Shown: positions 1 through 44,832 of the stretch, in pieces | Position numbering within the stretch: the stretch's first letter is position 1 | How the letters are laid out: each line of letters opens with the position of its first letter | Source of the DNA: Catajapyx aquilonaris | Taxonomy: Eukaryota | NCBI GenBank assembly: GCA_000934665.2 | Contig: KZ538182.1 | Location: forward strand, 62,001-106,832 | Direction: 5' to 3' | DNA: 44,832 nucleotides | The notes under the pieces: model-generated | Databases searched by the model: none | The model's input: only the letters and a program-made list of their open reading frames with translations | What the model was told of the DNA's origin: nothing | Made by a program: the position numbers and the translations under genes

Positions 1-230
1 CAACATTCAAAGTCATTGCTGTCCTATTAAAATTTCATTGGCCGCAAGAAAAACGTCTACTCGAATCGCCCTCGAGTGATTTGCCCATCTTGTTTAAAAT
101 TATACCTCGTGAATATGTGCATGAAATTGAGGTATTTTTTGGAATCTTTGTTGCAACTGCTTGACTTTATTTTATCTATGCTCTACATATGGATTATTTT
201 GAACTTTTTTTTTTTTGGGGGGGGGGGGGG

Positions 231-241
231 NNNNNNNNNNN
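231..241. other. Assembly gap (11 N) after a poly-T/poly-G run
   Basis: Run of n characters in the sequence. Confidence 0.99.
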
Positions 242-1046
242 TCCCCAAATATATGGATATTATTATTATATGTGAACCGAGTGGACATGTCCGTAATCAG
301 CCGAGGTTGTCCATCCTATCGTGTGATTGTGTGTGCACAGCTTCGGACATGATCGATTGTTTCACTTTATTGGCAACCTCCTCCGGGCAATAATTTTTTT
401 TCCTTATTCCCGCAAAAGGTGTCACTGGGGCGACTCTGTTTTACTGCATATAATGTATGCCCGCCTTGTTTTCTGACTGGAAGTGACGTCAATTTCTGGC
501 TGGCTCGGATGACTGGCCAAACCAGCAGGCCTTTGACTCGTTGTGTGTGGGCCGATCCTATATGACTGTGTGTGTGTGTGCTGACTGCCCTATTTACCTC
601 CTCCTGACACCACACACCAGCAGAGAGAGGGAAAGTGACATCCCGCGCACCATACACACAAGGCCTGGTGTGTACGCAGCAGGTACCGTCCTTTTGTCTC
701 GTCCACTTTGTATAAGACCCTTCCGCCTTTTCCTCTCTGCTGCGATGGCAGTATAATTAACGGCGTCACATAACTCACATTAACCCGTAGCATATTAGGA
801 AAGAGCGTGTGTGTGCCTTGTCTTGCATGTACAGCATGTATATAGAGTGAGCAGTGTGTGTGCGGAAGAAAGTGAACGTGAGCCGACCAATCGGAGACGA
901 AATGAGGCCAGAAGAAGCACGACTCTGCCTCAGTTAATTATTGCACAGAGGAATTGCCCTCCAGGCGATCGAGAGGCCCATCGCAGGGTTTATATGGCCA
1001 TACAACAAAGACCAAGACTCGACTACTCATATCAGTTCACGTGTCT

Positions 1047-1208
1047 GGAGGCGTACACTCATCCAGGTCACTCGCAATCGACAAAGTCGATTGACGTCAA
1101 AATGACGTCGCCAATGATGACCAGGGCTGGGCGAGGAGAATTGGCGACGTCATTTTGACGTCAATCGACTTTGTCGATTGCGAGTGACCTGGATGAGTAT
1201 ACGCCTCC
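1047..1208. mobile_element. Near-perfect foldback/MITE-like inverted repeat (~69-bp arms, 24-nt spacer)
   Basis: 1047-1115 (ggaggcgtacactcatccaggtcactcgcaatcg...cgccaat) is the reverse complement of 1140-1208 with one mismatch. No clear TSD. Confidence 0.7.
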
Positions 1209-1265
1209 TGGTCTTCACAAACTTATTGTGGCGACGGTGGACCTCGGACTGTGCAGCAGTTGGGA

Positions 1266-1433
1266 CCTCCACCACCGTAGACCGCAGGCCGAGAAAAAAG
1301 CGAGAGAAGAGAGTGCCTTTCTAGGAAAATGCGAGCGAAACGAGTGATTTTCTAGTTCATTTAAGAGAATTGTAGAAAACCACTCGCTTCGCTCTCTTTT
1401 TCCTAGGCCTGCGGCTTACAGTGGTGGTGGAGG
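1266..1433. mobile_element. Degenerate inverted-repeat (MITE-like) element
   Basis: cctccaccaccgtagaccgcaggccgagaaaaaagcgagagaagagagtg pairs imperfectly with cactcgcttcgctctctttttcctaggcctgcggcttacagtggtggtggagg. The gagcgaa.cgagtg.ttttcta subunit is also repeated internally. Confidence 0.55.
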
Positions 1434-2264
1434 CCGCAACTTGCTGAGTAGTCCAAGTCCACCGTTGCCCCCCAGGCACGGCAACCCCCCAGGCGTAACA
1501 TGTGCAAATTCCGCCAAACCCCTTTTTCATTCCATTATTGGCCACCGCCTCTATGATAACAACAGTGCAACACGACAATTCTGCAACACGCAGATCGTGG
1601 GAATAAATCGGGCAAGGTCCTTGAAAGGGGCTCCAAGCATCACGTGCTGATCTCTTTCTTGTTTTTTTTTAACAATATTTTTTTGCGTGGTTTTGTGTTG
1701 ACCTGAAGGATGGGGAAGAGGTCATCCTCCTGGCAAAAAGGCTTGCCTCCCCTATAGTCATTATGTTACCAGGAAATGAATCGTGGTTCGGACTGATGAG
1801 GAAAAACCAGTCGTGAAAATGGGAAATTGTTGGGGTCCGGGTAAGTTGCCAAGATGTATGACTGACACGAGGAGGAGGGTGCGAGCATGTAGACCGATAC
1901 TTGCTTGGTCGGGGGGAGGGGAAGTCATGCTGACGATGAGGTATAATATGAAGCAGGAATCGAGGGTAAGAGGAACTCGACGGAAAGGAAGGGGCTCGGT
2001 TGTTGTCAAGAGGCTGATTGGAAAAGGGAAAGTGAACCAGTTGAAGGTGATGGGAAGAGGGGGGGTGTAATTATTATACAAGTACACAAAAGTGGGAGGG
2101 TGTGGAGGGAGGCAACGACTAATCGGCCTCATATCGTTCATGTTATCACCAATCACTATGACACTGCATCATTATCACACCAACCAGTCAATAATTGCAG
2201 CCTGCTCCGTCTGTTCCCAGTGTCTCGTTTGGTGCTGGCGCTTCACCTTTGACCTTATTGGGCC

Positions 2265-5022
2265 ATGTCGAGCCTGGTGGAGGACCCAGGGGCGGACACC
2301 TGGGAAGGGTTGGACCTGAACCGACTGGGGATCGACCAGGCGTATCTGAGGGTCGTCAACAAGGACCAGCAGCCCCTCTGGGTCTACGGACTATCCCAGG
2401 ATTGCTATCAGGTGGGCAGTACGTATAGCAGTATAAAGACCATGTCCACTGTGCTTATGCAGTACACACTGTAGTGTGACGAGTGCAAAGAAGCGTCAAC
2501 TGTACGTAATAATTGCGAGTGTCGTCAGAAGTCATGAAAGTCAATCGTCGTGACGAGTGTGTGACCGTGATGTACTTGGCCTAGAAAATAAAGAGTGTCA
2601 CACAGGCTAGGTATTGAACTTAACAAGCAAGGTGACAGAAATATATACACCCCCTAATTAAGGTTGGGTGTACCGTAAGGGCGAGAGTAATGACACTGTA
2701 ACGCATTACCTTGAACTGGTGTCCATGGAGCGGAACTTTGAGCCAAAGAAAGAGAAGAAGGTGGTGCAATTACACACTTGTTACGTGTCGCACACACAGC
2801 ACCGATGCATGCACCATATCAAATATTTCGCAGAAAGTCGCGAATAAATGCTCGTCCAAGGTCGTCGCTGGTGGAATTTTTTGACTAATTTTATCGTGCA
2901 ATAACATTGGGGGGTGGGAACCAGTGTCCTTTTCAGAGGCTGGAGGAAGATGGGGTTCTTCCAGGAGGCAACATCACCCTGGTGGTCAGCACCCAGAGGG
3001 ACATGACCCTGCGTCTCCGAACAAACTCCTCCGAATTCCTGGCCCCTGAAGACCCCTCACATGACCCGTAATAAGATTCGCAAAATTTAGCCACCCTCGC
3101 AGCCCTTTCATTGTCCTCCTCGTCACCTTGCAGGTGGTCCTTCTGCCAGGTGTGGGCTCCACTCGACGAATTTGGGGTGTACCAAGTGGAGGCCACAGGT
3201 CAGGACTTGTGCCACCTGCATCAGGTCAGGCAGCCAGTCAACATCTACTTTGGTACGTACAGAAATGAAATATGTTTCGGGAATAAATCAACTGGTTTGA
3301 TGCAGCCTTCCTGGTGTGCATCCTGGTGTACCTGGGCCTGGTCGTGGGCTGGAGGCTGGCCCGCGGGCTGCCCGGCCTTTGGACCCGGTGGAGGGGGAAC
3401 AGCGTTGACCTCCACTGCCAGCCCCGCACCCCACAGTCATCCAGTGACCAGCTGACAGGTGCTCCTCCGCCATCAGACAAGAAGCCCAAGAAGAGGCTCA
3501 AGTCACTCGACACCTTCAGGGGGTACGCATCGGCCACGTTGTTCGTTTGTTTGTCCAGCAGGATGCGGGATTTTGTCTCGTTATTCTTCTGTTAATTAAC
3601 ATTTTACAGGATGACCATCATCGTGATGATCTTCGTGAACGACGGCGCCGGAGACTTCTGGTTCATGAACCACTCCACGTGGAATGGCCTGCAAGTTGCA
3701 GACCTGGTGTTTCCATGGTCAGCGCGTGTTTGTTTGATTTAATAAGTACTTGTGTAAGAGACCACGTACCAACTTGTATTAATTTATTATCCTATAATAT
3801 AGGTTCATGTGGATAATGGGCGTTTGCATCCCCATCTCGATGAGGTCCATCCTGAGCAGGGGGACGCCTCGAGCCAAGATCATGCGCAAGATCCTCAAGA
3901 GATCGCTGACCCTCTTCGCGTTCGGCCTCTGCCTCAACTCCATCGACCACCTGAGTCTGGAGAAGCTCAGGATCATGGGCGTCCTGCAGAGGTTCGCCGT
4001 CACCTACTTGGCGCTGGCAACAATGGCCATGCTGCTCCAGAGGCCCGTCACCACACCGCAACCCACGCAGGTGAAGAGTCGTGCTGCTGATCATATCTAC
4101 TGATCATAGACGGCCATATAAGCAGACGGAGAGAACAAGGGGATTAGTAGTATTATTGTCTCCTCCTCTCCAAACAGAACAAGGCGGTGGTGATGCTGAG
4201 GGACGTCCTGGCTCTGGCTCCCCAGTGGGCCATCATGCTGGTGGTGCTGCTGGTGCACCAGATGATCGTCTTCTTCCTTCCAGTGCCTGGATGCCCAACG
4301 TGAGTTCACTTTTCTTCAGCAGATTGATGTGATTATTTGCATTAATTAAACCCATACATGGTAGGGGCTACCTGGGACCTGGTGGCATCCACTTGGGAGG
4401 GATGTACTGGAATTGCACTGGAGGTGCGACGGGTTACGTGGACAGGGTGGTGCTTGGGCTGGCCCACGTGTACCAGCATCCGACCACACAGCCGGTGTAC
4501 CTGACCGGTCCGTACGACCCCGAGGGACTGCTGGGGTGCCTGACCAGCGCCTTCCAGGTCTTCCTGGGAGTCCAGGCAGGAACCACTCTCCTCCACTTCC
4601 CGGGGGACGAGTGGCGGCCCAGGGTGCGACGGTGGGTCGCGTGGGGCGTCTTCTTGGGCGTCGTGGCAGCCGTCCTGTGCAAGTGCTCCGCTCAGGACGG
4701 ATGGGTGCCTCTGAACAAGAACATGTGGTCCTTGTCCTTCGTGCTGGCCACCAGCTGCATGGCCTTCCTCCTCCTCTCCTCCTTCTTCGTCCTGATAGAC
4801 GTCCTCTCCTGGTGGGACGGCACCCCCTTCTTCTACCCAGGGATGAACAGCATCCTCCTCTACATGGGACACGAGATCATGAGCGCCATGCTGCCATTCC
4901 ACTGGGCCATCTTCGCAATGAGGACGCACTCCATCAGGCTGGCAGAGAGTCTATGGGTCGCACTCTTGTGGGTCATCGCCTCAGTCTTCTTCTACAAGAA
5001 GGGAATCTTCCTCAAGGTCTAA
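2265..5022 (+). CDS. HGSNAT: Heparan-alpha-glucosaminide N-acetyltransferase, 8 coding exons (2265-2411, 2925-3067, 3134-3252, 3306-3522, 3610-3717, 3803-4070, 4178-4299, 4365-5022), ~593 aa
   Basis: All GT-AG junctions join in frame (1782 nt). Family motifs: luminal DQAYL...CYQ|CPFQ, RLKSLDTFRG, MIFVN, HSTWNGLQVADLVFPWF (catalytic His), LRIMGVLQRF, PGCPTGYLGPGG, NCTGGATGYVDR, YDPEGLLG, PLNKNMWSLSF, GMNSILLYMGHE. Confidence 0.96.
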
Positions 5023-5334
5023 AGAACACTTGACCACAGTGCAGTCCACGGTCCTGCATAGATCTGATTTGAGGAATTATATTTTGGTCCAGGTTAAGCT
5101 GTCGTATTGGGATGCGACGTAATGTATCCAGCTGCAACAATGGAGATGAACGTATATACAAAACTTCCACTTACGACTGTCGTATAAGGACGGTAGAAAT
5201 GCAGTTATTTTGATGTACGTATAGTCCAGAAGCGACTGGAAAGTTCCATAAAGAAATGCTTCAAAAATATATGGATCCCAGGGACGAAATGCAATATTGA
5301 AGCTCTAATTCCGCCTATAAAAATTTTCGACTTT

Positions 5335-5665
5335 TTCCACTCTATTTGAGTGATTTTTCACTCTTTCGCCTATACGAAACCCTTGCGGTTTGACTCCCAC
5401 TCTATTGGAGCGACAATCACTCGATCACTTGAGTGATTTTCATTGGGAATGAGTAATCATTTCACTCAAAGTGAGTGAAGTTTTACTCACTAAAAGAGTA
5501 GTCTCCCACAGTCCCACTTATTTCCGCTCTTCTTTTGAGTAATATTCAACTCGATCAGAGTTTAAATATTTCCGGAGTGAAATTCACTCAAAAAATAGAA
5601 TTTTTTAAAAATTTTCGAGTGATTTTTAGTCGAAAATTTTTAGAGAGTAATATCACTCCATTTGA
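5335..5665. repeat. AT-rich tract with many cactc/gagtg motifs in both orientations; probable non-autonomous DNA transposon remnant
   Basis: More than ten copies of cactc/gagt(g/a) (e.g. ttgagtgatttttcactc, ggagtgaaattcactc), ending near ttttagagag. Resembles subterminal repeat arrays. Confidence 0.4.
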
Positions 5666-5875
5666 GTCTGATCATGGTCTGATCTTTCCACTTCTCATCC
5701 CAATGCTATTTGGTGTATGAAATAAGAGACACATTAAACGGCGCATTCAAGCTCCATGTACTGACTCATTATTTGATATCGAGTACAGTCTGTTGTTATC
5801 CTCAGTTTCACACAATTACGGTCATAAACTCGCAATAAATATTGGCGAGAAAAAAGAAAGAAGAATGGACTAAAA

Positions 5876-7206
5876 ATGGCGACGCCCGTGAGCCGACCCA
5901 ACCCGTGCTATTCACATTAGTATGGATCCAACATGGCGGCGCCCTGTCAACTCGGGATTGCGACGCGTCGAACATGAAGTGACCTTTTAGGCCCTGGGTT
6001 TGGCCCCTGGGCCGCCCCCTAGTCCGTCCCAACCACTGCCACGAACAGAGGAAGCGATGAAGATTCGCAGCGGAGGAGGAGGAGGGGCCGCCACCCCGAC
6101 ATCCTCGGCCTCCATCCCATGGGCAGAAGATGTAAGAATTCAATCACTTATTAGAATGACTTATTAGATGATCCTTGAGACCTGTTGCGACAATCACAAT
6201 GAACTGTTTCCAGGCCCAGCATGACCGCCAGACTGAGCAGATGCTGCAGGAGCTTCTGGACAATGCGCTGGACACCTGCCTCAATTTGGTTCCAAAGAGG
6301 AAGGGTGACGACGAGGACGACGACGAGACCATGTCGGACAGCAGCGTTCCCCCAACGTCCTCGTCGCCTATTCCCTGGACCGAGACTGTTGCCGCCAACA
6401 TCAGGGTCGGTGGCCTGCGAGGGACCCCTGCTCCTGTTTACCGCAACCTTCCGACATCCCCGGCGTCTCAGTCTAGTACGGACAGCGGGAGCCACAATAA
6501 GGGGTCCTTATTCTTTCCGTCCGCGACCACAATGTTGTCTAACGATAAGGAAAATGAGGAGACAATCGCGCAGCATGGTCCGCCTATTAAGACAGAGTCG
6601 CCGGAGCCAAGACCTGCGGAAGAGCAGGTGATGGAGGATGACCAGGAGTGGGAGACCATGGTGGGCAACACCAACGACGAGGATGGATCGCCACCAAGCC
6701 CGGCCTCACTATTGCGGACGCAAATCCAGGCCGAGCTGGCCAAGCGGTTGTGGCCTCGTCTCTGGGCATGGGTCCAGCAGGAGCGGGATGAGTACAACTC
6801 TTCCAGGGTGAAGCCTGGTAGCGCCACCCCAGTCAACAACAACGAGGAGGAGCAAGGCGCCAGGCCCAAGTCATCCAAAAAGGCGGAGAAGGGTGCCAAC
6901 GGAGTGTCGCTTCCGCCACTGATGGGCTCAGGCCTGCAGCTTCAGCCCAAGACAACGAAGCGGAAACCCAGGAGGAGGCGCCAAGAAGCGGCCAAGGAGC
7001 TGCTGCCACCCATCGACACCCCAGGCGCTGGGTCAGCCCGGCCCCAGTCCCGCCGTCCGCCAACCACCCTCCTGTCATCAGCGGACAGCCTGCAGGTTCA
7101 GGGACAGAACTACAAGGTGTGGCGGCCCTGCAGGGAGGCCTACTTTGCCCGCCGCAACAGGATGCTAGGGAAGGACAACAACGACCTAACCCGTCCGCCA
7201 CCATGA
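5876..7206 (+). CDS. Uncharacterised 3-exon protein (5876-5887, 5991-6131, 6214-7206; ~381 aa), possibly a divergent FAM149 family member
   Basis: ATG GCG ACG CCC|gtgagc...ttttag|GCC and GAT|gtaaga...ttccag|GCC are both phase 0 and join the 343-aa ORF; ATTAAA follows at ~7309. Motif order W..D..HDRQTEQMLQELLD, W.ETVAANIRVGG, SPASLLRTQIQAELAKRLW recalls FAM149/DUF3719 from memory only. Confidence 0.65.
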
Positions 7207-10200
7207 CGTCCCACTTGTCCGTTGTAGCCGTCCATAATTTTTTAAAATTCCTCCTTCTACACATTCCAATTGTTACCGCATGATCTTGCAATTATTATTA
7301 TTATTATTAATTAAAAGTTGTTTATTACTTGACCTTGGCTACTGTATTCAAGGCTTAATGTGTCCACCAGATGTCTCTAGTGTGCCGCACTGGTCGCCAC
7401 CTGTCGCCTGCAGTTGGAACTTGGTCCTCGTGTGTTCTTTTTTTTTTCATTTATCAAAATATCAATCAGAGAAAAGCAGAAGACAGAAAGTGTTCGATTG
7501 CAACGGAACACGCCGGGTACACACACTGGTTCCTGCCTCGTCGTGGCTCCCGTGGCTGACCCTGAACGACGGTACAGGTAACGCCCCCATGCACTGACCA
7601 CTTTTTGAAATCAGCACTTAAAAATATGCATGACTTACATACATTATGAGTCATTGCACAGTTATTCCGAAGAGTAAACAACCTCTGGGCACACACTTTA
7701 TAAATATAGTTGAAGGCCTGCTTGCTTGAAGAGGTGCATTGGCAACACCTGGCCGTCACCAGGAGTGCCAACGCCACATCTGAAGTTGGGAGGCACTCCA
7801 CTGTAGTAATCCGCTCTTATTCAGATTGTGTCGCCACTTCCATCATTTCAAACTGGCCGCATCGTTGCATTTAATTCTGTAAAATGTGCCTGGCCGTACA
7901 CATCAATTTTCATACGTGCATTTTAAACGATCGGCATGACAACAGTTGCATTAAACGATGCTCTTGATTACGCAGCATCCCTTTAAAAAATATATATATC
8001 GAGACATGCTGGCAACTATTGCGACTAACAGACAATAACGAGTCAGTTGCCAATGTATGGTACATGTTACACAAAAATGTATTTTCAAAACGTGCTATTG
8101 ATGTCAGTGTAATGGCCGTACGTGACCCTTGATTGGGTCTCGACCTGGCAGGTTTGGGAACCGCTACTTTTCAGCATGATTTGCCAGCTTTTTCCATTGC
8201 AACCAGATGCAAGCTGTTGTTTAATTGTAGGGTGTTGCGTAACAACTGGTCAATCCACATTGGAGCGGAAAAACTATGCCTCCTTGTTGTTGCACCACCG
8301 TACAGTTGAACCAGGCTGATATCTGCATGTCATGTTATATATATGCCTTGCATTTAAACCTTGACCAATTTGCACCGTGCAATCGTATCTAATCTTATGA
8401 ACCGCCTACACTTTTACTTATGTTTGATTCCTTTTGTTAGCATTAGCAATCAGATTTTTGTTTCCTATTTTTGGCTGCCAGCCGTTACTTTGTTGCTAGA
8501 CCCGCATTGCGTTGGGCATGCGTTGCTGCAGATGCCGCCGTCGCCATGGGTGCAGTGCAGTCCAATAAGCCGGTAGGATTTCATGTGTACCACCCAAAAA
8601 CCACTTCATTTGTTGCTCTCTCGCTTTGAGGCTTTCCCCTGGCCATCATGCACAGGAAATTGCTTTAACAGCTGTGGATAATGCTTCCTTCTTTGGCTGG
8701 GTCATGTTTCACCAGCTGCTCCTTTGATTGGCAACTTTTTTCGTGACTTTTTTTTCAGTTGTTGCATGCATAAACTTTGCTTTCTTAGGAGGCTAAAATG
8801 GGGCTTCTTCTTCAGCCAGCTGGTGTAAGGCTGCGGTGATTCAAGGATAATCCCACCAACAGCCTCTTGTAATGAGTGTCACAACCCAAAAATATGTTTC
8901 CTGGTAGGATTCGTTGCATTGTGGCAAGCTTACCATTGGGAAACGTTGCCCTGAAGTCTATCGACCGCAGGAATTTGGGAAGTTGCAGTGGGAATGTTCA
9001 GCATTGAAACTGACAATATTGGCCGCTAAAGACTTCCATTACCCAAGTTTAATAAGTCAAAAGCTATAGAGTCATTGACTTGTGGTTTGGCGCATGCCGC
9101 TTTATGCCACGTGAATTTGAAGTGTGATGTGAGTAAGTAGACCAAATTACAAGGTGATAATCTCCATGGACACACTGATTAGGGCTATGTGCACAGTCGC
9201 ATACCTGTATGCACAAACATTGTGGAGCATGTGCACTTTGCGCTGAAACAAACCTGGGTGTGACAGGCATGGTTGTATGGCCCACTTGTTTTCCACACTG
9301 AAGTAAAACTGTCACCGCAAGTGTAATGTACACATACATGCAATTTGTCTGTAGTTGCGGGCCTGCCCAAAAGGGGCTGAAAAGGTGTATGGGCTAATGC
9401 TAAATATGCTAATGTCAATAACTCCATTACTCTTGGTTAATAAGGTCCATTATCACCAAGCCAAAAAGTGTAATCTGGAAAGTGGGTCAGGTGTGTTTAT
9501 TAAAGGAGTGTACCTTGCTAAAATTATGAGATACTCATTAAAATTGTATCGTGGAGCATATTTTTACCAGTGCTGCGACACAGTTGAAGACTGCTGTACT
9601 CTTATTCTGCTAATTGTCCACATTCTTTGTGCATGTAACGAACATGTTGATTTCTGACCACTCGATAATATTTGTTGTATAGGTCAATTTTTGAGTATAC
9701 GATAGTTGAAATTGTCAAGTGCAAGTAAATGTCTCGCCATTGTAATGCTATGGACGACGGGGGTCCACGACCTTCCCCAAATACTTCTTCTTCCTTGCAA
9801 CAAGTCAATGTTTTCCAGGGAAGCAGTGCAGGCTCGATAAGTATGCGGATCAGGGTTGCTGTTGGTGTGTCACAGGCACCGGGAGGGAGTGTGTCCCACC
9901 TGTCACGTCCGGAAAAGTCGATTTGTCGTTAAGGAAGGAAAGAACCGGTTTATGGTTTTGTTCCCTCGGAAACTTTCAGGTTGTTCAATCCTGCCTGAAG
10001 TCACTCTCTATTTACTCACATCACTCGACATATTTTGGTTAGCACTTTTGTCAACCACAGTCTGGGAATACCCATGTTGGTGAGAGAGACTCCCTGAGGG
10101 GGTTTTCCCAACAGGAGTTAAGAGAGAGAGAGGCGGAGCATATTTTCGGCGAAATTACCTAACAAGAAGTGTATGAAGTAACACACACCCCTTAATTTGC

Positions 10201-11669
10201 TCTTTATCGCGTCCACTTATCGGCAATTAAGCCGCTTGAACTGCGGCTTTGATTCCAATGCCATCATCATGTTCCAAGCAAGTCTTGATCACTGGAGCGA
10301 TGCACACTCTCCGCGCTTTTATTATGTGTGTGTGTGAGCGTGTGAAATTAAAAGTTGCGGGGGTGTGATTAATGGACCCCGTAAACTCAATCAGTGCACG
10401 TGCAAGTTTCTCATCCGGTCAAGAATGGGAAACAATTTAAAAGGCCAGCCGCTCATTTGATGGGGCGCTTCCTCCAACTTGTTTTTGCGTCACTTCCGGA
10501 GTGAATCGTGATTTGCGAACAAGTCGAACACAAATATGCATATTTTTTTGCAGTGCATATAGTGAGACTGCAGCGCAGTGCAATAGACATCAATTGTCCG
10601 ACCTTGATTCTTGGACAGATTTTCGATCCCTCCGAGCCTATTCTTTGCCTTTACAGTGTACACTGATGGGGCCATACTGCAACTCCGCAATCTACCACCC
10701 ACCCACCCACCCAACCCCCTGAAAAAAAATCCCCAGCTTTTTTTTTCCTCTCTCTTCCGGACCCCCGTTTTTTCTTTACAATCTTCCGACATGACATATA
10801 ATGTCGCCAGCCAGCTGTCGTCGCCACCAATCCAGTACAACTGTAGTAAACGCGACTGGAGCTGCTGCCTCTAAGCCCATTGACTCCAGACTCCGGAATT
10901 TATTCATTAACACTTCGGAATTAATTACTCGCGCTTTTCTGCACACCCAGTCCAATTTTTTTAAATATACAAAACAGGAAGTTTGTCGGTATGTCACGGA
11001 GCTACCTAACCCACTTCCGTACATCTGAGAGTGCTGAAACTGGGCACACTGACGTCTTGAGACTGAAGCCATTCAGTGTGCCAAGTTTCATCACTCTCGG
11101 GAGCACGGAAGTGGGTTATGTAGCCGTGACATACATACATATCGACAAACTTTCTGTTTTATATATGAAGTGCTGTTGATTCGGGTTTCAGGGAAAAGTG
11201 AGGGTAAATCAGTGCCCAAAATTTAGGATTTTTCTGGTCCACCCATAAGAAAATCAATCCGCGAATCATGTGGGCCTGTACGCAACTGTTCCGGTCCAAA
11301 TGGCACTCGAAAAGTGGGCATCTTTCGGCTCATTTCCAGCTGCTGAATGGGCGTGAAAGTTATTAGGGATGGCCCATTTGCGCGAATGGCTGACTATTGG
11401 CCTGGAAAAATTATAATAAATTATAGCAAGGCGTTGGATGTCACCGTGGTATATGTATGGTCAGGGCCAACAACCAGTCTTAGCCGCAGGTGATTACAAT
11501 AAGAGTACGAGGTCACTAGACCGAACTGACCCCGAACCGCCCTTTTCCCATCAAGCAGCAACGCAACCTGTGAAATGAGCCAAGTGCTGCAATGATGCAA
11601 TCCTGATGATCACTCACGTTACGAGTCAATCACGTGCGCCTTCAACTTCACATGCTGATGGACACTATA

Positions 11670-12116
11670 CAGGGTGTATCAGAACTCTACCGTAAGCCAT
11701 GTGCCAATGGCATAAGGGGCACCAGAGCATCATTATATGTAGAGGGGTCATCATGTCTAGGCAGCCACATCACGTAGATAATTGATCATTTGCGAAGTAG
11801 CGATTGCGCTTAAGCGTGATTGTAGAATAGCAGTGCGTCTGGGGGAACTGCATTCTAAGAGCCCTCAGTGACTACCCCAATAGCAGTGTGGCAGTAGCCC
11901 CCCAGAGAATAGCTGCGACATCACCTGTGACGCGATTGGCGGCTGAAGGTTTGCATACCTGCCAGGATATGTTATACCTTGGTTATACCTATTGGTTGAG
12001 GTCAATTATCTCGGTCATGCGGCGGCCCAGGCCTATGATTCCGATACTGTAAATGATCATCTGCTGACCATTACGCCATTGGCATATGGCTTACGGTAGA
12101 GTTCTGATACACTCTG
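11670..12116. mobile_element. Tc1/mariner-type MITE, 447 bp, ~45-bp TIRs, TA target-site duplication
   Basis: ta|cagggtgtatcagaactctaccgtaagccatgtgccaatggcataa ... ttacgccattggcatatggcttacggtagagttctgatacactctg|ta. No transposase ORF. Confidence 0.9.
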
Positions 12117-13287
12117 TATAGGCATGGTATACTATATAAGGTGAAATGATTGTTAACTCCAGCAACGACCATTGGGACGAATCTGCGGACATGAGCTGAA
12201 TGGACAGTTGTGGACAGTTGGATTGGGCAGCAGCATTGTCGTGATTGCTGCAGTGAAGCTATTCCTGTCTCCATTCCCTTGGATTGACCCACCCCGTATA
12301 GATACGGTGGGACAAATACGATGGCGCCGGCGCCAGTGGAAGGGCCAGTCTGGCGCCGGCGCTAGTCATCATCAAGTGCAGGGGAAGGAAGGAAGGGTGG
12401 GTGGGTCACCAAGAGAGGGGTGCGGGTCACTTGATCGGAGGCGACCTGCCTGGCTGCGGACAACCCCTGATTGTTCCCAGTGTCGTTAGAGGGGCGAGGG
12501 GCAGGACCCGGGGCGAATAGCGGCTATAGGAGCAGGCCCCGGGGCGACCACCAGTCAGCAGCACTGGTCACCCAAGTAAGGACCGCATTGATTGGGGTCT
12601 CTTTATAGCGCAATAATAATCGGGGTGGGTTGGGAGGGACACCTCCTGATTGCTCTATATAGGACAGTACACGTCCATTGTCATCCACTGATGGTGACAA
12701 TCGTGTCGAAATATGGGTGGTTTATTTTTTGGGGTGGAAGGTGGAGATATTTGCGACGGAAGAAGAGGGCGGTAGGTAGGGTGGGGGGAGCGGTCGTCGG
12801 ATCGATCGTCGTCGTCCGCCATTATACGATGCTCTCTCTCTGTTGGGTTATGCCCCGTCAGGTGACGTCACGGTCACTACTATTGAACATACGCTGTACT
12901 GTCTACTAACACCCTTACCAACAATTGGAGTAATCTCTTTCATCAGTTTCGTGTACCTAAATCGCTTGGTGACGGGTCTCTTGGGAAATGGGCCACACCT
13001 CTTATCAAAAGGTTTTTGCCTGTAAAGTGCTGGGCGTTAATGGTGTCGTACTGGTGGCGCTAGGCGGCAAAAGAGCGAATCCAAACTTGCCCTCCTTATG
13101 ACTGCCATCATTTGATCATACATAGAGTGAAGGTGGTCATACGGAGGCAACTTTCGATTCGCTCTTTTGCCGCCATTGGCTCGTGACGCCACCAGTACGA
13201 CACCATTAATGTCCGGCAGGATGGACAGTCACGTTGCCAGTTGTCTGAACGTAACATGTTTGTTTTCCTTGTTCCTTTCCGGTATAG

Positions 13288-16200
13288 GGTGAGCGGCAAG
13301 AGCCGCGTAGTAATAGGAGGAGGAGACGTAGATCTGAAGGGTCCGCCCCGGGGTCGGCCGCCCCGGGGTCAGCCCTCGGTGAGAACGGGAAGGACGGCCG
13401 GTCCATGTCACAGAGCTCAAGCGCCAGCTCCTCTGGCCGGTCCACTCCTCACCAGAACCATCGCAGGCAGAATCACATGAGGAACCAGCAGGTGATGGCC
13501 ACTGCTGGCCAACAGTCGCGTCTACCGCAACAGCAACAGCAACAGCAATCGCGCATAGGCACCATCACCACCACCACCAGCAGCGCCACCAGCGCCAATA
13601 GGTTCGGGTTCAGGGGAGGCGCCACTGTGGCCGTCCCAGTGGCCAGGCCTCCGCGAAGAGAGCCCAACAACAACCTCACCACCACGACAACGACCAGCAA
13701 CAACATGGCCGCCCCGAAGAGCGCGCAGGATGCCAACTGCAACAACCTCATCCAACAGCAGCAGCAGCAGCAGCAACAACAACAACAAGCGGTGGTGATG
13801 ACGAACGGGAGCAACCACCAGCCAACTCATCTAGTCAGAACTTCCATACCAAAGCCACAGAGTCACGTGTCACAAATACAGCAGCAGCTGATGATGCATC
13901 AGCAGCAGCAACACACGAGGCTGCCTCGACGCCCTCCGTCGCGGCTGCAGTCGTCGGCGGTGGTTGTGGTGGCCACCGCGGAGGTCCTCCCTGCCCCCAT
14001 CAAGCCAGCACAGATGGCCAAGCACCACATCATGGCACCTACCCCGGCACCATCGTCCTACATTCCTCCTCCAATAACCACAGATCGACCCCAGCAACCC
14101 CAGCAGCAACCAAGGAGCAGCATGATGATCCCTCCTCCACAGGCGTCGACCAAGTGGGCCAAGATGGCCACGAACCAGCAGATAGCCAGGCAGGAGATGG
14201 CCAGCATGATGATGGACAGCAACAGACAGCACGAGGAGGAAGTGGCCAGGTACAATAAGAAGCCAGTAGTTGTCCATCAGCAGCAGGAGGTGGTGGCGCC
14301 AGAACAACCAGCAGCACCGGAGCCTCCAAAGCCAGCAACGACAGATGACGGTTCCAGCAGCAAAGGGACGTCGACGACGACGACGCGCTCTCGACTCCCT
14401 CAGATGAGCTTCCTGTCCAGGCCAACCAGGCTGCCCAGAGTGGGAGCCACGGCCATGGTGACGGCCAAGAGCAGCAGACGCGACGCCGACGCCCAGACGG
14501 ACGTTCAGGCGGAAGAGGCGCCGGCGTCCACCGACGTCGGCTCCAGCACCACCGACGTGATGACCGAATCTGCTGGGGACGTCGAGGAGTGTGGGAAGGA
14601 GGACGTCGGTTGCGGAGGGGACGCCGCTGAGGAGTGGGCAGGCTGGAAGGCCTCCAGAGGCGCCCTGGAGAAGAGCGAGCTGGAGGACACCCTGGAGACG
14701 GCCAGGAAGGAGGCTGCCCTGCTCGCCATCGCCAGGAGGCAGGTCCAGCAGCTCAGGAACAGCCTACGTACGTATACACAACATGTGTAGTCATGTCTAT
14801 ACAGTGTGTGTGTGTTGTCGCATGTTCCCGGATGCGCACTTCTTTTGAACATCGCACGCACTGATTGGTACTACCACCAAAAATGCATGGTTGCGTGTCA
14901 CTGCTCACTCGCTGGGGGAGGCTCTTTGGTCAATCACTACTGTAGTGTCCCATGACTCTCTCGGGGCCGATCAGAAGGTGGATCCACTGGCGTTTTTGGA
15001 GGCCTGCGGTTGGGCCTGTTCAAATCCAAAGTTTGGAGAGATTTATGGTCTGCCCCAATATTGATCGCCGGCCCAATGTAGCCCGCCTCCCCCAAAAACC
15101 CACCCATTGTGTGAGGGGAGCTGGGAGAGAATCTATCACACGCGAACCTCCTCTTGGAGTGCATATATAGGCGACGCTTTTTGGGGGAGGGAGGGGGACA
15201 CATGCCTTTTTGGCTATACATATATGTGCCACTAATGTGGGAAACGTGGGGAAGGGGCTTCAGCAGGGACCATTTCCAGTGGGATCAAGGTTGGGTTGGC
15301 GCTTCCACTGCAGGGGGGGGNNNNNNNNNNNNNNCCTCCATTTTTGATCCAGATCATGCTAATGCAGGGTAGGAAGTAAATCTCTTAACGGTTTAGGACT
15401 TTAGGTGGAGGTGGCCAGTGAAAGTTTTGGCACATGGTGATTGGCCATAGTTTGCATGCAACACGGGCCAAATGAGATCCTAGCCTACATTTTGAAACCC
15501 CACGTAAAAAAAATCAGCCTTATATTTAAATTAATTTTGATGTCCTTTGTTTGGAGAAAAACGTATTAGTTGATCTAATGTCACATTTATTATACGGTGT
15601 TGCCCCGCCTCCTGACGTCACTGTGGCTAAACAGATCGGTGCAGAGGCAGGAACGTGCCCGGGCTGCTTTGGTCCTTCGTTTGCTTTGTTGGCGACCCCT
15701 ATACCAACGAAATCGAACGACCGCCAGTAATAATAAAGCTGCGTTTACATGTGAGCGTTTTGATGAGCGATGAATCCAATAATTGTTCGGGGCGAAAGTA
15801 ACAATCGATTTTCGCCCCAAACAATTGGATTCATCGTTGATCAAATCGCTGACATGTAAGCAGGTGCACCTGTACGTCACAGTCGTAGTAACTATCATCA
15901 GGCAGGAGTGTGAATGCGCCCTTTAGGCCACGCCCTCTATTTCCGCGCCAATTTGAAAGGAACTTTTTTAAACCCTCGGAAATTCATTGAGGAATAATGA
16001 CATTTTGGTGGAATGCGTGTTTATGTAGGTGTATGGTTGTGGACATATAAATTCCCCAAATCCCAGATCATCAAGGCTATAGGACCCCCCCCCCCCCCAT
16101 TATATATTGTCGGGAGGGCCCGAAGAAGGCGTTGACCGTTGTTTTGTCTCTTGGTGCACAGCAGAGGAAGATGAAGATGAAGGAAGGGACGATGAGGTGG

Positions 16201-19112
16201 AAGAGGAGGAAGAACAGGATGAGTCCGATCGGGACTCGTATCTGGACGTGTCAGAGGGCATCCTGGAGGAGACGTTCCCGTCTGGACTGGACGAGCTCAG
16301 CTCTGAGCAGAACAGCGAAGGAAACAACAATAACAACAACAACAACAACCGGACCAGCAAGAGTAGGTCCCAGCAGCAGAGCAAGCACCAGGCCAGCCCC
16401 CAGCATGAGCAGGCAGCCCCTCCGCCTCCACCGTCGCCCACCAACAGGGAGCAGTCGACGTCGCCTCTGCCTCTCCATCCGACGACCATGGAGGCGTCCA
16501 CGACTCCTCCCCAGTCGACGTCGCCCGATTCGGACAGCAGCGAGCAGCAGGACTTCCTGATCGACGACGAGATCGCGGACCAGCCCGGGTTGACCCTGTT
16601 GGCCGTGGGTTGCCATCAGGGTGGGGACGACGACGGGGATGGGGACGGGGTGGTCGACGACGAGGACCCGACAGAGCACCACCACCACCACCACCACATG
16701 CAGCAGCACCAACTCCGGCACCACCTGCACCATCACCACTTTTACCATCAGCACCAACCACTGTCGCCGCTCGTCATTCCAGCAGGGATGAGCCCAAGGC
16801 TGCTCAGGAGGAGGAGGAACAGCGACGCTGACAGTGTCGGGACGCTGTCCAACTGCGACAGTCTTCCCTCGGAGCTGATGAACGACGGCAATGGCAGGGA
16901 GGCTGCCCCGGAGCAGATGGACCCGGAGGAAAGGGAGGCTGCGGCGGCGGCTGTGCTGCAGATGGTCAAGTGCCAGCAGCAGAGGGAGGCAGTCGCCAGT
17001 AGAAAGCAGCATCCGGAAGACGACGTCGACGGGGACGACGAAGAGGAGGAGGAGGAAGCAGTAGCGGCGCCTGAGTCGCCCGACTCTGCCCGTGGAGCCT
17101 CCCCTTCCCCGTCACCCCCTGCCAGCTCCGTGGCCTCCTCGCCCCGGGACCCACCCCCAGCGTCTTCCCTGTCGCCCAGGCAGCTCTCATCGCCATCATC
17201 CTCGTCGTTCCCTCCTCGACGATGGGCACAGCTGCTGGCACCTTCCATGCCCTCTGCCACCATCACGTGAGTATTATCACTCTTTGTCATTAACCTGCTT
17301 TGCATTTGGACTCACCACGACCTTTCCAGGAGTCTGGACAATGACGAGGAGGACATAACCGACCTGATGCTGACCTGCACGTCCAAGGAGGCAATGGCCA
17401 GCCACCTGGAGGACACCATGGAGGAGGAACCAGACCAGGTGGATGGGAAGCTGCCAGCCGTACATGATGACTGCCTGGTGGAAGAGGATGAGGTGGAGAT
17501 GGAGGATGACTTGGAAGTGGAGGACCTGGAGCAGAGGAGCTTGCAGGAGGAGCTGGGGGAGGATCTGGCCCACATCAAGACGCAGATGGTCCACCTCAGG
17601 CAACTACTCAAAGGGGTGAGTCACACTGAGGGTCACTCTGACCTCTGTGCCACTATTGTTATGGAACCTGGATAAGAAACGTGTACATTCGCATGCTTCT
17701 GGCAATTAATTGAAGCCTGTTCAGCACAGGAAATATTTGCAGAATTGAATGACGTCACTGGTTTTACTGTATAACAAGAACGTCGAATTTGACCCTTGCC
17801 ATGAGCAGGTATGATGCGTACTTTTAACGAGGATTCGACGCCTTGTGACAGGAACAAAGGCACAAAGGTGTATCTTGTTTGCCCAGCCATATGCTGGTCC
17901 TTGCATACTTGGGCAGTGTATCCCGTGAAACTAATAACAGCGAATTACTCACACTTGCAACATGTGATATGGTGTAAATGAGTGATAAGGTATCCCGGAA
18001 CTTGATAGCACCTAGCTTTACTACCGATTGTGCGAAAGAGTAATTTAGACAAAGAAAGCAAGGACAATATTGTACAGCGAAGAGGAAATGGCTTGCACAT
18101 GACATCATGTGTTTGTATCAAAATTGTATGAAATTTGAAGTTCTCATATAATGTTGTATAATATTGTCACTTTTATTAGGCCGATACTCTGAATCCATTT
18201 GAGAAGCGCAGTGCTTCTGAGGCTGACTGCCGAGGTGCTGGTGTTGGTTGTGCGTCGTCCCGAGGTGGAGGCATGTACTGGCGGTTGGCAGCCTCTTCGG
18301 ATGCCCTGGCCTCTTGGATGGAAGGGAGGGGGAAGGAAGAGGAGGAGCTGTCGGAGGAGGACCAGGTGGCGGACCTGCGTCGGCAGCTGGTCCTGCTGAA
18401 GGAGCTGGCTGACGAGAAGGACCGGACAGTCAAGGCGCTCAAGGCCAAACTGGAGAAGCAGGATGTCATTCCCAGCAATACAGCGCCGCCGTCTGGAACG
18501 GTGGCTGCCTGCGTCCAACGAAATGCAGCCACCCAGACGGACAGAGTCAGGCAGCTCACGTGGGCAGCAGGGGAGTCTTCCAGTCCTTCAAGGCTGCTTA
18601 TGACTGATGCTTCGGTTGCAGGGGACTCGTCCCAGTGCCAGACATTGCCAAAGAATGAGCCAAACCCGGTGGCAGATGTGGAGCCAGCTGGCACCAGGTG
18701 CGTTGATTAGTGGCGTCCGTTTGCATTGTCGTGGTGACCACCTCCGCCCTCCTCTCCCCCCACCTCTCCTCCTGCCCACCATTTTACGCCACAGCAGTAA
18801 GGAGACAAGAGGGCAGCCGCCTCCTCCTCACCAGAAGCCCCCGGTATCCCTCGACATGGCACTGACTCTGGCACTGGTTGTGGGCCTGGCTCTCCTTCCA
18901 GCTCTCATGGTCCGCACTCAATTTATGGGCCTCTCTAGTCACTCAAATTTTACCTCCCTTGCCAATAAGCGTCCCTTGCTGATGTTTTGTCCTCTCTCGT
19001 TGTGTCTCTGCAGTTAGTTTCGCCCTGGGCCTGCCCTCCCTGTGCCCCCTCCACCGGCGGAGGTGGCGGCGACGGGGGAACCAGGAGCGTGGACTCCACT
19101 CCACCTGCTTGA
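13288..19112 (+). CDS. CCSER1/2 (FAM190)-like serine-rich coiled-coil protein. Exons 13288-14767, 16162-17266, 17330-17615, 18180-18697, 18795-18843, 19014-19112; upstream exon(s), e.g. 12481-12575, uncertain
   Basis: Junctions are phase-consistent (3537 nt) and AATAAA lies at 19120 just after the TGA. C-terminal blocks DLAHIKTQMVHLRQLLKG|ADTLNPF, VADLRRQLVLLKELADEKDRTVKALK and NAATQT match the CCSER coiled-coil/TQT architecture; DFLIDDEIADQPGL is an isolated non-low-complexity island. Confidence 0.72.
15321..15334. other. Assembly gap (14 N) inside an intron of the CCSER-like gene
   Basis: Run of n characters after poly-G. Confidence 0.99.
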
Positions 19113-22100
19113 GAGGCAGAATAAAAGTGACACAAGGAGTAGAAGCAAAGGAATACGAGTATTTGTTGGGTTCTTCACTACACGGCCCCTACCCGACCTC
19201 TCCATGATCTTGCTGATGATTTTAGGCTGCTACGAAGCTGCTTACTGCGCGCTACTACTATTCTTCCCCATCCGGCCCCCATCCATCCCCTCGGACCCCC
19301 ACCCTCATCAATAAGAAGTCATTCTACTCCTTGTTCTCTCAGATGGAGAGTATTATTATTATTGTAGTCAACACTCTTGCTCCCCATAACCCCCCTTCCC
19401 TCGTCATTCTTGCCTCCCTATACCACAATATTTATTGAATAAATTAATGTAATATTGAGCCAGGTGTCATTTTTGCCACACCAGTGTTGCATTGTCGTCC
19501 AACAACGGAGTGAAAGAAGAACACCATGTGGTAACTGCCAAGAACCAATGGAGATTCTGCAACCATAGGAATGCACAGTTACGCAACATTTGATTTGCAC
19601 GCCTTCCCGTCCATTTTCACCTCTAAAGCTCCTGCTTTTTCCTCTCAATGTCATGGCCTTAGCTGACATATTACCCTGTGTTATCCTGTAAAGTGTAAAG
19701 CCTGTGCTGACAATGGAATGTGCTGTCCAGCACAGCACATTCACATAGAGCGGAGATGCGCTCTAGTGCTTGTCCACTTGTCCAGTCCTAATAATGAACA
19801 AGGACTTGCGCTGATGGTTCCCATTTCTTGTTATTTTTTCTAATATTTTTTTCTCTGTCTGGTCATATTTTTGTGGCTGTAGTTTCTGGCTAAATTTATT
19901 GCCCGCTGAGGACTTGCCGCCTTGTTGCATACTAATTGCTCCATGTTTACAAAGGACCGGGATTAACGCAATCGCATTTTTATGGAGGAATAATCACCGC
20001 GATTAATCCTCAGGGACATGGCCAGTTCATGCCGGAACAAAAAAATCAAATGAGAGGCCACGTGCAACGATGCACGTTCTGTGGCATGTGTACCACACAA
20101 TAAAGGAACTTGTCTGGCCTGAAAATAAGACTTCCCCAACAGTGCACCATCATTTTTACTCCCCCAAATATTATTAGTTTTAAGAAAGGGATTGTTCGCT
20201 CTGGAAATCATAAAGCAGCAACCCCTGGGACTCTTTCGTGCAAGAAAGTGTCCTCCTCGTCCGGGGGATGATTATGATGCGGCCACATTTTGTTGGGCAA
20301 TCAGAGTGTCATTCCTCTCATCCAATTATCATCCCCTGTTCATGCAGCCAGCATCTTCCCTTATTCCTAAGTGAAGATATCTTACTATACATTCCCCAGC
20401 AAGTACGTAAGTGCATTCCACTGTTGGAATGTTTTGTAGATATCGTAATAATTGTGCCGGAGGGCAACTCCTTTTCCCATGCCATTTTCCCCTCCCTGAT
20501 TTTATTATGTCGAAACGTTGCGTTTGTTTCTGGCACATATCGGCTGGCAGCCTGCCAGCACAATGTGTGTTGGTTGCTGCTCCAGGGGCACCCGATGATG
20601 CCCAGCTCACAGTGCATCACCGTGACGGACAACATAAATGATGTATGGATATAATATGACACAGGTGGTGAAGCCTTGGATATGACACCTTGGATGTTCC
20701 TAGTATTGTCTGGTGTAAAGTGGGTGCTACCAAGGGCACCCCCCTCTCCATCCACCACGTATATTATATCGTGGATGGATGGATGGAATCGGGGGGGGGA
20801 GGTAGTAAGCCTTTCGTCCAATGACGTCCCTCCGATATCTCCAGCCTCCCTCGGCCTTCCGCGGATGGACCACCAGCATCACCTCCTATAAAAGTGAGAG
20901 GCACGCCGCCCTGTCTCCACACAGTCCTTTTCGGCAGCCCCTTGTCATCATCATTGTCGACTGGAGAGGGACACGCACCAAATACCATCAGGTACAGTAT
21001 ACTGTACGTCAAGGCGGGACACTTCATGGGACGGGGGCTGCTGTGCTCGTGCCACCTACAAGTACTTAGACCTAATAATAATCCGGCACCGACCAATTGA
21101 GAGACAAAATGTGGTTGTCATCTCCGTGCGTGCGTCACGAGCAATGTCCGCCTTGCGTAATGCTGCATTTGAAGCAATAAGCCGGGTCATTGCAATCACT
21201 TATTGAGGGTTAATCTGCTGCGGGACACCAGCAGCAGACACATCCAGAAGCAATGTTTGTGGCGATGTATATATGTCCCGTGGGCTGGCCACCAGCTGGT
21301 TGGTGAATTATTGTGGACATGAAAAATGATAGGTGCTGATCTTATTGGGTCGGCACAACAATGCGAATGTAGTGGGCCGGGGCCGGATCGGGTTCGGTTT
21401 CAGCGCCACTTTCCGTATACGACTGATTGTCCACATGAACACGAAGGTGTGATAAGTGAGAGCGACTGAAAATAGATTCATAATAGCCCTTTCATGCATG
21501 CAAACACGCAGTTTCTGAGTGATAATCAGGCACAATAATTGCTGACGAATCGAGCCAATTTTGAGAAGAGCATACGAAGATGGCGATAAATGTGCGCACC
21601 TATATATTTGCTTATAAAGTATACCGCTCGATAGGAGCTGGTCGAATTGCAGTCGGTACACCACTGGGTAAATAGCCTCTCGAAGGGGATGCTCAGACGA
21701 GAAAGTGAGAGTATGCAAATGAAGTGTGTCGATGTAACCAGCAGCTTCTCTCAAGGTCCCCTCAACACTACGGGCGAGTTTCTCAATCGCGACACGCTTT
21801 TTTTAAAAAAAAAATCTAATTTAATTTATTAACCTGTAAGGAGACACTGAGTAATTGACTTATCGTGACAGGTTCTTTTTTTTTCTTCAATTAATTTCAT
21901 TTCATTTTTTTTGTAAGGAGGCATTGAACAATTGACTTTGGATGGACGTCCTCATATACCTTTGCTTACGTAACAAATCGACTCCTTAGAACAAACTGCG
22001 CTTGTTTCCATTCCGGGAAGAGCCTCAATAACACACACAAAAAATGTGATGAGAAAAAAAAAAGATGAGGTGAAGGTCGCGGGAATGGTGAGGTGGGAAT

Positions 22101-22898
22101 ACATCTATTGAAAGGACGTCACAGTAATGAGTGTCCTCCGGTGATGAGAATGTAAAAAAAAAAGAAGAAAGAAAATATTGTTGAGGAGGAAAAGAGTGCT
22201 AGTAGCCGAAGGGCATGCTGCTGTGAAAGGGGGTCGCCCCGGGGCACAGGAAGAAAAACAATTGGGCGTAAAAAAGAGAGGGGCCCCTGTGCCAGTGAGT
22301 AGGAAGTGGGAATAAGCTACGGTTGAGTCACCTTCAATCACTGCTGGCCAATGATGATGGGTGATTATTGTGCAAGACCCGCGCATTATGCAGACAAATC
22401 AGGGAGGGGCATACTTGGCTGGCACATATACGCAGCGTGACCCATTTCACAACAATAATGAGCCCCACACATCCGCGTGGCCACTGTGGACAACAATGAG
22501 TGAAGAATAGGGCGTGATCATTTCCCACAGTCCCACACCCCTATATATGCAGCTGCAGTGGATTATTTTGTGTGTTGACAACCACACAGCATACTAGGGT
22601 CCCAAACAAACAACAATCAGATGAGTGAGCGACCTCGCGTGCTTGGCTTGCAACGGGGGTTGCTGGGGTGAACAATTTCGAAAACTGTTCGTCCCGCTTC
22701 CGGGGGGGACTGACTGATCACTGACCGGAGGGGCAGCAATGTGCTCGGTTCATTGTTGCTTGACAATATAAATAATGACGAGAGGAATGGTGCGTGTGGA
22801 AGGGATCGCCCCAGGGTTGCAGTTATACAACAACAACAGAGGCCACTCCGTGCTATTATTGGCATCCTTTACATATTATTGTCGCATAAAAACGGGAC

Positions 22899-22952
22899 TA
22901 TAAATTGGTCGTTACAGCATTGTTGACATACTTTTGTGACCCCCATTGTGAG
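22899..22952 (+). promoter_or_regulatory. Putative TATA box and short non-coding first exon of the GPx gene
   Basis: TATAAA at 22899-22904, donor gag|gtcagt at 22953, acceptor ttcagttgcag| at 23490 just upstream of ATG 23513. Confidence 0.4.
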
Positions 22953-23131
22953 GTCAGTCTGTGCTATTCTGAGCTGGGGCATTGTACTAACTGTAATGAG
23001 CCTCATAATGAATGATCACGTCACAATGAGCAACAAATTTGTAATTATACGGTATATTATTGTAGACACAACAATTAATAAGTGATTTCAATGTCATATA
23101 CTGCATGTTCCCAGACCGATTGCATTGTACA

Positions 23132-23245
23132 CAGGGTGACCCTATAAAGTCTGGACACATGGGTAATAATATTGTATTGTTGCCAACCAACAATGTGACA
23201 TTATTACCTGTGGCTGCGGTGTTCCTGGACTTTTGGGTCACCCTG
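23132..23245. mobile_element. Small Tc1/mariner-type MITE with CAGGGTG termini
   Basis: cagggtgaccctataaagtctggacac ... gtgttcctggacttttgggtcaccctg|ta. TIRs are imperfect and the left TA is not intact. Confidence 0.7.
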
Positions 23246-23512
23246 TAGTTGGTTGTATAATGAGGAAGGGGGTCAGAGGCCAAGCCTCTTACAACAATCG
23301 CCTTATGATGACCACCTGCATATATGTGTCAATGCAGTTGCCCAATAAGGAATAAAGTGACAACATTGGGGGCTATATCTTGGGTGTTGTGAGACATTGC
23401 CCCAGTTAATACCGCATTGTTGTTGTTTACGACTTTCTTATTGCAAGGCAAGTATAGCAAACAAGTGGTTGGCAAATTGTTCAGTTGCAGCCCGGTGGGT
23501 GCTTCGGAGAAG

Positions 23513-24232
23513 ATGAGGGGAACGGCTGCTGCCAGCAGCCTCCTGGCGGCCCTGCTGCTGGGCACTGCCTCTGCGGCCACCCCTGACCGCCTGGCATCCC
23601 GGCCCTGCTTCCACAACCTGTCCTTGGGTGGGAGCGTGTACGACTTTGAGGAGCAGGACCTGGACGGGAAGGAGAACGTCACCCTCTCCGCATACCAAGG
23701 GAAGGTCCTCCTGGTGGTCAACGTGGCCACCTACTGAGGGTACACCTTCCAGTACCAAGACATGAACGCACTACAAGAGCAGTACAAGGACTTCCACGTG
23801 CTGGCCTTCCCCTGCAACCAATTCGGACTGGTACGCATCGCCATCCGCTTCTACAGTGCTGAAAACTAACATGTGTCATTATTGCAGCAAGAGCCTGGGG
23901 CAAATGCAGACGAGATCCGCAATGGGATCAGTCACGTCCGGCCTGGCAACGGGTTCAAGCCCAACTTCACCTTATTCCGCAAGGTGGACGTCAACGGGGA
24001 GAAGGAACACCCCCTGTTCGCATACCTGAAGGCGTACTGTCCGCCAACCAGGGATGGGTTCTCCAAGAAGGCAGGGCTGTACTACGAGCCACTGTCCTCC
24101 AACGACATCCGGTGGAACTGGGAGAAGTTCCTGATCACCAAAAAGGGTAAGCCGTACGCCCGGTACGATGGGTCCACCAAGCCCATGGAGATCAAGAAAG
24201 ACATCGAGACCCTACTCAACAATGACATCTAA
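23513..24232 (+). CDS. GPx: Selenocysteine-containing glutathione peroxidase (secreted, GPx3-like). Exons 23513-23830 and 23888-24232; TGA 23735-23737 = Sec; 220 aa
   Basis: Signal-peptide-like N-terminus, GKVLLVVNVATY-U-G, LAFPCNQFGL|QEPG, VRPGNGF, KVDVNG, DIRWNWEKFLI. The frame stays open after the TGA, the 57-nt phase-0 intron is GT-AG, and a SECIS lies in the 3' UTR. Confidence 0.95.
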
Positions 24233-24294
24233 TCTGTACCTATCCCGTATACGGCACTAGACAGGGTGGGTGGTATTGTCGGGAGGGATGGGAG

Positions 24295-24357
24295 CCAAAG
24301 GATGAAGACCTGGCCGGAAACCAAGTCAAAAATGGTGGGCCAGGTTGGAAAATTTGG
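24295..24357 (+). promoter_or_regulatory. SECIS element (type II) in the GPx 3' UTR
   Basis: CCAAA-GG-ATGAA-GACCTGGCC-GG-AAA-CCA-agtcaaaaa-TGG-TG-GGCCAGGTT-GGAA-AA-TTTGG: helix I, AUGA/GA core, 9-bp helix II, unpaired AAA 11 nt above the core, apical mini-helix. Confidence 0.9.
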
Positions 24358-24469
24358 GGGTAATCCTCTGGGCGGCAGTCTTGTGCGTTCATCTGTTGCC
24401 CAGCGGCAGCCCCCCGAGGCTCACCTCTCGACAATACCCTTCGTCCTGCCTGTGCAATGCATGTACTTT

Positions 24470-24475
24470 AATAAA
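24470..24475 (+). terminator. Polyadenylation signal of GPx
   Basis: AATAAA ~110 nt downstream of the SECIS. Confidence 0.65.
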
Positions 24476-25108
24476 AGCTGATCAAGTGAACCTACTGTTA
24501 GCACCAAACTGCCCAGTGAAACAACAGGTTTCTTCACCTCCCAATTGAAATACCCACGAACGAGTGGTAAAAGTGTCACTAGCCAAGTACGGAAATAGCT
24601 CTAGTCCTTTCAGGAAGGGAAAACATTGTTGGGGCCAAAAATGTGGTATAATGACAGCCATTTTCCAGAGTACGACAACCTTTTTATTGGGCTCCCGCAA
24701 AAAGCACACTTTTTGGAGTTTGAAAGAGTAAGGTGGTGTACAACATGTGCTCTGATTTCAATTTTTTTCTTTTTCCTTTTTTCTTTTTTTCTTTTCAATT
24801 GCTTCAGGGAAGGGTAATGAGAGTTATGTACTGAATATCAATACAACTGCTCCAAACATCAGGAGGGAGTTGAACAAAGTGTAGCAAACATCCGGTAAGA
24901 AAAATAATGGAATGGATCCACAGAAGAAAAACAATAAATGAGCAACAGTTACCGCTAAAAGGAAAAAAACATCAGTGTGCCAACAAACGGCGCTCTGGCC
25001 GTTCTACTGAAAAGAGCAGCAAAACATGGAATGGCAGGAACTAAAAGGAACGTTAACAGGAGAGGATACAGGGTGGTAGGGGGAGCCTGGCGGGGTGGAT
25101 GAGCCACC

Positions 25109-26119
25109 TTAGAGCTGGCCGCTGTTGGCGACCACGATGCGCTTGCTGGTCTTCCCGCTCTGGCTCCCGTACGACTCGATCTTCTTCACCACGTCCATGC
25201 CCTCGACGATGGACCCAAACACCACGTGCTTGCCGTCCAGCCAGTTGGTCTTGATGGTGGTGATGAAGAACTGGGACCCGTTGGTGTTGGGGCCGGCGTT
25301 GGCCATGGACAGCATGCCAGGGCCGGTGTGCTTCAGGGTGAAGTTCTCGTCAGCGAACTTGGAGCCGTAGATGGACTTCCCGCCAGTGCCGTTGTGGTTG
25401 GTGAAGTCGCCGGCCTGGCACATGAAGTTGGGGATCACCCGGTGGAAGGTGGAGCCCTTGTAGCCGAAGCCCTTCTCCCCGGTGCACAGAGCACGGAAGT
25501 TCTCAGCCGTCTTGGGCACCACATCACTCCGCAGCTGTGGATCAAAAGGTGGCATTTAGTTGGGGGATTCCGCCGCCAGTGGATCACGGCGCCACCAGCG
25601 CTACACGATGAGGTTCGAACTAGGCCTAGCCTCACCCGCCCTGGGCTTGCCATGTAGGCTGTATGCATGGCCCCCACCCCGTGCCAAGTACCGGCCGGCA
25701 GAGCGAGGTAAGGTTCTGCAAATGGCGGCCATCCGCCCACCCCCCCCAGCCAACTAGTCCCCCCGGGGGCAGCAACTCACCTCGATGACGATCCGTCCCA
25801 GCTGCTCTCCATCGGCCGCCATGTCCAGGTAGCATCGCACCAGACCCATCTTGTCCGACAGGAATCGAATGAATCGGGACCAAACCTGAGTCGAGTTGTC
25901 CAAAAGGGAGAGGCTTCTTCTTCCAGGAGATCCTCGAACGCCGGCTTCTTCGAGAGGAGAAGGAGGGAAGGGGGAGGAGGAGGAGGAGGGAGGGGGAAAG
26001 TAGTCCCTCTTCCTCCCACCACCACAGATCCCTCCGCCAGACGCAACAGCCAATCGGGGGGAGGCCAAGCACCAGGCTGGCTGTAGCCCTCCGCACCACA
26101 ATCTAGTCGCGCAGTACAT
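25109..26119 (-). CDS. Cyclophilin-type peptidyl-prolyl cis-trans isomerase (Cyp1/CypD-like). Exons 26119(or 25849)-25781 and 25534-25109; 164 aa from the second ATG, 254 aa from the first
   Basis: [67 protein letters not shown]...[14 protein letters not shown]...[10 protein letters not shown]. Phase-0 intron gtgagt...ccacag. Minus-strand AATAAA at 24683-24688. Confidence 0.96.
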
Positions 26120-26429
26120 GCCGCCGGGTCTAATTACCCTTGTTGTAATTAAAATGGGCTGTGAATACTCTCGTGTCTACAGGGCGAAAGCGTCCGTCCG
26201 GCCCGAGACTGGGGTTGCGCCACGTGCGGGTTGTCGGGAGGACTCGCGGCGTGTGCTGCGCTCCACCTTGCCCACCCACCCACCCACTCTTCGGATATAT
26301 TTATGGACTTTGTCCGCATGCCAAATTTTAAATGCAATTACTTCATTGTCAATTTATTTAATGCATTTATAGTAAAAAAAGCATGGTTGACCACGCCGGG
26401 TGAGTCCGGGCGCGTTCGGAAGAAGAAGA

Positions 26430-27110
26430 AAAACCGGATGACGTCAATGCCCCCATCTGAACGCGGTGGTCATATGCGGAAAAAAATAGTACGGAGCTGA
26501 CACCCAGCGTACTGAGCATGTTATGCAACTTGTCTGGCCTCCAGTCAAGTGTGGTGGGAATTTGCAATGTGGCGTGGCAACGTGCGGGTACATCCTGTCA
26601 TGTAATTGCGTCGTAGATGTGGCAACGCTGCGGATGAATATCGATGCCAGGACACGCATCGATACTACAGGGTGGGACAGAACTACTGTGCCCTTGCACT
26701 GCACAGCCAGTTCCGGGCAGTGGCGCAGCTGCATGCGCTGCTAGTGTCACGTACCGGGCACGTACCGGATTGTACTCGAGTGTGCCGGTGCGCAACCACC
26801 GGACCGATCCGTTTGATTAATCTGGCGCCGCATTGGTTATGTGCCACCCTGTAGATTGATCACTCCCTGGATATCGATACATCGATATTTTGGAACGCCC
26901 AAACTCCGTCTGTCCAGCTGAATTTTTGCCTGGAGAGTCGTGTCTTCCGCGTGCGAATTGGGATCGGATGTCCCCTGGACTAGCTGGAACCGACCAGCCT
27001 GGTGCTGGAGCCCAGGGGCCGATCGATTCCCCCCCTCCCTCGCTCCATCCCCCCCAAAAGAGTATCGATATTATCCGGGTTGGTGACTCCCCGAGCCAAA
27101 ATGGCGCACG
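26430..27110. promoter_or_regulatory. Divergent promoter region between the cyclophilin and CCAR1, with DRE, CRE and YY1-like motifs
   Basis: TATCGATA at 26872 and 27063 plus (c/t)atcgat variants near 26640, 26658 and 26880; TGACGTCA at ~26439; aaaatggcg at ~27097; donor cacg|gtaaga at ~27283 suggests a non-coding CCAR1 exon 1. Confidence 0.6.
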
Positions 27111-29420
27111 GGAAGAAGTGACTGGAAAAGAGGACGTTCCAGGACGGACAAGGGTTTCATTCCATTCCACCTTACTTCTGGAGGCGATTCGAGGCCAGGC
27201 CGGGATAGGGTCGGGGCAGGTTCCGTTGGGTCATGGTCTGGACCCGGAGGCGGCAGGGAGGCGGGGCACTGCCTCCAAGCACGGTAAGAGAGGGCGTCGT
27301 CGGTCGGCGTCCTCATTTTTGCACGCTTGCCTGACTCGTTCGATCGGTCGGTGGCAGTGCCTTGCACAGCATATGGCCGGCCTTTCAGAGGCTGTTTAGT
27401 CTGCATTGCATCTTACCTGAACAAGTAATGTGACCGCTGCCCATTATCAAAATTGGTTTGGGAGTGCGCCGTTGTCAAAAAATGTAGGGAAAATGTCAAC
27501 AAATTCCTCAAGATGTATGTGGCTCCAATGTGTCTTAACCGCAATCCATCCATTGCTGAATTTGCAACTGATGGAGTGAAGAGCGCACCGAAACAGTTCA
27601 AACTCATTTGAACCAGGCGAAAAGATGTCGTCTAGGTGAATGGCTGTGAAATTTTTGAGGGTGGTCATTGCTACACATTTCGAAGCCATCGAGATCTGCA
27701 ATGCAAATGCTGGGCAGGGAATGAGGAGAATGCTTGCAGTGCCGTAAGCTTTTCAGTGGTGGCACGGCCCTTTTGTTGTGAAAAGTAGAAAGTGGAGAGA
27801 GTGGGGAAGGTATTGGCTAGTCGTGATAACGAGACTGTTGCTTCTTCTCTCTACTGCAGGATTTGTGCATTAGCCTCTGTGCACCATGTTGTTTATTTAC
27901 ATTACTTTTGGCTGACATTTGGCAGTGTGCCAGTAAACTTCTTTTAACCACTTCCCTTGGAGGTACAAAGCTGTGGCTGAGCATGTGTCTAAATTTTGCA
28001 CATGACGTTTGCAGATTATATTTTAAAATTCTGTAGAGCATTACGTAAGGTCATTTCCAATGCAGATATTTTGTCTCACCGTAGTGCATTCTTGTGGTAA
28101 AAAATTGGCTATATGGTGTGCCCATCATCCAAGAAAATCGCAAACAGGATCCTTGGTTTTTTGGGAAAACGTGATTTATCCAGCTGTCAGGCATACATGC
28201 TGGTGGCTGTTGAGTAGCAGTGCATGGTTCTTAAATGAGATAGCAAATATTGTAGATAATGTCATAGCTCATGGAACAATAGAATCAAGGTAAAAGTGTT
28301 TTCTATTCATCAGGGTACACCTTTGTTACAGACGATAGTTAATCAGGACGGAATTTGCAAGCAAACAAGTGCAAAGCTTGAAAGAATATGTCGGGTACAG
28401 TTTCACTTGATCCCCACATCATCAGTACATGTACACAAGTAATATTGATGAAAATGTCGATTTGTATTGATGGCATCATTTTTATACCTATCAATATTTA
28501 CTTCATGGCATATTCATGCTTCTTGCAATGCAGGATCTAGGGTCGGATCCATAATGTTGCTGGTTGTCATCTGGCCTTGTCGTTTTACAAACAAGTTGGC
28601 TGATACTTTTTTTTGCGCATCATAACTAGCGAACAATATGCCAGCAAGTATCGTTAGGCAAATTGGAAAGCGCTTGCAGGCAGCAAATTTAGAGCCAGTT
28701 AATGGAGGCCAAGCAGCAATTACTTTCCCACCACTTGCCATTCCGCCACCCACAACATTAAATGGGAGTGGGCTGTGGTTTGGCATCAGTTCGATGAGCG
28801 GGTGTAGAAAATTATGGTTGCAGCTATTTTTGTTGCTGTCTGCACAAACTTGGGGAAGTAGGCCACAGGAAGAGCAAGTCTGGCAGAACTTTTTCTCCGA
28901 AATTGACATTTTGTGGCAGAGCCAGTTGAGAATATCAAGTCAGGAAAACCGTGGCCAGGTGAGGCGGGGCTGAGAATTAATTTCTTGCTCATTATCAATT
29001 GTGGTCTTGTCATGTGTTACATGCGCTAGTGGTGAGTTTAAACTCTTCATTAATAATTTTTGTGTCTGTACATGTGGTATGAATGAATATTTGCATCTAC
29101 AGTTGCGTTGGCGACAGGAGTAGGCTCATTTTGAGTTTAAAATATGCTATCACTAAATGAATCCGTGCTTGAGTGTATCAACCCCCACTATCTGTGCTTG
29201 GTTGGTGCAGTAGTATGTGTTCATCAGATGATTCACTAAAGCTATCGAAATTGTTATGGTAAAATTTTACTGGTATGACAGACACTGTTGTGCAAGCACA
29301 ACACTTGCCATTCCGAATTTTGCAAGGGCACATTGCAGCTTATATTTCTTCTAAACAGGCAGTGGGAGTGAGAGTAAAGTTCTTTTCTGCTTTCAGGCTT
29401 GAGTCGTGATTGACTGGACA

Positions 29421-31251
29421 ATGGCGCAGTTTGGAGCGGCCACCAAGAACCCTCCATGGGCCAGGCCCACCAGTGAGTATGATGCTCCCAGCACACTTTT
29501 GTCTTGCAGAGGCTAATTTGCTCTCCTTTTTGTAGTGGGCCAGCCCATGGTGCAGGCTGGAGTGGTGACCATGGCTCCTCAGCCTGTAGCGCAGTTGGCA
29601 GCAGCGCCAATGCAGCTGGCTCCAAACAGTGGGGCGGCTGGAGGCGGTGTGGCGCAGCAGGGGATGGCTGTCACAGCACCAACCCAGGTGGTGCATCTCC
29701 AGCAGGCCCCGCAAGTGTATTCCCACTCGGCCCTTGGAGCTGCTTTGCACCAGCAACAGCAGCAAGGGGGACAGCAGCAAGTGTTTCCAGGCCCCTGCCT
29801 GGCGCTTCCAACGTCTCTGGCTGGCACATCCAATTCCCTGGTGACTTCCTCCATGCCACCCTCCATGGCTCCATCCATGGCTCCATCCATGGCCCCACCC
29901 ATGCCTATGCCTGGACTTGCCTCGCTGGCTCCACTCACAGGCGCAGGAACCTTGCCCACAGTCAGCTACCCTGCACCCAGGGCGTTGCAGCCAGCGCAGC
30001 AAATGCAAGTGGTACAGCAGATGCAGCCACAACAGATGCAACCTCAGCAGATGCAGCCTCAGCAGATGCAACCGCAGCAGATGCAGCCTCAGCAGGTGCC
30101 TGGAATTTCTCATCCTCTTAACCACATGAAAATGGTATTCAAATCATTCTGCGTTGTATTGAATGGACGTTTGACTCCATCCGCGGTTAGGATAACTTGT
30201 GACCACCCAGTTGCATAGCTTAGGTGGTTACCAGACACTGAATTGGATTTCAATTATGCAATAGGGAGAAACTGAGGTTCCGATTTTGATCGGACTTTAC
30301 TGAAGTAAAAATCATGGTGCTATGAGGCTAAATCAATCGTGCAGGGGGATCTGCTGTAGCTCGGGATATCTGAACCGCGCTTCAAACTTTGACAGTAACG
30401 TGGATCAGTAGACGTTGTCCGTTTGATTAGCTGAGATTGACATGGCCAGTTTCAATTTCACCATGGTGTTTCATAAAATAAACACTGGTGGGCATGAAGT
30501 TACTGCTTATGTCTGGGGAGTAATGCATAAGGAAATAATAACGAGACAGCATCTCATCACATAATTAATTGAAATCACCATAATTCCACTTGTTGGACAT
30601 GGGCAAGCAAATTTTCTGGTATCCCTGCCACCAGAATGTGGCACATGGGGAAATGAGATCCTTTTAAAATTGTACTGTTCTTATTCCTCAGTACATAGTG
30701 TTCAAACCAAAGTGTTGGCGACTTTTTGGCGTTAAGCTTGTCATTTCTAAGCAGTTACTTTTGCATAGTTACATTCAGTGGTTTTGATGCAGTCATATTA
30801 GCTGCTAACATGGGGTTGCATGGAGCCATCCTTTTTAAAGCATCATTCAGGAGACGTTGGCATGCAAAAATTGGTTTCATCACTGATGTTCAGGGCCAAT
30901 TGTTCCAGTTGGCTTCATACTAGCATGTAATACTTGGGTAACTGCTAAGAGAACTATTGGAGGCCTGAAGCAAACGAGGGGATTCAGGAGCGATAAGTTG
31001 CCCATGAATCCACTCGGAAAACCATGCTGCGCATGCGCCAAGAGCACGCCCAAATTTCTAACATGATTCAACCTGGGGGGCCAAGCAACTTCTCTCCTCC
31101 CGAATCCCCTCGTTTGCTGCAGGCCTAATAATATGCTACTTAAGGTTTTTTAAACTGTTAATGACAATGGGCAATTCAGTTGGTTGGTAGTAATAATTTA
31201 GTTTCATTTGCAGGTACAGGCACAGATGCAGGCACAAGCCCTGCACATGCA

Positions 31252-31282
<31 letters not shown>

Positions 31283-34200
31283 CAACAACAGCAACAGCAA
31301 CAGCAGCAGCAGCAGCAGCAAGCAAGCCAACAGCAGCAACAGCAGCAGCCCCCAAAGAACCGCGTGTTCACAGGCACAGTGACCAAGCTGCACGACAACT
31401 TTGGGTTTGTGGATGAGGACGTCTTCTTCCAGACCAGCTGTGTGAAGGGCAACATGGCCAAAGTGGGAGACAGGGTGCTTGTGGAGGCTGCCTACAATGC
31501 CAACATGCCCTTCAAGTGGAACGCCACCCGCATACAGGTCCTCCCCCAGCAGCAGCAGCAGCAGCAGGGCCAGCCTCAGCCGATCTCCACCACCCAGTCA
31601 TACACGCCCAACGTGCAGGTGCCCACCACCATGCGGTCAGGGGTCGCTGGCCCGCCTCCCCACCCCCTCCCTCCCCCACCAGCCCCACACCAGATGCCTC
31701 CCCACCCACACCACATCCAGCAACAGCAGCAACAGCAGCACCTTCCTCCTCCCCTCCTCCTGCCTCCGCACCCATCACAAGCCCAGCAGCTTCCCCCCAA
31801 CGTGGTGGCTGCAGCTGCGGCCGCTGCAGCCATGGCCCACTCCATGCAGCCCCCTCCCCCTCCCCCTCCCCCCCACCAGCAGCAGCATCCACACCCCCCA
31901 CACATGCATCCCCCCATGGGACACGTGCCGCCACCAGGGATGATGCCCAACCCTTCCCCACAGCCTCCACCACCCCCTCCGCAGCAGCAACAACATGCCC
32001 AACAGTTTGCTCAGCAGCAGCAGCAGCAGCAGCAGCCAGCATACAACGCTGTCCCTCCTCCTTCCAACCTCGGTGAGTCACCATGCCGCCAGAATGATTA
32101 GCATCAACTTTTAAGCTGCACTGATCTCCACGTCATAGTCTATAGGCTCTACGGAAAGTACTAATGCTGATTCTCCCAGTGAGGCTCATGGCTGACATAA
32201 AATTATCCTGTAACACGCCAAATTCAAAGTCCAGAAATGTTACATCAGTGTTTCATAGTCTTTCACTATTGGCCCAATGAGTGTCAAAAAATTCATGACC
32301 ATTCATTACAATTTAGGAAGTAAATAGCAAAATATAGAAATTGTGCCATTAAGTTAATTTCTGTTATCTATATCAAGGGTGGCTGCCACGTCATTGGGCT
32401 TTTGCTAATTACTTATGTTGTAATGCCTTGTTTTTCACCATAGTGCAGCTAAATGTTGCCAATAATTATTAGCTTCAACTCCAAAATGTTTTCATGGGTA
32501 ATTTTAGCGTATTGGAAGGAAAAGGGCAACGCTGAATGGAATCGGACACGAGTACAGGCAAGCGTAATCCGATCCTCAGTCTCTGTTTTTACCGTCTTAG
32601 CGCTGGACATTTAAAAATGGGCAACCTGTGCAATGTGTAGAACATGACCTGAGTCATGCATACAAATAGTTTTTCACTCCATGTATAAGCATTATTGCCT
32701 AGGAGAGCTAGATAATGGCATGAAAATCAACTTATTTTTTCCACTTTTTTGCATCAGCATTTTATAACTAAAGAACTGACTCAAAAACATCGATATTTGT
32801 CAGATGAATCTCATATTATACCGATTCCGACGAAGTGTCACTCATTAACATCGTGACTTGAACACACTAGATACAGCGATTTTTTCGGTATCCCGATTTT
32901 CGGGATAGCTGTAACGGAAGGGTTAAATAAAGTTACGTAATTTAATTTTACACTTTGCGTGGTGAGAATTACATGATTGAAACTGCAATGAAAATCCTGT
33001 GTACGTGTGTTGTTTCATCAGTCATTGCGCGTATTTTTGTATTCAAAAACGGTAACACATATGGAGATGACCTTTGCTGAGTTTTGCAGCTCTGGCGATT
33101 GCAATTTGATTTGGCATATGCACTACCGGTCAAAAGTTTAGCATCACCCCCAATCAGAGGTTTTTTATTTCTCAAGTCTAAACGTACAGTACAAATTGAA
33201 AGCGTGAGGCACCGTTGAAAGCGTTGTGAATAATGCTACAAACCATAAAAGGAACGGTCACTCTAGGTTCAACAGAGGCGCAGATATTACCTATTTTGTT
33301 TTTAAAAAATTCTCGAAAACCTACATTTTCAACTATAAATATTAATAAATAAAGGTAATCATCATGAATTCATGCTTTATGATTTTGATCTATGGCAATA
33401 AGTAAATGCCGACAAGACCTTGATGCCGGACACAAGGAAAATTACCACAAAAATGTAAAAAAATTATCACTCGAACGGGATTTTTTTTTAAATATGCGGC
33501 ATTTCGTCTTATATGCACCCGACAATTGACGTACCGTCAACAGCGCATAACTTGAGAACCTACAGAAATGAGGTTTGGACCAGCCGATTTGTTAAGGTTT
33601 TCCTAATCAGCTGGTCCAAACCTCATTTCTGTAGGAGTATTGGTTCTAAAGTTATGCGCTGTTGACAATACGTCAATTGTGCAAAAGAGCCATCATTTTG
33701 CCTTCACTTGGAACTCGATCGCATTGAGGGCAATGGTTTTTCCAGACGGTTTGTGGCGATGGCTGACACATGGCTCCGGTCATAGTGCTCTGACTTGTCC
33801 CACACTCGAAAGCAAGCTCCTGTGTTGTCCATCTTCGAGTGTCCAGCATACAGCGTCCAACAGCTCAAAGTGTGTCAGGCTTCAGGGCTCAGGATTCAAA
33901 ACTCAGCAACGTTCATCTCTGTATGTGTTACCGTTTTTGAATTAAAAAATATGCGCCATGATGTATGACTCAACCCACGTAGTTACAACCTCGTCACCCC
34001 GTGATTTGAAAATTTAAATTCTCGTGGCTTTTGTTATACAGTACAGCTTGAATGATAATGCGAGGTTACAGTACACTGCAGGAGGGGGTCACATTGCCAG
34101 GACACAATGGTGTATAATTTGCTGGCATCCAGTAGGATACCATTTATTTTGTTTGAACTCTTGACAATGTATCTTTCTTGATAATCTTTTTTGCGTAGCA

Positions 34201-37200
34201 CTATTTTATTCAAAAGCACTTTGTAAACATATTAAGATAAAGCGCCTCAGTATCGGCCCACCTGAGATGACACTCGAAGTTATCTGATTGGACCAGATGG
34301 GATGTCCTTTCCTCAAGGTTGAAGGCACCTTGATATTGCTTCTCCCAATCATACACCCAAACAAAGTGTGGGGAAAGAAAGAAAGGAGTGAGGCAAAATC
34401 ATGCCAATGGTAGGAGATCCATTTGGTGATTCATGCAATGTAACGCAACACTGCCAATTTTTGTGGATTTGTTCAGGCTGTTATTGCAGAAGTATTGCTT
34501 TTGCCCCCCTACGTACAGTTTGGGAATGGACATGACAGCTCTACCGACATAACTTGAGAATGCACAGTTCATGTAACATGTGTTTATTCTAATAATAAGC
34601 AACAGCAATTTACCAATGAGTAGTTCAAATACTTGCGTCATTTTGCACAGGTGAATTTGACAAAAAATAATGATATTGAAAGAAGGCAAGTGAAAATTCA
34701 GTGAACATACAGTGAAGCTTGTATTTTCTGCTCGCTACGTCAGGTGATTTCGTGAATACATTTAGTGAAGCTCATGGAGTCATGGGAGAATCCTAACTAG
34801 CAGAGGCAGAATATATTCGCACCATTTTTGGCAGGTTGTAGCGTCATTAAGCATTTATGATGATAAGGCCCTACTGATGTATGTAAAAATTAGGCATTTA
34901 TATGTTCTTGTTCCTCTATTCCCAGAACCGCAAGGAGGGTTCATGAGGGGTAGTGGTGGCCCAGGGTCGCTGGCACCTCAAGCCCCTCCTCCTCCACCGC
35001 AGTCCCAACAGCAGCAACAGAGGAGGTCTAGCCCACCAAGAGGAGCCCCCATTATTGTCAGCAATGGAGGGATCAGCAGTCGCGAGAGGGAGAGAAGGCG
35101 GGAGGAGAGGGCCAGGGAGCGGGAGAGGGAAGGGAGAGCAGAGCGGGATAGGGAGAGAGGAGGCGGTGGGGAGGCAGGGAAGGAGGTTGGCAGGGGAGGG
35201 GGAGGAGGTGGGGACGGAGGCGGCAGCGGAAGGGAGAGCAGGAGGAGAGATGCCGGGGGCAGCCCCCCGTCGTCCTCCGCTTCCGCAGCCTCATCCCGGA
35301 AGCGCAGCCGCAGCCCCAGAGCTAACGCAGGTGCTGGCCCTGGGAGTAGCGGCAGTGGCAGTGGCGGTGGGGGTGGGGGTGGGACCGCAGCCAGGGGAAG
35401 CAGCCGTTCTCCACCTCCCAGGCGGAGAGCCCGCCTGCAGCAACCCAGATACATTGTGCAGATCCCCAAGATATCACTTGACCTGTGAGTATCCACCAAA
35501 CCTAGTTTCACTCTACACAATTTATTGTGCTCGTTGGTTTTTTGTGTGGCTGTTCCATCGCAGCCCATTGTGTCCTTGTAAATATTGAGAATGTCTGCAT
35601 GGTTGGCCAACTCCTAGATTCAGACGGTCATCCCTTCCTTTCTGTGGCTTTCAGTCGTGAAGCGAACGTGGCTGAGCTTCGCCGCCGCTACTCCAATTTG
35701 TATGTCCCTTCAGACTTCTTTGCTGCCCGATTTGAGTGGACAGAGGCCTTCCCTGTTGGTTCCCCCTTCAAGCTGGACCAACCGACCTCACAGTTCCACA
35801 TCCTTTCTAAAGAGGAGTGTGCTTCCCCTCCCGACCCTTCCCTCTGGATGCACCCCCCACCTGAGACAGATCCTTCCACACCTCCTCCCACCAACCCCAC
35901 ACCTCTTCCACAGATGCTGGACCCACCAGATGCTGACTATTTATACTCAGCAAAGGTCAATTTTACTCCATGGTTCTGATGAGTCGAAAGTGCTGCGGCC
36001 AACCTGGTCAGTGTCACACTAACGTAACCCTGTCTCTTTAGGTGATGCTTCTGAGTGGTCCACCTAAACTGAATGACCTGTACCAGAGGTCATGTGCGAT
36101 GGCTCAGGACCCTGCTGAGGTCAGGGAGTCGTTTGTACACCCTGCTCGCCTGCTGAACTTCCTGGTTGGATTGCGGGGGAAGGGGGGGGAGGCCATGGCT
36201 CTTGGGGGCCCCTGGTCACCCTCGCTAGATGGAGAGGACCCCAAAAACGACCCCGGGGTCCTCATCAAGACTGCCATCAGGACCTGCCGCGCCCTCACTG
36301 GGATCGACCTCTCCAAGTGCACGCAGTGGTGAGTTTGAAGCAGTCCTTATTCTTTGGGGATGGGTTGGGGGCCATCACGTTTGACTACTAATGGCTTGGC
36401 ACAGTCCCTAACTCGTGGGAAGCTGAGTGAAGGAAGGGAAAAGAGTGCAAGCATCCACTGCAAAGAACCAATTGTGCAAAGAATAGCAGCTTCCAAAGTC
36501 AAAATCGACATGTAAAGAGCCTAGAAGTGGAACAGGGACATCACGTTTTTATCAATCTACTTCTCAAAAAGATAAGTTGCGGAAAATGTAAATAATGAAT
36601 CATTTGGTTATCTTTTGACCTTGCTTGTTTCCCATAAGACTACAATTATTTATGATGATGCCACATAATTTTTTTTTCTGCTGCATAGGAAATGTAAAAA
36701 TTACTTGTTGTGTCTATCACTACTTTATATTCATAGATGGAATTTTCGTCCCACTGCTAGTTACTACTGCTAACTTAGCAATACCAGTGTTGGCAGTAGC
36801 ACTGCTAAGTTAGCAGTGGATAGCAGTAACTAGCAGAAAATTCCACCCCATGTGTTCAAGTAAAGTAACAAGTGCTCATGATCTATTGGGATGAGAAGTT
36901 ATTTTCGATCAGGATTTCCTTCTTAGTGTCATGTTTTTATTTGGAGCAGTCTACACCGTGAGAACGAGCCAATGAACAATGTTTCAATACTTTTTTTTTT
37001 ATAGCACTAATAGTCTTTTCGCACTAGTGTCTTCAAGCTTTGCTACACATATTGGCATAATTCACTTCTTAGCCTTTTCCACCAATTGTTATTGTAAATT
37101 GTGCACAGCATTGGTCTAGCGCGCTTTGCATTTGATGCCTGCAACGTGTGATTAAGACTGAGCCCATGCTGCTGTTTGCTCTTCAGAGCTATTGTTGACG

Positions 37201-40200
37201 GTGTTCCTGGTTTGTTACGGTCTCGACTGGGTGAGTAGAAGTGTGTAGCAGCATGCAGGAGAGAGACTGCCTGGCAACACTGGAAGCAGGGGAAAGGGTT
37301 GAACCAGAGCATGCGATGGTTTTTGACAGCATGCCCCTTAGTGTTTAGGCGTGAGTGTGTGTGAGTGTGCAAACGTACAGCAGAGACAAGGAAGAGAGAA
37401 GCCTAGAGACGACAAAGGTTTGGTTTTTTTCTTTGTCTGCAGCAGTGGACCGGCAGTGCGGGTGGGTGTGTTTTGGTGCAGAGTTGGTGTGTGGGTGGAT
37501 TAACTAAATGCTTGGTTTCTGGCTCTTTCTCTCCGCCCATGCCAACCCTGATTTCCCCTGCCCTTTGACCCAACCTGACCCCATTAGGTACCGCTTCCTG
37601 GAGATTTACTACCGGAGGGACCGGGAGTCTGGGCGAGGAGGAGGTGACGCAGGGCAGAACCCCAAGGCTGCTCCGGCGGGCAGCAGCAGTGGCTCCGCGC
37701 GTGTTGAAACAGTGGTCCTCTTTCTCCCAGATATTTGGAGCTGTCTTCCAACCAGGGCTGAGTGGGAGGCGCTCCTGGCCCGCAGGCAGGCTGCTGCCGC
37801 CACCCCTGGGCCATCCCCCAACCCCAAACTTTGCAGTGGCCAGAAACCTGTTTCTACCCAATCCCAACCCACAGGTACTCAGCAGGCGGAGGAGTCAACC
37901 CCAACCCCTCCCGTCACTCCTGCCCCGACCCAACCACAGCGAGCCACCCGCAAGACAACCGCGCAGAAGCAGGCCTCCGAGGCAGAGTCGTCCCAGTCAG
38001 CAGTGCAGCAGACTGAAAAGGCAGCGCCTCTTTTCTCTCTCTCTTTCTCTTTCTCTCTCTCTCTGTCTTTTCTCTCTGTCTCTCTCTGCTTCTGTCTTTT
38101 CCTTCCTCCCCCGCCCCCCGCCCCCTCAAAATGCCCCCCCTCTTGTTTTTTCTCTTAGGCCAGCAGTACCCCCCACAGATCATAAAAAGGGGCAGGGTTG
38201 TTGGGTGCATTTTTAAAAATATGAGGAAATGCAAAAGGCAGGTCTGCTGAACTGTTTTGGTTTGGTTTTCTAGTGGCTGGGATGAGGCAGGCGGATGCAT
38301 CACCTTTTTTTATATATATTATACATTTATTGTCACTCGAGAGTGTATTGTTGTTTTTGCCTTCCCGGATTCTCTGGTTCAATATTGTAGGGTGATTTGC
38401 AGGGAGAGAGCCTTTTCTTCCCCACACTTTTTTGCATTGTTTATAATTTTTTATTTATTTATTGAACTGATTGCAAAAGCTGTGTGTCAGTCTGGGCTGT
38501 CCAATCTGAAGGTCGTCTCTGCCCTTTTCCAGAACGGACCTGCTGACACAGCTGAAGCCAGTGCTGAAGAAGTGACGACTCCGGTTACCAAGAGGGAGCC
38601 AACCCCATTCTCTGAACTGGACCCAAAATCGATGAAGGTTAGTCAATGAGTCAAGCACCGGAGAGCCATGCTTACTGGTGCCACATGTATAACAAACCCT
38701 GAGTGTGATTATCTGCGTGGCTTCCCTCACAACTGGCTTGTTTTTAGGTGAGTGAGCTGCGTGCAGAGTTGGAGGCTCGTGGCCTTAGCTGCAAGGGGCT
38801 CAAGTCGCAGTTGGTGGCAAGGCTTGGGAAGAGGCTGAGGAGCGAGGCCAACCAGAAGGAAGAGGAGGACGAAGAAGAGGGGATGGAGGAAGACGTGGTG
38901 GAACAGGTGGAAGGGGACGAGGAGGAGGAGGAGCCGGCGGCGGCAGGAGGAGAGGCGAAGGAAGCAGTGGAGGAAGAAGCACCAGCCCCAATGGAAGTCC
39001 TGGAGGAATTGCCCAACGCTGTTGAGCCCAAGAGTGAACCTGATGCTGCTGGTCCTTCTGCGGATCCCCAGCCAGCAGAGACCACCCCACCTCCCACGCC
39101 TGGACCGCAACCCAAGGAGGCTGCACCCCCTGTTCCAGCCCCAGTCCCGCTTCCCAGCTCCCTTCCCACCTCTTCACATGTGCTGGTCTACCCCTCCCGC
39201 TGGGCCAAGGGCGGCCGTTTTGACTGCACCCTTCTATCCCTGTCCCTGCTCCTGGATTATCGGCAGGAGGACAACAAGGAGCACTCTTTCGAGGTCTCTC
39301 TCTTTGCTGAGCTCTTCAACGAGATGCTTGTGAGGGATTTTGGGGTTGCCATCTACAGGGCGTTGGTCGCGTACACGCCAGATGCCACCAAGACTGATGA
39401 AGCCAAGACAAGCAAAAAGGAAAAGGAAGGGGAGGCCAAAGATGAGGAAAAGCAGCCCAAGGTTTGTCTCATTCTTGTGTTTTCTCGTGGCGTATGCTCA
39501 TTATCATGTGTTGCAGGTGAAGGAAGAGGAGGATGAGGAACGTAAGAAGAACAAGGTGGTGGCAGTGCCAACCACGATGCGGACTGTGCGTCCTGCTCTT
39601 CTGCTTGCATTTGTGTATTTCGACCAGTCTCATTGCGGGTACCTGCTGGACAAGGATGTGGAGGAGATCCTGTTCACCTTGGGTCTAAACCTGTCCAGGG
39701 CGCAGGCCCGTAGGCTGGTCCAGAAGGTGGCCTCCAGAGACGCCATCCATTACAGGAGGATCACCGACCAGGCAGTCCCAGTCGAGGGGGAGTCGGGAGA
39801 GGCGACGGAAGAAGGCGGGGTGGTGGTCAAAAAGGAAGAAGGGGAGGAGAATGTGTGTATGCAGGAAGAAGCGGAGGAGGAGGTGCCTGTGGAGGGCAAC
39901 AAAGGACTGATACCTCAGTTGGGGGTGGTCAAACGCGAACCACCACGAGAGGGTGGAGGGGAAGAAGGGAGTGAAGGAGACGTCGCTCCGGGAGTGGTCA
40001 GGTACCAGGGGTCTCTCCTGGACATTGGAAGCCTCTTGGGTCAGCTGAGGAGGAGTCAGAGGGACAGGGTTGCCACGCAAGAGAGGATACAGGCCCTCGC
40101 GCAGCAGTCAGGTCAGTCCGCTGCATTTTTGTAACGTGGCCTTTGAGCAGCAGCTGCAGGTAAAGGCTTGACCATCTGCATTTCTGTGCAGCTGCTGCTC

Positions 40201-41496
40201 TATTCTCCTTCCCAGAGCTGAGGTTGTGACAGAAAATGCATATATGAATGATGTGGCAATGGCCTTGAATTTAATTAGCCACATGTTACACTTGCTTGAC
40301 TAGAATGTGTTCCACGCCTGGGCTTGGATAGGCTTGGACACTCTCAGCCATTGTAGCAGCTATTGTCTGAAAATTAGGCCGTATAACTGCAGGTTTGGAT
40401 TTAATAATGGGCATAGTAATATGCAGAAATCCGCACCATGAAAAGTTGCATTCAATTCGGAACACCCTGTAGCATTTCTGCAGTAAGAGAGCATGAGAAA
40501 CAATCCTGCTGATAAGCGAAATTGGATTTGGTCACCTGATTGATTTCCCAAATGAATAGTCATCATCAGGGAGATAAAGCTGTCTGCCCTTATCTGCGTT
40601 TTTTCCGTAAGGGTTTTCCGTCACACATCTGGGACGCACTGCTCATTCTGTGGATTTACGAGGCTCATGATAATGCCAGGACGGCTGTACTTCCCATACA
40701 ATTACTCCACACTTGACGAGAACGTTATCAGATTGCACCTTATGACACTTGAGAAGTACACAGGAAGTTTCTCGAAAATTAATCTTTATTACGACATGTA
40801 ATTAGATCTTGGAAACAAGTATCATGCAACCTGACTTAAAAACACATCGATAGAGTGTGAATTTGACCGCAGCATTTTCATTTCTATTTCTTCGGACTAG
40901 GCAACTTGCTATTACCAATCGCACAAATTGTGCAACTGGATTTTCTGATGCGAACTGACCTCTGCTTATCGCCATATTATTGTCCTGTTATGTAACATTT
41001 GTTTTGGATACATTTTGGCCTTGATATTGGGTTTTGGGTAAACATTGTCGGACCATTTTCGCAAGGTCGTGTTCCTAGCTAATGACTGGACATATCGGGT
41101 CCAAAGAGTTTCCTGCTTTGATTACGCCATTTCCGTCCTGTTATCATAAGTGGATCCCACGCTAATGTGCGATTGCTTTGTCTTTTCCTTTCTCTAGAGA
41201 GCTGGCGTGAGCGAGCCGAGAGCGAGTCGGCCCAGGCAAAGCGATTGGGTGGGGAGGTCCGGAAGCTGAGCGGACGCCTACGTGATAGCCGCAAGGAGGC
41301 AGACAGGTGGAGGAAGGCGGCCAGCCAGAGGGCAGGCGCCATCAGGCAGGTGCAGCAGATAGTGGGGGAGTGCCTGTCGATTGAGGACAGTGTCATAGGT
41401 GAGCATGGACAGGACAGTGACACCCCAGTGGACGAGGAGGCCCACAACGGTGCAGAGGAGGCTCCGATGGACACTGATGCTGCTGCGGAGGGATGA
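29421..41496 (+). CDS. CCAR1: Cell division cycle and apoptosis regulator 1 (CCAR1/DBC1 family). 11 coding exons: 29421-29472, 29536-30134, 31214-32072, 34926-35484, 35655-35955, 36042-36328, 37588-~38020, 38533-38637, 38748-39461, 39517-40111, 41198-41496; ~1600 aa
   Basis: MAQFGAATKNPPWA N-terminus; S1-like RVFTGTVTKLHDNFGFVDEDVFFQ...PFKWNATRIQ; ELRRRYSNLYVPSDFF; DBC1/Nudix-like LGGPWSPSLDG...TGIDLSKCTQWYRFLEIYY; SAP MKVSELRAELEARGL..KGLKSQLVARL; DNKEHSFEVSLFAELFNEML; EF-hand-like LLLAFVYFDQSHCGYL. The donors of exons 2 and 7 are uncertain. Confidence 0.95.
30015..30095 (+). repeat. Coding 15-bp minisatellite encoding (QQMQP)x5 in CCAR1
   Basis: cagcagatgcagcct-like unit repeated five times. 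Confidence 0.9.
30961..31126. mobile_element. MITE with ~40-bp TIRs (AGGCCT termini) in a CCAR1 intron
   Basis: aggcctgaagcaaacgaggggattcaggagcgataagttgc ... gcaacttctctcctcccgaatcccctcgtttgctgcaggcct|aat. Confidence 0.75.
31228..31350 (+). repeat. CAG/CAA polyglutamine tract in CCAR1
   Basis: About 25 consecutive Gln plus a further Q run directly before the S1-like domain. Confidence 0.95.
33002..33981. mobile_element. Nested transposon remnants in a CCAR1 intron: outer ~85-bp inverted repeats, a Tc1-like end at 33121 and an internal foldback at 33522-33680
   Basis: 33002-33086 pairs with 33897-33981 (ttcaaaaacggtaacacata...tgctgagttttg). cactaccggtcaaaagttt at 33121 is a typical Tc1 TIR start. 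tacagaaatgaggtttggaccagc pairs with gctggtccaaacctcatttctgta. Confidence 0.75.
36738..36845. repeat. Intronic inverted repeat (small foldback/MITE)
   Basis: tggaattttc..ctgctagttact.actgctaacttagca pairs with tgctaagttagcagt..agtaactagcag.aaaattcca. Confidence 0.65.
38030..38092 (+). repeat. (CT)n-rich microsatellite at the start of a CCAR1 intron
   Basis: Imperfect tctctc run. Confidence 0.85.
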
Positions 41497-44267
41497 GTGG
41501 GGCCTCCTCTGCAAACCCTCGTGCCACTCTCTGGTGTCGTCACGACCTCCGATTAAAGTGCGTCTCCGACACAGTTGACCCCCCCGACCCCACCCAGCTG
41601 AGCTGGGCATGCATCCGGGCTGACCCGCAGTAAAATGGCTACCACTAACAATAAAAGCGTTGGCTGCAACGCCATGCAGATCCTTATCCTCCTCGGCCTT
41701 ATTTCTGTCCCGCCATTGTCCCTTCCCAGCTGGAAGCTCATTTGCATGCGTTGCATCACAGGGTTGCAGCAGATGTGCCCTTCGGACGCGGGAAGTGAGG
41801 AAGTCCCCTCCTTTTTTTATCTCTTCAAAAACTGGAATAACTAGAAAGATAAAACCCCCAAAGAGAATAAGGGATGGACGGGATGGTTGTTGTTGTTGCT
41901 GGATGTGGACAGATCGCGAAGGGGCAGTGGGTGACCTGACCCGAGGCGGCCGACCAAGTGTCTGCCGCAATAGGCTCTCTGGTTGCTTTTTCATTAGGGC
42001 TGCAGGGGTCAAGAGGCCCTCTGGAAATGTCATCAGGGACGGGGAGGTAGAGGTCATATCTGCTGATTTCTGGTGTAGTAACTCTTGACTGCATGCTGGT
42101 TGGAGTAGGAGGAGTTGAGGGAGCAAAGAGGGGCAGGGGCAGCCATTGTGGCGCCTGACCGAGTTGACCTTTGACCCTGGAGGGTGGCGACCTGCGCCCC
42201 GTCCTGCCCAGCCCCCCTATTGAAGCGCGTGCGGGCGGGGGGGCGCAAGCGCTTGGCCGTTAAAAGGCGCGCTGCTTTGACGACGCCCTCATTATCACCC
42301 GGGAGTCCGACGCCGTACGTCGCACCATACATCCGCCGCCGCCGTGGTGAAGTTTCATCGCCAGTATAGTTGCAGCCTACTCAACCAGTGACCACCAGTC
42401 AAGGACCTAGCAGGTACAAGCGCCTATACGGGTTCGTTGTTCACACGACAGTCGTCCCTGTCGATCGGTCGGTTGTATCCACCAGCGCAATGACCACAAC
42501 GACGTCAAGTGAGCATGTTGCGTCACTCGTTGTTGCGACAATGTTACGTGAGACAACGCATACACAATAAGCACATGTACAGCGAGATAACAATTTATTG
42601 AAGGGCTGAGATAGGGGATTACGATGGGGGGTGCTGACGTGTGTGCACGGTCCAGGCGCAGCAATGCTGCCGATAGGAATTTACAGCCGGCGGCGTGCGT
42701 CGTTGTTCACAATTTTACGATCTCGCTTTTTTATTATACTTCGCATTTGGCGGCTCACGTCGAAATGGCACGTATAGTACAGTACAGGTGCGCGCTTTGT
42801 AATGCTCGGTGAAAGCATTGCAATGCTGGAAAGACCGGCCTGGATTTGAAGGGAAAGGGGAAATACTGACGTAACTGACCGTTTCTTTCGTTATTTAGCT
42901 CGCATTCGCATATGCGGCGGAAATGAACGCATCTGTTCTGTTGGCAGCCCTGAGAGGGACGGGACAGAAGCTGCGCGTTAGGGAGTGCGCATTCGGTTGT
43001 TCTCTCGGGTGATGCCGATTGATGGGCGTAGCAGGTCCGTCCGCGACATTTCAACTGGAGACGTGCTCTATATAATAAAATTATAATATGATTGGCCGAT
43101 AGCGGTGCTGACCTGACCAAAAATCAACGGGTTCTAGATTGCCACATCGTAATTATTCATTAGCAGAGGGCAAAGAAGTGCGCCGCATGCAGATGTATAG
43201 GATGAAACACTGCCCTGAACCCGCGCACATACGAGCAATGGTTTTTACGCTACGCCATTTTCTTGCGTATAGTATATATGCCGCAAGTGGATTTATCAAC
43301 AGAGAGTGAGGCACTTTGTATAGAGTCGTGTGCGCATCTTGCCTGACGCCCAAAGGATCAAGCTGCTGGCGGGTTGTCCGAAAGAAGGTGCGACACTATA
43401 AAAAGGTGAATCTTTCAGACGCAAAGTATACTACCTGATGGCTTATCTGGCTTTCGATCTGACCCACTCACCAAAGATTCTACACGTACAGTGCTGCGGA
43501 ACACATATATTATACCAGTCAATGTTAGTTGCCAGCAGGTAACGGAGCAGCGCCGTCAATGCCGATAAAGAAACATTTATTAGGGACTGCTAATTATGAC
43601 CAGCACTGTACACCGGATGAACCCTGCTAGGCCTTGCCTGCTGCTGGGCATGATTAGCCTCATCTCTGTTTGCATGCAAGCACATTCTTGATTAATTATT
43701 ATTGTATCCCCGCCTGAAGTGAAAGAGGGAGTCACAGACGCTCGTTTCCTCCGCCACGGTGTTGCCCGACAGCACCTCCGCTATAGGATGAACGTGACTT
43801 GGCAAGTGGAGCACGTGCTGCGGTCAGGCGCACACATCACCTTGCAGGATGTGTCGCCACCAGCACCATGACGTGTATACAGTACCGCGAATGATATTCG
43901 GTGGTGTCACATATATATTCCGCAGATATTACTCGTCTTCTCTGACCATGCCAGCACGACCAGCAAGTTGACCGATAAGCAATCGAGGCAGCGTTTGTTT
44001 CCTCTTCCACCCCACCCACCCACCCACCCACCCACCCTGACACACAGATATCCGGACCACAGGATATACTTGTGCACACGGAGACGTGTTGGGAGTCCTG
44101 GACACACCCCGCAGTCGCGTGTGCGGATGAGAGGTCGTGGCGCCATTGACCAACGGATGGGTGGGTGGCAAGAGTGGAGGATTGACATGTTGTGCTTGGG
44201 TGGCTGGCAAGAAGGTCTCGAGATGATGAACTAAACAAGGTGTATTTCAAATATACAATAAGCTTGA

Positions 44268-44295
44268 CAATAATAATAATAATAATAATAATAAT
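44268..44295 (+). repeat. (AAT)n microsatellite
   Basis: About nine aat units; a (CCCA)n run lies nearby at ~44010-44037. Confidence 0.9.
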
Positions 44296-44832
44296 CAGAG
44301 TACTCTACGTGGGTGTGCAATACACTCACTTGAACAGTACGCCTGTCCAGTGCGCACGTGTCTGCGCGCAGGTAGAGTGGAGGTGTGGGGAGGGAGGGCA
44401 GGTCACGTGACTGGAGGTATGGATAAAACCAGCGCTTGGGGGTTGCCCCTTCCCTCTTTTGAACGCTGCCTCGGTCTGGACTGGGCTGGGTGCCACTCAC
44501 TCGCTTCATCTTCCCTCTTCTTCGCACACTTCGCCTGTTTATACTACTAGTCATTCAACTACTGCCCACTGGACCAAAAAAAGGTTGCGAGGCCGCCTCT
44601 CACTACAGACCACGAGGAGGAGGGACAAGGACCCTAGCTGCCGCATCACGTACAAAAGGGCGTAAAAGGTGAGCTCTGGACCACCATGCCTTTCCAGCAA
44701 CCGAAGTGGCCGGCTGGTTTTATTCATTCCTCTGGAGAGACCAAGAGAGAGACAATGCAATTGGCATGGGTGAGGACGCCGCCGGCAGACTGCTGGAGAG
44801 GGTCGCCATCTTTGATTGAGGGGATGGTGGGG

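Follow-up and report, generated by a model that had tools for sequence, protein, structure and literature searches.

Dias et al. (2016; doi 10.1016/j.ibmb.2015.08.007) reportedly described a selenium-dependent GPx in Rhodnius prolixus, and this enzyme is said to have a signal peptide and to account for activity in the haemolymph. In passages of PMC5100079, in which the Rhodnius work is cited, arthropod GPx homologues group in one clade with the GPx3 of mammals, and the open reading frames called on Sec-GPx3-like transcripts of Paratya australiensis are truncated at the UGA, which is the same artefact as that described in the earlier note for the locus treated here. According to passages of PMC8872551, CqGPx3a/b of the crayfish Cherax quadricarinatus have a predicted signal peptide, a UGA-encoded selenocysteine (Sec), a type 2 SECIS and an AAUAAA signal, as well as N-glycosylation sites and the PCNQF, VNG and WNxEKF motifs, and our gene resembles them in these sequence features. 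Sec is described as widespread in animal GPx1-6 in a part of PMC9925728, and a part of PMC4244043 reports a Sec-GPx in a centipede and Cys forms only in holometabolous insects. For Hexapoda, passages of PMC8614756 report only Cys-GPx4, and insects are said to lack a selenium GPx in passages of PMC11508645 and PMC6136372. Literature searches listed no paper on a dipluran GPx; this gene or an orthologue of it may appear in the supplements of PMC4561486 and PMC4244043, and the main text of PMC4561486 mentions neither 'GPx' nor 'Diplura'. Passages of PMC5778769 and of bioRxiv 10.1101/2025.10.02.680026 offered nothing on the subject.

The window, i.e., the whole 44.8-kb stretch of contig KZ538182.1 of Catajapyx aquilonaris that was analysed, carries on its + strand a Sec-GPx gene of two exons and 220 residues. 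Its features are the following:

23513..23830, + strand: coding exon 1, residues 1-106, which includes the putative Sec codon; Pfam GSHPx positions 1-65 are matched at 76.8 bits
23513..23575, + strand: predicted signal peptide, about residues 1-21, from hydropathy
23735..23737, + strand: in-frame TGA, codon 75, putative selenocysteine, aligned with the catalytic Cys of solved GPx5/GPx6
23831..23887, + strand: phase-0 GT-AG intron of 57 nt; relatives are contiguous at the splice point
23888..24232, + strand: coding exon 2, residues 107-220 and the stop codon TAA (24230-24232); it contains Q107, W182 and N183
23939..23956, + strand: RPGNGF, a variant of the PGGG subunit-interface motif, which aligns to RPGGG[FY] of GPx1, 3 and 6
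24038..24130, + strand: CPPT...WNWEKF segment, which contains the long loop typical of tetrameric GPx and is gap-free against GPx3/GPx6
24292..24361, + strand: type II SECIS with its core at 24302-24350, from pattern, Rfam, fold and shuffles
24470..24475, + strand: AATAAA, likely polyadenylation signal, 109 nt past the SECIS

The start codon ATG is located at 23513, and the stop-to-stop frame of 23393-23737 has no further in-frame ATG upstream of it. The earlier note had claimed that the open reading frame breaks at the catalytic position of a GPx and that splicing rejoins the split frame, and both points were confirmed. NVATY precedes the TGA at 23735, whose codon 75 aligns with the catalytic Cys of GPx5/GPx6, and the frame goes on as GYTFQY...FPCNQFGL up to the GT donor at 23831; the intron ends with TTATTGCAG at 23887, and exon 2 is translated as QEPG...VRPGNGF...WNWEKF until its TAA, all coordinates being right. 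Retention of the intron would introduce an in-frame TAA. The exon 2 match to Pfam GSHPx (PF00255) covers positions 67-108 of the family at 37.3 bits and joins that of exon 1 at the splice point, and both scores are above the curated cut-off of 27 bits. Third-position GC was 0.85 in the codons that precede the TGA, and it was 0.81 both in the rest of exon 1 and in exon 2, as compared to about 0.50 for overall GC in the surrounding kilobases; the frame therefore has the look of coding sequence before as well as after the TGA. Alignments to solved GPx chains gave a complete catalytic tetrad, U75-Q107-W182-N183, with the tetrad of U/C, Q, W and N taken as defined in a passage of PMC9925728. Searches of the genome turned up a single GPx3-like gene.

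The SECIS core starts 70 nt past the stop codon. It is composed of ATGAA at 24302, a helix II with 9/9 positions paired, GG-AAA (AAA at 24318), an apical mini-stem and GGAA ending at 24350, and a lower helix encloses this core. The complete SECIS that had been proposed for the 3' UTR is thus present in every element, though its full-length match to Rfam SECIS_1 (28.4 bits, E 0.001) is below the gathering score of 35 bits, and an Rfam scan of the whole window at the gathering level gave no match. The pattern occurred only once in the window when both strands were searched. Of 5000 dinucleotide-shuffled versions of the 263-nt UTR, 3 contained it, and the fold had a z of -2.6. No significant recoding hairpin was found after UGA 75, where a 5-bp hairpin gave z values of -0.07 and -0.72 against shuffles.

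A scan of metagenomes for related loci yielded eight, six of which have no intron and cover the catalytic site; L041, without the catalytic region, and L042, a distant one at 33%, were left out of the count that follows. TGA was found at the catalytic codon in all six intron-less relatives (6/6), and all of them run uninterrupted across the splice point of the window gene, so that these transcript-like contigs support the splice. Rfam SECIS_1 matched four of the seven relative loci scanned, with E from 0.0085 to 0.12 and all scores below the gathering score, and the SECIS of L036 was additionally recovered by the pattern search; two of the six TGA-bearing relatives, L038 and L039, gave no convincing SECIS in the pattern search. 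When helix II of five relatives is compared with that of the window gene, both partners of the pair depart from the window sequence in 18 of 45 cells. Pairing in this helix is kept in 52/54 cases against 16-29/54 when the 3' arm is slid, a contrast which is inflated, partly by construction, because the elements of the relatives were chosen by their pairing pattern. In a set of 127 homologue records, the residue at the catalytic position is W in 41 cases, C in 27, G in 2 and S in 1, and 56 records lack the motif. The nearest homologues show W at the Sec site, and for one of these, P0004, the W corresponds to TGA at the locus L036. The models of Blattella, Diploptera, Ladona and Penaeus resume at the same QEP that opens exon 2, and this restart in four arthropod records supports a conserved intron.

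The host is a wingless, soil-dwelling hexapod. A COX1 fragment of its genome is 97% identical to Japyx solifugus, with the other records listed reaching at most 88%, and this puts the host in the japygid Diplura, which are hexapods but not insects; the fragment is on a short contig and may be a nuclear copy, which would still indicate the same family. Since the host is a japygid dipluran and not a holometabolous insect, it is expected to have kept Sec. The genome carries a tRNA-Sec (80.6 bits, TCA anticodon), SepSecS (E 5e-87), eEFSec (E 4e-37), PSTK (157.8 bits) and an SPS with an in-frame TGA within the KG-x-GCKVP motif, the PSTK and SPS matches being exon pieces below the whole-protein cut-offs. 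An SBP2 exon was missed by the first L7Ae search, which gave eight matches, and emerged only at a loose threshold, after which it was matched to human SBP2 in the PDB (E 5e-15). The Sec machinery on which the earlier note had made its reading depend is present, and on these sequence grounds the TGA at 23735 is almost certainly the Sec codon of a genuine Sec-GPx gene. Some neighbours and look-alikes of these genes were also recorded. A Cys GPx (L004, G000:C537:50714-50983, + strand), which we take from its motifs to be GPx7/8-like, and the SPS gene with its TGA (L022-L025, C537:52831-54318, - strand) lie tail to tail, less than 2 kb apart. A second selD-family match of 64 bits (L023, G000:C6631:8778-9128, - strand) is a paralogue, a second haplotype or an AIRS-fold relative. 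Two genes with L7Ae domains that resemble each other and lie on separate contigs (L020, G000:C506; L021, G000:C577) are presumably RPP38-like, judging from their motifs.

Scores against solved structures favour GPx3, GPx5 and GPx6 over GPx1/2, by a clear margin for exon 1 and a narrow one for exon 2. Exon 1 scored 57.7-65.0 bits against GPx3/5/6, 38.8-41.5 against GPx1/2 and at most 39.8 against GPx4, and exon 2 scored 97.8 against GPx6, 96.9 against GPx3, 93.8 against bovine GPx1, a value near that of GPx3, and at most 39.8 against GPx4. The cysteine of CPPT is common to GPx3 and GPx6 and is absent in bovine GPx1. The 23-residue spacer of the CPPT...WNWEKF segment is also found in 99 of the 127 homologues; of the 127, 31 have RPGNGF and 34 RPGGGF. 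A tree was built from 49 rows with no GPx1/2 among them: 45 of the 127 homologues, of which 32 are named and 13 unnamed, together with the window protein and three partial outgroup rows. In this tree the window protein is set apart from GPx4/7 at 100/100, including the GPx4-like rows of its own genome, and joins proteins of malacostracan crustaceans in a group with 98/96 support; its grouping with crustaceans rather than insects may reflect paralogy. The vertebrate GPx3/5/6 make up a separate clade at 100/100, and the window gene is therefore at best a co-orthologue of GPx3/5/6. Identity with GPx4/PHGPx was also considered, and it is ruled out by the presence of the subunit loop and by the 100/100 split from the GPx4-like rows. 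The structure predicted for the relative P0004, which is 62% identical and has W at the Sec site, supports the fold only; the best solved matches of this model are again GPx3/5/6, and its long loop has a pLDDT below 50 at residues 160-175. A classical, GPx3/5/6-like Sec-GPx is supported as the best reading of these comparisons.

At the N-terminus, hydropathy peaks at 2.39 (9-residue mean) over residues 10-18 and is followed by small residues, a profile that fits a signal peptide. The protein has three N-glycosylation sequons, N35, N55 and N132, and its C-terminus, ...LLNNDI, is without a hydrophobic tail or retention signal. The predicted protein is very probably secreted, and it is likely to be a tetramer. 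The earlier note had called it a secreted, tetrameric-type Sec-GPx, of which the Sec-GPx and its classical type are upheld, while 'secreted' and 'tetrameric' are predictions drawn from features of the sequence.

The locus is thus very likely a functional gene of two exons that encodes a secreted Sec-GPx of the arthropod GPx3-like group and has been vertically inherited in a japygid dipluran. SBP2 would bind the SECIS of the spliced mRNA, and eEFSec would bring Sec-tRNA to UGA 75. The signal peptide would lead the protein into the ER, from which it would be secreted, probably into the haemolymph and probably as a tetramer. The selenolate would then reduce H2O2 or soluble hydroperoxides and would be regenerated by two thiols, most likely those of glutathione. 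Under selenium shortage, termination at the UGA would leave an inactive peptide of 74 residues.

The gene could also encode a Sec-GPx that is not a free, secreted and glutathione-using tetramer, i.e., one that stays within the secretory pathway or is surface-bound, is a dimer or a monomer, or is regenerated mainly by thioredoxin or another extracellular thiol. Extracellular glutathione is low, which counts for a reductant other than glutathione, the signal peptide is backed by hydropathy only, the interface motif is PGNG and not PGGG, the model of P0004 has low confidence in the long loop, and some relatives (P0016, L039) have hydrophobic C-terminal tails. We consider this unlikely, however, as the window protein itself ends with neither such a tail nor a retention signal, its loop is of the same length as those of GPx3 and GPx6, and signal peptides are predicted for the GPx3 cDNAs of the crayfish according to a passage of PMC8872551.

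It is very improbable that the TGA arose in a Cys-GPx, by nonsense mutation or through an error of assembly, which would make the locus a pseudogene or the gene of an ordinary cysteine enzyme. C occupies the catalytic position in 27 of the 127 records, including one named insect (Clastoptera), but the window gene has a complete SECIS 70 nt past its stop which is unique in the window, TGA recurs in 6/6 relatives and stands behind the W of P0004, one of the nearest homologues, and the gene, of which no second copy turned up in the genome, has no other lesion and a uniform codon bias. Readthrough of the UGA might instead insert one of the ordinary amino acids and give a non-selenium protein, as proposed for the SECIS-less insect SPS1-UGA. 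Passages of PMC4561486 describe how, in insects, a codon that once specified Sec is read through without Sec, and the TGA at 23735 is followed by GGG and the 5-bp hairpin; yet the SPS1-UGA genes are without a SECIS, whereas the window gene has one and its genome has the full machinery, the GGG is a conserved Gly codon, and the hairpin is no better than those of shuffles, so that readthrough of this kind is hardly credible here.

The earlier note had expected automated annotation to truncate such genes or to call them pseudogenes, and damage by annotation was borne out in relatives: the start of 41 of the 127 homologue records lies downstream of residue 60, and the catalytic stretch is missing from 13 of the 16 named arthropod records, the other 3 having C. 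Among the nine named insect records, eight lack this stretch by exon skipping or late start (P0006, P0010, P0011, P0013, P0061, P0075, P0079 and P0114, from cockroaches, termites, a stick insect, odonates and a louse), and the Clastoptera record P0024 has Cys at the catalytic position. The public insect records of the GPx3-like family are thus mostly mis-modelled around the UGA. These sequence records suggest that the distribution of Sec-GPx3 in insects is wider and is hidden by annotation. It appears fairly likely, from this gene together with the two TGA-bearing GPx4-like genes of the genome, that early hexapods retained Sec in both GPx classes and that the secreted Sec-GPx3 is widespread, and unannotated, in non-holometabolous hexapods; it would then survive in dragonflies, cockroaches, termites, stick insects and lice, with a putative TGA in these insect genes. 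If this is true, the statements in passages of PMC8614756 that hexapods have only Cys-GPx4, and in passages of PMC11508645 and PMC6136372 that insects have no selenium GPx, are annotation or sampling artefacts, and the loss of Sec-GPx3 maps to later insect lineages. The mis-modelling of public records around the UGA may be the reason why reviews deny a selenium GPx in insects. The contrast that the earlier note had drawn with the Cys-GPx of holometabolous insects, for which only Cys forms are reported (PMC4244043, in part), is no surprise, the host being a dipluran and Sec-GPx being described from crustaceans, a centipede and a true bug.

Several other genes were found in the window and elsewhere in the genome. 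A two-exon cyclophilin gene (25109-25851, - strand; Pro_isomerase, 156 bits) is convergent with the GPx gene, and its stop lies about 640 nt past the AATAAA of the latter. At about 29500-41500 on the + strand, the window has a multi-exon gene with S1-like, SAP and LAIKA domains and long polyQ and polyP runs, an architecture which we take to be that of CCAR1. Membrane-protein exons at 3798-5022 on the + strand have a weak DUF418 match and presumably resemble HGSNAT. COX1 matches in several frames or with stops (L026/L028 on G000:C5905, and G000:C822:18908-19018) are likely nuclear copies of mitochondrial DNA. Two tandem GPx4-like genes, L002 and L003 (G000:C3307, about 17.6-22.6 kb, - strand), both have TGA at the catalytic codon and carry a near-identical SECIS-like hairpin shortly past the stop with 7/9 helix pairs; Rfam, at E up to 1, found no SECIS in L002-L004. 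As apparent Sec-GPx4 genes in a hexapod, L002 and L003 would contradict the account in passages of PMC8614756, and this pair may be more notable than the window gene.

By itself the window gene matters little, as the correct rescue of a gene broken by standard gene callers. It does provide a dated point for the loss of selenoproteins in hexapods, as in a dipluran a Sec-GPx3 of the secreted type persists, and apparently a Sec-GPx4 as well. Enzymes of this kind had been described before in crayfish, shrimp, a blood-sucking bug and mammals, and the dipluran one is a new member from a lineage where it is expected. Rhodnius prolixus likewise provides a hexapod selenium GPx, but it is a true insect and not a dipluran. 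Paratya australiensis has several GPx3-like paralogues according to passages of PMC5100079, as compared to the one found in the Catajapyx genome. In the crayfish, CqGPx3a/b carry C-terminal extensions of 36-42 residues (PMC8872551, in part), whereas the window protein ends directly after the fold; a Cherax record (P0048) falls in the same 98/96 tree group. The insect Cys-GPx4/PHGPx enzymes, which are thioredoxin-dependent, have the GSHPx domain in common with the window protein, but they are monomeric, Cys-based and without the PGGG motif and the subunit loop, as described in a part of PMC2679728. The best solved matches are mammalian GPx3, GPx5 and GPx6 (PDB 2r37, 2i3y and 7fc2), with which the window protein shares the tetrad, the interface motif, the loop length and the CPPT cysteine; GPx5 and rodent GPx6 use Cys at the catalytic position, whereas the dipluran gene has TGA.
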